A DNA stretch of 64,000 bases from NCBI GenBank assembly GCA_037305845.1, contig CP147778.1:128001-192000 (forward strand). The letters are read 5' to 3'. Below are positions 1 to 64,000 of this stretch, one piece after another; positions within the stretch are counted from its first letter, which is position 1; every line of letters begins with the position of its first letter. The stretch comes from Candidatus Freyarchaeum deiterrae (GTDB lineage Archaea; Asgardarchaeota; Jordiarchaeia; Jordiarchaeales; Jordiarchaeaceae). The notes under the pieces were generated by a model. The model saw only the letters and a program-made list of their open reading frames with translations. It was not told the DNA's origin and did not search any database. Both the position numbers and the translations under genes were made by a program.

Positions 1-104
1 GGGGGAAGCACTAAATCGTGTATGAGTTTTAAAGCAAAACATCATTTCAGATTTTCCTAGTGAAGTGTAAATTTCTCTAAGAGCCTCTGTTCCTAAGTGA
101 ATGA

Positions 105-812
105 TTAAATCATATAAAGCTTCACTAGACAATGTGGTTTGTATGATTCTTTTAGTTCATAGTCCCATTCATAATTCGAAACCAGTTTAAGAAACTGGCA
201 TATGAATGCGGATGTACCACAATTCAACCTGCCGTCGGGCCGTTTTACCCCCTCATCGAAAGCCTGTCGACATCCGTCCATAGCATAACAATTTGGACTC
301 AATAAGTCTACGCTTCCATCTCCATTTTTCCTGTATCCGAATTCGGGGGGACAAACTTTCATCGCAACCGTGTACTGGTGAAGCTTTGATATAGCATCGT
401 CTACATCAACAACTCTCCCTTCAACGCTTGAGCTTTTAACAGCATCTCTAGAAAAACCCATTGCAGCAACTCGAATTCCCACTCCGATTTGGCCCTGTAA
501 ATCGTTTTCGGTTTTTGCTTGGGCGTATATAATTGCGTTGTAAGCGCGGGGATGTTTTTCACATATTGATATTATATATTTTGCCAATTGGTTCAAGTCT
601 TGGATATCTTCGGGAGACTCTTCTCCAAATTTTTTAGCTATAAATTTCAAGGCATGCATTATGAATCTGTTGGTGAATACGGGACCATACATGTTTTCCT
701 CTTTCTTCTGTGAACCTATAATTAATTCAACAAAGGATTGAGGATCGGGCTGTTCAGACGGAGCCTTAAGCATTACAAAATCTGAAATTTCCAAATCCTT
801 CAATTTCCACAT
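105..812 (-). CDS. Hypothetical protein with C-terminal Cys-rich V4R/methanogen-output-like domain
   Basis: 235-aa ORF; C-terminal NCY..DGC...CG....IC...HC pattern resembles V4R-type metal-binding domains; fold call is tentative. Confidence 0.55.
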   Translation of the reverse strand: MWKLKDLEISDFVMLKAPSEQPDPQSFVELIIGSQKKEENMYGPVFTNRFIMHALKFIAKKFGEESPEDIQDLNQLAKYIISICEKHPRAYNAIIYAQAKTENDLQGQIGVGIRVAAMGFSRDAVKSSSVEGRVVDVDDAISKLHQYTVAMKVCPPEFGYRKNGDGSVDLLSPNCYAMDGCRQAFDEGVKRPDGRLNCGTSAFICQFLKLVSNYEWDYELKESYKPHCLVKLYMI

Positions 813-1329
813 CTCACTTGCGATTAATTTTATCTATATAGTTACATTAAAATAATATTTTTAAATTAATATTTTTTTTCCTACAAGTTTTATAACGAAT
901 CCCATAATTTTTCTAGAATCAATAATAAAGGAAGTGCTTAATCGAGAGTGGTCTAACTTCTCAAAGATGCAATCCCCCTGGGTAAAGTATTATGTTTTAT
1001 GAAAAATTAGCTATGGCTCTATTTTTCACTGTTACTATTATATTAAGAAATTTCAGAGAAAATAGTTTCTCCAAAGATTTTTTATTTGATATTTTTAGAC
1101 TGGTTAATTCAGTTACCTTAACTAGAAATTTGCACGACCATTTTCTAAAGTTGAATAGCGAAATAAGCTGTTTGCCGCAGAATTAATGCACTCAAGTTTA
1201 TTAGTGTGGAAATCCAAAAAAACGTTTAAATATTCAGACATATTATCTAATTCAGTTTATATGTTTACGCCTAAGATTTTAGGCAGTGCATGATTAAAGA
1301 AATTCCAAGCGATGTTGAGAGGTGTTGAT

Positions 1330-2535
1330 ATGGCGGATAAGATTAGTCGTGTTGCAATTATTGGAGCGGGAACGATGGGGTCTGACCTTTCTCTTGAATT
1401 CGCTCTCTGCGACTTTGACGTGGTTGTAAATGATATATCGCAAAAGGCGTTGGATACTCTGGAGAAGAGACAGAGACAAACTATGGACGAACTGCACGCA
1501 CTAAAGTCGCCGCCGAAAGAATCCCAGAAAGAATACGACACAGTTAAAGAGAGAATAACTACCACCAATAAACTCGAGGATGTTAAAGACGCGGATTTCG
1601 TTCTCGAAGCCATAAAAGAGGACTTGAATGTGAAGAGGAAGCTTTTCTCTTATCTCGATGAGAATCTCCCCGGAGTGGTTCTCGCTACGAACACCTCAAG
1701 TCTGAGGGTCTCGGACATAGCTAAGGGATTGGAGGGAGCAGACAGAATCGCGCTTATGCACTTTTCAAATCCATTAATTATAAGCCGTTTGGCTGAGATT
1801 ATGAAGGGAGAAGAAACTAGCGAGGAAACCTTGGAAACCATTTCCCGGTTAGCTGAAAGGATAGGGAAAACTCCTGTGGTCCTAAGGAAGGATATGAACG
1901 GAGCTGTTATGAACAGAATTCTCGTAAGCATTAATAATGATGGCTTAATGGCACTCGATAAAGGAGAGGCAACACAAAAGGAGATAGACGCCTCATTCTT
2001 CAGAGCGATTGGATTCATACTGGGAATGACTGGAACCATCGATGTAGTTGGATTAGACGTTGCGGTAGACGTAGGCCGGTATTTAGGTAGGGCTTATGGT
2101 AAGCGCCTCGTACCCTCCGTTGGAGTGGTGTTAGAGAATGTTAAGGCGGGAAGATTGGGGAAGAAGAGCGGCATAGGATTCAACGATTGGAGTAAAGGGC
2201 CTCCCGTAGCAGACAAAAAACTTGCGAGCAGGTATGATGATAATAGAATATTTGCCATGGGGGCGAACGAAGCCTTCTGGGTAATGAAGGACCAGATGGC
2301 TGACCCCAAAACAATAGACACCATCCTAAAAGGCGGCTTCAGGTTACGAACTGGAATATGCGAGTCGGCAGACTCCATAGGTTTAGATAAACTGAGCGAA
2401 ATCCTGAAGGGACTATACGCAAAGTATGAATTAGAAATGTATGAGACCTGCCCCCTGTTCGATGAATATGTAAAGAAAGGTTGGACAGGTAAAGCAGCCG
2501 GAAGAGGATTCTACACTTATCCAATCGAGTCTTAA
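1330..2535 (+). CDS. 3-hydroxyacyl-CoA dehydrogenase family protein (duplicated C-terminal domain)
   Basis: GAGTMG Rossmann motif, EAIKE, TNTSS, MHFSNP..L.E, two G.K.G.GF motifs; ATG 1330 follows GAGGTG. Confidence 0.93.
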   Translation: MADKISRVAIIGAGTMGSDLSLEFALCDFDVVVNDISQKALDTLEKRQRQTMDELHALKSPPKESQKEYDTVKERITTTNKLEDVKDADFVLEAIKEDLNVKRKLFSYLDENLPGVVLATNTSSLRVSDIAKGLEGADRIALMHFSNPLIISRLAEIMKGEETSEETLETISRLAERIGKTPVVLRKDMNGAVMNRILVSINNDGLMALDKGEATQKEIDASFFRAIGFILGMTGTIDVVGLDVAVDVGRYLGRAYGKRLVPSVGVVLENVKAGRLGKKSGIGFNDWSKGPPVADKKLASRYDDNRIFAMGANEAFWVMKDQMADPKTIDTILKGGFRLRTGICESADSIGLDKLSEILKGLYAKYELEMYETCPLFDEYVKKGWTGKAAGRGFYTYPIES

Positions 2536-2994
2536 GCCGTTAAGTTCAGCACCTAAAACAAACTGAACTGAAAATCGCCCAAGGTTACTTAAAGAAGGAG
2601 TAAAAACCTTCTCTCCTATTTTTTGGTGTAGTTGATTATTGAAAATTAGAGAATATTAAAAGCGCTACTTCATAAAATTTTGTGAATGCATTTTATTGGA
2701 AAATCTTTCAAGAATTTATGTCACGCTACATTTCTGACTAGGGTTGCGTAAAATCGCTAAACTAAGAATAGTTAGTTTCTAATCAAGCTAAGGTTCATTT
2801 GCATCGTTTTAGAAAGAAACAAATCCACCTTTCATTTTCTTAAGTTCTCTCAAATTCCTCTTCTAGCTCTCTTTTCACATTTCTTTTTGACTTAATCTAG
2901 AATGAATATTAACCAAAAAGGTACCTTCCAAAGGAAAAAATTACACTTTATTTTCGCAATAACTTTTTATTCTTTAAGGAGGTGAGGTTATACT

Positions 2995-3207
2995 ATGAAG
3001 TTTAGAGTTGTTATTGAACTCGATGAAGACGGGATTTACGTTGCTCAAGTGCCCTCCCTTCCCGGCTGCATTTCCCAAGGAAAAACCAGAGCGGAAGCCT
3101 TGGAAAACATAAAGGATGCAATAAAAGGTTATATCGAAAGCTTGAGAAAACACGGGGAACCCATACCTCCAAGTATTGAGGAAGAGCTAGTTGATGTGAA
3201 TGTCTAA
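2995..3207 (+). CDS. hicB: HicB family antitoxin
   Basis: YVAQVPSLPGCISQGKTRAEALENIKDAI signature; overlaps downstream hicA. Confidence 0.93.
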   Translation: MKFRVVIELDEDGIYVAQVPSLPGCISQGKTRAEALENIKDAIKGYIESLRKHGEPIPPSIEEELVDVNV

Positions 3208-3424
3208 GCTTCCAGTAGTTTCAGCACAAAAAGTTGTAAAGGCTCTCAGCAAAATAGGATACGAATTTGACCATCAAACCGGAAGTCACATAATTCTAAG
3301 GCAAAGAGATTTTCCACACAGAAGATTAACTATTCCAAATCACAAGGAGATATCTAGGGGAACCCTAAGGGCAATAATCAAAGAAGCCGGGTTAACCGTG
3401 GACGAATTCGTAAAACTACTCTAA
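3200..3424 (+). CDS. hicA: HicA family mRNA interferase toxin
   Basis: QTGSH, TIPNH, GTLRAII motifs; 74 aa. Confidence 0.93.
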   Translation: MSKLPVVSAQKVVKALSKIGYEFDHQTGSHIILRQRDFPHRRLTIPNHKEISRGTLRAIIKEAGLTVDEFVKLL

Positions 3425-3738
3425 TTTCGAGAGTCTTAAGCAGATAAGAGTTTTTTAGCTTGAGATATTTAATCGCTTATCTTTTGTTTTCCTTGTAATC
3501 GACTTATGCTTTTAGGGTTCCACATTCCCTTATTTCTATTAACGGTCAACTGCATCTCTCCAGTAAATTAAAAAAAGGATTTTTATGAATAGAGAGAAAC
3601 CGGTATATCTAAACTTGATTAAAACAAATAACATATATGAGAATAAAAAATTTGGAAAACCGTTTAGGATAGTTAAGGAAATAGTTTCACAATATTACAA
3701 AATGAAGGTTAAGGAGTATCGTGTTTTTCAAGTTGTAG

Positions 3739-5229
3739 TTACTCTTTAACTTCGAGTAACTGATCTTTTTCTATTCCAGCTATTCTCTTAGCCAGTTTCT
3801 TTTTGAAGTCCATGTTCACTTCTCTTTCGATCATAATCCTTTGTGATTGTGGTGAACCTGCACCGTGCATTGATTCAGTTCGGTATCCAACGGCTCCCAG
3901 TCCCATTGTTAGGTTTTCTATGAGCCTGAGCATGCGTAGTCTGTCCTCAGTTGGGCATCCACTAACGCCCTTTAGGTATTTCTCCACGAATTTACCTATT
4001 TTGGGATTTTTGAGATCTTTCTCCGATGGAGCAGTTACCAGCAGGCCGCCCGCGATGTCTTCTGCCAGTCGGGCAATCTCGTAGGGAAACCTGGTTACGT
4101 TGTGCTTGCAGATGTTCGCTAATAGGGTGTTAACAAAGTAGGTTCCTGATGGTTTTTTACATCCTTCCGAGGAGCATGCTATTCCGCAGGAGTATATTGT
4201 TTCGTTCAGGTGATTCATTTCAACGAGTTTGTCTTTTACGCTTGATGCTCCTGACGTTCCGTTATACTCGGCGATGTTGGCTGTTGCACCTATCAGTACG
4301 TCGCCCACACCGGATTTGCATCCGCCGTAGCTTTGTCTGTGATAAGCTGAGAAAGTATCAACAAGTGGCCATGCGAACTCGTACTCTCCGCACATGAAGA
4401 CTCTCTCCCAGGGCACAAAGACATCGTCGAAAACTATCATCACTTCCTGCCCTCCGTACGTCGGATTCCCCATGTCAAATTCTCCTCCTTCGAGTTTTCT
4501 TGTATCGCATGATTGTCTGCCGTAGATGTAAATCAGTCCTTCGGTGTCGCTTGGAACCGCGAAGGAAACAGCATAATCCTTATCGTCCTCACGCATGGTA
4601 CGGGTCGGCATAACAATTATTTCATGAGAGTTAACTCCACCGGTTTGGTGAACTTTTGAACCTCTAACCACGATGCCGTCGTCTCGTCTCTCAACAACCC
4701 TCAGATACATGTCGGGGTCCGCTTGCTGGCTGGGTCTCAAGTTTCTATCCCCTTTTGGGTCGGTCATAGCACCGCAGCACACGAGGTCATTTTCTTGAAC
4801 ATATCTCAAGTATTGATTGAATCTATCATAATATGTGGTTCCCAGCTTTTGATCCATTTCAAAGGTTATGATTGAGAGAGCGTTGAGGGAGTCCCATCCT
4901 ACGCATCGTTGAAAACACGTGCCAGTTTTTTGGCCTAATATCCGCTGTAATTTCACTTTCTTAATTAGGTCTTCGATATTCTGATGAATGTGTGTAAAAC
5001 GATTAATCTTTTCTCCCGTGAGGTGGGATGTTGCAGTGGCAATATCCTCATATTTTGGGTCGTTTGCCACTTCGTAGGTAGCGGCGATAGAATTGATTGA
5101 TGGTCTTATGACCGGGTTGTCGACTGGGTTTTTTACCTGCTCCCCGAACAGATATACGTTAAGTCTTCGCTTACGTAGGCTTTCTATATAGTCTTCTCTA
5201 GTTTTTAGAGTTATTTTAACCACCACCAA
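3739..5229 (-). CDS. abfD: 4-hydroxybutyryl-CoA dehydratase (FAD, [4Fe-4S])
   Basis: TGTCFQRCVG (two cluster Cys), AMTDPKGDR, YHRQSYGGCK (His and Cys ligands), ESMHGAGSP; exact start uncertain. Confidence 0.88.
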   Translation of the reverse strand: MVVVKITLKTREDYIESLRKRRLNVYLFGEQVKNPVDNPVIRPSINSIAATYEVANDPKYEDIATATSHLTGEKINRFTHIHQNIEDLIKKVKLQRILGQKTGTCFQRCVGWDSLNALSIITFEMDQKLGTTYYDRFNQYLRYVQENDLVCCGAMTDPKGDRNLRPSQQADPDMYLRVVERRDDGIVVRGSKVHQTGGVNSHEIIVMPTRTMREDDKDYAVSFAVPSDTEGLIYIYGRQSCDTRKLEGGEFDMGNPTYGGQEVMIVFDDVFVPWERVFMCGEYEFAWPLVDTFSAYHRQSYGGCKSGVGDVLIGATANIAEYNGTSGASSVKDKLVEMNHLNETIYSCGIACSSEGCKKPSGTYFVNTLLANICKHNVTRFPYEIARLAEDIAGGLLVTAPSEKDLKNPKIGKFVEKYLKGVSGCPTEDRLRMLRLIENLTMGLGAVGYRTESMHGAGSPQSQRIMIEREVNMDFKKKLAKRIAGIEKDQLLEVKE

Positions 5230-5370
5230 TTACTCAAAGTCATATTTCATCTTCGACAGATAATTCCTCACTATTAAGTGTTTGGGGTCTACGCTAAGCG
5301 GATTCAGTCAAATTTAAAAGAAGGATAAATGGGATAATACTCAGCTTGGATTTGGAGAGGTGAATTCAAC

Positions 5371-6168
5371 ATGCCTTCAGTTAATGTTAATGGTTTAAAG
5401 ACGTTCTATGAATCCAAAGGAGAAGGGAGACCATTGCTTCTGATACACGGAGCTGGTGGTACCAACGCGTACTGGGGTATCCAGCTTTCCGAACTATCAA
5501 AGAAGCTTAGAGTTATTGCCATCGATCTGCCGGGGCATGGAAAGACCGAGCACCTGAAAGAAAAGGCTACTACAGAACGATACGCTGAACATGTAGCTGG
5601 TTTCATGAAGCAGATTAAACTTAACCATGCAACTATACTGGGCCACTCAATGGGTGGAATTATAGTTCAACAACTAGCCTTGAAACATTCCGAGCTGTTC
5701 GAGAAACTCATTATAGTTGACAGCTCTGCTAATTTTCCTGGTCTACCCGGAACTTCGAACCAACCCGGAAATTCGGAAGCCCTTCGCAACTTCTTTCTCA
5801 ATCAACCACCTGAGGTGCTTCAGAGGGTAATTATATCTAGGCTTTTCTCTAAGAAAACGCTCGAAGAAGGACACCTATCCCCCTTGCTGAAATACCTTCC
5901 GCAGGACGCGGTTTCTGACCCTAGCATTTGGGTTACCGATTTTGAGGCTGGACGGGGAGTGGACTTGAGAGAGAAGATTAAAGATATCAAGATTCCAACA
6001 CTGATAATGGCAGGGGCAGATTCCCTAATTCCCATCTCAATGGCCCAGCTCATGCATGAAAACATTAAGGGTTCGGTGCTTGAAGTGATTCCCGATGCAG
6101 GGCACATGCTTATGCTGGAAAAACCAGACCTATTTAACGAGGCTATTCTAAGGTTCATTGAATCGTGA
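5371..6168 (+). CDS. Alpha/beta hydrolase (copy 1)
   Basis: IHGAGG, IDLPGHG, GHSMGG nucleophile elbow, DAGH catalytic His. Confidence 0.92.
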   Translation: MPSVNVNGLKTFYESKGEGRPLLLIHGAGGTNAYWGIQLSELSKKLRVIAIDLPGHGKTEHLKEKATTERYAEHVAGFMKQIKLNHATILGHSMGGIIVQQLALKHSELFEKLIIVDSSANFPGLPGTSNQPGNSEALRNFFLNQPPEVLQRVIISRLFSKKTLEEGHLSPLLKYLPQDAVSDPSIWVTDFEAGRGVDLREKIKDIKIPTLIMAGADSLIPISMAQLMHENIKGSVLEVIPDAGHMLMLEKPDLFNEAILRFIES

Positions 6169-6298
6169 TTTTCGTCAACCTACTTTTTTTATCACATAAT
6201 TCATTTGGAGTGGAGTCTACAAAGTTTAGTCAGCTAAATTTAAAAGAAGCATTAATGAGATAATACTTTAAGCTTGGATTTGAAGAGGTTAATTCGAC

Positions 6299-7066
6299 AT
6301 GCCTTTAGTTAATGTTAATGGCTTGAAGACATTTTACGAGTCCAAAGGGAAAGGAAGACCATTGATTCTGATACATGGGGCGGGTGGCAGCAGTGAGTAC
6401 TGGGATATTCAGCTTTCCGAACTCTCAAAGAAGCTCAGAGTCATTGCTATCGATTTGCCGGGGCATGGAAAGTCCGAGCGCCTGAAAGAAAGGGTATCCA
6501 TAGAGCAGTACGCTGAGCACGTAGCTGGTTTCGTAAAGCAAATTAAACTCGACCAAGCGATTATATTAGGTCACTCAATGGGTGGACTGGTGGTTCAGCA
6601 ACTAGCCTTAAAGCATCCTGAGCTAATCGAGAAACTCATTATAGTTGACAGCTCTGCTAAGTTTCCCGGTTCCGGTTCACTGGGATTTGCGGATCTCGTT
6701 CGCAACCAACCTGAAAAGCTTAGCGAACTCTTGCCCATGTTCTTTTCTAAGAAAACCCGCTCAGAAGGGAACTTGGCTTCAATACTGAAACACCTTGAGC
6801 CGAGTTCGGTTTTTGACCCTAACATTGTAGCTGACGATTTTGAGGCCACAGATGCGGTAGACTTAAGAGAGAAGATTAAAGGGATCACTGTTCCAACACT
6901 GATAATGGTTGGAGCAGAGGACATACTTCCCCTCTCACTGTCACAATTTCTCCATGAAAGCATCAAGGAATCGGAGATTGAAATAATTCCCGACGCAGGG
7001 CACCTGCCCATGCTTGAAAAACCAGACGAATTTAACAAGGCTATTCTAAGGTTCATTGAATCATGA
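6299..7066 (+). CDS. Alpha/beta hydrolase (copy 2, tandem paralog)
   Basis: Same motifs as 5371-6168; near-identical N- and C-termini and upstream DNA, divergent cap region. Confidence 0.92.
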   Translation: MPLVNVNGLKTFYESKGKGRPLILIHGAGGSSEYWDIQLSELSKKLRVIAIDLPGHGKSERLKERVSIEQYAEHVAGFVKQIKLDQAIILGHSMGGLVVQQLALKHPELIEKLIIVDSSAKFPGSGSLGFADLVRNQPEKLSELLPMFFSKKTRSEGNLASILKHLEPSSVFDPNIVADDFEATDAVDLREKIKGITVPTLIMVGAEDILPLSLSQFLHESIKESEIEIIPDAGHLPMLEKPDEFNKAILRFIES

Positions 7067-7165
7067 TTTTCGTGAACCTAATCCTTTTATTTTATAATTC
7101 AGTTAGGCGGGGAAAGAGTTTAAAAAGTAATAATTGATTGTTTTCTTAATCATGAGTTGTAGTGG

Positions 7166-7750
7166 ATGATTATGCCCGGTAAAAAAGTTTTGATTGCTTA
7201 CGGTACTCGTTATGGAAGCACGGAAGAAATTTCCCAAGAGATTGGGAAGATTTTGAAAAAAGAGGGACTGGAAGTTCAAATTGTTGATCTTAAGAAAACG
7301 AAGTCTAAGGAATGGCCTTCTTTGACACCGTTTGATGGAGTTCTAGTCGGGTCTAGTGTTAAGATGTTCAGATGGATGAATGAGCCCCAGGAATTTCTCA
7401 AGAAACACAAAGCGGAAATCCAGAAGAAAGAGAAGATTCTTGGCGTGTTTGTGAGTTGTGGCATGGCTTCGGTTCCAGAAACTTGCGAGAAGGCGAAGAG
7501 TGATGAAGTGGAGAAAATTTTGGCTAAGATAGGAATTGAAGCGGATATTTATGATGCCTTCGGAGGAGTTTACGATTTTTCTGAATCTTCGAGAATGAGT
7601 GGCATGGACAAAAGAATGATGAAGATGGGCTTAAAACAAATGGAAAAAGATTATGGTATGAAAATAGATGAAGAGGGAAAAAATGATTTTCGGGACTGGG
7701 AACAGATTCAGAATTTCGCAAAAAAATTTGCAGCAATGGTAAAGAAATAA
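7166..7750 (+). CDS. Flavodoxin-domain protein (HemG-like / Flavodoxin_5), copy 1
   Basis: IAYGTRYGSTEEI FMN loop, VLVGSS, AFGG, DFRDW. Confidence 0.88.
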   Translation: MIMPGKKVLIAYGTRYGSTEEISQEIGKILKKEGLEVQIVDLKKTKSKEWPSLTPFDGVLVGSSVKMFRWMNEPQEFLKKHKAEIQKKEKILGVFVSCGMASVPETCEKAKSDEVEKILAKIGIEADIYDAFGGVYDFSESSRMSGMDKRMMKMGLKQMEKDYGMKIDEEGKNDFRDWEQIQNFAKKFAAMVKK

Positions 7751-7775
7751 ATGGATATCATTTGTGAAACAAGAA

Positions 7776-7872
7776 TTCGGTGCTTGAAGTGATTCCCGAC
7801 GCAGGGCACATGCTTATGCTGGAAAAACCAGATGAATTCAACGCAGCTATTCTAAGGTTCATTGAAGCATAA
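7776..7872 (+). pseudogene. Orphan 3' fragment of alpha/beta hydrolase gene
   Basis: Encodes SVLEVIPDAGHMLMLEKPDEFNAAILRFIEA*, nearly identical to the ends of both hydrolases; no start codon. Confidence 0.88.
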
Positions 7873-7972
7873 TTTTTGCTACCTAACCCTTTTTTCACAG
7901 CATATCTCATTTAGGCTAGGAAAGAGTTTTAAATTAATAATTGATTGTTCTTTTAATCATGAGTTGTAGTGG

Positions 7973-8557
7973 ATGATTATGCCCGGCAAAAAAGTTTTGA
8001 TTGCTTATGGTACTCGTTTTGGGAGCACGGAGGAGATTTCCCAAGAGATTGGGAAGATTTTGGAAAAAGAGGGACTGGAAGTTCAACTAGTTGATCTTAA
8101 GAAAACGAAATCTAAGGAATGGCCTTCTCTGGAAAACTTTCATGGAGTTCTAGTCGGGTCCAGTATTGCGATGGGTAAGTGGATGAATGAGCCCCAAGAA
8201 TTTCTCAAGAAACACAAAGCTGAAATCCAGAAGAAAGAGAAGATTCTGGGCTTGTTTGTGTGTTGTGGCTCGGCTTCGTTTCCCGAAACATGTGAGCAGG
8301 GGAAGAGTGATTACTTGGAAAAAGTTATGGCCAAAATAGGAATCGAAGCGGATATTTATGAAGCCTTCGGAGGAGTTTATGATTTTTCTGAATCCTCAAG
8401 AGTGAGTGGCATGGCTAAAGGAGCGCTGAAGATGGCAGCGAAATATATGAACAAAAATCAAGGTACGCAAATAGATTTGAACGGAAGGAATGATTTCCGA
8501 GACTGGGAGCAGATTCAGAATTTTGCAAGAAAATTTGCAGCGATAGTAAAGAAGTAA
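7973..8557 (+). CDS. Flavodoxin-domain protein (HemG-like), copy 2
   Basis: 194 aa, highly similar to 7166-7750. Confidence 0.88.
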   Translation: MIMPGKKVLIAYGTRFGSTEEISQEIGKILEKEGLEVQLVDLKKTKSKEWPSLENFHGVLVGSSIAMGKWMNEPQEFLKKHKAEIQKKEKILGLFVCCGSASFPETCEQGKSDYLEKVMAKIGIEADIYEAFGGVYDFSESSRVSGMAKGALKMAAKYMNKNQGTQIDLNGRNDFRDWEQIQNFARKFAAIVKK

Positions 8558-8645
8558 ATGGATACCATTTGTTAAAACAAGAAAGAAGTCTGTGGGAAAC
8601 CAAAATCAAACCCTTACTTAATCTTACCTTGACAGCGCCTATTTT

Positions 8646-10109
8646 TTATTTTACTCTGTATATTATGACTCCCTGGGAGAGGAGTGGAAGTTCGATTTCG
8701 TAGAGTGGACTTGTTTGAAGGTGTGCTAAAACTATTGGAGACACATAGTCTGATAGGCTTACACAGATTGCTCTAACATATCCACTTTGAGCCAAGGCAT
8801 CAACCGCAGATGGTAAGTCTGGTATCCAAAGGCACACTCTGTCTGTATACTGCCTGGCCATAGGGTAAGTGTTTGTGAGTATTACCTGCCAAGGAAGTGT
8901 GGTGTACTTCAAGTATTCGTAGGCGGGGATTGGTGCTGAAAGTTCGGCCATAGTGCGTACAGCGTAAACTCCTACTATGCCTGTGGAAAGGTTAAGGAGA
9001 ATCAAGAGAATTGCTAGTTTTTTCCTGCCCTTAAGAAAGCTTTTTCCATTTTTGAGTTGAAACTCGTTTGTTAGCATCATTGCTAGGCCTAATCCGGTGA
9101 GTATACTAACCGCTGGTAGCGAGGTTTGATTGTACCTTAGGAAGTCTACGAGGCGGGCGTCTGAATTAATTAGAGGGTAGACTACAAGGAACAATGCCAC
9201 CCAGAGGATTAGGGATATTGCCTGAGTTGTTTTCCACTCCTTTTTTATAGCTAAAAAGAAGTACGGGAAGAGGAAGAGGGATACAAAAAATGGAGCTGCT
9301 GCAAAAGCAATTGTCTCTAGGTCCCAGAGAATTGTCTGTGTAGCTGTTTGTGGAAGGATTTGGATAAGGGTTCTACTCCAGTACTGGTTTATAGTGGAGT
9401 ACACACTGAGTAGACCGAAATAACTTGTAGTAATCATTTGACTGTAAAGAAGCCAAGGTAATACAGTTAGAAAGGAGCAAAGCAAACCCAAGTAGAGCCA
9501 GGGTGACTTAATGGTTCTGATAGTTCCCTTTGACGCAATAATATAAGCGAGACCAACGAAGGCTATGAGAATCCCGGGGTATCTTGAGAGAAAGCTTAGG
9601 GCTAATGAAACTCCTGCTGGTATGTAGTACTTTGTGTTCTTCTGAGCCCTTACCAAACACAGTAAAAAGAGCGTTGAGAAGAGTATGAATGGAATCTCTG
9701 TAAGTAGTCCTAAGAGAAAAGAAAAGCCGAGACAACCGCTTGTTAGAGCTAGGGTGGCGTATTTTCCGACACTTTCACTGTAAAGCTCCTTTCCAAGCAG
9801 GTATACAACATACAGGGCGGGCAAAGTAATAAGATAAACAACATATTGTGCAACTATGATATTTGGTCCTGTTAAGAGATAGGCGAAGTATAATGTGAAG
9901 GTGAGGAGGGCAGGTCTTGAGAAATCGAGTAATTGCTGGATGCTGTAGATGTAATGAACGCCGAAGTAGTAAAAGTCACTTGCCAGATTGACGTATACAG
10001 CTTCATCCCAAGTTAGAGGCACGGGAACAGCTGCTAAAACGCCTCTAGCCACTGTGATTAGTATTATGACTTTTATCGTCCAGTCAAGTTCTCTAAGCCG
10101 CCCCAGCAT
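8646..10109 (-). CDS. GT-C fold membrane glycosyltransferase (PMT/ArnT-like)
   Basis: LTWDEAVY acidic motif after TM1, RP motif, SRY, about 12 hydrophobic helices. Confidence 0.82.
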   Translation of the reverse strand: MLGRLRELDWTIKVIILITVARGVLAAVPVPLTWDEAVYVNLASDFYYFGVHYIYSIQQLLDFSRPALLTFTLYFAYLLTGPNIIVAQYVVYLITLPALYVVYLLGKELYSESVGKYATLALTSGCLGFSFLLGLLTEIPFILFSTLFLLCLVRAQKNTKYYIPAGVSLALSFLSRYPGILIAFVGLAYIIASKGTIRTIKSPWLYLGLLCSFLTVLPWLLYSQMITTSYFGLLSVYSTINQYWSRTLIQILPQTATQTILWDLETIAFAAAPFFVSLFLFPYFFLAIKKEWKTTQAISLILWVALFLVVYPLINSDARLVDFLRYNQTSLPAVSILTGLGLAMMLTNEFQLKNGKSFLKGRKKLAILLILLNLSTGIVGVYAVRTMAELSAPIPAYEYLKYTTLPWQVILTNTYPMARQYTDRVCLWIPDLPSAVDALAQSGYVRAICVSLSDYVSPIVLAHLQTSPLYEIELPLLSQGVIIYRVK

Positions 10110-10480
10110 TTTAACCACCAAAAACGATTCTTATTTGAGTTCAAGTTATATAAAAACTATTCTGTGTAATTGGGGGTGAAACTGGTTTTCCTGTGATTTT
10201 TAAGAGAAACTAAAACCATAAACAGTTAATTTTCTCCTCCTCCTGCATAAACCTTGCAATCAGCTAGGAATGAATTCTTAATTTCCAATCTGTACCTAGA
10301 AAAATAGAAAAAAATGAGCTAATTGTGGGTTGATTTTTCGGTTATAACGCATTCTTATTTCGAGTTATGAAACTGAGAAGCCAATATACTTTCTAATTGG
10401 TTATTCCACGAGTTAACGGTCCGATTTTTAAATAATTAACTTAAAAAAAAATAAAAGAGACTTGCCGACTCTTAGTTTTA

Positions 10481-11203
10481 TTGGAGGCTCTTCGATTGAG
10501 TGAAGAGAGAATAAGCTACGGAATTTACTCGCCGGGTGTTCTTGGTGTTTTTATTTTAGGGATAGTAGTGTGCTTTTTCCTCTACTTAATATTTAACAGT
10601 CTTGTTATAAAATACATTATCCCATTAATTATAATTGCATTAGCCATTATTATTGGATTAATATTTTATGAAAGCAGCAGCCCCCTAAGAGTTAAGCGCA
10701 GCGAAATACTTGTAGAGTTCGCCGAACCCAAGGACAATTCTCTCATGCTCGATGTGGGAACAGGCCGGGGATTGGTTGCGATAATACTCGCGAAGGCTTG
10801 TAAAAACTGCAAGGTAATCGGAATCGACACCTGGTCCCCCGTCGCTTTGTCTGGCGTCTCCGGAAACACTATGGAAAATGCGGAGAAAAACGCGGAAATC
10901 GAAAAAGTAAGCCGCAAAGTTAAATTCCAGCAGGCCGACGCTCAAAAACTACCCTTCCCCGACAACACCTTTGACCTAGTTGCCGCCCACGAGGTTCTAG
11001 ACACCATGGTCGTCGGAAGAGACAAAGCATTAAGGGAAATATACCGGGTTACAAAAAAGGGAGGAAAATTTGTTTTCTCAACAGCCTTATCAAAATATAT
11101 CTTAATCAGAAAATGTGCCAAATTAGGATTCAGGAAATTTCAATCCGAGTGGCTTGGCTTAAAAGAAGGACCCATAACCTACTATGTTCTATGCACAAAA
11201 TAA
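10481..11203 (+). CDS. Membrane-anchored class I SAM-dependent methyltransferase
   Basis: Two N-terminal TM helices, LDVGTGRG, ADAQKLPFPDNTFD, EIYRVTKKGG. Confidence 0.85.
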   Translation: MEALRLSEERISYGIYSPGVLGVFILGIVVCFFLYLIFNSLVIKYIIPLIIIALAIIIGLIFYESSSPLRVKRSEILVEFAEPKDNSLMLDVGTGRGLVAIILAKACKNCKVIGIDTWSPVALSGVSGNTMENAEKNAEIEKVSRKVKFQQADAQKLPFPDNTFDLVAAHEVLDTMVVGRDKALREIYRVTKKGGKFVFSTALSKYILIRKCAKLGFRKFQSEWLGLKEGPITYYVLCTK

Positions 11204-11228
11204 AAGAAGTTTATTGAGGAAAAACAGT

Positions 11229-12422
11229 TTAAAAGTCTGTTGATGGGAAATTTATTCGTTCTAAGTACTCGCTAGCAAGTTCATGGTTGTGTTCATTGTG
11301 TTCAAGAATTTCTTTGCTTTTTAGAACTTGTCTCTCAATCCGATCCAAACCCAGGTGGAAGGTTTCGTCTACATTCCAGCCTTCGGCGGAGCTGAAATAG
11401 TTTCCCTTCAGAGTTCTCAGCTGAAGCCGGCAGTGGACAATTCTTTCTCCCCTGTGGGTTGCGCCGTGTGTTTTCAAGTAAACGAAAAGTGTGCCGAATT
11501 CTAGTATTTTTTCGAATCGGCTTCGGAATGCATCGAATTCTTTCATCATATAATCTCGTTGTGATTCGTCTATGTCCAATTCTTTGACTGCGAACTGTAT
11601 GGAAAGCGTCTGTTGTTTCATTTCCATTTGGGCTATTGGCTCCAGAAAATCTCTTTTCGTCACGATTCCTGCGAGGTTTGCTCCCCTGACAACTACTAAT
11701 GAGGAAATGTCTGAGTCATGCATTTTTTTCTCAGCTTCCTTCAGGCTAGTTTCAGGTGGAACCGTAATTAGGGGGCGTGACATTATATTCTTCACCGAAG
11801 CGGTCAGAGTCTCGACTTTCGCTCTCCCAACTGTTTCGCCAAACCTTTCGGGCTGCGTCGGTTTAAAGAAATGATCAATAACATCTCGAATACTCACCAT
11901 CCCTACAGGCTTTCCATGGCTAATTACGGGTGCGTGAGAGATGTTGTGCTCCTTGAAGATGTTCAGCAGCCCTCCTATCGACTCGTCTTCATTAACAACA
12001 ATGAGCTGTTTATTCATTATTCCTTCAATTTTATTTTCGCCCCACTCTGTCATCACTGCTCCATGAATAATATGTTCGTCCGTGACAACACCCACAAGCT
12101 TCCCTTCATTGAAAACTGGAAGCGCCACAAGATTATTCTCTATCATCAAAGTAGCCGCCTTACTGAGAGAATCCTCCTCTCTAACCTCGGGGGCTGAACG
12201 CATCAATTTCTCTACTTTAGTTTTAGATGGATCAATCTGCCTCGACCGGACTATCCATTTTCGCGCCAATAAACCTTCATATTTGCCTCTGTTATCCAAG
12301 ACAATTAATACTGGTACAGTTCCTTTTTTGAAGAGCTCGAGGCACTGGGAAAGTGTGTCCTCATTACTAACGCTGGCGAATTTCTTCGAAAAAACTTCTC
12401 CGACAGTAGTGCTTGAACTCAT
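11229..12422 (-). CDS. Four-CBS-domain protein with C-terminal HPF/RaiA-like domain (putative ribosome hibernation factor)
   Basis: Four CBS repeats (e.g. LPVFNEGKLVGVVT, PVGMVSIRD, LAGIVTKRD); C-terminal beta-alpha-beta-beta-beta-alpha segment ending LDRIERQVLKSKE. Confidence 0.8.
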   Translation of the reverse strand: MSSSTTVGEVFSKKFASVSNEDTLSQCLELFKKGTVPVLIVLDNRGKYEGLLARKWIVRSRQIDPSKTKVEKLMRSAPEVREEDSLSKAATLMIENNLVALPVFNEGKLVGVVTDEHIIHGAVMTEWGENKIEGIMNKQLIVVNEDESIGGLLNIFKEHNISHAPVISHGKPVGMVSIRDVIDHFFKPTQPERFGETVGRAKVETLTASVKNIMSRPLITVPPETSLKEAEKKMHDSDISSLVVVRGANLAGIVTKRDFLEPIAQMEMKQQTLSIQFAVKELDIDESQRDYMMKEFDAFRSRFEKILEFGTLFVYLKTHGATHRGERIVHCRLQLRTLKGNYFSSAEGWNVDETFHLGLDRIERQVLKSKEILEHNEHNHELASEYLERINFPSTDF

Positions 12423-12784
12423 ATCTTCACTCCTTCTTTCTTTTCCTAAAAAATCCAATTAACACCAAAAATTAATGATGATGTTACCCTGCGTTTGGAT
12501 GTTTTCTTTCGATGCTTGATAAATTCCGTCAGTATGGGAAATTCTTTCTAACGTTTATATTGATGATATCATACTGATATATAAGAGTTAGGAAATAATC
12601 AAACAAATAGTCTTTCTGGAGTAAAAAGGAGGGAGCCCCTTTTAGTACTTACTTCTTTTCTGATCTGGTTGGAGGAAGGTAAGCTGAAAAGTTGAATACT
12701 TAAATATTTGTATAACAATTGTCACTAATAGATAATTATTTTAAAAAGGCCTTGTGCACTTGAATTTTTGGTGGTTTGATTTTT

Positions 12785-13909
12785 ATGGTTAAAGAAGATG
12801 TTTATGAAAACATTCGGCTAATTATGAACAGAGGAACTGCTGTTAAACTGCCAAAACATAAAGCGGTTACCGAGATGCTTAAGAGTGTTTTCAGTAAAGA
12901 GGAAGGAACCCTCCTGAGTGTTTTTGAGAAAACTGGTCAGCCTCTAACCGCAGATAATATAGCGCAACTTTCTGGTGTTCCGAAGGAGAGAGTGGTTCAG
13001 GTTTTCGATGATATGGCTTACAAGGGAAAGCTGGTTAAGGCGGCTAATTTTTATGTCTTGCTGCCCTTCGTTCCAGGATTGTTTGAGGTTTACTTCACCC
13101 ACAATAGAGACAATCCCGAGAAAATGAAGAAAGCTGCCAAGGCGTACCGAGAATTATTCTATTCCGGTCACCCCTTCGAGCTAAGTGCAGGTGGCTATAC
13201 CCTTTACCGTGTTATACCTGCTGTGGAGCCCACCGAGAAAACAATCGAAATAAACAAATCACTGGAAGTACAGCGTCAGGTTTTACCATACGAGATTCTG
13301 AAGGAGTACCTTTCAAAAGCCGATCTGCTCGCCGTGGTTCCCTGCAGCTGTCGAACCGCAGCCAAATACGCGGGTCATCCCTGCGAACGGACCGATGAAA
13401 ATTTCTGCGTCACTACGGGATTCCTCGCAAAGAGCGTAATCGACGAAGGGGTGGGTCGTCAGGTCACCCTAGACGAGCTCATGGAGATTATGAAGAAAGC
13501 TGAGAAGGCGGGACTGGTGCACGAAACAATAAACATACAGGACACCTCGGTATTCATCTGCAACTGCTGTCCCTGTTGCTGCGGCTTCCTAAAATCGGTC
13601 AAGGAATTCCAAAACTACAACGCCATAACAAAGGCAAACTTCCTCCCCCGAACCAATAATGATCTATGCAGTAAGTGCGAAAAATGCGTAGAAATCTGCC
13701 CCATGGACGCTCGATACCACCACTGGCCCCACTCGGAAGACCTATCCGACAACATGATAATAACGAGAGAAGACCTATGCATAGGCTGCGGTGTCTGTGC
13801 TTCCAACTGCCCAAAGGAAGCTATCACCCTCGAAAAAGTCAGAGACATCGTACCAGTTAAAAACCAAGCCGAGATGGACCAAAAATTCAAGGAAGGAAGA
13901 GTCCACTAA
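12785..13909 (+). CDS. 4Fe-4S dicluster / polyferredoxin-like protein with N-terminal wHTH-like region
   Basis: PCSCR, ICNCCPCCCG, CSKCEKCVEICP, CIGCGVCASNCP. Confidence 0.88.
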   Translation: MVKEDVYENIRLIMNRGTAVKLPKHKAVTEMLKSVFSKEEGTLLSVFEKTGQPLTADNIAQLSGVPKERVVQVFDDMAYKGKLVKAANFYVLLPFVPGLFEVYFTHNRDNPEKMKKAAKAYRELFYSGHPFELSAGGYTLYRVIPAVEPTEKTIEINKSLEVQRQVLPYEILKEYLSKADLLAVVPCSCRTAAKYAGHPCERTDENFCVTTGFLAKSVIDEGVGRQVTLDELMEIMKKAEKAGLVHETINIQDTSVFICNCCPCCCGFLKSVKEFQNYNAITKANFLPRTNNDLCSKCEKCVEICPMDARYHHWPHSEDLSDNMIITREDLCIGCGVCASNCPKEAITLEKVRDIVPVKNQAEMDQKFKEGRVH

Positions 13910-13998
13910 TTTTAACTCTCTACTTTTTAAAACCAGAGAAAAACATTGAAAAATAAGGCAAAATGGAAAAATTGCTGGCACTTCCAAGAGAAACAGTT

Positions 13999-16900
13999 CT
14001 AGATTAAATCTTCCTGGCTTAGCTTCTTCTTGCAACTTGGACAGTATCCCTTAACTTTGACCCACTCTAACAGGTGGTCTCTATGACTCAAGACGCCACA
14101 GTTAGGACACTCAAGGAACTGTTCTTCTGAGGTTACATACTGGTTGCACACGGAACATCGCGCAGTGATACTACCACAGACTGGACAGTACTTGGCGTCC
14201 TCGGGAACCTCGTGACCGCATTTTACACACTTGGGTTTTTCTGAAGTGGGTGCCGTTCTACTAACTTTAGGCGTTATATTAGGCTTAGGAACCTCTGTCT
14301 CTCTTTTTATCGGAGTAGGAGCCCTCTCATACCTATTTGGAGCCTCTGTCTGAGAAACTTGTTCTTCTCTCCTTCTGCGAGGAGTGGGAGCCGCCCTATA
14401 CCTAGTTGGTGTTTGTGCTTCCACTTCTGAAACCTGTTCTTCTCTCCGTCCTCTTAGCCCCAGCGCCGCAACAGTGACTACCGCAACCCCAACCAAGCCC
14501 AGAACCAAATAAATCAGGGGATTTAAGCCGCTCGGCGTAAACAATGAAAATAGTAGAAAGGGAAGATATGATGAAAAGGGAATTCCTAGAGGCATTGTGG
14601 TTCCGATTATAGCGAAATTAGATAGATGATCCGTATACGCGGTTACTGTGTTGTTTACCGTGTCTACGGTGCTTGGCAGCTGAGTCCAGTTTCCTGAAGT
14701 TGTGTCCAAGTAACATATCGCAAGAGAGCTTTCATTAAGACCGAGTTCCAAGACTTTCGAATCAGGGTAGTGAATAGTTATGTTGAATCCTAGAATCGCA
14801 GAAACATTTTCGGATATACTTACACAACTTTCCAGTATGGCTGAACCTGAGGGAACATATCCCCCTACACCACCTATCTTTCTTGACATGCTCAGCGAGA
14901 CCGAGTCATTAAGGTTTAAGAAAAGTTCAACACCCAACTCGCTGTAAGCGTTCCAAGGTTGTTGGTTTCCACTAGTAAATTCGTGGGTGAAAATCGAAAA
15001 AGATTGACTCTCTTCGCTTCCCCAACCTCCGTGGGTTGGTTCTGGGTCACATAAATTTTTTACAAAGCACCAATCAACTGTTACACTTGTACCAGTACCT
15101 CTTGCTCCAAAATTTAAACCCATATTAGCTTGAGGTATATTGGTCGTCATCTGAGCTTTTAAATTGTCGTCTTCGTAGAATTCGACGTCGTTTTTCCAAA
15201 TTATCTTTAAAATATGGTAAGAGCTTAAATCTGATGTTCTGGGTATACTAGTTGCAGAGCCTAATCTAAGTGTTTGATAAGCACTCAAATCAAACTCGGC
15301 AACATCACAGGAATTTATGGGATTGCCTGTTGCACTTCTATCATCCGCAGCCATTTGATATGCATTTTGTCCCCCTGCTTGTCCAGAGGCTTTAGCTCTG
15401 AAATAAAAAGCTCTTGGACTGTTGAATTGGACTTTAGCACCGATGAGTTCAAAATTGATACCTCCGTTACCCATAATTGTTAATTCGGTTCCAGACTCGG
15501 AATATGAACCGCCTGAATACCAGTTATACCATTTGTTTGTGTCCAAACTATTGTCATCAAAATGATCAAAGAATGCAAATGTGCTAGTCCCATTACTGGT
15601 TGTTGATGCATCATTTTTTCCATAATAAACACAAATAGTAGCTTTGTTTGGCGCAACTGGGATGGAATCTATTTCAACCCAGAAGGTTGCGTTATCACCA
15701 TCGGTTTTATCTTGCAACCAATAGTTTAGGAGGCTGGTTCCATCAGAGTTTGTGAACCTTACGTCCCCGAAATCATATCGGCAGTGAGCGTTGCAGTAGA
15801 CGTTCTCAGCGTTATCGGTACCGCTGCTATAATGCACCACTATTCTCATCTGGTAATTGGTCTGCGCACCCGCAGTACTTCCTGCTATCATATGCTGTTT
15901 ACAGTAAGCCCATCCGGACAGCCAGGGGTGTGTATATTCTTCTGTTCCCCAGGTTCCGTGGGTTGGTTCTGGGCTGGCGTAGTTGCGTACTCTCGCCCAG
16001 TCGTATTTGCACTCCGATGGTCTGGCTGCTCTTAGGTCGATGTAGAATGAGAAATCCGAAACTGTCTTGCTGCTGGAAGTAGCTCTTTCGGAATAATCTG
16101 GATTAATATACTTAGCACTAAAAACATTTCCATTTTTAATAATTTGAAATATTTTGTACGTTGTTGGTTGCGTCGTAACGTAATAATCCTCACTATTCCA
16201 AGAAGAACCAGTCCACCATGAGTGTCTTATGCGATCTGTACCCAAAAAGAAGTTTGTATCCGAATAAGAGAATGATTGACCGATTGGAGCACTTGTTATA
16301 TCCAACAATGGTGTTTGAACATCAATTGAACCACCGTCATATATTCCTTCAGCACTTGTTTCTATTATGCAATTGCTTTGCGTTATTGAATTATTTGTTT
16401 GGATATTCACATAACCAGTTCCGCTTGTTATCTTCATGTCTAACTCGCTATTAGAAACAGAAATCGAACCATAGGGATCCGTCTGCTGAACCCATTTAGT
16501 TCCATTCACTGAGTTGCCTAGAAAGTCGTCGAAGAAAATAAATGTGTTATCACCGCTGCTTGTGGTGGTTGCGTCACTCTTACCGTAATACACGCAAATA
16601 TTCACTGTGGCTGGGCTGGCGGGTATGCTGTTTATTTGGACCCAGAAGGTTGCGTTATCACCATCGTACTCGCTCTCCATCCAGTAGTTCAAGAGACTGG
16701 TCCCATCCGAATTCGTGAACCTTACGTCCCCGAAATCATATCGGCAGTGAGCGTTACAATAAACGTTCTCAGCGTTATCAGTACCGCTGCCATAATGAAC
16801 TACTATTCTCATCTGGTAACTGGTCTGCGCACCCGCAGTACTTCCAATTATTGTGAGGTTTTTACGGCAATTCCATCCTGAAAGCCAGGTATCTTTGGCA

Positions 16901-17109
16901 TTAATATTATTGTTATTTGAGGGATTATTTAGAAGGAGAGTTTGAAGGTAATTATTTGTATTAGTAGAAGGCGGGGAGGAGAGGAATACGGATGTATACA
17001 TTGATACGAGGAAGAGTGAAACTGCGATGAGCGTGATTAGTTTTCGTTTATTTTTAAATAAGCGGTTTTCGAGTCTCAAGTTCCACCCAGCCACCTTTCT
17101 TTCATCCAA
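13999..17109 (-). CDS. Single-pass membrane protein: 2x DUF2341 ectodomain, TM, zinc ribbon and RING-like domain
   Basis: N-terminal hydrophobic signal; twice DFGDVRFT...LLNYW...ATFWV...YYGK...FFD.F; TM IYLVLGLVGVAVVTVAALGL-RGRR; CxxC..CPVC; C-x2-C-x12-C-x2-C-x4-H-x2-H-x10-C-x2-C. Start may be TTG 17079. Confidence 0.85.
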   Translation of the reverse strand: MDERKVAGWNLRLENRLFKNKRKLITLIAVSLFLVSMYTSVFLSSPPSTNTNNYLQTLLLNNPSNNNNINAKDTWLSGWNCRKNLTIIGSTAGAQTSYQMRIVVHYGSGTDNAENVYCNAHCRYDFGDVRFTNSDGTSLLNYWMESEYDGDNATFWVQINSIPASPATVNICVYYGKSDATTTSSGDNTFIFFDDFLGNSVNGTKWVQQTDPYGSISVSNSELDMKITSGTGYVNIQTNNSITQSNCIIETSAEGIYDGGSIDVQTPLLDITSAPIGQSFSYSDTNFFLGTDRIRHSWWTGSSWNSEDYYVTTQPTTYKIFQIIKNGNVFSAKYINPDYSERATSSSKTVSDFSFYIDLRAARPSECKYDWARVRNYASPEPTHGTWGTEEYTHPWLSGWAYCKQHMIAGSTAGAQTNYQMRIVVHYSSGTDNAENVYCNAHCRYDFGDVRFTNSDGTSLLNYWLQDKTDGDNATFWVEIDSIPVAPNKATICVYYGKNDASTTSNGTSTFAFFDHFDDNSLDTNKWYNWYSGGSYSESGTELTIMGNGGINFELIGAKVQFNSPRAFYFRAKASGQAGGQNAYQMAADDRSATGNPINSCDVAEFDLSAYQTLRLGSATSIPRTSDLSSYHILKIIWKNDVEFYEDDNLKAQMTTNIPQANMGLNFGARGTGTSVTVDWCFVKNLCDPEPTHGGWGSEESQSFSIFTHEFTSGNQQPWNAYSELGVELFLNLNDSVSLSMSRKIGGVGGYVPSGSAILESCVSISENVSAILGFNITIHYPDSKVLELGLNESSLAICYLDTTSGNWTQLPSTVDTVNNTVTAYTDHLSNFAIIGTTMPLGIPFSSYLPFLLFSLFTPSGLNPLIYLVLGLVGVAVVTVAALGLRGRREEQVSEVEAQTPTRYRAAPTPRRRREEQVSQTEAPNRYERAPTPIKRETEVPKPNITPKVSRTAPTSEKPKCVKCGHEVPEDAKYCPVCGSITARCSVCNQYVTSEEQFLECPNCGVLSHRDHLLEWVKVKGYCPSCKKKLSQEDLI
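15678..16845 (-). repeat. Internal near-identical duplication of the DUF2341 coding segment (15678-15882 and 16641-16845)
   Basis: Long shared DNA strings such as cccagaaggttgcgttatcaccatcg and gtgaaccttacgtccccgaaatcatatcggcagtgagcgtt, offset 963 nt. Confidence 0.85.
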
Positions 17110-17580
17110 AAAGAATATTCTGTAATACGTTTATAAACTTGCTTATTGCGACAAAAGCTTAATGTCGGAATTGTTCAGAGGAATACCAAGAATTCTTGGC
17201 AGGGCGTCTAATCAAGTTGCGGTGAGTTCGGTATTAGAATGTGTTTGGAATTAGTATTTTTAATGAAAGGAACCAAATATTAAAAGATGTTTATATTTTA
17301 GAAGCATAAACTTTTTAAGTGATTACTTTGTTTTTATCAACAAATATTAAAATGAGGTTGAAGACCTTCCGATGTTTGGTTTAGCAGTTAGGCAGAATCG
17401 TTTCAAATTTGCTTTGTACGTGTCTAAAAATAGGAGAAAGGCAGCAAACTCTTTTTCCATTGATATTGAAAGCAGTAAAGGAAATCAGTCTGAAAGGATA
17501 TGATTTCGAAAATACTCTATGAGAGTTGAACGATTTTTAGAAAATTCTAATACCAATGAGTGAGATTTAGGGTGAGAAAA

Positions 17581-18510
17581 ATGAAAAAAACTTGTTCGGA
17601 AGCAACGCTAACCAACAATTCGGCGCAAACGCATGCAGACAGCAGCGACAGCACATCCTCATCCGATTCCAGTGAATCGGGCAATAAACACAATGCGTAT
17701 AACGTGTTAAATGAGCTTTTAAAAGAGGAAGAAATTACTCTTTACAATTTGCCCGAGTACTATGACATAGCTCTCTCTCGAGATGTTTCTGGAGAAATAA
17801 AATTCTATATCGATTGTTTTAGGAAGTACTGCAGCTTCGATGTGAAAACAGTTTTAGAGCCGGCCTGTGGTAGCGGTGTCTTTCTGGTTAATTTTCCGAA
17901 ATACGGATGTAATATCACTGGATACGATATTAGTCCAAAGATGGTGGAATACGCAGAAGAGAGGATAGAAAAGGCAAGGTGTTCTGACAGAGCAAAGGTC
18001 TTACTAGGCGACATGGTAACCATGAAATTTAATCCAAAATTTGACGCGGCAATAACTCCACTTAGCAGCCTCGGTTATCTGCGTTCAGATGAAGAGATAA
18101 TAAGTCATCTAAGAGCCATGTCTGAATCTCTCCGGAAAGGCGGACTTTACATCGTAGAACTCTCATGCGCCTGCGACGACATAAACAACGAGAAGACACC
18201 GGACGAAACGTGGTTTGCGGAAAGGGATGGAATTAAAATAGAAGCTACATGGCGTCCTTATTACTACGACAAAGAAAACAAGGTAAGACACATTGAATTT
18301 AGAATGAAAGGTCAAGACAACGGTAGAGTATTCGAATTCCAAGAAGAACATAAACTGAGGCTCTGGTTCTACGAAGATTTCAAGAAATTAACTCAAGAAG
18401 CAGGATTTAGAATCGAGGTAATTTACAATCAGGAATATCAATTAGTTTCCAAAGATTGCCGCATTACTGGAGAAACGGGTGCCCTTTACTATGTTCTGGT
18501 GAATGAGTAG
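17581..18510 (+). CDS. Class I SAM-dependent methyltransferase
   Basis: VLEPACGSG, GYDISPKM, GDM, LRKGGLYIV; low-complexity Ser-rich N-terminus makes the start uncertain. Confidence 0.85.
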   Translation: MKKTCSEATLTNNSAQTHADSSDSTSSSDSSESGNKHNAYNVLNELLKEEEITLYNLPEYYDIALSRDVSGEIKFYIDCFRKYCSFDVKTVLEPACGSGVFLVNFPKYGCNITGYDISPKMVEYAEERIEKARCSDRAKVLLGDMVTMKFNPKFDAAITPLSSLGYLRSDEEIISHLRAMSESLRKGGLYIVELSCACDDINNEKTPDETWFAERDGIKIEATWRPYYYDKENKVRHIEFRMKGQDNGRVFEFQEEHKLRLWFYEDFKKLTQEAGFRIEVIYNQEYQLVSKDCRITGETGALYYVLVNE

Positions 18511-18512
18511 AA

Positions 18513-19487
18513 CTAGTATCCTAGGTCTACTCTTATTTCATTTTTGATTGGTTCTTCTCTGTATAATCTCCAAACGTTGTCTAGGGCGAATTTTACGCAT
18601 CTCTTTCTACTTTCTTTAGTCCACCCGCCCATGTGTGGGGTAAGCACCACATTATCCAGTTTTAAGAGAGGATTATCGGGATGAGGGAGGTAATCGTAAA
18701 ATACGTCGAGCCCTGCTCCCGCGATTCTACCGTTTTTTAAGGCGTTGATGAGGGCTTTTTCATCTACGGCTTTGCCTCTGGAAACGTTGATGAGGTAGGC
18801 TGTTTTCTTCATCTGTTGAATTTCTTTTTCCCCGATCATTTCCTTTGTTTCTTCGGTCAAAGGAACACAGAGTGCCGCAAAATCGGAATTCTTCAAAACA
18901 TAGTCTAGGCTATCTAAACCCCCCAAAAAATCCATTTCCACTCCCTCTGTCTCCTCTTTTGAGGATTCGGGGTGCTTCTTTATGGCAAGTATCCTCATTC
19001 CGAAAGCTTTCGCTCTCTTAGCCAACTCTATCCCTATCCTACCCAAACCAATGATTCCTAAGGTTTTATCCAATAGTTCGGTTCCCTCGTACTTATCCTG
19101 GAAGTTTTTCCACTCGCCTCCAATCACTCTGTAGCATTCCTGAGGAAGTCTTCGAATCAGCGCAAGCATGAGGAGCATGGCATGTTCCGCTACGGCTGGG
19201 GCATTACATCCGGAGGCGGTAGCGGTCTTGATTCCCTTTTTTGCTGCGGCTTTAAAATCAATAACGTCCCCACCAGCTGCTGCCGTTTGAATCAGTTTCA
19301 GTTTTTCTGCTTTTTCAATTATTTCGGCTGAAGCCCAGGGCGAGAGCAGTACGTCCGCGTCCTTAATCTCCTCCAGTATCTCTTCCCCAGTGTCTGGAAA
19401 AACCAGATCGACATCCGGGGGCAAACCGTTCCTAACAATTTCTTCTATGTTTTCACCGAAATATTTCCAAAGACAAACGACCTTCAT
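18513..19487 (-). CDS. D-isomer-specific 2-hydroxyacid dehydrogenase
   Basis: AVAEH, GIIGLGRIG, INVSRG, AGLDVF, TPHMG. Confidence 0.93.
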   Translation of the reverse strand: MKVVCLWKYFGENIEEIVRNGLPPDVDLVFPDTGEEILEEIKDADVLLSPWASAEIIEKAEKLKLIQTAAAGGDVIDFKAAAKKGIKTATASGCNAPAVAEHAMLLMLALIRRLPQECYRVIGGEWKNFQDKYEGTELLDKTLGIIGLGRIGIELAKRAKAFGMRILAIKKHPESSKEETEGVEMDFLGGLDSLDYVLKNSDFAALCVPLTEETKEMIGEKEIQQMKKTAYLINVSRGKAVDEKALINALKNGRIAGAGLDVFYDYLPHPDNPLLKLDNVVLTPHMGGWTKESRKRCVKFALDNVWRLYREEPIKNEIRVDLGY

Positions 19488-19572
19488 CCTAAACTACTTC
19501 CTAGTCCAAAACTGTTTTTTAAGTAATTAGAGTTGAATTATTAAAAAAATTTGTGTAAAGAGAATAGAGGAA

Positions 19573-22500
19573 CTACTGATAGGTGAATAAGTTTTTATTG
19601 TATGGTACAATGGACGCTAGCTTTTCTCTCATTGGTGGGGGGGTTCCGAGCAGGTTCTCGGCGGTGTTTGTGACTATTATTTCTAAGGTGTTTTCGCCTT
19701 TTTGTACCAGTTCTGTTATGTCTATTCTGTATGGTGGCCATAGTTTTGGACTGGTTTCTTTTCCGTTAATTTTAGCTTTGAAGGCGTTTTTGAAACCGGA
19801 ACACTCTAGCATAAGTTTCTTTTCCAAGTATTTTTCATCTAGGGTGAATTTTTGTTTTAGGGTGATATCACCGCTGTAATTGGGAATTCCCATTTCGGTT
19901 TCTGTTTTTTCTTGGACTATAAATTTCGGTTCATCAATTTTATGATCTTTAATCGCAAAGTTTCCTACTAGCACTACTGGTTCTATACCGTGGGTGCTTG
20001 GGATTTTGTCTTTGAACGCGGGGTATCTGGTTTTAATGGTAATTTGATTTCCTCCTTTTTTCAAGTACTTCTTAATCTCCAAGGAACGGTTGCTTCGATC
20101 CCAGAGAAAACATTTTTGCGGTTCCTCCTCCACCTTGGATTTGTTGATGTAAACCTCAAACGGTTTTCCAAAATTCTCATAGACCAACTGAATCTGTTCG
20201 GGAACGTGTTTCATTTCAAACTCGGTGGTCATTTCGTAATCGCTCCCAAGGGGGATAAGCTCTACAGAAAGACCCGCTCCACTCTCCCTTGTCTTCGCCT
20301 CTATAATGTCCAAAACTTCGTAAAAACTGTATTCTTTCATATTAATGCCGAGGAGTTTGGTGACTACGGGAATCTGAGAAAACAATTCGTCTACTGGTCT
20401 ATATCGGCTGACCATTACCGGTTTTTGACCATTTTTCTTTTCATCTTTCTCGGCAGATTCAGAGCCTTCTCCGACTCTTATTCTCCACGGTTCTAAAACC
20501 ATGTAGTTAGTCGGAATTTCCACACTCCACTTCGATATGGTTATTGGTTCGAGAAGTGCCTGCGGTTCCGTTGCCAGTTTACGTCCCTCAAACATGGCTT
20601 TGGGTTCGGAAATTCTTGAATACCCCGTAATTTTTTGTGCGGTTTCATAAATTCCAGTAATGTTAACGTTAGATGAAGTTAAATGCTTGTTTTCTTTACT
20701 CTTTTTCACAACAAAATAAACACCCTCATAGGGCTCAAAGAGGTACGGAATTATGGTTTTCCCCTCTTCTCTACGGTAAATGTATACCGGTGCTATTTCT
20801 CCTGTCTCTGGATCCCATTTCTCAAGTTTACCACTCGCGACGCTTAGAGTAACTTCCCCTTCAACTGTTCCCTCCGATAAATTAGCCACAAAATAAAACT
20901 CATCTCCTCGTATACTGCGGTGCAAATAGATTAGGTTTCGACTATTGGGAGAATTTATCCTTAGATCGCTATCGATTAGGTTGTTTAGTACCTCCTGAAG
21001 AATTTTTTCTAGTCCTTCACTATTCAAATCATCAGGCAGAGGAACGAAAACCGCCTGCCCTCCACCATTACTCTTATTGCTGCTTTTCTTTTTGTTCAAA
21101 GCCGCATCCGAGAAAATATCCTTAGTATCAGCTTCAATTTTGGGGTCATTCATTTTCGCATCGGAGTTGGTGGGAAGAAATCCGAGGCTGACCACGATTC
21201 CACCCTTCTCATAGAAGTCTTTTGCCAGTTTAATAACCTTGGCTGGTATCGTGGTCATTGGTGGGAGGATGAGAACACGGAACTTCTCATCAGCCACTCT
21301 TAGATAGTTGCCATCTATGCTTAGCAAGTTATCAAGAACCTCATCCTCAAAAAGAATATCGTAATCTCTTTGAATTCTCAGAAGCGCAGTGCTAATCATT
21401 CCAAAATATTTCACAATTTTTTCAAAAACCTCGGTTTCTGCTCTTAGAGTGTACTCCGCCCACAACGATCTGACTGGGCAAAGTAGCAACACGTCAGCAA
21501 TGTGTGTTCCCGAACTGTTGAGGTAGCTAAGGCGTGAAATATAATTTGAGAACGCCGCGTAGTACTTCCACCAGGGTTCTTGGACAAAATGAGATGTTGG
21601 AAAATCCCTTTTACGAAGACCTTTGAGTGAGAGGTGCGCCGCGTGATGGTTCATGAAGTTAACGCCAGTAGCCTGCAGATAGTTCACCAGATTCTTGAGG
21701 GACATTAGTGTGACACCCCAGCCGCCACCACCACCATACTCACAAAGCACCAACCTTTTTCCATTAGCGTGCGCGATACTACTCACTATTTTCGAAGCCA
21801 AGACCGGAGCCTTAAGCAGAGGAATTTCATCGTAACCAGTTTTACAGCCCAACCAGTCCAGCCCTGGCATATCCATCTCTTTTAGTGCAGTGTAAACATT
21901 ACCATGGTAGCATGGAAGCGTTTCCATTTCTTCCTCCATAAACAGATGCCCAGTGAACTTCAAACGGTTCTCTTTGCACCACTTTCCAATTTGTCCATAA
22001 AACGCCTCGGAGAACAATTCGGATACCATACCAAAATAATCGCAGCGGGTCTTAACATAGTCACCCACATTAAAAGCCAACTCATGTATTTTTTCCTCTA
22101 AACTGTAACCCTTTCTCTTACTGAACTCCTCCAAGAAATTTCTCGTCCACGGTAATCCTCGGTAATTAGCTGGCTCATCGGTAAATATACCAGGTATTAA
22201 ATCTCCAAAATCTTTTCCGAAACGTTTCTTGTACTCTTCATGTGTACAATTAATAAAACACTTAACAGCATCCTTGTTCAAAAGATCAAGGTAGCCTCCC
22301 TCATTCTTTGCCCAAGAGGCACAGGTGCTGGAAAAGAAAGTGTCGGAGTTAGTTCTCTCGGTGAAAACTGCTACATCCCAGTTGCCCAGCTCGGGCTGAA
22401 ATTCCAAAAGGGAGCCGGAAATTTTATCCTTTAAAGAAATAACTTTATTCCTGGACTCGCTTATCGCTACTGCTGTTATAGGCTTACCTTGTACAGTGAT

Positions 22501-22884
22501 TTTAACCGTTTTCCCCATTTCCGCCTTTTCATGCTTGGTATCAAGATAAATCTCAGAGTACTCTGGGTGTTCGCGTAGAATCTTTCCACCTGCAACACCG
22601 CTTGGCCAGTTGTACTCATCATACAGCCAAGCCTTTAATCCATACTTTCTACAGGAGTCTATACAATAAGCAATTTTATCCCAGAAACTTTGAGTTAGGT
22701 ACTCAACATCCATGCCGGTTCGGGGATGCAAAAAAACTCCGGAGTGACGCTTTTCGCTTAACTCTTGGAGAAACCAGTCTATCTCCTCTCCGGGAAGGTC
22801 GTTGTTCAGAAACCAGAAAGGGGTAGGACCGTAATCCTTCAGGGGCTTCTGAAAATTCTCTTCAAGGAATTTTTCATTCTCCAT
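19573..22884 (-). CDS. Large glycoside hydrolase (GH106 / alpha-L-rhamnosidase-like)
   Basis: PFWFLN, LYDEYNWPSG, IFTDEP, MDMPGLD, WDPETG and C-terminal beta-sandwich (PPYRIDIT...GENTLEI.VTNT). Confidence 0.78.
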   Translation of the reverse strand: MENEKFLEENFQKPLKDYGPTPFWFLNNDLPGEEIDWFLQELSEKRHSGVFLHPRTGMDVEYLTQSFWDKIAYCIDSCRKYGLKAWLYDEYNWPSGVAGGKILREHPEYSEIYLDTKHEKAEMGKTVKITVQGKPITAVAISESRNKVISLKDKISGSLLEFQPELGNWDVAVFTERTNSDTFFSSTCASWAKNEGGYLDLLNKDAVKCFINCTHEEYKKRFGKDFGDLIPGIFTDEPANYRGLPWTRNFLEEFSKRKGYSLEEKIHELAFNVGDYVKTRCDYFGMVSELFSEAFYGQIGKWCKENRLKFTGHLFMEEEMETLPCYHGNVYTALKEMDMPGLDWLGCKTGYDEIPLLKAPVLASKIVSSIAHANGKRLVLCEYGGGGGWGVTLMSLKNLVNYLQATGVNFMNHHAAHLSLKGLRKRDFPTSHFVQEPWWKYYAAFSNYISRLSYLNSSGTHIADVLLLCPVRSLWAEYTLRAETEVFEKIVKYFGMISTALLRIQRDYDILFEDEVLDNLLSIDGNYLRVADEKFRVLILPPMTTIPAKVIKLAKDFYEKGGIVVSLGFLPTNSDAKMNDPKIEADTKDIFSDAALNKKKSSNKSNGGGQAVFVPLPDDLNSEGLEKILQEVLNNLIDSDLRINSPNSRNLIYLHRSIRGDEFYFVANLSEGTVEGEVTLSVASGKLEKWDPETGEIAPVYIYRREEGKTIIPYLFEPYEGVYFVVKKSKENKHLTSSNVNITGIYETAQKITGYSRISEPKAMFEGRKLATEPQALLEPITISKWSVEIPTNYMVLEPWRIRVGEGSESAEKDEKKNGQKPVMVSRYRPVDELFSQIPVVTKLLGINMKEYSFYEVLDIIEAKTRESGAGLSVELIPLGSDYEMTTEFEMKHVPEQIQLVYENFGKPFEVYINKSKVEEEPQKCFLWDRSNRSLEIKKYLKKGGNQITIKTRYPAFKDKIPSTHGIEPVVLVGNFAIKDHKIDEPKFIVQEKTETEMGIPNYSGDITLKQKFTLDEKYLEKKLMLECSGFKNAFKAKINGKETSPKLWPPYRIDITELVQKGENTLEIIVTNTAENLLGTPPPMREKLASIVPYNKNLFTYQ

Positions 22885-23711
22885 GACGTCTCCCGTAATT
22901 AAAAGTCGTTAATAATTAATAAATATATCACAACAAATGTTCTCATACTAACATCCCTTATACTCTAAGGAATTATAACAGATTTACCTATTTTTTTATA
23001 AGATAGATTTAAAAATTGGCATTAATTTTAGAGTAAATCTTTACCCAAAAGCTAATTATCTGAATAAAAAATTCTAGAAAAAATTTCATTGATATAAACG
23101 TTTTAATGAGGAGTTTTATTGATTAGAATATAAAAGATGGAATAATATGTAGTTCACTTGAGATACATTAGGTAACGAGAAAATTTTGGAAATAGCAACA
23201 TTTATGGGAAGCTTCAACGGGATAAAAAAATAATTAATGCGAAAAGACAAGCGTCTGAATATTATCAGAATAAGGAGTACGAAAGCATGAAAAAAGTAGT
23301 ACTGTGGGAGAAAGAAGACGGAATTGCAACCATAACACTGAATAGACCAGAATCCCTAAACGCGATAAACAGGGAGTTAACTGACCAGTTCTACGACACC
23401 CTAACCGAAATTGACCGTGACTGGGACGTGCATGTGGTTATTCTTAAGGGAGCGGGTAGAGCTTTCTGTACCGGGGCGGATCTCAAAATGATTTCAAATA
23501 TTTTAGAGAAGGGAGCGGATTATATTTACGAAACAATGTTTAAGGTTCAACAGGTTAATTTTCTTCTCAAAACGCTGAGACCCCCAGTAATAGCGGCAAT
23601 GCACAAATACGCCCTAGGAGGAGGCTACGAGTTCGCCGCTTCCTGCGACTTCAGATTCTGCACCGAGGATACTATAATGGGTCCCATAGAAATAGAAGTA
23701 GGATTGCTTCC

Positions 23712-24224
23712 GTTTCTGGAAATGTGTATATTTCTATACGGCGTTTCCATTCGGAGCGTTGGCCGTCTCAGTCCAACCCGCTCTGGCGACATCAGGCTTG
23801 TCACCAGCGTACAGGTATTCCTCCTTCAGCGTCGGCCAAGAGGCGTCCGCACTCACGGTAAACGGGTAGCCGCACAGACGCAGACCGCCCCGGAGTATCG
23901 CCAGACTGGCGAGCCTGTCCCGGTGGTAGTCCACGCCACAGGTTTTTTCGCATCTGCTTATCACCCACGCTGGGTGCTTCAGGTTTTCACCGCAGACGGG
24001 ACATCGGGAGGAAGTCCCCCGTGGGTTCACGTAAAGAATCCAATGTGAAGACTAAAAGTCATAGTATGAATTTAAGTTTAATCTGGAAAAAGTGGTCGTT
24101 TAAAGTTACATGTGTAAGGGTTTTCTTCTCTCTCTTGCTCTTTTGATGCTTCTACTTGCGTCGAGGACTTCTGCATTACAGGAAAATATATGTTTATACA
24201 CTTTTCCCTCAACAGTTACACGCC
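23712..24224 (-). mobile_element. Non-autonomous IS607-like (tnpB-derived) element
   Basis: Carries the tnpB 3' end; CC (GG on minus strand) at both junctions (23710-11, 24223-24); subterminal inverted repeat ggaaatgtgtata / tatacacttttcc; no transposase. Confidence 0.8.
23734..24030 (-). pseudogene. tnpB: TnpB C-terminal fragment (Zn ribbon plus RuvC-III)
   Basis: VNPRGTSSRCPVCG...CEKTCG..YHRDRLASLAI is the canonical TnpB C-terminus; RuvC-I/II absent. Confidence 0.88.
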
Positions 24225-24805
24225 CTTTTTCACCGGTATGACTATTATGCCCCGAATTTTGGGGTCCCAGATAGCGAAGAAAACAATCCTAACTGGTGAT
24301 AGATTCGACGCTCGGTACGCTAAGGAGATAGGGTTCGTCTTAGATGTAGTTCCGGAAGAAAAATTAATGGATGTGGTTACTGAGTTTGCGAAGAAACTGA
24401 ATAGCAGGAATTCGCTTCTGCTCTCTTTGGGGAAAATGATTATTAATAGAGCATTAGCTTCAAATATCTCCTCAAACCTCAAAGTTGAGGCGGAGATAAT
24501 AAGAATGTTTTCCTACGGAAAGTTTACACAGGAAAACGTTAAGATACTTTTAGAAAAGACCAGAAAGGAGTTATGAAAATCAAAGTAAGTCAAGTTCTTG
24601 GGTGTATCAAAGCACATCAAAAGCAACAAGATTACCGCAAAGCAGTTTCATAAATATCTCTCAAACTCTAACAGCCATTTGGACCTCAACCAAAACCTTA
24701 TCGCTAAACTTTTTTAGAAAAAGATTAATGAAAACAAAATATCAGCTAAAGAGAAGAGTTTCTCAATAGCCATAATTATTCAACATTAGTGATTAATTTA
24801 AACAT

Positions 24806-24870
24806 AAAAAAAGGATGTGTAAAGAGCGCAGCTTGGTCTCGGACTAAAAATAACCGAGTCGAGTGGCTGC
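24806..24870 (-). terminator. Hairpin plus U-tract downstream of sod
   Basis: gcagc/gctgc and ctcgg/ccgag stems, followed on the minus strand by a T7 run. Confidence 0.45.
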
Positions 24871-24881
24871 AACTTAATTCT

Positions 24882-25508
24882 CTACTTGCCTACGATATCC
24901 GCAAATCTTTTGGTCACTGTAGCCCAGTTGACAATGTTCCAGAACGATTCAAGGAACTTGCCTCTATCGTTCTTGTAGTCAATGTAGTATGCGTGTTCGA
25001 AGACATCGACCACCATTACGATTCTGAACGTAGGGATAACATTGGTGTTGTGTTTCTCAAGCTGCATTATTATCGGTCTCTTGGTCTGCATGCAGTAGGC
25101 CAGCGCCGCCCATCCTGAGCCTTCTACGCTGGAAGCGGCTTGAGTGAATTCTTTCTTGAACCTGTCGAAGCTTCCGAACTCTTCGTTCAGGGCGTTTGCA
25201 AGAGGTGCGCCTGGTTTGCCGCTTTTGGCCGCGGGCGCTAGGTTATCCCAGAAGTACGAGTGCATTATATGTCCTCCAACATTCCAAGACAGCTCCTTGC
25301 ATGTAGCTTTCATGTCTACGTCGGCATTGTCTTTTCGGGCTTTGTCAAGTTTTTCAAGTAATGCGTTTGCACCATTAACATACGCTTGATGGTGCTTTGT
25401 ATGATGTAACGTCAATTGTGCCTCAGACATTTGAGGTTCAAGATCCTTATATCCGTAGGGCAATTTTGGCAAAGCATAAAACTTGGGCTTAGCCTCTTTA
25501 GAACTCAT
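24882..25508 (-). CDS. sod: Fe/Mn superoxide dismutase
   Basis: [29 protein letters not shown] metal ligands; GGAGG SD. Confidence 0.96.
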
Positions 25509-25715
25509 ATATAATAACCTCCTTTTATATTCCCATTAACCCTTGAATCTATCTTTTTTTGAGGAATTTTCTCTAAAAATCCCTCCGACAGATTCTATAC
25601 CTCCTCTTTGGAATTGGGTATCCCTTTATCCTCAATCAAAGCAAATTTAGGGATATACATTTATTAGTAAATAGTTAGCTTATAAATTTAATTGGAGTAC
25701 TTTTAAAAATTTATT

Positions 25716-28220
25716 TTACATGCCGAATTTTCTTACTAAGAAAACTTTGACAGGATCATTTACTAGTAAGCAGGATGCGAGTGGGAAGGCTAGAGCTACC
25801 AGAGTTCCGATAATGCCAATTGGAGCGAGTTCGTATAATCCTAAAATAGAAATTAGTGATACAACAATTACGTCGAGCAAAATAGAAACTGTAAGGGTTT
25901 TACTGGGCCTTGAGTTCCAGAAGTGCTTTCGCTCTCTTAGTATTATCACATTGAACAATCCAAAGAAAACCAGAAAATCCAAGACAAAAGTGTATAACTC
26001 ATTAGCATTGTTATATAATCCGAAATATTCTCCGAGGTAAAGTAATATCATGGACTCAATTATCATTAAAATGCCTAGGAAAATTGATAATTTAACGAAC
26101 GCGGTTACGTTCCATTTATCAGGTTTACTCGAATACCTAGCATTATCAGTTGAAATTGATATTGTAACAAAATCAACCAAAAATAGAAAGAGCACCATGC
26201 TAAATATCGATACCACGTACTTTCCTGTAAGAAGAAAAGCCAGAATTATGAAGATGGCTACTTGAAATGTTTTGACTATTTTATTTATTGTATAGGTGAC
26301 TATTCTCTGGTATATTTTCCTTCCATTTTTAACTGAATCCACTATGCCTTCCAGCCCTTCTGTAGTTAGAACCAGGCTGGCTGACTCTTTTGCTACATCG
26401 GTTGCGTTGCTTACAGCTATTCCCACCTCAGCCTGTTTTAAGGCGGGAGCATCGTTAACCCCATCACCAGTCATACCCACAATATGATTCCTTTTCTGTA
26501 GACTTTTAACAATATTGTACTTGTCTTCGGGATAAATTTCGGCGAACCCTTCACTCTGTTCTATAATCCGGGAGCGCTTATCTTCTTTTTTAATATCTTT
26601 AAGCTCCGACATTTTAGCTATATTATAGCCCAAGCCCAGTTGCTCAGCAACTTCCTTAGCTATCGGTTGAGCGTCACCAGTCAACATTTTTACGGAAACA
26701 CCTAGTTCTTTAAGCTCTCTTATAAGATTGGAAGAATCTGGCCTAGGTTTATCGTAAAGAGCTACAACTCCCACTAACCTGATATTGTCATTTGTGGATC
26801 CTTCGGCGACGGCTAGTACTCTGTAACCCTTAGCGGATAAGCTTTCCACATCTTTTGCAATCTTTGAACATTCTTCTTGACAGCTTTTTGATAGAGAGGC
26901 TATAGCGTTAATTGCGCCCTTCATCACAAGAAATTTTTGTCCATCTTTTTCTATCGTAGCTTCTGTTCTTCTGGTTGACGGATCGAAGGGAACAAAATTT
27001 TTCTGCGAGTAACTATCTAATGGAATTTTCATGTTTCTAGCTGCTGAAACAAAAGCCAAGTCTATGGGGTCCTGATTCGCCTCCTGAGAGGCTAGTGCAC
27101 CGTATAGTATTACATCTTCTTTTTTATAGTCTTCAAGGGCTTCAATGTCTGTTACCGAGAGCTTGTTCATAGTCATTGTACCGGTTTTGTCCACGCAGAG
27201 AACATCCATCGAAGCCGAGTCCTCGGTAGCACTCAATCTAGTAACCAGCACCCCCTTTCTTATGAGTTCCAAAGAGCCTAGCGCCATGCTTATAGTAAAC
27301 ATCGTCGGCAACGCAACGGGTACAGCCGACACTAGAAGAATAACGGCTAAGGGAAGTATTCCATAGAGGTTCGTGAGTTCCAAAGAGCCTAACGTCATGC
27401 TTATAATGAGCATAGTTGGCAACGTAACAGGTACAGTTGATACTAGAAGAAGCGTGGCTGAAAAAAGCGTTTCATAGAGATTCATACTTTGTAATATCGT
27501 GAAAGCTAGAGCGACTAAAAGTAGGATGCTTACCATTATAACAAGCCATCTTACCACTTTCAGAATGGCTTCTTCCATATGTGACTTGGGCTTCGCTATT
27601 TGGACCAGTTCTACAGTTCTTCCAAAGTAAGTTTTTGTGCCCGTCGAGGTAACAACTCCAGTGACTTCGCCTCTCTTAACCGTCGAGCCAGAAAAAAGCA
27701 CATCATCAACATTTTTTTCAACTGTGAGAGATTCTCCGGTCAGAGCGGACTGATCCACTTCCACATTACCTTCAGCCAACTTAACGTCGGCAGGAACAAA
27801 ATCACCCGCCCTCAATCTAACAACATCCCCGGGAACAAGCTCTCTAGCTGGAATCAAAATCCACTTACCATCCCTCTTCACTCTCGCAGTAATTCTCAGC
27901 TTTTGCTTGAGAAAATCGAGGGCGGAATTTGCTTTTTCCTCTTGAGCAAAGCTAATAATAGAATTAAAGATCAGGAGACCCAATATGATAATCGTCTCAG
28001 GATATTTTCCCAAGAGCCAGGTCAACACTATTGTTATCTCAAGCATCCAAGGAATAGGTCCCCAAAATTTTTTAACAACACGGGTAATTCGTCTAGTTTT
28101 AATTTCGGGAACCTCGTTGTACCCGTACTCACCTACCCTCTTTTGAACCTCTTTTGAACTCAATCCACTTTCCAAGTTCGTAGTGAACTGTTTTTGTGAT
28201 TTGTTATCGACTGTTTTCAT
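25716..28220 (-). CDS. P3A plasma-membrane-type H+-transporting P-type ATPase
   Basis: DQSALTGES, PVALP (TM4), DKTGT, KGA, TGD, GDGVNDAPALK, TM6 Asp in FLVDFVTISISTD. Confidence 0.92.
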   Translation of the reverse strand: MKTVDNKSQKQFTTNLESGLSSKEVQKRVGEYGYNEVPEIKTRRITRVVKKFWGPIPWMLEITIVLTWLLGKYPETIIILGLLIFNSIISFAQEEKANSALDFLKQKLRITARVKRDGKWILIPARELVPGDVVRLRAGDFVPADVKLAEGNVEVDQSALTGESLTVEKNVDDVLFSGSTVKRGEVTGVVTSTGTKTYFGRTVELVQIAKPKSHMEEAILKVVRWLVIMVSILLLVALAFTILQSMNLYETLFSATLLLVSTVPVTLPTMLIISMTLGSLELTNLYGILPLAVILLVSAVPVALPTMFTISMALGSLELIRKGVLVTRLSATEDSASMDVLCVDKTGTMTMNKLSVTDIEALEDYKKEDVILYGALASQEANQDPIDLAFVSAARNMKIPLDSYSQKNFVPFDPSTRRTEATIEKDGQKFLVMKGAINAIASLSKSCQEECSKIAKDVESLSAKGYRVLAVAEGSTNDNIRLVGVVALYDKPRPDSSNLIRELKELGVSVKMLTGDAQPIAKEVAEQLGLGYNIAKMSELKDIKKEDKRSRIIEQSEGFAEIYPEDKYNIVKSLQKRNHIVGMTGDGVNDAPALKQAEVGIAVSNATDVAKESASLVLTTEGLEGIVDSVKNGRKIYQRIVTYTINKIVKTFQVAIFIILAFLLTGKYVVSIFSMVLFLFLVDFVTISISTDNARYSSKPDKWNVTAFVKLSIFLGILMIIESMILLYLGEYFGLYNNANELYTFVLDFLVFFGLFNVIILRERKHFWNSRPSKTLTVSILLDVIVVSLISILGLYELAPIGIIGTLVALAFPLASCLLVNDPVKVFLVRKFGM
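27262..27483 (-). repeat. 111-bp in-frame tandem duplication of the ATPase TM4 segment
   Basis: tgagttccaaagagccta at 27263 and 27374; NLY...LLVS.VPV.LPTM..ISM.LGSLEL occurs twice. Confidence 0.92.
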
Positions 28221-28421
28221 TGAGACCCGCTCAAATTTTACTAGGCTTGACTTTTAAAGATTTTAGCCTGCAAACTTTATGATTTAATTCTAAAATAGTG
28301 GATTTAGCTGAGAAGTTATATTACTGTTTTCTCCCAGACACTAACTAAGTTACTGTTACCCTATTCCCATAATCCGAATTGAGGATATGTAAAGCCAGAA
28401 ATCGTTTTTAATATTTTCTCT
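28137..28421 (-). repeat. Diverged direct repeat copy A (ATPase 5' end and upstream DNA); copy B at 31224-31510
   Basis: Shared strings gaacctctttt.aactcaatcc, ttcgtagtgaa, ttttcattgagacccgctcaaa, aattgag.atat.taaag.caga, tattttctct. Confidence 0.85.
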
Positions 28422-28621
28422 ACTTAACCCAAGTTCAATAATTTTTCCACTCTTCCTACTGTTTACCCCTAGCCCAATAATAGAATCATGAGAAACCGGT
28501 GAAGTTGGAACCGGCATGAACGGACACCTGAAAACCATAAAGTCGAATTAACCACTCTCTATATTATTTGCTAAACGAATTTTACCAAAAAAAAGTAAAA
28601 AGCGTATTAGAAAAAGAGGTG

Positions 28622-28638
28622 ACTCCGCTAAGCGGAGT
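28622..28638. terminator. Perfect hairpin downstream of ABC permease
   Basis: actccgc-taa-gcggagt, with nearby T-runs on both strands. Confidence 0.45.
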
Positions 28639-28692
28639 TACTGTTTTTGAGATAGTTTTTCGTGAAACCAAGAGTGCGATATGGCGGTTCTC

Positions 28693-29799
28693 TTATTTTT
28701 GAGTTCTGAAAGAAACGATTGCTCCAAGTGCTACCATTACTACATCGAATCCACCTAATACAGCTAGGTCTACCCACATTGGATTAACCATGTTTCCGAG
28801 TAATAGTGCCTGGGCTATGTTGGCCGTGTTCATGAAACCGAATGATATCACTGTGTTGCCTAGTATAATTCCTTTTAATGCGTCGACGGCGTAACTTAAT
28901 GGGTTATAAAAGTTTAATATTTGGAACCAGGATGGAGTACCGTTTACCGGTAGTATTGTCCCAGGGAGTGATAACGAAAAAGGAGGAATTATAGCTGTAA
29001 GTGTGCTTTCAGTATGGATAAAGTATAGTAACTGGAACAAGGGGGTAATACCGGATATCGGTAGTATTTGGCTCCAAGCTTCCCAGGCTAGTATTACGAA
29101 CCATGATGGTGTAGGTGCTATCGGGAACACTGAGCCACTGGAAAAGAATAGAGGTAAGATAATCAAGTTCATTATAAAGCTGAATGCTTCAAAACTTTTT
29201 ATCCTCGAAGCAATAACTAAACTCATGCTCACGAAACCTATGGCCATTAATAGCATAACCCCTAAGCAGCCGAGGAAAGTACTAGGGGTCATGGGAACGG
29301 CGAATATGAAAGATAGTAATAGAACAATTACTCCCTGAAATACTACGTTAGTAGCTCCGCCAAGCATCTTGCCTGAGAACACCGAAATCCTTCTGATTGG
29401 CGCAATAAGCATTTCCTTCAAAAAGCCGAATTGTCGGTCAAATATTGACCCAACTCCAAAAAAGATAGACCCGAATATCATAGTCATCGCTACGATGCCT
29501 GGAAAGAGGAAGTCCAAGTAGTTGACGCTGCCTGACGAGGATAGGAAGCCCGCAAATCCTAAACCGAATAGTACCAGCCATATTAGAGGAGAAATAATAG
29601 TAATAATTATGCGCGCCCTGTCCCGTATGTATCTTTTAACTTCTCTCAGCCATACCGCGTATGTACCTCGCAGCTCAACACGTGTAGCAAATGTATCTTT
29701 TTCTCCTGCCTTCGCTTTTATTAATTCGTCTTCTTCTTCTTCTTCTTCTATTAATTCTACTTTTTCTTTCGTAACTTTGCTCTTTTTTTCTTTTGCCAT
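28693..29799 (-). CDS. ABC-2 type transporter permease
   Basis: AVWLREVKRYIRD, YLDFLFPGI, DRQFGFLKEMLIAP, SGSVFP, NPLSYAVDALK; alternative GTG start at 29820. Confidence 0.92.
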   Translation of the reverse strand: MAKEKKSKVTKEKVELIEEEEEEDELIKAKAGEKDTFATRVELRGTYAVWLREVKRYIRDRARIIITIISPLIWLVLFGLGFAGFLSSSGSVNYLDFLFPGIVAMTMIFGSIFFGVGSIFDRQFGFLKEMLIAPIRRISVFSGKMLGGATNVVFQGVIVLLLSFIFAVPMTPSTFLGCLGVMLLMAIGFVSMSLVIASRIKSFEAFSFIMNLIILPLFFSSGSVFPIAPTPSWFVILAWEAWSQILPISGITPLFQLLYFIHTESTLTAIIPPFSLSLPGTILPVNGTPSWFQILNFYNPLSYAVDALKGIILGNTVISFGFMNTANIAQALLLGNMVNPMWVDLAVLGGFDVVMVALGAIVSFRTQK

Positions 29800-29822
29800 T
29801 TTTATTTCGCCTTCTTTCACAT

Positions 29823-30812
29823 TTAACGGAATCTAGACCTACCAATTTTTGCGTACAATCCGCTTGATGCGGGTGCAGCCTCTTCGCGGATTTCTTTTCC
29901 TGTGTAGAAGAGGAATACATCGTTGAGGGTGGGTTCGTGGAGTGTTAGTGATTGTACACCTATTCCCTGGTCTCTGGCTTCGATGCCGATAGATATTATG
30001 TGTTCCTCACCATTCTCGACAGTTATCTTCACCGAGTCCTCTGTAATCTGTGTGTTTTTCACATAATCAAGTCTGGATACCATGTCAGCCAATTTTTTAG
30101 CAGATTTAGTTTTAACGGTAATCACGTCTCCACCGAGCTGTTTTTTCAGCTCTGACGGGGTTCCCTCAGCCTTTATTTCACCGAGGTCGATTATCGCCAG
30201 TCTGTTGCAGAGTCGATCCGCTTCATCCATGTAGTGGGTGGTTATGATTATGGTCATTTTCTCCTGTTTGGCCAGCTCGTCTATGTAGTCCCATATCTTC
30301 GCACGGGTCTGGGGGTCAAGTCCGATTGTTGGCTCGTCGAGGAAAAGGACTCTGGGCCTGTGTATGAGCCCACGCGCGATTTCGAGACGCCTTCGCATTC
30401 CCCCAGAGTAGGTTCTGACAAGGCTATTGGCTCTGTCTGTGAGTTCGACAAGTTTTAGGGCTTCATCTATTCTCTGTTTTACGTTTTTTTGGGGGACATT
30501 GTAGAGCATTGCGTGTATTTCCATGTTTTCGCGTCCGGTTAGGTTTTCGTCTATGGCGGGGTCTTGGAAGACTACTCCTATTGATTTTCTCACCAGGCTC
30601 TGCTGCTTGACGACGTTGTAGCCGTTCACGTAGGCCGCGCCGGATGTTGGCTCTAGCATGCAGCTCAGCATGGAAAGCAAGGTTGTTTTGCCAGCTCCGT
30701 TTGGACCAAGCAATCCAAATATTTCACCCTCACTAATCTTGAGGTTTACTCCTTTTACGGCGACCAAATCACCATACTTCTTCACAAGATTGCGCGTTAC
30801 TATTATGTTCAT
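29823..30812 (-). CDS. ABC transporter ATP-binding protein (DrrA-like)
   Basis: GPNGAGKTT, YSGGM, LFLDEPT, TTHY, EPTLNDVF. Confidence 0.95.
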   Translation of the reverse strand: MNIIVTRNLVKKYGDLVAVKGVNLKISEGEIFGLLGPNGAGKTTLLSMLSCMLEPTSGAAYVNGYNVVKQQSLVRKSIGVVFQDPAIDENLTGRENMEIHAMLYNVPQKNVKQRIDEALKLVELTDRANSLVRTYSGGMRRRLEIARGLIHRPRVLFLDEPTIGLDPQTRAKIWDYIDELAKQEKMTIIITTHYMDEADRLCNRLAIIDLGEIKAEGTPSELKKQLGGDVITVKTKSAKKLADMVSRLDYVKNTQITEDSVKITVENGEEHIISIGIEARDQGIGVQSLTLHEPTLNDVFLFYTGKEIREEAAPASSGLYAKIGRSRFR

Positions 30813-31181
30813 AGAGACATCACTACCTTCAATTTTGTTGTGCATTTTCAAATTTATTTTTAAGAGTTTATCAAAAATCTATATTTTGTTTATCTTCCAA
30901 AATTATTAGAGTGATACATTCTCCTTTATTTTGAATGAGTCGATTATCTATTGACAAGCCTCTGTCCTGTATTCTCACAAAGATATCCTTCTAAATGATC
31001 GTTTTCTGAAGACTGTACCGAGCCGATTTCACCATAATGCGATTCAGCTTCGGTTTAGTCTCGTTGGGATGAGTGGACTTGAATTGGGGTGTGTCCATTG
31101 TCCCCAGGTTCACAATTGACATATTGTCGCTCATATACATCACCTACCTGCCAGTGAACTTCTTAACTATATTTTCAATCT

Positions 31182-31307
31182 TCATTGCAGCATCTTCAAA
31201 AGTCTTCTTAGCTTCCTCGGCAGCCTCTTCTGAACCTCTTTTAAACTCAATCCCTTTCCCAAATTCGTAGTGAATTGCTTTGAGGATTGGTCATCGACCC
31301 TTTTCAT
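31182..31307 (-). pseudogene. Truncated 5' remnant of a second P3A ATPase gene (within repeat copy B, 31224-31510)
   Basis: MKRVDDQSSKQFTTNLGKGLSLKEVQKR matches MKTVDNKSQKQFTTNLESGLSSKEVQKR, then runs into unrelated sequence and stops after 41 codons. Confidence 0.82.
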
Positions 31308-31720
31308 TGAGACCCGCTCAAACTTGACTTTGGGATTTTAACTTGCAAAATTTCATAACAAATCTAAGCAGCTACGTTTCAATGATTACTAATAAGGGAT
31401 TTGTACCATGATATTATTGTTTTCTACTCGATACCGAGTTATCTTTACCAAACTCTCATTATCCAAATTGAGAATATATAAAGTCAGACCCCATTTTTAG
31501 TATTTTCTCTTCTTTTACTTTGTAGCATAATTAGCTCTGTTTACTTTTGCATTTGTCTCAAAAAAGGGTGCAAAACTTATTTTCTTTCCTCCTCCTATCT
31601 TCTTTCCATTACTGGAGGTCACTAAGAAGCAGTAAGTTTTTAGGAAGCCTCTAAAAGGTAACAGGTGTGTAAATTAATCAAGTTTGAAGGAACCCAAAAA
31701 AAAGAAGGGTGTGAGTGAGT

Positions 31721-34700
31721 TTATCGCTTATTCTCACAGGCGGTAAGTGGTTTCGTGCAGCTAAAGAAGAGAACTCCTCCACCTACAGCGAACACCTGTG
31801 TTGATGTTCCTCCTCTGTGAATCATTAGAATGATTTTTCCGAATTCGCCCTCGCCGTAGTAGAATTCGAATTGCCCCATCTTGATGTGTTTTACAATGTT
31901 CCAAGTAGCTATTTGGTCGCCTACCTGTATTCGAATCATGTGTTCTGAGAGGAATAGGGTAGCGTTCCCTGTGAACCATTGTTTGCCTATTAGAAGACCG
32001 CCGCAGCCCTGGAATGCCTCTTCCATGATGACTGTGGTTGTTTTCGGCGTTTCTTTGTTTCCTGCGTTATCAACGCTGTAGTAGTCTATGGTGTAGGTTC
32101 CGATTGGACCCGTAATGTTGAAGGCTCCAACATACAAAGTCCAGTTGCCGCTGTTTATGCGGTAGTAGGTGTTTGCAACTCCCGAACCCGGAGTAGCGTC
32201 GGTGGCTGTGAGAGCGAAAACCGTGCTGGATGTAACATAGATGCTGCCATTCCCATCAGTGTAGTGGGTTCCAATAATTAACACGGTTGTGGGAGGCGTC
32301 TTATCAATTTTTATTGTTTCAGACTTTGTTGTTTCCACGTTGCCTGCATTGTCTGTTGACCTATAGTATATGGTTGTGATTCCTTCAGCTGTGATGGTGA
32401 ACGGTCCCTTGTAGGTGTTCCAGGTGGTATTGTCGAAGCTGTACTCTGTAATGTTTAAGCCGGAAACGTTGTCGGTTGCCGATAGATAGAAGTTTACATT
32501 TGAGGTGTACCAGCCGTTAAGCCCTGATGTACCGTTCAAACTAATCGCGGTCACAGGAGGCGTCTTATCGATTTTTATTATTTCAGTCTTTGTTGCTTCC
32601 ATGTTGCCTGCGTTGTCCGTTGAGTTATAATAGACTGTCGTGGATCCCTCAGCTGTGAGGGTGAATGGACCAGTGTAAGTGACCCAAGTGGTTCCATCAA
32701 AGCTGTACTCAGTTATGTTTACGCCCGAGGTGTTATCGATTGGCGATAGAGTGACATTCACGTTTGATATGTACCAGCCGTTAAGCCCTAGGACGCCACT
32801 CAAACTGATCGCGGTCACAGGAAGCGTCTTGTCAATCTTGATTGTTTCAGATTTTGCTGTTTCAACGTTGCCTGCGACGTCAATTGATTTGTAGTATACG
32901 GTTGTGACTCCTTCAGCTGTGATGGTCAACGGTTCAGTGTAGGTGTTCCAGGTGGTATTGTCGAAGCTGTACTCTGTCATAGCTATGCCTGAAACATTGT
33001 CATTTGCTGTGAGGTTGATGTCTACGTTTGAGGTGAACCAGCCGTTAAGCCCTGGCGTGCCGCTCAAACTAATCGCGGTCACAGGAGGCGTCATGTCAAT
33101 CATTATTACTTCGGTACTTGTATTCTCCACGTTGCCCGCATTGTCGGTTGAGTTGTAGTACAGGGTGGTGACTCCTTCAGTTGTTATAGTGAAAGGTCCG
33201 GTGTAGATGTTCCAAGTGGTGTTGTCGAAGCTGTACTGTGTCATGTCTACGCCTGAAAGGTCGTCCGACGCTGTTAGATTTACGGTTACAGGTGATACGA
33301 ACCAGCCGTTAAGCCCTGGCGTGCCGCTCAAATCTATGGTGGTTGTTGGTGGTGTCAAATCCGCTATGTATTTAATTGTCGCTTCATTGTTTGTCTCGTT
33401 GGATTCCGTTATAGTGTTTTCGGGGTCGACAACAATGTACAGGTATTCATTTACTGGTGGGTGATACACTGTAAGACTGACGTTCACGGTTTCTCCGGCA
33501 GCAATGTTTAGAATGGTTGCACCGTTTATCATTGTTCCTCCGGTTGCTGGGTCTCCATCGTAGAGTGCAACAACCACTCCGGTGGCTCCAGCTTCGCCTA
33601 TGTTTTGGATCGGCGCAATAATCTTTACATAACCGGGCTTCATCATGATTTCTGGCACCAATACGGTTAGGTCTGGTACTAGTTTAACCACGAGTTCGTC
33701 ATACTGGACATTATTGGTTTCGTTGCTCTCGGCTATGAGGTTCTCTCTGTTCACTACCACGAATACCTGATGAATGCCTTGGGGCGGCGTCCAGACAAAT
33801 GAGGAGGTGTGTGTTCCGCCCATTGGAAGGTTGGTTGTCTCACTGTATATCAGTGTTCCATTAATGTAGGGGTTTCCATCAAAAAATTCAATTAGTACTC
33901 CAGTGGCATCAGCGTTTCCACTGTTTCGTATTTCAGTGGTGATGGTAACATTTTCTCCAGGCAAAAGTTCGTGCCCCGAAAGACTGATTCCGGTTGCTTC
34001 GAGGTCTGGAAGAATCGACATCGTTGTGGATGCTACGTTGTTCTCTTTGTTAAATTCCGCTATTACATTGTTCGGGTCGATTACTACGGTGATGTTGTTC
34101 TGTCCGGCGGCTGCAGTCCAAGCGGTAGAAACTGTGGTGCTATCATTTGAGCCCAGTAGTGGGATTGTTTGGCTGCCTATAAGAACGCTATTGGAGTAGA
34201 ATTGAACGAGAACATTTTCTGCGGAGGTGCCCCCCTGGTTATGGATGGTGGCGGAGATGGTGATTGTTTCACCGGCTGATGGATTGTATTTTGAGAAGGT
34301 GATGTCGGTGGGGGAAACTGTTAGGTCGGGTAGAGTGCTGATGGATTTATACGCTACATTATTGGTTTCGTCTATTTCGCTTATGGATCCAAGTGAGTCT
34401 ATCACTACGTAGATGTTATGCGTACCGGGCTTAGCAATCCAAGGACATGTCACATTTACTTCGCCATCGTAGGGTAGATAATTGATGCGCTGCGTTCCGA
34501 TGAGGAATCCTCCACTGTTTGGATCGCCATCGTAAAAGTCCACACGAACATTATACGCATCCACATCACCTATGTTGCGTACTCTCGCCATAATGTTCAC
34601 GATTTCTCCCTCACTGGGGTAATTGTTTGAGAATGTGATGTCCGAGCTGTCGAGGGCTAGATCGGGTTTGATGGGGTGAGTAAGGTTCGATACTACGCCT

Positions 34701-37700
34701 TCTTTATCCCAGGCTACGAGAAGGTTGTTGCTGGGCTGAGTTATGCATGCTGAAGGCATCCAGTTGGTTTCGTTGTCGTTTGTTAAGTATTTGACTCCGC
34801 TCCAGATTGCGTTGGGGTCGGAGAGGTTCTTGGTGGCGTAGCATATTTGTCCGTTGAAGTAGTTTTCTGTCGCGTTGTATACGAAGCCCCTCCAGACTAT
34901 CACGGCAGTGTTTTTCTGGTCGACGTTTATAGTGGGCTTAGAAATGAAGGAGGGATCCTCGTGAACGATTTCGGGCTCGCTCCAGGTACCCGTCGTATTA
35001 TCCATATAGGCACAGTACAAACTGTAGACACTCTCGTTTCCGCCTACCCAGGTAACCAGTGCGTTGTCGTTTCTGTCAAATGTTACCGATGGGCTTTCTT
35101 TGGTTTCGTTTAGAGTGGTGACTAGGCCTTCTGGACCCCAGCTGGTTCCGTCCCACATTGCGTACATTAGTTGTGTGTCTGAGGTGGTGGATAGGTTGCC
35201 GTCTAGGTCTCTCACCCAGCATGCTATGACTCTTCCTTTCGAGTCGTGTGCTAGAGAGACGCTGTAATCCATAAAGCTATTGTTTGTGAGGGCAGCCTCA
35301 GGTGACCACTGGGTTCCGTCCCACACAGAATAGTATAGGTCCGTGTCATTTGTTGTGCTAATATTACTGTCCGTGTCTCTAACCCAGACTGCTACTACTT
35401 TCCCATCCGGGCCCGCGGTGACAGCGGCTGAACCGTCTGCGAATGTGTTGTTCGTGATTTGTTGGGGTGCGCTCCACGCTGAGCCGTTCCAGATGGAGTA
35501 GACGATCTCTTGGTTTTTAAACAAGTCCACAAGGTTGTCCGATTGTGGGGTTACGTTGCTGGGAACTCTTGACCAAACGGCTATTACATTACCGTTGGAA
35601 TCGTAGGTTAAGGCGGGATCGAAGTTATAATAGTCGTCGTTGGAGACATATCCGGAAGTACCCCAACCTGTGCCATTCCAGGTAGAGTAGCAGATGTTTG
35701 GGTAAGTATTATTGCCATCTGTTCTCCCCTGAACCCATACCATCATAGCGTTTCCATGGTTGTCTGATGCGATTCTTGGACTAGTATAGTTGGTTGCCGA
35801 CGAGGGTTCAACTGGTATTAAACTTGCTGGACTGCGCCATTCCCAGACCACTGTTTGAGGAACAAAGGGTATACCGAATGCCCATGCACTAACTTGTAGT
35901 CTGAGACCGAACAATGGATCACCATAAGAGGACTGAAGATGGGGAGAAGTTTCGTCTTTTGTTTGGTTAAGAACTATGCCTATATTTGTATAGACACTTG
36001 CTTCAATTCTTGCTCCAACAAATAAAGCGTTTAATTCTCCATATAAGGTTCCCCTTAGCATGATGCCAATGTAACTTGCTGTCCAAATTGGATCCAAGCT
36101 ATTACCTACATACTTTTTTTGTGTGGTATAATTAACTCCAATAGAGATGTCCCCGCCAAGCCTAAATCCCAATCCTAGATCTATTTCTGTCGAGCCAAAA
36201 TATAACTTAATGAAGAACCCAAATCCAACTCCCTCACGTTGGGTATAGCTTGCAGTTACGCTTGTTGTCATGATATAGTCTTGGATATTCAGATCGTTAT
36301 CAACTGTGGGTTCTGCCCTGTCAAAACGGCTAACTTCAGCGCCTCCTATGCTTCCCTTATAGGTAGCTTCCATTCGATATTTAGCAACTCCATTTACGTA
36401 GTAAATTAGTGTTTTGTTTAAAGAATATTCGCTCGCGAAACTCAGTGTCTTCAGAGTGTCGCCAAGCCCCGGCAACGCCTGACTAGCATCCTCACCAGTC
36501 TTATCGAGATAGGTGAATTGGTACCCTATTGACTCAATGTTTACTGTAACGTATTTTTGCTCTGCGGGGTACCACTCGATTTGCTGATTGGGCCATTTAA
36601 ACCATTTGGGTAATTCGATTGCATGAATGGTAATGGTTTTCGTCTCTGAGATTAAGCCCAACTGATCGTAGGCTGTTATCTTCAACGTGTTTTGTGATGT
36701 GGTTAGGCTGCCCATGTTGAGTGCGCATTCCCATGAGCCACCACTCACTCTAGTAGCATCATATGTGATACAGTTCAGTTCGAAGACGACCTTTACAACA
36801 AGATCTGGGCCTTCGTTGTCGAGGATTACCGCCGTGAACTTGTTAATCACATCGACTCGAACTATGAAGGTTCCCAAATAATCTGAGCGTTTCCAAACTC
36901 CAAATTCTGAGCTTACGCTTTGTACAGCGGGTCTGGAGGCGTAAATATTTTTCTGCGCCACGTTGTTAGTTTCATCTATTTCTTCAATGGTATTGCCTGG
37001 GTCTACCACGACTTGAACGGTGTGGAATTGATCGAATGTCCAACTCACCGAAACAGTTTTAGATTCACCGTGCAGGAGACCCCCGATTGTTTGATTTGAC
37101 CCTATCTGTGTGCTATTGCCGTTTTCATCTATGTCAAAGAAGATAACCGTAATCGGCCCCGTGTAGTCTGCGCCCAAGTTTGTTACAGTAGCATAAATGT
37201 ATACTGTTCCACCAACTTTCCCCAAGGTGATGTTCTGCGGAGAGATCGCGAAGTCTGGTCCAACAGCGAAGGATACTGATTCGGTGGCATAGTTATGCGC
37301 CATGTCGAAGGCTGTTACGTAAAAGGTGTGATAACCTACAACCAGGCTGAGCGTGTAACTGGTAGTAGTATTTCCCACGTTGATCCAGCTGCCAGCGTCA
37401 AGCTTGACCTCGTAGTGGTCTATGACACCGTTGTCGCTACCAGTCCAGGTGATATCAACACTGGTGACATTAATGAAGGCTCCATTACTGGGTGAGGTTA
37501 TAGTCACGATTGGTGGGAGGGTGTCCGCCATGAATGTTTCCATGTGAGGCGTTGACATATTGACTGTTCTTGGGTTGTTGAAGAACCAGGCTGTGGAATT
37601 CCACACGGTGACGACCGGGGTGCAATCAGTCATTGTATCATTTCCCGTGAATATACTGTAAGGGACAACGATCTGTGGGGTTAAACCATCCAGGTCGGTT

Positions 37701-40700
37701 CTTGGGTCCGAGCCTCCAAAGTGAGGTGTAGCATACCATACCGTTCTATTGGTTTCAACCTTAACATCCACACCCGAAATTGCATAATTTAGAGAATCTG
37801 TGGCGTTCACAAGCAGGTAGTTTCCAAAAAAGCTACCAGTAAAATCATTATTACCGCTGTCAGAAGACCAATAGTATCCCACAGTACAGTTTAAAGCAAT
37901 GTTGCGCGAAAGATTATTGTTTGAGCTTTGGGACAGGTAGAAGCCGCCATTGCTGTTGTTCGCGGTGTTGCCCGAAAGAGTATTGTTCAAGCTTTGGTGC
38001 AAGTAGAAGCCCAAAAGGTTGTTTGTGGCGGTGTTGCCCGAAAGAGTGTTGTTCAAGCTGGAGTGCAGGCTGAAACCGTAGGCGTTGCTGTTTGCAGTGT
38101 TGCCCGAAAGAGTATTGTACGAGCTATTTTCCAAGAAGAAGCCGCAGTAGGCGTTGCTGTTTGCAGTGTTGCCCGAAAGAGTATTGTACGAGCTATTTTC
38201 CAAGAAGAAGCCGCAGTAGGCGTTGCTGTTTGCAGTGTTGCCCGAAAGAGTATTGTACGAGCTATTTTCCAAGAAGAAGCCGCAGTAGGCGTTGCTGTTT
38301 GCAGTGTTGCCCGAAAGAGTATTGTACGAGCTATTTACTAGGTAGAAGCCGTAATAATTGTTTGTGGCGGTGTTGTTTAGGATTGTGTTGCCCTGTGAAT
38401 AGTAAAGGATTAGACCGTTATAGCCCTGTGTTATGGTGTTGTTCTCAATCCAAGTGTTGTCCGCCCTTATTACAAGCCCATTTTCGTCTATCGATGATGA
38501 ACCATATCCACAGTACTCCACTCGGCTGTTGTTCATCTGGAATGTCGCGTTTTCGTACACTATGAAATAGTAGGGGTTAGCCGGGTTTATGGCGGTTATT
38601 ATGGAGGAATCGTTGATGTACATTCCCCCGTAAACCTTGACGCCGTACTGGACCGGGGTGTAGCCGTCATTGACGTTTAGTTTGCATTTGATAAGGTGAA
38701 GCTCACCGGTTTCCGTGATGGTGAGGTCTCCGTCGAGGTTGATGTTGAGGTATTGTGAATAGTTGATTTCGGTTATTGTGGGGTTTGTCCAGGTGATGTT
38801 TGTGTATTGTTGTTGGATGGTTTCCACATGCGAAGTGGACATGTCAACTATTCTTGGATTATTCGAAAATTCGGCTACCGCCCAAGGAGACGAATACCAC
38901 ACCGTGACATGGGTAATGCTCTCAGTCATCTGGTTTATTCCTGTGAATGTCTTGTAAGGGACAGCAATCCAGGGGGTGAGACCGTTAGGGTCGGTGGTGT
39001 CGTTTAAACCCCCGAAAAATGATGTAGCGTACACCGTTGTTCCATCGGTCTCAACCATAATCTCTACGCCAGGGAAAGGAAGCCCCCGAACGTCTGTGAC
39101 TTCCACACGCAGGTAGTTCTCCCAAACACTACCAGTAAAATTATTACTAAAACTGTAGAAAGACCAATAGTATCCCGTGATAAAGTTTATGGCAATGTTA
39201 CCCGAAAGATTATTGTACGAGCTATAGGACAGGTTGAAGCCGGCCCAGCCGCAGCCGAATACGACGTTGTTCGCGGCGGTGTTATTAGAAAGAGTGTTAT
39301 ACGTGCTTCGGTAAAGATAGAAACCGATGCTGCTGTCTGTGGCAGTGTTACCGGAAAGAGTATTATACGAGCTAGAGCTAGGGCTATAGGGCGGGAAGAA
39401 ATAGTACGAGCTAGAGTACAGGTAGAAACCGTAATCAGTGTTGTTGGTTGCGGTGTTACCCGAGATAGTATTATACGAGCCATCCACCAGGTAGAAACCG
39501 GTGCCGCTGTTGTTTGCAGTGTTACCGGAAAGAGTATTATACGAGCTAGAGCTATAGAGCGGGTAGAAACCGTACGAGCTAGAGTACAGGTAGAAACCGT
39601 AATCAGTGTTGTTGGTTGCGGTGTTACCCGAGATAGTATTATACGAGCCATCCACCAGGTAGAAACCGATGCTGCTGTCTGTGGCAGTGTTATCAGAAAG
39701 ATTGTTATTCGAGCTGTCTTCAAGGTAAAAGCCGTAGTTATAGTTGTTGGTTGCGGTGTTACCAGAAAGAGTATTATACGAGCTATCCACCAGGTAGAAA
39801 CCGATGCTGCTGTCTGTGGCAGTGTTATCAGAAAGATTGTTATTCGAGCTGTCTTCAAGGTAAAAGCCGTAGTTATAGTTGTTGGTTGCGGTGTTACCAG
39901 AAAGAGTATTATACGAGCCATCCACCAGGTAGAAACCGTTGTAGCCGTTGTTGTTTGCGGCGTTACCAGAAAGATTGTTGTTCGAGCTGGAGTATAGGCC
40001 GAAGCCGTTGCAGTAGTTGTTTGCGGCGTTACCAGAAAGAGTATTATACGAGCTGTCTTCAAGGTAGAAGCCGTAGTAGAAGACGTAGTAGTAGCCGTAG
40101 TAGTAGCCGTTGTAGTTGTTGTTTGCTGTGTTACCCGAAAGAGTATTGTAAGAGCTGGAGTACAGGCCGAAGCCGTAGTAGTAGTTGTTTGCGGTGTTAC
40201 CAGAAAGAGTGTTATACGAGCTGTCTTCAAGGTAGAAGCCGTAGTAGTAGCCGCCGTAGTAAAGGTAGTAGTAGTTGTTGTTGTTTGCTGTGTTACCCGA
40301 AAGAGTATTGTTCGAGCTGAAGTATAGGCCGAAGCCGTAGTAGTAATTGTTTGCGGTGTTACCAGAAAGAGTGTTATACGAGCTGTCTTCAAGGTAGAAG
40401 CCGTAGTAGTCGCCGGAATAGTACCAGTTGTTGGTGTTGTTTGCGGTGTTACCCGAAAGAATATTGTACGAGCTATAGGACAGGTAGACACCGTAGTAGT
40501 TGTTGTCTACGGTGTTACCCGAAAGAATATTGTACGAGCTGGACTCAAGGTAGACACCGTAGTAGCCGTTGTTGTCTACGGTGTTACCTGAAAGAGTATT
40601 GTTCGAGCCATAGGACAGGTAGACACCGTATTCATTGTTGTTGTTTGCGGTGTTACCCGAAAGAATATTATTGTAAGAGCTATCTACTAGGCAGAAGCCG

Positions 40701-43564
40701 TAGCCGTTCTCGGTTGCAGTGTTACTTGAAAGAGTATTGTAAGAGCTAGAGTCTATGTAGACCCCGTAGTAGTTGTTGGTTGCGGTGTTAACCGAAAGAG
40801 TGTTATACGAGCTACTTTCTAGGCAGAAGCCGTACAAGTTGTTGTTTGTGGCGGTGTTATTAGAAAGATTGTTGTACGAGCTGTCTTTTAGGTAGAAGCC
40901 GTAATCGTTGTTGTTTGCGGCGTTACCAGAAAGAGTGTTGTTTGAGCTATCTACTAGGTAGAAACCAACGCCGTTTGTTGTAGCGGTGTTACCCGAAAGA
41001 AGATTGTTTAAACTATCTACTAGGTAGAAGCCGTCGTAGTAGTAGTAGTGGTAAAAGACGTTTACGGTGTTGCCTGAAAGAGTGTTGTTAGAGCCGTAGG
41101 ACAGGTAGAAACCGTAGTAGTTGTTGTTTAAGGTGTTGCCTGAAAGAGTGTTGTTAGAGCCGTAGGAAAGGTAGACGCCGGCACCATTATTGTTTGCGGT
41201 GTTACCCGAAAGAGTATTGTAAGAGCTGGAGTTTAGGTAGAAGCCTATACCCTCGCTAGTGGTTGCTAGGAAATAGGCTCGGAGATGATTGTATCTTCCA
41301 ACGTCTCCTTCTGCCATCAGTACATTATTAATGTATATTCTTGCATGCCAAGCGTAGTTCGGCACGTAACCAGAGCACGCATACTCGACGTAGTGACTCC
41401 CTAAGGAAACGTGTATTATAGTGGTGTAGGTAAATGAATAACCAGTTCCATCTTCGTCGAACATGTAGCCTAGATAATTCCAGAAGTCATTGGGAAGAGG
41501 TTGATCTAAAGACAAGCCATGTAACCTCCCGCAGGTGTCAGTGGTATTATGCGCCACAATGGTGATATTCACGGTAAAGTCGTAGATTTTTGCGATGACT
41601 GCGGTGTTGCCCGAGAGAGTGTTGTACGAGCAACTTTCCAAGTAGAAGCCTTCACGGCTATTATCTGTGGCGGTGTTACCAGAGAGAGTATTATACAAGC
41701 TATATACTAGGTAGAAGCCGGCACCATTATTGTTTGCTGTGTTAGCTGAAAGAGTATTGCTCAAGCTTCGGGACAGGTAGAAGCCGTAATCGTTGTTGTT
41801 TGCAGTGTTAGCTGAAAGAGTATTGCTCAAGCTACTTTCCAGGTAGAAGCCCCATCTGTTGTTTGTGGCAGTGTTACCCGAAAGAGTGTTGTTTGAGCTT
41901 TGGTAAAGGTAGAAGCCGTAATCGTTGTTGTCTGCGGCGGTATTACCAGAAAGAGTATTATATGAGCTTTTTTCTAAGAAGAAGCCCCAAAAATTATTGT
42001 CTGCTGTATTATTCGAAAAAGTGTTGTACAAGCTAGATGACAGACAAAAGCCGTAGTGGTTGTTGTTTGTGGCGGTGTTGCCCCAAAGATTATTATACGA
42101 GCTAATTTCCAAGAAGAAGCCGTAATCGTTGTTGTCTGCGCTGTTGCCCGAGAGAGTGTTATTTGAGCTTCGGGACAGGTAGAAGCCGTAATCGTTGTTG
42201 TCTGCGGCGGTATTACCAGAGAGAGTATTGTACGAACTATAGGACAGGGTGAAACCGTAGTACACGTTGTTTGTGACAGTGTTACCCGAAAGAGTATTGC
42301 TCAAGCTTCGGGACAGGTAGAAGCCGTAATCGTTGTTGTCTGCGGTGTTACCAGAGAGAGTATTATCGTTCGAGTTATATAGCAGGTAGAAGCCGTAGTA
42401 GTTGTTGGTTGCGGTGTTGCCCGAAATATTGTTGTTCGAGCTATCTACTAGTGAGAAGCCCTGGCCAGTGTTGTTTGTGGCGATGTTACCAGAAAGATTG
42501 TTGTACGAGCCGTTTTCCAGGTGGAAGCCGTCTTGCCCATTTTTGTTTGCGGTGTTACCAGAAAGAGTGTTGTACGAGCTATCTACTAGGTAGAAGCCCC
42601 ATCTGTTGTTTGTGGCAATGTTACCAGAAAGAGTATTGTACAAGCTAGAGTACAGGTAGAAACCTTCACCAGTATTGTTTGTAGCAATGTTATCCGAAAC
42701 AGTATTGTACAAGCTGTTTTCCAGTTGGAAGCCATCGTGGACGTTGTTGTTTGCGGTGTTACCAGAAAGAGTATTGTTTGAGCTATCTACTAGGTAGAAG
42801 CCCCATCTGTTGTTTGTGGCAGTGTTACCTGAGAGAGTATTGTTTGAGCTTTGGTAGAGGTAGAAGCCGAGGTTGTTGTTTGTGGCTGTGTTGTTTAGGA
42901 TTGTGCTGCCCTGTGAATTGTAGAGGATTAGACCGTTGTAGCCCTGTGTTATGGTGTTGTTCTCGATCCATGTGTTCTCCGTGTATACTGTGAGCCCTTG
43001 TTGGTCGGGCCAGGAGCCGCTGTTGTCTCCGCAGTACTTCACCCGGCTGTTGTTCATCTGGAAGGTTGCGTTTTCGTAGACTGTGAAGTAGTAGGGGTTA
43101 GCCGGGTTGATGGCGGTTATTGCGGAGGATTCGTTGATGTACAGTCCTCCGTAAACCTGGACGCCGTACTGGATGGGAATGATGCCGTTGTTCACGTTTA
43201 GTATACAGTGGATGAGGTGCAGCTCTCCGTTTTCCGTTATTTTGAGGTTTCCGTTGAGGGTTATGTTGAGGTCTTGTGAATAGTTGACGTCGCTTATTGT
43301 GGGGTTTGTCCAGGTTACGTTCGTGTAGGAATCAAATGGGTCATTTGGGTTGTTTGTGTCTTTGCTGGCTGGGTTGTTTTGGCTGTTTAGGGGATTTGGG
43401 ATGGCTGATTTGTTGTTTAGTGTGAAGATTAGTAGTTGTTGCTGTTGGTTTTGTGTTTGGTTTTGTGCTGTGATTATTGCAGCTATTGGGAGTATTATTA
43501 TTAGCAGTAGCGCGATAATCGTTATTATGATTTTTATGGGTGATTTCATTTTTTTATTTCCCAT
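31721..43564 (-). CDS. Giant surface protein: signal/TM, two NosD/CASH parallel beta-helix modules, Ig-like, CARDB domains, propeller-like repeats, OmpL47-like Ig repeats
   Basis: Uninterrupted 12-kb ORF; 22-23-aa GFYLxxSSxNTLSGNTAxNN repeats; VDP.N.I.E..ETNN CARDB motifs; D.TPP.T...G.NGW..S.V repeats. ORF is open from 43750; in-frame ATGs at 43564 and 43549 precede the hydrophobic segment. Confidence 0.9.
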   Translation of the reverse strand: MGNKKMKSPIKIIITIIALLLIIILPIAAIITAQNQTQNQQQQLLIFTLNNKSAIPNPLNSQNNPASKDTNNPNDPFDSYTNVTWTNPTISDVNYSQDLNITLNGNLKITENGELHLIHCILNVNNGIIPIQYGVQVYGGLYINESSAITAINPANPYYFTVYENATFQMNNSRVKYCGDNSGSWPDQQGLTVYTENTWIENNTITQGYNGLILYNSQGSTILNNTATNNNLGFYLYQSSNNTLSGNTATNNRWGFYLVDSSNNTLSGNTANNNVHDGFQLENSLYNTVSDNIATNNTGEGFYLYSSLYNTLSGNIATNNRWGFYLVDSSYNTLSGNTANKNGQDGFHLENGSYNNLSGNIATNNTGQGFSLVDSSNNNISGNTATNNYYGFYLLYNSNDNTLSGNTADNNDYGFYLSRSLSNTLSGNTVTNNVYYGFTLSYSSYNTLSGNTAADNNDYGFYLSRSSNNTLSGNSADNNDYGFFLEISSYNNLWGNTATNNNHYGFCLSSSLYNTFSNNTADNNFWGFFLEKSSYNTLSGNTAADNNDYGFYLYQSSNNTLSGNTATNNRWGFYLESSLSNTLSANTANNNDYGFYLSRSLSNTLSANTANNNGAGFYLVYSLYNTLSGNTATDNSREGFYLESCSYNTLSGNTAVIAKIYDFTVNITIVAHNTTDTCGRLHGLSLDQPLPNDFWNYLGYMFDEDGTGYSFTYTTIIHVSLGSHYVEYACSGYVPNYAWHARIYINNVLMAEGDVGRYNHLRAYFLATTSEGIGFYLNSSSYNTLSGNTANNNGAGVYLSYGSNNTLSGNTLNNNYYGFYLSYGSNNTLSGNTVNVFYHYYYYDGFYLVDSLNNLLSGNTATTNGVGFYLVDSSNNTLSGNAANNNDYGFYLKDSSYNNLSNNTATNNNLYGFCLESSSYNTLSVNTATNNYYGVYIDSSSYNTLSSNTATENGYGFCLVDSSYNNILSGNTANNNNEYGVYLSYGSNNTLSGNTVDNNGYYGVYLESSSYNILSGNTVDNNYYGVYLSYSSYNILSGNTANNTNNWYYSGDYYGFYLEDSSYNTLSGNTANNYYYGFGLYFSSNNTLSGNTANNNNYYYLYYGGYYYGFYLEDSSYNTLSGNTANNYYYGFGLYSSSYNTLSGNTANNNYNGYYYGYYYVFYYGFYLEDSSYNTLSGNAANNYCNGFGLYSSSNNNLSGNAANNNGYNGFYLVDGSYNTLSGNTATNNYNYGFYLEDSSNNNLSDNTATDSSIGFYLVDSSYNTLSGNTATNNYNYGFYLEDSSNNNLSDNTATDSSIGFYLVDGSYNTISGNTATNNTDYGFYLYSSSYGFYPLYSSSSYNTLSGNTANNSGTGFYLVDGSYNTISGNTATNNTDYGFYLYSSSYYFFPPYSPSSSSYNTLSGNTATDSSIGFYLYRSTYNTLSNNTAANNVVFGCGWAGFNLSYSSYNNLSGNIAINFITGYYWSFYSFSNNFTGSVWENYLRVEVTDVRGLPFPGVEIMVETDGTTVYATSFFGGLNDTTDPNGLTPWIAVPYKTFTGINQMTESITHVTVWYSSPWAVAEFSNNPRIVDMSTSHVETIQQQYTNITWTNPTITEINYSQYLNINLDGDLTITETGELHLIKCKLNVNDGYTPVQYGVKVYGGMYINDSSIITAINPANPYYFIVYENATFQMNNSRVEYCGYGSSSIDENGLVIRADNTWIENNTITQGYNGLILYYSQGNTILNNTATNNYYGFYLVNSSYNTLSGNTANSNAYCGFFLENSSYNTLSGNTANSNAYCGFFLENSSYNTLSGNTANSNAYCGFFLENSSYNTLSGNTANSNAYGFSLHSSLNNTLSGNTATNNLLGFYLHQSLNNTLSGNTANNSNGGFYLSQSSNNNLSRNIALNCTVGYYWSSDSGNNDFTGSFFGNYLLVNATDSLNYAISGVDVKVETNRTVWYATPHFGGSDPRTDLDGLTPQIVVPYSIFTGNDTMTDCTPVVTVWNSTAWFFNNPRTVNMSTPHMETFMADTLPPIVTITSPSNGAFINVTSVDITWTGSDNGVIDHYEVKLDAGSWINVGNTTTSYTLSLVVGYHTFYVTAFDMAHNYATESVSFAVGPDFAISPQNITLGKVGGTVYIYATVTNLGADYTGPITVIFFDIDENGNSTQIGSNQTIGGLLHGESKTVSVSWTFDQFHTVQVVVDPGNTIEEIDETNNVAQKNIYASRPAVQSVSSEFGVWKRSDYLGTFIVRVDVINKFTAVILDNEGPDLVVKVVFELNCITYDATRVSGGSWECALNMGSLTTSQNTLKITAYDQLGLISETKTITIHAIELPKWFKWPNQQIEWYPAEQKYVTVNIESIGYQFTYLDKTGEDASQALPGLGDTLKTLSFASEYSLNKTLIYYVNGVAKYRMEATYKGSIGGAEVSRFDRAEPTVDNDLNIQDYIMTTSVTASYTQREGVGFGFFIKLYFGSTEIDLGLGFRLGGDISIGVNYTTQKKYVGNSLDPIWTASYIGIMLRGTLYGELNALFVGARIEASVYTNIGIVLNQTKDETSPHLQSSYGDPLFGLRLQVSAWAFGIPFVPQTVVWEWRSPASLIPVEPSSATNYTSPRIASDNHGNAMMVWVQGRTDGNNTYPNICYSTWNGTGWGTSGYVSNDDYYNFDPALTYDSNGNVIAVWSRVPSNVTPQSDNLVDLFKNQEIVYSIWNGSAWSAPQQITNNTFADGSAAVTAGPDGKVVAVWVRDTDSNISTTNDTDLYYSVWDGTQWSPEAALTNNSFMDYSVSLAHDSKGRVIACWVRDLDGNLSTTSDTQLMYAMWDGTSWGPEGLVTTLNETKESPSVTFDRNDNALVTWVGGNESVYSLYCAYMDNTTGTWSEPEIVHEDPSFISKPTINVDQKNTAVIVWRGFVYNATENYFNGQICYATKNLSDPNAIWSGVKYLTNDNETNWMPSACITQPSNNLLVAWDKEGVVSNLTHPIKPDLALDSSDITFSNNYPSEGEIVNIMARVRNIGDVDAYNVRVDFYDGDPNSGGFLIGTQRINYLPYDGEVNVTCPWIAKPGTHNIYVVIDSLGSISEIDETNNVAYKSISTLPDLTVSPTDITFSKYNPSAGETITISATIHNQGGTSAENVLVQFYSNSVLIGSQTIPLLGSNDSTTVSTAWTAAAGQNNITVVIDPNNVIAEFNKENNVASTTMSILPDLEATGISLSGHELLPGENVTITTEIRNSGNADATGVLIEFFDGNPYINGTLIYSETTNLPMGGTHTSSFVWTPPQGIHQVFVVVNRENLIAESNETNNVQYDELVVKLVPDLTVLVPEIMMKPGYVKIIAPIQNIGEAGATGVVVALYDGDPATGGTMINGATILNIAAGETVNVSLTVYHPPVNEYLYIVVDPENTITESNETNNEATIKYIADLTPPTTTIDLSGTPGLNGWFVSPVTVNLTASDDLSGVDMTQYSFDNTTWNIYTGPFTITTEGVTTLYYNSTDNAGNVENTSTEVIMIDMTPPVTAISLSGTPGLNGWFTSNVDINLTANDNVSGIAMTEYSFDNTTWNTYTEPLTITAEGVTTVYYKSIDVAGNVETAKSETIKIDKTLPVTAISLSGVLGLNGWYISNVNVTLSPIDNTSGVNITEYSFDGTTWVTYTGPFTLTAEGSTTVYYNSTDNAGNMEATKTEIIKIDKTPPVTAISLNGTSGLNGWYTSNVNFYLSATDNVSGLNITEYSFDNTTWNTYKGPFTITAEGITTIYYRSTDNAGNVETTKSETIKIDKTPPTTVLIIGTHYTDGNGSIYVTSSTVFALTATDATPGSGVANTYYRINSGNWTLYVGAFNITGPIGTYTIDYYSVDNAGNKETPKTTTVIMEEAFQGCGGLLIGKQWFTGNATLFLSEHMIRIQVGDQIATWNIVKHIKMGQFEFYYGEGEFGKIILMIHRGGTSTQVFAVGGGVLFFSCTKPLTACENKR
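38078..38336. repeat. Exact 69-bp tandem repeat (~3.75 copies) within the giant gene
   Basis: Units start at 38078, 38147, 38216 and 38285; encodes GFFLENSSYNTLSGNTANSNAYC. Confidence 0.92.
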
Positions 43565-43573
43565 CTTTGGGTA

Positions 43574-43690
43574 TTTTTTTTCATGGCGCCCCTCCTCGGC
43601 GCTCCCCTCTGTTACTGTCGAGAGGTTTATCCCCCTCTTCATGGTAACGCTTGTATAAGTCTGGTTCCCCTCACTTATTTTCCCGAAACC
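43574..43690 (-). promoter_or_regulatory. Structured 5' leader of the giant gene with SD-in-loop hairpin and A8 tract
   Basis: Minus-strand stems ataagt/acttat, gttac..agagg/cctct..gtaac and gcgcc-GAGGAGG-ggcgc, then ATG (43584) followed by A8; TATA-like tttatatg near 43750. Confidence 0.5.
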
Positions 43691-44042
43691 CCGCATTTCC
43701 GATTTCCAAGATAACTGAGAAGGTAACTTCTTAAACCGTCTATCATTCATATAAATTTTTCTCTTAACTCAATTTATTTCACAAAAAATGCCTTGCTATA
43801 CTATATAATAGTTTCTTTCTTCCTCGCCTTCGACCTCCTTTAACCCTAGGCGGGACAGAAACTAAAGTCCGCTAAAATTAAAAAGAGAGATAAATTATGC
43901 AACGGGGGTCTTCTCAAGTCTTCAGAAATAGTGTACCGCATATTCCTAAACTCACTACATAGTGCTAGTCTCGCGTCCAGCAAAAGGCTAATAGCGGATA
44001 ACAGACATAATTCTAAGAAAAAAAGAACCATGAGGAATTGAT

Positions 44043-45359
44043 ATGCAAGGTAAGGATGAGTATAAAGAAATAAAATTTCCCAAGGGTTTCCTCTGGGGTG
44101 CTGCGACCTCAGCTCATCAAGTCGAGGGCAACAACACCAATAATCAATGGTGGGCTTGGGAGCAGGAAGGGGGACATATAAGCGACGGCTCGGTTTCTGG
44201 GCGTGCCTGCGACCACTATAATCTCTACGAGAAGGACTTCGACTTGGTCAAAGAGTTGGGTCACACTGTTCACCGGTTCTCCATAGAGTGGAGCCGCATA
44301 GAGCCCAAAGAAGGCTTGTGGAGCGAGAAGGAGATTGAACACTACCGCAAGGTGATTCAGGCCCTGAAGGAGAGAGGTATCGTTCCTATGGTTACTCTGC
44401 ATCATTTCACTAATCCAATTTGGTTGGAGGAGAAGGGGGGATGGCTGAATCCTGAGATTGTTGATTTCTTTGAGCGATTCACAAGGAAAATTGTGGAATC
44501 ACTGGGAGACCTCATACCGTTTTATAACACTATTAATGAGGCAGTTACAACGGCATTCATTGATTATGGTCTCGGTGTCCACCCACCCTGCCACAAGGAT
44601 ATGAACGAGTTCTACACCGCGGGAAAACACTTCCTAATGGCTCACGCAAAATGCTACCACGCAATACACGAAACCGTAAAAGACATGGGGTTTAAAATCA
44701 AGCCCCAGGTGGGTACAGTGAACCAGATGATTTACTACGATCCCGTAGACCCCAACGTGAAAGAGGACGTAGAAGAGGCGGGAAAGATAGATGAGTTGAC
44801 CAACAGATGGTTCCTCGACGGAATCCACACCGGAATCATTAGAAAACCCTTCGGCGAAGACAAAGAACTGGACTATATTAAAGGCTCACAGGACTTCATA
44901 GGAGTAAACTACTACACCAGAACACAAATAACTCCTAGACTTAACGACCCAAAAGTTCTGGAGCTTATGCTGTCTCGCGTGGGAGAAAACACAGACATGT
45001 ACGAAGTGTACCCAGAAGGATTATACAAGCAGCTCATGTCCGTTAAGAAGTATGGAAAACCGGTTTACGTCACCGAGAACGGAATAGCCACTAAGGACGA
45101 TAACCAGCGATGCCGATACATTCTAACCCATTTAAAAATTGCTCACAACGCGATTCGTGAAGGATTAAACTTGAAAGGGTTCATTTACTGGTCACTAATG
45201 GATAATTTCGAGTGGGGGTTCGGCTTTTCCATGAGATTCGGACTAATAGAAGTAAACTATGAAACACTGGAAAGAAAACCACGTCCCAGCGCGTACCTAT
45301 ACCGGAACATAATAAAGAGTAACAAAATCACTACCCAACAATTTGAAAATTATTTCTAA
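44043..45359 (+). CDS. Glycoside hydrolase family 1 (beta-glucosidase/galactosidase)
   Basis: FLWGAATSAHQVEG, RFSIEWSRI, TINE acid/base, VTENG nucleophile, WSLMDNFEW. Confidence 0.95.
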   Translation: MQGKDEYKEIKFPKGFLWGAATSAHQVEGNNTNNQWWAWEQEGGHISDGSVSGRACDHYNLYEKDFDLVKELGHTVHRFSIEWSRIEPKEGLWSEKEIEHYRKVIQALKERGIVPMVTLHHFTNPIWLEEKGGWLNPEIVDFFERFTRKIVESLGDLIPFYNTINEAVTTAFIDYGLGVHPPCHKDMNEFYTAGKHFLMAHAKCYHAIHETVKDMGFKIKPQVGTVNQMIYYDPVDPNVKEDVEEAGKIDELTNRWFLDGIHTGIIRKPFGEDKELDYIKGSQDFIGVNYYTRTQITPRLNDPKVLELMLSRVGENTDMYEVYPEGLYKQLMSVKKYGKPVYVTENGIATKDDNQRCRYILTHLKIAHNAIREGLNLKGFIYWSLMDNFEWGFGFSMRFGLIEVNYETLERKPRPSAYLYRNIIKSNKITTQQFENYF

Positions 45360-45365
45360 AAAGCA

Positions 45366-45539
45366 TTAGTCCATTTCTGGAATTTTAGCATCTTCATCCT
45401 CTAAGTACAGGCTTATGGCTTCCTTCAGATTTTTAATAGCTTCCTCTATGTTCTCTGCTTGGCTTGCTATGTCGAGCTCAGGGCAAAGAGCGACGTAGAA
45501 CTTTTCTTCCTTAGTAATTACCGCTGAAAATTGCAACAT
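45366..45539 (-). CDS. hicB: Solo short HicB-like antitoxin
   Basis: YVALCPELDIASQAENIEEAIKNLKEAISLYLE; no adjacent hicA. Confidence 0.8.
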   Translation of the reverse strand: MLQFSAVITKEEKFYVALCPELDIASQAENIEEAIKNLKEAISLYLEDEDAKIPEMD

Positions 45540-45657
45540 AACCACCTTTAGCAAAATCAAAAAGCTCAACCATAAAAACCCTTCTATTTCAGACACCAAT
45601 AATTTTGCTTTTACTGTTTGTTGCCATTATCACGGTTGTTTTGAGTGATTATTATCT

Positions 45658-46887
45658 CTAGTGTTTGTAGAATCCCATTTTGGTTTTGTATCCCAGCTCT
45701 CCTTTTTTTACTTTTTTTATAAGGAGTGGATTCGGCTCCAGCATATGGTTCATATTGTCGATTTTTCCAAACCTCTTTTTTAACTGTTCGAGTCCTTCTA
45801 CCACGTTGTCTATGCCCATCTGATCGGCGAGTTCCAGCAGGCCTACGGGCATGATGTAGCCGATTTTCACCGCCTTGTCTACTTCTTCTACTGTTGCTGC
45901 TCCGTCGTTTACGATTTCAGCCATCCGGTTTATTCCTACGAGCTGTGACCAGATGGGGTTGTATTTGTCTGCTATTTTTTCGTTCCATGATTCGGGCTGC
46001 TTCCAAACTTTATCGGGGTATTCGTAGAATCCTTTTCCGGTGTCCACGCCGTTGTGTCCAGCCTCTATCAATTCATCCCATACTGGTGAAACCTTGAAGC
46101 CGGGCTCTCTCTGTTCAATGAACTTCTGCACGTGGTAAGTGGTCACTAATCCTAGGAAGTCGTTTAGACCGAATGTGCCCATTGGCTGTCCTAGCTTGTA
46201 GTGGAGGGCGGAGTCTATCTCGGCGGGTGTGAATTCTCCTGCGCTTACCAGCCAGCTCACAAAATTGAGCATCGTTGTCACCGTTCTATTGGCTAGAAAT
46301 CCGGGAATATCCTTCTTACATACCACGGGATCTCGGTCTATTCTCTTCATGAGATCCAGTGTGAGGTTCACGGTTTCGTCGCTGGTCTTGGCTCCGTATA
46401 CTATCTCCACCAGTTTTATCCTTTGGGGTGGGTTGAAAAAGTGTGTGCCTACAATTTTGTCTGGTTTCTTTGTTCCTTTCTGAATCTCTGTTATGGGGAG
46501 GACGCTGGTGTTGGTTGAGAGTATCACGCCTTCTGGGACGAGTTTCTCCACTTCTCTGAAGACTTTTTGCTTGAGTTCAAGCTGTTCTGGAATTGTCTCA
46601 ATAACATACTGAGAGTTTTTAACCGACTCTTTCAAATCTGTGAAGGGTTTTATTCGCTCCATGGTGGGCTCAATGTCATCCTTTGGAAACTCTCCCTTCT
46701 CCGCGTACCTTTTGAGAATGTACCTTATTCTATCAATATTTTTGTCGAGTATCTCACTGTTTAAATCCCTTAAATTAACCTGATACCCGGACGTTGCAAT
46801 GACCTGCGCGATTCCTAGTCCCATATGGCCGGAACCTAGAACAGTAATGGTTTCAACATCTTCAACATTCATTTCCATCAACTCCAT
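45658..46887 (-). CDS. 3-hydroxyacyl-CoA dehydrogenase family protein
   Basis: GSGHMG, ETIPE, TNTS, GTHFFNPP..LVE, KDIPGFLANR, duplicated C-terminal domain. Confidence 0.93.
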   Translation of the reverse strand: MELMEMNVEDVETITVLGSGHMGLGIAQVIATSGYQVNLRDLNSEILDKNIDRIRYILKRYAEKGEFPKDDIEPTMERIKPFTDLKESVKNSQYVIETIPEQLELKQKVFREVEKLVPEGVILSTNTSVLPITEIQKGTKKPDKIVGTHFFNPPQRIKLVEIVYGAKTSDETVNLTLDLMKRIDRDPVVCKKDIPGFLANRTVTTMLNFVSWLVSAGEFTPAEIDSALHYKLGQPMGTFGLNDFLGLVTTYHVQKFIEQREPGFKVSPVWDELIEAGHNGVDTGKGFYEYPDKVWKQPESWNEKIADKYNPIWSQLVGINRMAEIVNDGAATVEEVDKAVKIGYIMPVGLLELADQMGIDNVVEGLEQLKKRFGKIDNMNHMLEPNPLLIKKVKKGELGYKTKMGFYKH

Positions 46888-47032
46888 ATCATAGCCAATA
46901 ATTTACGCATCCAAGATATATATCTTAACCCAAAAAACAGAACCCCGGCGCCCAACAAGTGTTAAAGAGCTTATCCTATTGCTCCCCTCATTTCTCTAAA
47001 AATTTCCTGTGAGAGAATCTTTTATTGTATTT

Positions 47033-47440
47033 TTATGGCTTCAGTAATTCCAACATTTCGTTTATTGTCACTATTTTTATTCCTTTGAACTCTTTTAATG
47101 AAAGCAGATGTTGGTCGCCTGAAACAATGTAATCGGCTTTTCCATCGTAGGATGTCCTCAAAATTATGTCATCGCTAGGATCTTGTCTAACAACTTTAAA
47201 CCTGCTCTTAACGCTCACAATATTGCTTACACTAAGAACAAAGTTCATTATTACATTCTGCTGGTTTCTAGATAACTTGAATTTATCTCTGGTTATTACT
47301 TTCTTGAACTCCAGGATTATCTGTGCGGATAAGATAAGAATGATTTTCCCTTCTAAAACCGCGTCTATTAGTAGCTTTGATTTTCCAGCATGAACTGTTC
47401 CTGAAACTAGCACGTTGGTGTCGAAAACAACTTTGAGCAT
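47033..47440 (-). CDS. PIN-domain (VapC-like) toxin
   Basis: VVFDTNVLVS, DPSDD, IVSGDQHLL. Confidence 0.9.
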   Translation of the reverse strand: MLKVVFDTNVLVSGTVHAGKSKLLIDAVLEGKIILILSAQIILEFKKVITRDKFKLSRNQQNVIMNFVLSVSNIVSVKSRFKVVRQDPSDDIILRTSYDGKADYIVSGDQHLLSLKEFKGIKIVTINEMLELLKP

Positions 47441-47449
47441 GATAATCGC

Positions 47450-47737
47450 TTATGCTTTTGCCTTTTCTCTTCTATAAGCGTCTACTTCCTTTTTTACATC
47501 TTCTTCTGTTAAAGGTCCGTATTTCTTGTTTCTCTCTTCGATGATTTCTTTTATTTTATCCCATTCCTCTTTCAGATCTGGTAGTTGAATCTTCTTCATA
47601 ATGATAATATCTCCTTCGCCGTAAACTATGAGTTTAGTCTTAGGCTTAAGCCCGAGTTTTTCACGTAAGGCTTGAGGTATGACCACTTGGCCCTTCGCAC
47701 TAATAGTAGTAATCTCAGCTTCAGTCAAAAATGTCAC
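47450..47737 (-). CDS. AbrB/MazE/SpoVT family antitoxin
   Basis: ISAKGQVVIPQALREKLGL; directly upstream of the PIN gene. Confidence 0.9.
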   Translation of the reverse strand: MTFLTEAEITTISAKGQVVIPQALREKLGLKPKTKLIVYGEGDIIIMKKIQLPDLKEEWDKIKEIIEERNKKYGPLTEEDVKKEVDAYRREKAKA

Positions 47738-47919
47738 CTACTACTGGTAGTATTATTTTACTTTCTTACTATATAAAGATAGCCTGAGTTTCTTAAACAA
47801 ATCCCTTTTGGATATTTTACTCAAAGAAGCTGACCTTTTTGGGAAGATTTTATAAAAAAGAAAAGTAGATGGGTTTCTGGTTTTAGAGTGTTTGCTACCC
47901 GAACAAGTATTATAATGTT

Positions 47920-49134
47920 TTAGTATTTGTAGAATCCTTCTTTGGAATTTTTTCCGAGCTTTCCTTCCTTCACCATCTTTCTGAGGCTGGGGTGCACGTC
48001 AAGAAGCACTTTTAGACCGTCTATCTTGCCGTACTTCTTGTTCATTTCATCGAGTTTTTGAACGACTACGTCTATGCCTAGACTGTCAGCTAGTTGGAGC
48101 ATTCCGAAGGGCAAGTTGAATCCCAGCATTACGGCTTTGTCCGCATCTTGGGGGCTGGCTACGCCGTCGGCTACTACTTGTGCTGCTCGGTTAATAGAGA
48201 TGTAGGCTATCATCATGGGATCAAATTTGTCAGCTATGTTTTGGTTCCATTCTGGTGGAATGCGCCACGTTTTATCGGGATACGTGTAGAATCCTTTGCC
48301 GGTTTTTACTCCGAGTTCTTTTTTCTTCATTTTCTCTTCTAGTATGGGTGCGACCTTGAATGGTGGTTCTTTTTCTTCGAAGGTTTTCTGAACATGGTAA
48401 CCCACGTCGACGCCTACGAAGTCCAATAGGCCGAAGCTTCCCATTGGGCTACCCTGTTTGAAGTGGCCGGCTGAGTCTATCTCTGCAGGGGTGAAGAGTT
48501 TCTCACTCACGAGCCAGGCTAGGAAGTTACTTCCCGGGTTCGTAATTCGGTTTGCGATGAATCCTGGAACGTCTTTCATGCAGTAAACGGCTTCTTTTCC
48601 AATTTTTTTCGCTAGTTGGAATGTGATTTCAGCTGTTTCCTTGCTGGTCTTGGGTTGGTATATAACTTCAACAAGTCTCATCAACTGTGGTGGGCTGAAA
48701 AAGTGCATTCCCACAACCTTGTCTGGTCTCTTGGTAACCTTAGCCATGTCTGTTACTGAAAGGGCACTGGTGTTTGTTGCCAGTATTGCTTGCTTGGGAG
48801 CTGCCGCATCTATTTCTTTGAAAGTGTCCTCCTTGAGTTTGAGAATCTCCGGGATAGCTTCTACCACAATGTCGGCTTTTTTCACTGAGGCTTTCAAGTC
48901 TGTGGTAGTAGTTATTCTTGCCAAAGCTGCGTTCATAGCATCTTGTGTTATTTTGTTCTTCTCGGCAAGCTTGCCGAGGCTCCATTTAATCTTTCCTACA
49001 CCGTCGTCTAGGAATTTCTGTTCAATGTCTCGTATGACTACATTATAACCCGCAGCGGCGAAGAGTTGGGCTATTCCGTGGCCCATTAGTCCTGCACCAA
49101 GAACTGTAACATTCTTGACATCTTCCATCTTCAT
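47920..49134 (-). CDS. 3-hydroxyacyl-CoA dehydrogenase family protein
   Basis: GAGLMGHGIA, EAIPE, TNTS, GMHFFSPP..LVE, KDVPGFIANR. Confidence 0.94.
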   Translation of the reverse strand: MKMEDVKNVTVLGAGLMGHGIAQLFAAAGYNVVIRDIEQKFLDDGVGKIKWSLGKLAEKNKITQDAMNAALARITTTTDLKASVKKADIVVEAIPEILKLKEDTFKEIDAAAPKQAILATNTSALSVTDMAKVTKRPDKVVGMHFFSPPQLMRLVEVIYQPKTSKETAEITFQLAKKIGKEAVYCMKDVPGFIANRITNPGSNFLAWLVSEKLFTPAEIDSAGHFKQGSPMGSFGLLDFVGVDVGYHVQKTFEEKEPPFKVAPILEEKMKKKELGVKTGKGFYTYPDKTWRIPPEWNQNIADKFDPMMIAYISINRAAQVVADGVASPQDADKAVMLGFNLPFGMLQLADSLGIDVVVQKLDEMNKKYGKIDGLKVLLDVHPSLRKMVKEGKLGKNSKEGFYKY

Positions 49135-49323
49135 TCTCCATCACCAAAATTCAATCTATAGTTAGTATGCGAGAATTGACGGAATCTCACATATATAGAT
49201 TTCGGAAAGAAAAACCCTGCCCAAAGCATTTCCTACATTCAAAACTTCGATAATTGTTTAATTCTGGAAGTTTCACGAGATTCATTTTTAACCTAATGGG
49301 GCAGGAACAAAAATTTAACATCT

Positions 49324-49662
49324 TTATCCCGCAGCCCTTAGAGTGTAGAGCTTGAGCCGCTTGGAAAAGTAGTCAATTATCTCATTCTCTCTCTCTGGAC
49401 TATCCGCCTTTACATCTATTTTAACGGTTGTGAAAGCAATCTTACCAAAACCCTTGGAGATAACAGGAACTTGCATCTTTTCATAAACTACCTCAGCCGT
49501 TATAACAGCGTCAGATAGCTTGGCCTCATAGTTTTTAACCAGCTTACTATCTTCAGAACCAGATTCCTTAACATCCTTAATGCTAGCACCAAGCTCGCCT
49601 AGAATCATTTCGACATACTGCCACACGCCGTAAATATAACGGTACTCTTTCTCTAGCCTCAT
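49324..49662 (-). CDS. Small AOR-associated protein (DUF1952-like)
   Basis: 112 aa, directly downstream of aor; L.ELG near the N-terminus and C-terminal LRAAG resemble DUF1952-type proteins. Confidence 0.55.
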   Translation of the reverse strand: MRLEKEYRYIYGVWQYVEMILGELGASIKDVKESGSEDSKLVKNYEAKLSDAVITAEVVYEKMQVPVISKGFGKIAFTTVKIDVKADSPERENEIIDYFSKRLKLYTLRAAG

Positions 49663-49711
49663 AAAAACACCAGAAAAAAGGTTCCATTTAAAAAAAAGGG
49701 AAAAGAGAGGT

Positions 49712-51511
49712 TTAAATTCCTAGTTCTTTTAGCTTCTTCTTCGTGGGCACGCCGTTTGCGTCCCAACCCCTGAGCTTATAGTACTTGGGCAGCATTTCTG
49801 CAAGCTTCACAACATAGCCCTTCGACGGACCTTCGGGCATCGGTTCCTTGAGAAACCTTGGTGGTAGGGTGTCGTCTTCAGATGTGAAGCCCGCCTTAAT
49901 GTTGAACAGTCTCTCAATATTCCAGATGCGGTCGCCTATCGTCATTATCTCGTCTGCAGTGAAGTCAAAACCGGTTCCCGATGCAAGTAAGGCTGCGTAT
50001 TCTGTGGCCCCGAGTGCGAAGGATGTGAACAGGCACATGCCGCTTGAGTCTATAACCGCTGTTAGGTCTTGGAAGTTTTTAACCCAGACTTCTTTTCCTT
50101 CTGTAGAGAAGCGGTCCAGTTTTTCGGGTACTCCGAGGATTTCGGGTGAAATCATGTAGCCACGAACATGGTTGCCGCCGGTATTGTTAGTAGCGTAGTG
50201 CAGTCCGTGCCCTTGAATTCCACGTACGTCATACGCTGGCGTCTCCTCGCCCTTCACGCTCATTGAAAGTTCAGGTGCACCGTATTTTTCGGCGAGTCTC
50301 AGTGAGCCCTCTGCGAGATCATTTCCGAATCCTTCTCTCTGCGCGGTTTTTTGTGTAAGTTCAACTATAGCGTCCATGTCGCCCCATTTCAGTTCTCTAC
50401 CAGCTTTATCCTTCTTGAGTTTGCCTCTTTGGTATAGCTCCATGGCGCATCCAATGGTGCTTCCCATAGATATGGTGTCAAGTCCTAGCTCATTGCACAA
50501 GTAGTTCGCCTTAGAGATGGGAGCAAGGTCATTTACTCCGCATTGTGGACCAAAGGCCCAGATGGTTTCGTACTCTGGTCCCTCTCCTGCGGATTTGTAT
50601 TTTCCGGTTTTTATGTCTGTTACTCTTCCGCAGCCGATGGGGCATGAGAAGCACGCGGATCTCTTAGTGAGAATGGTTTTCTCCATGGTTTCTCCGCTTA
50701 CTTTATCCGCATCGGGGAAGACTCCAGTTTGATAGTTTCTTGTTGGTAAAACTCCGTTCTCATTGATTATGTTAACGAGCACCGCAGTGCCATAGGTGGG
50801 TAATCCCTGTCCCGTTATTGCGTGTTCTTTGACTTTTTTAAGAGAATCATCATGCGCCTTCGTGAACGCTTCCTTGTCTGCAACCTCAACCTTCTTGGTT
50901 CCCTTTACCGCTATGGCTTTAAGGTTCTTACTACCCATAACCGCGCCCGTTCCGCCTCTTCCGGCGGCTCTGTCATTATCGTTTATCACACACGCAATTT
51001 TGACAAGCTTCTCCCCAGCGGGTCCGATGCTAGCCACCCGGTATTCTTTGCCTAATTCCTTTTTTAACGCTTCGGTGGTCTGGTGTGTATCGAGTCCCCA
51101 GAGTTTCTCGGCTGATTTTAATTCGGGGGTACCGTCAGTTATCTGTAGATACATTGGTTTTTTGGCTTTACCTTCGAAAACTATGACTTCTACTCCTGCT
51201 CTTCTGAGATAAGCGGCCCACTCTCCACCAGAGTTGGCACCAGTTATTGTTCCGGTTAGAGGTGACTTGCAGGATACTTCGTATCGCCCACCAGTCGGCG
51301 CTGCTGTTCCGCTCAATGGACCTGCGGCGAATATTAGTTTATTATCTGGACTGTAGGCGTCTATGGTGGGGTCTACCTCATCGTAGAGTATTTTTGCTGA
51401 GAGACCTCTGCCTCCGATATATTTTCTGCTCATCTCATCAGATATTGGTGATGTTTTCATATCCCCAGTTGTAAGGTTTACTCTTAACATAGTTCCCTTA
51501 TATTTAGCCAT
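49712..51511 (-). CDS. aor: Tungsten-containing aldehyde:ferredoxin oxidoreductase
   Basis: KSPLTG, GPAGEKLV, AAGRGGTGAVMGSKNLKA, CFSCPIGC, GPEYET, GLDTIS, YYKLRGWD. Confidence 0.95.
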   Translation of the reverse strand: MAKYKGTMLRVNLTTGDMKTSPISDEMSRKYIGGRGLSAKILYDEVDPTIDAYSPDNKLIFAAGPLSGTAAPTGGRYEVSCKSPLTGTITGANSGGEWAAYLRRAGVEVIVFEGKAKKPMYLQITDGTPELKSAEKLWGLDTHQTTEALKKELGKEYRVASIGPAGEKLVKIACVINDNDRAAGRGGTGAVMGSKNLKAIAVKGTKKVEVADKEAFTKAHDDSLKKVKEHAITGQGLPTYGTAVLVNIINENGVLPTRNYQTGVFPDADKVSGETMEKTILTKRSACFSCPIGCGRVTDIKTGKYKSAGEGPEYETIWAFGPQCGVNDLAPISKANYLCNELGLDTISMGSTIGCAMELYQRGKLKKDKAGRELKWGDMDAIVELTQKTAQREGFGNDLAEGSLRLAEKYGAPELSMSVKGEETPAYDVRGIQGHGLHYATNNTGGNHVRGYMISPEILGVPEKLDRFSTEGKEVWVKNFQDLTAVIDSSGMCLFTSFALGATEYAALLASGTGFDFTADEIMTIGDRIWNIERLFNIKAGFTSEDDTLPPRFLKEPMPEGPSKGYVVKLAEMLPKYYKLRGWDANGVPTKKKLKELGI

Positions 51512-51846
51512 AAAAAATCCTCCCTAATTTATAAAAAGTCTGTTTAAATACAAGTATATTTTAACTTATAAACAATCGTTATGTATAAACATACATATCG
51601 TGAACAGATGATTATCCCAAAAAAGATAGAGAAATGAATTAGGATCGCCCCAACTGAACCCTTTATCATAACACATCTGCTTTTTTTCTTTTTCTTCTTT
51701 GTTAAAGTATATTCTTTTCTGGTTTGATTTTTGTTTAAGGAGGGGCTCCTTTTTTCTTTTTAACATCGTTGATTGGTGAAGTTTTAAAACTTTACAATAG
51801 TTAATTTTATATAATGGCACTTGGTTATATCCTCCGAGTGATTATT

Positions 51847-52644
51847 ATGGAAAACAGGTTAGAATGTTTATTCTGCGGGGATACTCTATCCCCCGATGAG
51901 AAGAGTGCGTACTGCTCAAAATGCCTCTTGGGTTTAAACTTTGAACTGAAGGAAGAAGACCTAAGAAAAATTTACGAACATTTGAAGTATATATTGGACT
52001 CCTTCGGCTCAGATATCCACGCAGCATTCGTAAAGGACCCCGCAGCTCGAAGCTTGGTAGAGGTTCTAACCGCTTATCCCGGAATACAGGCCGTTCTGTT
52101 ACACCGTGTAGCACACTTCTTTTATGAAGTTGGGCTTCCTTTCGTTCCTCGATACATTTCACATATAGCAAGACAAATAACTGGCATTGAAATTCATCCC
52201 GGAGCCACAATTGGGAAAGACTTCTTTATAGATCACGGTTCCGGTACAGTAATAGGGGAAACAGCTGAAGTCGGAGATAATGTGACGATTTACCAGGGAG
52301 TAACTCTTGGAGGAACCAGCCTTTCACGAGGAAAAAGACATCCCACACTTGGAAACAACATTGTGGTCGGAGCTGGAGCTAAGGTTCTTGGGCCAATAAA
52401 AATTGGTGATAACGTGAGAATAGGAGCGAACTCCGTAGTCACAAATGATGTCCCTCCAAACTCGGTAGTGGTAGGAGTTCCGGGAAGAATTGTGTCAAGA
52501 GAAGGAAAGAAAATACCCAGAGTGGATTTGCAGCATGGCGACTTACCGGATCCAATTATTGATATGATAAAGTCCATGCAAGACAAAATTAACGAACTAG
52601 AAGATGAAGTAAGAAAGCTCAAAAAGAAAAAGGAGGAGGAATAA
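51847..52644 (+). CDS. cysE: Serine O-acetyltransferase with N-terminal CxxC..CxxC extension
   Basis: [30 protein letters not shown]...KRHPTLG, VVGVPGR. Confidence 0.93.
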
Positions 52645-52649
52645 TAAAA

Positions 52650-53603
52650 ATGGGAAGGATTTTCAACGATATTACTGAAACAATTGGAGGAACACCTCTA
52701 GTAAAGCTGAAAAGATTAACTCAGAATATCAAACCGAACATTTTGGCAAAACTGGAAAGTGCTAACCCTGGTGCTAGTGTAAAAGACCGAATTGCGATAT
52801 CTATGATTAAAGCTGCTGAGGAGAAAGGATTAATAAATTCCGAGACCGTCATAGTGGAACCCACATCGGGAAACACTGGAATAGGTCTGGCAATGGTGTG
52901 CGCCGCTCGCGGATATAAACTAGTTCTAACCATGCCCGAATCAATGTCAGTGGAGCGGAGAAAAATTCTCCAAGCCTACGGTGCCCAACTTGTTCTAACA
53001 CCAGCTGCTCAAGGAATGTCCGGAGCGATTCAAAAAGCACAAGAAATAAAGGAAAACGATGAAAAGGCATTCATTCCTCAACAGTTCGAGAACCCCGCGA
53101 ATCCTCAGATACACAGAATTACCACCGGTCAAGAAATCCTTGATGACACTGGGGGCAAGGTTGACGCCTTTGTAGCTGGAGTAGGCACCGGAGGAACAAT
53201 AACTGGTGTAGGAGAAGTCTTAAAGCAGAAAATAGGTCCGCAGGTTAAAGTGTTTGCTGTTGAGCCGGAAGATTCCCCTGTTTTATCAGGAGGAAAAAAG
53301 GGACCCCACAAAATTCAGGGTATAGGAGCAGGATTCGTCCCGCAAATTTTGAACATGAAGGTAGTGGACGAAGTGGTGAAAGTGAGTTTCAAGGATGCGG
53401 TGGAAACCTCAAGGAAACTGGCAAGACTGGAGGGAATATTTGTCGGCATCTCATCCGGAGCCGCTATGTGGGCTGCGTTAAAAATAGCTGAACGATTCAA
53501 AAAGGGCCAAAACATAGTTGTAATACTACCAGATACTGGTGAAAGATATCTCTCCACCGAATTGTGGCAGTTTGAGCCACCGGCTGAATCCGGGGCGATT
53601 TGA
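52650..53603 (+). CDS. cysK: Cysteine synthase A (O-acetylserine sulfhydrylase)
   Basis: SVKDRIA PLP lysine, [32 protein letters not shown]. Confidence 0.96.
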
Positions 53604-53604
53604 G

Positions 53605-54030
53605 TTGAGGATATTAATGCTTCACGTGGATTACTTCAGTTCTACGGTAGCTAAAAGGGGTAGATCGAAAGTCGTCGAAACCCCTTCTTCTAAGAGTATG
53701 AAGGTAGAAGAAGCGCTCCTGGTTCTCATCAATGTTGAGAAACAGGACGAAGCCAACCCCGAGGATATATCGAGAAAAACTGTTGAGGAAGTAGCAAAGC
53801 ATGGTAATCAGCTCAAGGTGAACACGATAGTTCTCCACCCCTTTGCTCATCTGTTTGGGGAACCCAGTGAACCCGAGGTGGCTATAGAGATAATGAAGCT
53901 CATGGAGGAAGACCTTGTACAAAAAGGCTTCAGTGTTGCGAGGACTCCCTTTGGCTGGTTCAACACTTGGGAACTGAGAACGAAAGGCCATCCATTATCA
54001 AGGGTTGCAAGAAAAATTTCTGTAGACTAA
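53605..54030 (+). CDS. Free-standing archaeal threonyl-tRNA synthetase editing-domain protein
   Basis: (M)RILMLHVDYF, VEKQDE, HPFAHL, TPFGWF, KGHPLSR; TTG start 1 nt after the cysK stop. Confidence 0.85.
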   Translation: MRILMLHVDYFSSTVAKRGRSKVVETPSSKSMKVEEALLVLINVEKQDEANPEDISRKTVEEVAKHGNQLKVNTIVLHPFAHLFGEPSEPEVAIEIMKLMEEDLVQKGFSVARTPFGWFNTWELRTKGHPLSRVARKISVD

Positions 54031-54086
54031 CGCGGATATTATGATTGAGAAACCGTAAAGGTAGAAGAATGAAGCCTCAGCTTCCA

Positions 54087-54365
54087 TTAGTATTTCTCTT
54101 TTTCGTTTTCCCATGTTTTCTTTTCTTTTTCGAATTCTTTTTTCATGATTTGCCCTTTTTCTTTTTTATCGATTTTTTGTTTGGTTTTTTCTAATTGTTT
54201 CCTTAGGGGCAGATAGTATTTTCCCAACAAATCTACTATTTCTTTTTCGGGCATATCAGTCATGTTTGAAACGGTTTTAACTGATTTGAACTGTTTATAG
54301 AGTTTGTAAAGTCTTTTTGCTAGAAGCTTCTCCCTAATCTCAACTCTTTCCTTTTTAACCATCAT
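54087..54365 (-). CDS. Hypothetical basic protein, possible HTH plus coiled coil
   Basis: 92-aa Lys-rich ORF with GAGGGG SD; SVKTVSNMTDMPEKEIVDLL resembles an HTH. Confidence 0.55.
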   Translation of the reverse strand: MMVKKERVEIREKLLAKRLYKLYKQFKSVKTVSNMTDMPEKEIVDLLGKYYLPLRKQLEKTKQKIDKKEKGQIMKKEFEKEKKTWENEKEKY

Positions 54366-54467
54366 TCTTTAACCCCTCTTAAATGCCTTCTAAGTAAATT
54401 TTCTTGCTCCCTATATGGAGGTATTTACTTCAGTATAAATATTAGTATCGGAAATTTAGAAATAGCT

Positions 54468-55877
54468 TTACTTCGTTTTTTGGTTCACTTTGAGAGTCTC
54501 TTTTTGTTTTTTCTTGCCCTTTTGCGTCTTCTGTTTTTCCGTTTTCTTTCTTGTCCTTGTCACCAGAAATACTAGTGCGATTATCGGAGGTATGAATGTT
54601 GCTCCTGTGATGAATACCGCGTTTAGACCTATTGAAAGGTACAAAGGTGTGTAAACTGTTGGTGCTGCTGCGTAGCCTAGGAATCTCATCCCATTGAAAA
54701 TCGATGAGGATGTGCCTCTTCTTTCTGGGGGCACAAAGTCTACTGTTAGAGACAGAAGCGAGGGCCACACTAAAGAAATTCCACTTACCAGGAGCATCAT
54801 AAAAACTAGAAAGTTTATAAAAATCCCACTATAAATCAACTTGAAAAGAGTCTGAATGATTATTCCGCCATAAATCGATCCGAAAAGGGTCTGAATAAAC
54901 TGAAGATTCAGAAAATTCTCACCAGTTATCGACACACCCTGACTCACAATGGTTAAAGCATTTGGTATGTATCCGAGAGGGAAGGCTGGCCCAGAGTAAG
55001 TTGTTACACGGGCTAAGGCGATTAGGGAACACCCGACAATTATAAAACCTGTAATTGGAATCTTTCGTTTTCCGAGCCTTCCAGTTAGAATACCCGCTAG
55101 GGATGAAACAAAAACACCCACAAAACCACTTGTTGAGAGAATTATCCCTATCGTGTTCGGATCCAAGTAGTAGGGAAAGACAGAAAGCCCGTTTGAGGAT
55201 ATGGACAAAACTGCTATGTAGGAGAAGAAAGTAAAGAATCCGATAACACCCAGAGTGAGAACACTCCTGTACCTTAAAGTATCTCTGAGAGCCTCGACAA
55301 CTTCACCTGCGCTTCCACCCTCCTTAACAGGGATTCCTCTCAGACTAAACAAGGAGTATACGAATAAGCTCGACGAAAAAACCGCCAATGCCAAAAAGAG
55401 GAGACGCCACTGATTAGCCATGAGACCTCCTATTAAAGGTCCCAGAGCTATACCAGCATTGATAGCTGCGCCATAATAACCCATATACTTACTCCTATTG
55501 GAGAAGTCTGTTAAATCCCCAATCAACGCTACCAAAACCGGACCTGCAAGCGCCATTCCAATTCCCTGTAAAACTCTAGTTGCTATGAAAAACCAAATAC
55601 TTGTGGAAAAAGGTGTGAGGGCTAAGCCAGCTATCATGATTAATATGCCGCCCGTTATGAGTTTTCTTCTCCCATAAACATCCGATATGCCTCCTGAGAA
55701 GAACTGCCCTATAGCGTATGGAATCTGAAAAAGAGTAAACGAGAGCAAAACCAGAGAAACGTTAGTAGTAAAATCATTCTCTAAATTCGTGATCATAGGC
55801 AAAATTAGGTTTCCAGTGAAGGGAGCAATTGCACCAGCGAGATAGATAAAAATGAACCTATGATCGATTTTAGGCAT
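54468..55877 (-). CDS. MFS transporter (DHA-like)
   Basis: GGISDVYGRRK motif A, RVLQGIG, GIALGPLIGG motif C, GRLGKRK. Confidence 0.92.
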   Translation of the reverse strand: MPKIDHRFIFIYLAGAIAPFTGNLILPMITNLENDFTTNVSLVLLSFTLFQIPYAIGQFFSGGISDVYGRRKLITGGILIMIAGLALTPFSTSIWFFIATRVLQGIGMALAGPVLVALIGDLTDFSNRSKYMGYYGAAINAGIALGPLIGGLMANQWRLLFLALAVFSSSLFVYSLFSLRGIPVKEGGSAGEVVEALRDTLRYRSVLTLGVIGFFTFFSYIAVLSISSNGLSVFPYYLDPNTIGIILSTSGFVGVFVSSLAGILTGRLGKRKIPITGFIIVGCSLIALARVTTYSGPAFPLGYIPNALTIVSQGVSITGENFLNLQFIQTLFGSIYGGIIIQTLFKLIYSGIFINFLVFMMLLVSGISLVWPSLLSLTVDFVPPERRGTSSSIFNGMRFLGYAAAPTVYTPLYLSIGLNAVFITGATFIPPIIALVFLVTRTRKKTEKQKTQKGKKKQKETLKVNQKTK

Positions 55878-56122
55878 CTCAAAAAGCCACCTTCAGATAG
55901 AAAGTATACCTAAGACTAGAGGTATTATCTTTAAAAATTTTGTTCAATTAGTAATCTAACCAAATTTTCAGCTCAAAAAAGAAATTTCTGTTTTGTTTAG
56001 CCTACGATTCTTAATTCTTTCCTTTTGTTCTTTCACGTCACTCCTAAACATATATACTAAAATAATCTTTATTTATTCGAAAAATCCAAAAGTCAGAGAG
56101 ACAGGGTAAGGAGATAAAAATC

Positions 56123-56974
56123 ATGACGGAAGTAGATTATGGAAAATATAAAAGTGTAATATGTGAAAAGGACGACCACATCTTAACAATCACCATTAAC
56201 AGACCCAAGGTGTTGAACTGCATAGACCCAGAAACCAATCTGGAACTGGCGGACGTCTGGAAAAAATTCCACCTAGACGACGATGCTTATGTGGCGATAA
56301 TAACCGGAGCCGGAAATAAAGCATTCTGCACCGGAGCCGATCTCAAAAACTGGCACCCATACGTGAGAGAACAGAAGGTTAACTATCCTAGAAAAAACGC
56401 TTATCAGGGACCAGGCTTCGGGGGCTATACGAGAGGTATGCAAATCTTTAAACCTATCATAGCTGCGATAAACGGTATGTGCTACGCTGGAGGACTTGAA
56501 GTGGCTCTCGCGGCGGATATGAGGATTTGCTCAGAAGAGGCAAAATTCGGAGTTCTGAACCGAAGATGGAACGTGGGACTGGGAGACGGCGGAACCCAGA
56601 GGCTTTGGAGAGTTGTGGGTCTGGGAAGGGCTTTCGAATTAATTTTAACGGGAAAGGAAATCGATGCAAACGAAGCTTATAGAATTGGTCTGGTTAACGA
56701 GATTGTTCCCAAAGAGAAGGTTTTAGAACGAGCGAAAGAAATAGCCCGAATAATCTGTTCCCACCCCCAAGGCTCAATTAGAACAGACAAGGAAGCAGTA
56801 ATAAGAGGTATCGGAACTCCCCTTGAAGAGGGGCTGAGGATTGAGAGCATGCTGTTCTGGAATCTCTTACTAAACCAAGACTTCTATGAAGGCCCAGAAG
56901 CCTTTAGTGAAAAAAGAAAACCCAAATTTACCAATGAGAGCGAGAAAATAAAAGATGTTCTGAAACATGAGTGA
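56123..56974 (+). CDS. Enoyl-CoA hydratase/isomerase family protein
   Basis: INRPKVLN, AFCTGADL, KPIIAAING, GGLE, DGGTQRL, EKRKPKF. Confidence 0.93.
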   Translation: MTEVDYGKYKSVICEKDDHILTITINRPKVLNCIDPETNLELADVWKKFHLDDDAYVAIITGAGNKAFCTGADLKNWHPYVREQKVNYPRKNAYQGPGFGGYTRGMQIFKPIIAAINGMCYAGGLEVALAADMRICSEEAKFGVLNRRWNVGLGDGGTQRLWRVVGLGRAFELILTGKEIDANEAYRIGLVNEIVPKEKVLERAKEIARIICSHPQGSIRTDKEAVIRGIGTPLEEGLRIESMLFWNLLLNQDFYEGPEAFSEKRKPKFTNESEKIKDVLKHE

Positions 56975-57023
56975 AAAAATCGGGAAACAAGACAGTAGTA
57001 CTAAGAAAAAAATAAGTTTAAAA

Positions 57024-59054
57024 TTAGGTTTTTTTAAGTTTATCCAGTTTCTCCATGAGGGTCATTAGTTCTTTCTGGAGACTTTCCTTACGCTCTAAAT
57101 CCGAGGAGGTTATGCTTCCCTCAAGTTCTTTCCTGCGCAGCTCCTCTATTTCCTTTCTGACTTCGAGGAACCGGTTCTGGATCTTCTCAATTTTCTCCGC
57201 GTCTTTGGGTTTCACTGGCTTCGCTTCCAGCAGAGAGGGTGTTCGTGCTAGGAATAGGCTGGAGTAGAGATAGTCTTTCTGAACCTTGTCGTACTTGGCT
57301 TCAATCTTATACCGCTCAAGGATATACTTCTTAAAATCGATTTCACCCGAATCGTACCTAGACTTCAGATTTTCAAGCTTCGCCCCATAATTGTTAACCG
57401 TTTTCTGCAGATTCTCCTTATTCCTCGTTAATTTATCTATCTTCTTTCTCTGAAGATTTTGAACCTTCTCAAGGTCGATTAACGAGGCTAGAATGGCGGG
57501 GAAGGACTCCTTAAACTGTGACACATTGCCCTTCCAGTCCTCCAGTTGTTTATAGTGGCTCTGCTCGATTTGTACCAGAAACTCGTGCAGTTTGCTTCTA
57601 ATCCATAGTTCCTCGTCAAGTCCTATATCACCGGTAATGCAGGTTGCGGTGAGCAGCTGGCTCTCTTCTCGTATGAATGTTCCGAATTCCGTGCTGAGTC
57701 TTTTGAGTCCGCCGACCTTCATTTCTTCCAGGAAGGATTTGATTGCGGACATGAATCCTGAGACCAGGGCGATGTCCTGCTCCATAGAAATAAAGTCGAA
57801 AGACCAAATCATGACGCCAGTAGGATTATGGTCAACAAGAATATTCTCCAAGCTCTTCAAAGCATTTAACGGAATCATCCGCTTCTTATACGCCGTCCAG
57901 CCTCCATACCCACCTGCAACAACTGCTCCCAAAGCAATGAAACCTAGTAATATGAAGAAGTTGTTCTGATTATCCTTCGTAAAATTATAATAGGAAAGCA
58001 GAGTTAAGCTCCTCGTGTAGAGCATTCCTAAAACATCAACACCGGAAACCTCTATTGTGACATCGAAAATAAGGGGGCTGAACCAACTATTGGCTACATA
58101 CAAAGTCGCCATGTTCTCAGATATATTAAGAGGCTGCGAAAGATTACCCAAGCCTGCACCCCTTGAGAGATTTTGCACAGCAGTCCCATTTACATTCATG
58201 TTCACATCAGTCGGGAAGGGAGTTTCCCAATAACCCGACTCATTATACACACTAAAACGAACTCTGAGACAATAATCAATACCTCCAAGGGTATGATTTG
58301 TACTATCCGCGTATTCAAAGCTCCAATCTGAACCATTATAATTAAAGGCGTATCCTTTATCGTCGTAAGTTTGACCAGCATTAGTCGCTATTGCGTTATC
58401 AGGAGCGTAGAACCAGAAAACATGATAAGCTGCTGGAATAGACGCATTTATCCCAATAAAGAAGGTATTATTATAAGTATTAATCTCAGGATCGACTTCA
58501 GAAGTATTGTCTGCATAAAAGTCTTTCCACCCTATGGGACCAGTAATCAGAGGAAAATCAACTGTTTTATTAAAGAGAAGAGTGTCCGGTTTTGGGACTG
58601 TATTACCATCGATAGTAGTATTGATAGCATTATAGAAGGATATACTTAAATTAATATATGATGGGGGGGGAGTTATTGGGTAATAGAATAGGTAGAAGCC
58701 TAGGGAGTACAGGTAAGCGCTTTGGTTTTCTGGAAGTTGGATGGACATTGCCCGGGAAAAATTAGTTATATCATTTACTCTTAAGGCGTCCTCCTCCATC
58801 GAAATTGTGGAGTTAGGAGCCCTAACGTTAGAAAAAGTCGTGTTAACGGAGGTAACATCCCACCCATTAGGAATTGGGATTTGGATAGAGTTGGCGGAAC
58901 TTAGGTTATGAAAGGGGCCATAAGTGAATTTTGAACTTGTATCCAAGCCTTGAACTGTTCCATAAGCGGTGTGCGAAGAGGGCTGCAGCATAATAACAGA
59001 AGAAGCAATCACAAGACCAATCAGTAGAGAAATGAGCAAAACTCCTTTTCTCAT
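57024..59054 (-). CDS. Single-pass membrane protein with Asn-rich ectodomain, cytoplasmic longin-like domain and coiled-coil/SHOCT-like tail
   Basis: Signal peptide; many NxS/T sequons; TM FFILLGFIALGAVVAGGYGGW-TAYKKR; TGVMIWSFDF...LVSGFMSAIKSF.EE...F...W.G.VSQF longin-type pattern. Confidence 0.75.
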   Translation of the reverse strand: MRKGVLLISLLIGLVIASSVIMLQPSSHTAYGTVQGLDTSSKFTYGPFHNLSSANSIQIPIPNGWDVTSVNTTFSNVRAPNSTISMEEDALRVNDITNFSRAMSIQLPENQSAYLYSLGFYLFYYPITPPPSYINLSISFYNAINTTIDGNTVPKPDTLLFNKTVDFPLITGPIGWKDFYADNTSEVDPEINTYNNTFFIGINASIPAAYHVFWFYAPDNAIATNAGQTYDDKGYAFNYNGSDWSFEYADSTNHTLGGIDYCLRVRFSVYNESGYWETPFPTDVNMNVNGTAVQNLSRGAGLGNLSQPLNISENMATLYVANSWFSPLIFDVTIEVSGVDVLGMLYTRSLTLLSYYNFTKDNQNNFFILLGFIALGAVVAGGYGGWTAYKKRMIPLNALKSLENILVDHNPTGVMIWSFDFISMEQDIALVSGFMSAIKSFLEEMKVGGLKRLSTEFGTFIREESQLLTATCITGDIGLDEELWIRSKLHEFLVQIEQSHYKQLEDWKGNVSQFKESFPAILASLIDLEKVQNLQRKKIDKLTRNKENLQKTVNNYGAKLENLKSRYDSGEIDFKKYILERYKIEAKYDKVQKDYLYSSLFLARTPSLLEAKPVKPKDAEKIEKIQNRFLEVRKEIEELRRKELEGSITSSDLERKESLQKELMTLMEKLDKLKKT

Positions 59055-59248
59055 AGAATTTCCGACCTAATCGCTTTCCTTGTAATATAATTATCTTACT
59101 ACTTATTTAATATTATTGGCAAAGCGAATTGAGCTTTTTTAAAAAGGTGTGCAGATTCCAGCTACTGTAAGCATTGTTATTAATTAAATTATTAACAAAC
59201 ATCATTTTAAAATATTTAAATAAAACATTAATATAATAGGCGGAGAAG

Positions 59249-59788
59249 GTGAAAAAGAAGGTAGAAAAAACCAGAAATAGAAAGCGTATAGCCGCCTTAA
59301 TTTGTGGCGGAATATTGTTCGGTGTCATTTTACCAATTATCTGTATCTACGTTTCACAGCTAGTAGATATTTGGTTCGGCTCCCCAAAGTTAATTCCTAT
59401 GCCCTTTAACTTCGTCATCTCAGCAATATTTTTCGCGGTTGGATTTTTCTGGGCCATATGGTCAAATGTTAACCTGTTCCGGAAGGGTGAGGGAACTCCA
59501 GTACCAACGAGTGAAACGCAGACAAGGAAGCTCGTAGTGAACGGAGCCTACAAATATACCCGAAACCCCATGATGTTTGGTCTCTTACTTATCCTGATAG
59601 GCTTGGGGTTTTTCTCCAACTCTCTTTTCCTCACACTCGGAGTCACTTCAATTTACACTATAGGACTCGTAGCGGCGCTTAAACTCTGGGAAGAAAAAAA
59701 CCTCGAGAAACGTTTCGGTAAATCCTATATTGAGTACAAAAAGAAAGTCTCATTCATGATCCCTATGTCGCCAAAGAAACAAAAATAA
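59249..59788 (+). CDS. ICMT/PEMT family membrane methyltransferase
   Basis: GEGTPVP, KLVVNGAYKYTRNPM, EEKNLEKRFGKSYIEYKKKV. Confidence 0.9.
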   Translation: MKKKVEKTRNRKRIAALICGGILFGVILPIICIYVSQLVDIWFGSPKLIPMPFNFVISAIFFAVGFFWAIWSNVNLFRKGEGTPVPTSETQTRKLVVNGAYKYTRNPMMFGLLLILIGLGFFSNSLFLTLGVTSIYTIGLVAALKLWEEKNLEKRFGKSYIEYKKKVSFMIPMSPKKQK

Positions 59789-59864
59789 TACCCTTCTTTC
59801 TTATGCTTCATTAGTTAAGAGGATTTATCCTCGCTATGAAAAAAAGGTAGTGAGTTGATGGGAT

Positions 59865-60515
59865 ATGCTTGATTGGTGGTTAGTGCTTCAATGGGTTTTG
59901 ATTGGGTTTTTGATTCTCCTTGTAGTTTCGTTTCTTGTAAGAATCATTAGGCACTACTACCATTTTCCGATTCCCGCCTTTGCCACGCAACTCATCGATA
60001 ATCCGGTTCGCAGAAGGCTCATTCAACGGCCAAACGTGCTGGCGGAACGTTTGCAGCTCAAGCCGGGAATGATTGTTGTGGAAATCGGACCCGGTAAAGG
60101 TAACTATACAAAAGCCTTTGCGGAGAGAATTCTCCCTAGGGGAAAAGTGTATGCTATCGATATTCAAGAATCTGTCATAAAGCGCTTGAAGAAGCGAATC
60201 AAAAGAGAAGGAATAACTAATATTGTTCCAAAAATCGAAAATGCCTATAAGTTATCTTTCGCTGACGAAAGCGTGGATAGAGTCTTCGCCATGGCGTGCC
60301 TCCCTGAGATTCCAGAACCTGTGAAGGTTCTGCGTGAATGCCACCGGATTCTAAAGCCGGACGGCTTAGTATGTCTCTGTGAAATGTTTCCAGACCCAGA
60401 TTATCCGCGACGGAAGACTGAGAAACGCTGGGCTGCGGAAGTGGGATTTGAACTGAGGCAGGAGTTCGGGAACTGGTTCATATATCAGCTAAATTTTGGT
60501 AAAAAGTCTGAATGA
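59865..60515 (+). CDS. Class I SAM-dependent methyltransferase with N-terminal TM
   Basis: VVEIGPGKG, YAIDIQ, FADESVD, RILKPDG. Confidence 0.9.
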   Translation: MLDWWLVLQWVLIGFLILLVVSFLVRIIRHYYHFPIPAFATQLIDNPVRRRLIQRPNVLAERLQLKPGMIVVEIGPGKGNYTKAFAERILPRGKVYAIDIQESVIKRLKKRIKREGITNIVPKIENAYKLSFADESVDRVFAMACLPEIPEPVKVLRECHRILKPDGLVCLCEMFPDPDYPRRKTEKRWAAEVGFELRQEFGNWFIYQLNFGKKSE

Positions 60516-60624
60516 GGAGTCTTCTATAGACCTTATCTTTTAATTGCCAGTAACAAAAAAAATTAAATGAGGAACTTTATATCATTTGTATTACTTTGCT
60601 GATTTATAATTTAGGGGCTTTAAA

Positions 60625-61164
60625 ATGGGCTTATTCGATTACAAGAACTATATTATTGATCAAAGATTATTAACACTACGTCATACCCTCATAATTAGAA
60701 ATGAAAATGAAGAAGAATTGGGTAAGGCTGTTAGTAAAATCCTTTCGTGGATGGGGAAAATCGAATTCTTTGATAATCAGGGAAATGCGGTGGGCTCGGT
60801 TGAAGGGAAATTTGCCGCCAGACCTTCCTTTAAAGTTATAGACCAATACGGTAAATATTTGGCAACCGTTAAAGCGACGATTTTAACAATGCATCATGAC
60901 TGGTGGGTGGAAGATCCTAAAGGCGAAAAGGTGCTTAAAGTTTTAGGAAACATTTGGGGTTTAGAATACCGAATTTTAGATAATTCGGGTTTAGTGATTG
61001 CCGAGATATCAAAAAAACTCTGGTCGGTTCGTGAATACTATGGGATTAAAATAAATTACGACTTTGACCCCTTTCTGGTACTCTCTGTTGTGTCAGCAAT
61101 AAGTATGCAAATGCAAAGACAAAGGAGTAGTAGAGGAGGAGGAGGAGGACATCATGGAAGATAG
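60625..61164 (+). CDS. LURP-one/scramblase (Tubby C-terminal-like) family protein
   Basis: YIIDQRLLTLR, V.GNIWGLEYRI, IAEISKKLWSVREYYGI, terminal hydrophobic helix DPFLVLSVVSAI. Confidence 0.82.
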   Translation: MGLFDYKNYIIDQRLLTLRHTLIIRNENEEELGKAVSKILSWMGKIEFFDNQGNAVGSVEGKFAARPSFKVIDQYGKYLATVKATILTMHHDWWVEDPKGEKVLKVLGNIWGLEYRILDNSGLVIAEISKKLWSVREYYGIKINYDFDPFLVLSVVSAISMQMQRQRSSRGGGGGHHGR

Positions 61165-61272
61165 GACTTGCGAATTCTTTATAGGATTATTAATTATAGT
61201 AATAGGAGTATAATATGTGAATTTATTTCATTTGGGAGAGTTGAGACTGGACAGAATAAAGGTGATGTTTAA

Positions 61273-61701
61273 ATGTCGGAAAATTGGCTTATGGAAGCGG
61301 ATAAACTTTATAAAAGGGGTAGATTTGAGGAGGCTATCAAAGCCTACGATGAGGTTTTAAAAATTGACCCGGAGGATGCTTCAGCATGGGTGAATAAGGC
61401 TCTTGCCCTTGTTGGTCTAGGTAGATTTGAGGAAGCCGTGAAATGCTACGATGAGGCTTTAAAAATAGATCCTGAGGATATTAGGGTTTTGAATCTGAAG
61501 GGTAAAGCGCTTATCAAGCTTGGTAAATTTAAGGACGCCGAAAAAACCTTTGATAAGGCAATAAAAATTTTTCCAAAGGGTCCTGAGGCGTGGTATAATA
61601 AGGGTGCTTCTCTTCAGGCGCGCAAGAAGGATAAAGACGCTAAGAAATGCTTTGATAAAGCAGCCAAATTAGACCCGAGCATAAGACACCCACTTAGATA
61701 G
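61273..61701 (+). CDS. Tetratricopeptide repeat protein
   Basis: Four TPR units (GRFEEAIKAYDEVLKIDP and similar). Confidence 0.93.
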   Translation: MSENWLMEADKLYKRGRFEEAIKAYDEVLKIDPEDASAWVNKALALVGLGRFEEAVKCYDEALKIDPEDIRVLNLKGKALIKLGKFKDAEKTFDKAIKIFPKGPEAWYNKGASLQARKKDKDAKKCFDKAAKLDPSIRHPLR

Positions 61702-61931
61702 ACTGCTTCAGACACAGACTCAAACCAGTACAACATAGTTTTTCAGCATGTACTAGCCCATTAAAACTTGGGGTTGTTTTTCTTCTTTTGTATTTGTGAT
61801 AAGTTTGTTATTTTTCATGTTTTTTAAGTATTACCTCTGGCATATGAGGAAATAAAAAGTTCAGAATTGACTAATTATTGACATACTCGCTCTAGTGAGG
61901 GTGTTCTAATCAAAAACTCGGGTTGGTTTGA

Positions 61932-62330
61932 ATGAAGGAAAAAATTGAAGACTTAATGAACCGTGTTAAATCCTCCATGTATTTTAAGGCTTATCTGGCT
62001 TTGATGGATGAGGATGGAAAAATCCTTTATAATAATTTCAACGACAGCTTTAACCGAACTCTCAGAGGCTTGGTTCCTATTCTTAAGACTTTGGATACTG
62101 GTGAGTATCATGTCAGAAGGCTAGCAAGAAGCCGTTTAATCATTTTAAGAGTTAGCGATGGATTGGTCTTGGCTGCGGAAAGCTACGCTAGAGATGGTAT
62201 ACTTATTTTCACAATGAATAATGCTGTGGAAAGGCTCAGAGAGGAGTTCGTTGAACTAGACTTACTAATGACACTATCCGACATGGCATTACCAGAAAGT
62301 GAATCAAAAATAGTGGAACAACTCGTGTGA
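61932..62330 (+). CDS. Hypothetical protein, profilin/roadblock-like fold candidate
   Basis: Helix, YLALMDEDGKILY hairpin, helix, three strands (LIILRVSDGLVLAA), helix. Confidence 0.55.
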   Translation: MKEKIEDLMNRVKSSMYFKAYLALMDEDGKILYNNFNDSFNRTLRGLVPILKTLDTGEYHVRRLARSRLIILRVSDGLVLAAESYARDGILIFTMNNAVERLREEFVELDLLMTLSDMALPESESKIVEQLV

Positions 62331-62580
62331 GAACAAATATTTTCTGTAGCTCTTGATTCCTTATTTTTACAATGTGGTACTTGAAAAATCGAGGATCCAG
62401 ATATTCATTTTTCATTTATTCTTTTCCAAAAGGCTGGAAATATTTTCGCGTCTCTTACTATGTTAACAAATGTTAAAATAATAGAGGAATCTTCTTAAGA
62501 GCGTTCGATTGGTTTTTTGTTAAAAAATGAGTAAAAAATATGAGTTTGATTGGGGATATAAATCTCTAGAGGTTTTGAAA

Positions 62581-63105
62581 ATGGGATTATTTGATTATAG
62601 AACTTATATCATTGACCAGAAATTATTATCGATACAACACACTCTCATTATTAAAGATGAAAAACAAACGGAGTTAGGGAAAGCCGTTAAGAAAATCCTT
62701 TCAGTAACGGAAGAAATCGATTTCAATGACAACACGAAACCGATGCAAACTGTGGGCTCATGTAAAAGGAAACTATTGGCTGCCTTTCCCGCGTATGAGG
62801 TTGAAAACGAATTGCATCAAACCGTGGCGAACATTAAGAAGCAGGTTATAGCCATCGGTGACGACTGGTGGGTTGAAGACACTAGTGGTAAAAAAGTACT
62901 CAAAGTTGATGGAAACCTAATAGGCTTGGAATACACCATAAGGGATATGATGAACCAGAAAGTCGCCGAGGTGTCCAAGAAATTCTTCTCCATCCGCGAC
63001 AGCTACGGGGTTAAAATAACTGGTAACGATGCTGACCCCTTCATAATTCTTGCAGTAGTAGCAGCAATAGACTTGGAGAAATACAAGAAGGAGAAAAAAA
63101 TTTAA
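62581..63105 (+). CDS. LURP-one/scramblase family protein (paralog of 60625)
   Basis: MGLFDY..YIIDQ.LL start shared with 60625; DWWVED, GLEY.I, AEVSKKFFSIRDSYGV, DPFIILAVVAAID. Confidence 0.85.
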   Translation: MGLFDYRTYIIDQKLLSIQHTLIIKDEKQTELGKAVKKILSVTEEIDFNDNTKPMQTVGSCKRKLLAAFPAYEVENELHQTVANIKKQVIAIGDDWWVEDTSGKKVLKVDGNLIGLEYTIRDMMNQKVAEVSKKFFSIRDSYGVKITGNDADPFIILAVVAAIDLEKYKKEKKI

Positions 63106-63328
63106 TCAAACCCGAAGACATAAGGCTGCTAAAAGGTTAAAACAAGAAGTAAATAACAAAATACAACCCTAAAAAACTTATCAGCTAAGAGAGTTGAAAA
63201 GCGGCGAATTGGACACGCACCACAAGTTTTCAGAACTCATAAGAGCTACTTTCCAGCAGACAATTGGAACACATTTCATTTTCTTATTTTATTTGTGTTG
63301 GAATTTTTCGGACTGCTGGTGTTTAGGT

Positions 63329-63541
63329 TTATAACTGCTTCAGTATTTTTTGTGCTTTTTTCTCCATCAGCTTTTTTGCGTCAATTATCTCTATTCCGAT
63401 TATCTTTCCCTTTTCCCCGATTTCCAGATTAATGTTTGGGACCAATTCTATGAAGCCTTCCTCCTCTCCTTCTGCAATCACAACGTAAAGTATATCACTT
63501 TCCTCATCATAAAGTACTCGAGGAATCTTATTCTCGTTCAA
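63329..63541 (-). CDS. DUF2283 family protein (putative antitoxin)
   Basis: YDEESDILY...GKIIGIEIIDA signature. Confidence 0.88.
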   Translation of the reverse strand: MNENKIPRVLYDEESDILYVVIAEGEEEGFIELVPNINLEIGEKGKIIGIEIIDAKKLMEKKAQKILKQL

Positions 63542-63854
63542 GAGACCACCTTCCAGAATTTATTCTATTTTCAACTTGTTTTTCTTCGATGGGATGGCAG
63601 GTTATTATCATAATTCCTTTATTGAGAATATCATAAGCAACTATGATAAATCTTTCTTTACCACCATAATTCATTTTCTTAACTGCAATACGGTGTCCTG
63701 TAACCACGTCTATGAATCTTTTTTCAGCCTCAAGAAACACAGTTCTGGGCAAGTTTTGCGGAAATTTTCTTATCTCCAACCTCTGCAACAGATGTTTGGA
63801 GTAGTAGATCTCCAAAAAACCACCATTACCTTTACTGAAAATATGATTATTCAT
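63528..63854 (-). CDS. DUF4258-like putative RNase toxin
   Basis: YSKHLLQRLEIR, IIVAY, IITCHP; overlaps the DUF2283 gene; start may be internal. Confidence 0.72.
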   Translation of the reverse strand: MNNHIFSKGNGGFLEIYYSKHLLQRLEIRKFPQNLPRTVFLEAEKRFIDVVTGHRIAVKKMNYGGKERFIIVAYDILNKGIMIITCHPIEEKQVENRINSGRWSLERE

Positions 63855-64000
63855 ATTATTTCACCTCCTTTTTATTTATCTTTTATCAATTTCTTGGTGC
63901 AAGGATTGAAAGTAAAAATTACTTCAGTAATATATCTAATTTTTAAAAATCGATATTTGTCTGAACTTGTGGAAGTGTTTCTTCAGTAAAGAGAATTAAA

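Follow-up and report, generated by a model that had tools for sequence, protein, structure and literature searches.

The gene at positions 57024..59054 of the window (the whole stretch of 64,000 nucleotides that was analysed) encodes what is probably a glycosylated single-pass surface protein of a soil Asgard archaeon, with a lectin-like head outside the cell and a longin domain inside it. Of the roles considered, the most likely one (probability roughly 0.45) is that of an adhesion receptor which would bind glycans outside and keep a longin docking site for small GTPases anchored to the membrane. The genome consists of one contig (3,576,204 bp, 41% GC), in which the gene stands alone between flanking genes on the opposite strand, and a scan of the gene for promoters and terminators yielded signals at chance level only. 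The features of the gene are the following:

57024..59054 (-), gene for a 676-aa type I membrane glycoprotein (head, TM, longin, two hairpins); orthologues at the same synteny in congeners
58965..59054 (-), signal peptide or signal anchor, aa 1-30; KD 2.86 at aa 5-23 after an MRK start, same in homologues; cleavage predicted
58035..58964 (-), all-beta glycosylated head, aa 31-340; AlphaFold pLDDT 86, 19 sequons
58245..58820 (-), lectin-like jelly-roll insert in the head, aa 79-270; conserved acidic positions
57963..58034 (-), extracellular juxtamembrane helix, aa 341-364, moderately hydrophobic and followed by a polar linker; helix in the model, family mean KD 1.34
57897..57959 (-), transmembrane helix, aa 366-386, followed by a basic cluster (KKR); hydropathy, charge
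57474..57854 (-), cytoplasmic longin domain, aa 401-527, the most conserved part of the protein; model, conservation
57243..57473 (-), helical hairpin 1, aa 528-604, with a SHOCT/steadiness-box-type turn
57030..57209 (-), helical hairpin 2, aa 616-675; model helices H228-257 and H262-287

In agreement with the original prediction of a signal peptide, a sequon-rich ectodomain and a single TM, the computed topology is that of a type I protein, with a signal segment, a sequon-rich ectodomain, one TM and a positive-inside charge distribution obtained from hydropathy, sequon and charge counts. The ectodomain contains 19 sequons (6.3 +/- 2.2 expected by chance) and the 290-aa cytoplasmic tail only one. 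Since sequon density across 47 homologues was 4.6 per 100 aa in the ectodomain versus 0.13 in the C-terminal part, with 5.0 basic residues after the TM versus 1.2 before it, the C-terminal part is placed in the cytoplasm, and the longin domain does not lie outside the cell. The same hydropathy, charge and sequon bias ruled out aa 341-364 as a second TM, an arrangement that would put the longin outside. In the homologues this pre-TM helix is less hydrophobic than the TM (1.34 versus 1.97), and a second TM is also unlikely because a similar end, consisting of helix, linker, TM and basic residues, is found in many surface proteins of the genome that are almost tail-less. In at least 10 large surface proteins (genome C1, e.g. 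599907, 2908305, 3201845, 3502821-3514517, 3534770) the C-terminus consists of a hydrophobic helix, then a polar Q/G linker, a TM and finally a short YFRR-type tail, an arrangement reminiscent of a C-terminal sorting or anchoring signal specific to the lineage.

The AlphaFold model of the head is a beta-sandwich (aa ~40-78 and ~271-340) with an inserted jelly roll, in which D260 is invariant among 25 diverse heads. The closest fold was the calcium-binding putative carbohydrate-binding domain of Cwp84 (PMC4089489), and the jelly roll matched the Cwp84-lectin-like/CBM-type fold, which suggests that the head may bind glycans; the same jelly roll also occurs in viral structural proteins. Searches with the head family against Pfam, NCBIfam and PDB sequences gave nothing significant, and word-based searches, an insensitive method, returned only Asgard proteins. 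Within the genome the head is common to all six ectodomain-bearing paralogues (E 1e-78 to 1e-104) and to nothing else, while the stalks of the stalked paralogues match only each other. The proposal that ectodomains and eukaryote-like effectors are mixed and matched, for which a survey of the ectodomains fused to this longin had been suggested, therefore had to be given up for this family: one homologous head, not swapped, runs through the ectodomain-bearing paralogues and recurs in Lokiarchaeia and Hermodarchaeia. The parts that do vary are the sequence of the head, the length of the stalk and the tail after the longin. An ectodomain in common with the TM-RING proteins was likewise ruled out: that of the TM-RING protein in the window has its only match in a second TM-RING protein. 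Type I surface proteins of this genome carry cytoplasmic tails of several kinds, here without swapped ectodomains. Large type I proteins at C1:476056, 976697, 2937983 and 3516168 possess a juxtamembrane motif (RARIP..I.RID.LI) and an acidic tail, and several of them adjoin TM-longin genes both here and in relatives.

The longin-like domain of the original prediction was borne out by its computed fold, a five-stranded sheet in the order b1-b2-a1-b3-b4-b5-a2-a3 without an N-terminal roadblock helix inside the domain. None of the 47 family members had a longin match in Pfam or NCBIfam; an atlas gave a weak Fuz_longin_1 lead (0.77), and phmmer searches within the genome linked the domain to soluble longin-like and longin-GTPase proteins (E 1e-7 to 1e-2). 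The invariant residues cluster on the beta2-alpha1-beta3 face, the face through which longins dimerise and bind GTPases. The GAP-type GP motif before strand 2 was found in 0/47 members, G413 being followed by V/T/I/A. In GAP subunits an arginine finger stands beside this motif; in the present family R462 is invariant in 47/47, but in the model it lies in strand 4 before a tight turn, which is all that separates beta4 from beta5. The coils form hairpins at the free C-terminus, with no SNARE match in Pfam. Their SHOCT (PF09851) score is 16.4 bits in this protein, below the Pfam cut-off of 27 bits, and weak SHOCT matches occurred in 26/47 members (best E 1e-4), with none over the cut-off in the genome. 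Neither this tail nor that of the relatives described below gave a significant match to Pfam, NCBIfam or PDB sequences; matches to haemagglutinin HA2 and YnzC were discarded as coiled-coil noise.

The eight paralogues of the genome comprise three with the head only (676-696 aa), three with head and stalk (960-1071 aa) and two without ectodomain (326 and 340 aa); hairpin 2 is lost or degenerate in two tandem paralogues. The ectodomain-less paralogue at 548349 is maintained, orthologues of about 64% identity being present in five congeners; the second short form appears to have arisen from its tandem neighbour by deletion. The full longin-hairpin tail was present in 11/11 genomes of the class, with 3-8 matches per genome in the own genus and one intact long form in the small-genome family, while outside the class only the longin part matched. 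A broken second family copy was seen in one genome (G004, L033:12131-14244). The labels of the 50 closest homologues are Freyarchaeota, Jordarchaeum or Lokiarchaeia, and wherever a name is given it is 'hypothetical'. In three orthologue pairs the longin was 80-87% identical, comparable to the neighbouring enzymes (84-87%), with 68-79% for the hairpins and 43-60% for the lectin insert. Amino acids 429-474 (window 57633-57770) are identical over 46 aa to a paralogue 8.6 kb away (genome C1:195672-197762), with a DNA identity of 38-44 of 45 in the identical stretch versus 26-34 of 45 further on, while for the hairpins the paralogue at 3520939 is the closer one. Patchy gene conversion among the paralogue tails is possible on these sequence comparisons.

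The same architecture extends beyond the class. Among 1.84 billion proteins a profile search recovered 226 matches, and in 72 of 132 further scored matches a TM shortly precedes the longin, mostly behind large sequon-rich ectodomains; 13 of these distant TM-longin proteins carry the same head (E 1e-28 to 1e-42). The head was detected in 111/251 sampled Asgard genomes (about 44%, including complete Lokiarchaeial ones) and in 12/27 families, and was absent from the searched genomes of several other families (0/58 in the largest). Nineteen head-bearing ORFs not truncated ahead of the TM were inspected in 8 other Asgard families, at loci hand-picked to spread over families; in 15 of them the head is fused to a TM-longin. 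Head-TM-longin proteins occur in Lokiarchaeia and Hermodarchaeia (7/7 genomes of the latter), named examples being from Hermodarchaeota and Ca. Harpocratesius repetitus. A winged-helix-like domain of ~85 aa comes after the longin in these relatives, often together with TPR-like repeats. Head, TM and longin thus keep their order from lineage to lineage, with differences in the length of the stalk and in the final tail. In the best longin tree, which is poorly resolved (124-136 columns), the Freyarchaeial longins group with adaptin-appendage-longin proteins (90/85), and a single origin of all head-TM-longins is neither shown nor rejected by trees. In G234 (L091:2879-7565) the intact gene has beside it another gene with the head, of 656 aa and lacking a TM, after which comes a 916-aa ORF; P0143 and P0188 are TM-longins fused to a KaiC-like ATPase domain; and a homologue in the Hermodarchaeial family f12 (L100:1-4169, G030:C9) lies two genes from an actin gene.

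Longin/roadblock dimers are docking platforms for small GTPases, mostly as GEFs, from prokaryotes to eukaryotes (PMC10933270), although many longins, e.g. those of SNAREs and adaptors, do not regulate GTPases (PMC4917890). By pattern count the genome has at least 24 GTPase-like genes, and it has at least 37 longin proteins, six of them fused to P-loop GTPases. The nearest GTPase-like gene is 134 genes from this gene in the pattern count, and of the paralogues just the three at 3.32-3.34 Mb have a GTPase 2-5 genes away, in contexts that are not kept in congeners. No conserved operon with a GTPase was found in 20 class loci, and in other families GTPases lay near the gene in 4/20 loci (L085, L090, L091, L094), not consistently. 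This context weighs little either way, since the GTPases of MK-D1 are generally not in operons with longins (PMC10933270). At L094:5209-10452 (G237:C2) a small GTPase of 172 aa is encoded 13 bp after a head-TM-longin-TPR gene, upstream of which lies a divergent longin gene; the GTPase and the head-TM-longin-TPR protein are a good candidate pair for binding. Between two TM-longin loci at genome C1:3325033-3338840 lie three tandem longin-GTPases, a GTPase-like gene, KaiC-like ATPases, a Rab-like GTPase and a possible DENN-type gene. In the window, a 132-aa protein that is roadblock/longin-like by eye (61932-62330, +) is encoded between two scramblase-like genes and kept in congeners; it had no Pfam match and was missed by the longin profile. 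A free-standing archaeal threonyl-tRNA synthetase editing domain (53539-54030, +; PF08915, E 4e-40) follows cysE-cysK-like genes.

Of the receptor-like surface protein recruiting small GTPases that was originally predicted, the longin fold and the topology stood and the mix-and-match ectodomains fell, while GTPase recruitment by this protein is what we infer. The fast-diverging head, raised by stalks of 0 to over 2000 aa, would bind glycans or surfaces such as partner cells or matrix. The longin just under the membrane would provide half of a longin dimer, completed by a paralogue, the ectodomain-less short form, a soluble longin or a longin-GTPase fusion, and this dimer would give small GTPases a membrane docking site at the point of contact. 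The hairpins might oligomerise the tails, so that head binding clusters a platform of scaffold or GEF-like kind rather than an FLCN/NPRL2-type GAP. This adhesion receptor with a membrane-tethered longin platform is favoured over its rivals. In its favour are the longin fold and its cytoplasmic position, the contrast in conservation between longin and lectin insert, the invariant face, the platform role of longin/roadblock dimers, the Cwp84-like fold of the head, the occurrence throughout the class and of the same architecture in other Asgard families, the many longins of the genome and the ectodomain-less paralogue kept in congeners; against it weigh the lack of a partner in the gene context, the longins that work without GTPases and the occurrence of the jelly roll in viral structural proteins. 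Fold, topology, conservation pattern and distribution come from computation; ligand, partner and signal transfer are proposals.

A structural envelope glycoprotein or adhesin without signalling, whose longin and hairpins oligomerise or anchor it to a cortical scaffold independently of GTPases, seems unlikely. It would fit the irregular coat of Asgard cells with their many adhesin-like single-pass proteins (PMC9834061; bioRxiv 2025.07.22.663070) and the lack of a catalytic motif and of a conserved gene partner, and strong conservation would fit any obligate protein-protein interface. However, most surface proteins of the genome make do with a short basic tail, and a long tail under strong constraint together with conserved ectodomain-less forms points to a cytoplasmic job. 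The protein could instead be a cargo or sorting receptor tied to ESCRT or coat-like machinery, with a longin resembling adaptor sigma/mu subunits and hairpin 1 as a steadiness box joining ESCRT-I, and thus be sorted to vesicles or the necks of protrusions. This we regard as unlikely: the likeness of the hairpins to Vps28 and Vps23 reached E-values of only 0.65 and 5.4, such hairpins being common in the genome, no family member matched Vps23_core or VPS28 in Pfam, an AU test did not reject a grouping with other head-TM-longins (p 0.28), and Hermodarchaeia, reported to be without additional ESCRT families, still carry the architecture. Very unlikely is a one-component transcriptional sensor, in which cleavage near the membrane releases the tail. 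The conserved juxtamembrane helix would suit such a sensor, as would the relatives' post-longin domain, whose structural neighbours include HTH clusters (TM 0.54), and the asCOGs list a 'longin fused to HTH'. However, this protein has hairpins instead; compared with the relatives' tail as a possible degenerate winged helix, they show a weak likeness (score 20.6 versus <=13.3 in 30 shuffles, HHalign probability only 7.6%), and winged helices after longins also occur in NPRL2-type and ESCRT proteins that do not bind DNA.

Hardly any partner has been assigned to the small GTPases and longins that Asgard genomes encode by the dozen, and the irregular surface-protein coat of cultured Asgard cells is unexplained; the head-TM-longin family links both in one chain. 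If its longin docks GTPases, surface contact could have steered GTPase switches before eukaryotes arose; if not, the family is one further Asgard domain fusion. A wider and doubtful proposal is an ancient Asgard receptor class in which surface glycan recognition would be coupled directly to small-GTPase activation via the membrane-tethered longin, with ectodomain-less paralogues as co-receptors or decoys. With such a class, receptor-to-GTPase signalling would have had a precursor in prokaryotes, and the arrival of Asgard GTPases at particular sites of the membrane would be accounted for.

The analysis adds to what is known a lectin-like head shared between lineages, a hairpin tail confined to the class, an ectodomain-less form that is conserved and the absence of the GAP motif; the head, the head-TM-longin family, the hairpin tail and the short forms were not described in any text found, subscription papers not being covered. 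The Cwp84 lectin-like domain (PF18560) and jelly rolls of phage baseplates and tail tips are only 10-16% identical to the head, which has no Pfam match, and sugar binding is putative even in Cwp84. The longin R-SNAREs (VAMP7, Sec22, Ykt6) show the opposite order, as originally predicted (longin-coil-TM): here the TM precedes the longin and the coils, the ectodomain is large, and hairpins take the place of a membrane-proximal SNARE helix. The eukaryotic longin platforms, i.e. SRalpha SRX with SRbeta, Mon1-Ccz1, Fuzzy-Inturned (CPLANE), TRAPP Bet5-Trs23 and the AP/COP sigma, mu and zeta subunits, are soluble or peripheral subunits with 8-14% identity to this longin, and to our knowledge none is fused to an ectodomain through a TM. 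FLCN, NPRL2, SMCR8 and the Asgard longins with the GP motif, which marks GAP longins (PMC12290439), have the longin core in common with this family, and NPRL2 combines it with a winged-helix-like tail as in the relatives; in contrast to the GAP longins, this family is without the motif and has only the tight beta4-beta5 turn. The asCOG longins have the same fold and the same alpha1 signature; the catalogue contains NPRL2-like longins and the HTH fusion mentioned above (cog.000113; Liu et al., bioRxiv 2020.10.19.343400), and membrane-plus-longin fusions already figure in it as one-line labels ('membrane protein/domain fused to sybindin-like domain', cog.012914 and cog.005434; table in PMC11291895). 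The Asgard adaptin appendage-Vps28C-longin proteins (Makarova et al. 2024, PMC10936438) have a related longin and are the nearest rows in the tree, and some of them (P0069-P0071, P0087, P0107) have, like this family, an ectodomain and a TM. In that group an Ig or FG-GAP ectodomain (or several TMs) is followed by a TM, an adaptin-appendage-like module and a C-terminal longin, and the class is homologous to soluble PCI/UFM1-ligase- and HTH-fused forms. A profile of the appendage/Vps28-C module did not match the paralogues; while the longin of the appendage proteins is C-terminal and about 360 aa from the TM, that of the present family follows the TM after about 15 aa, without the appendage module and behind a different head.
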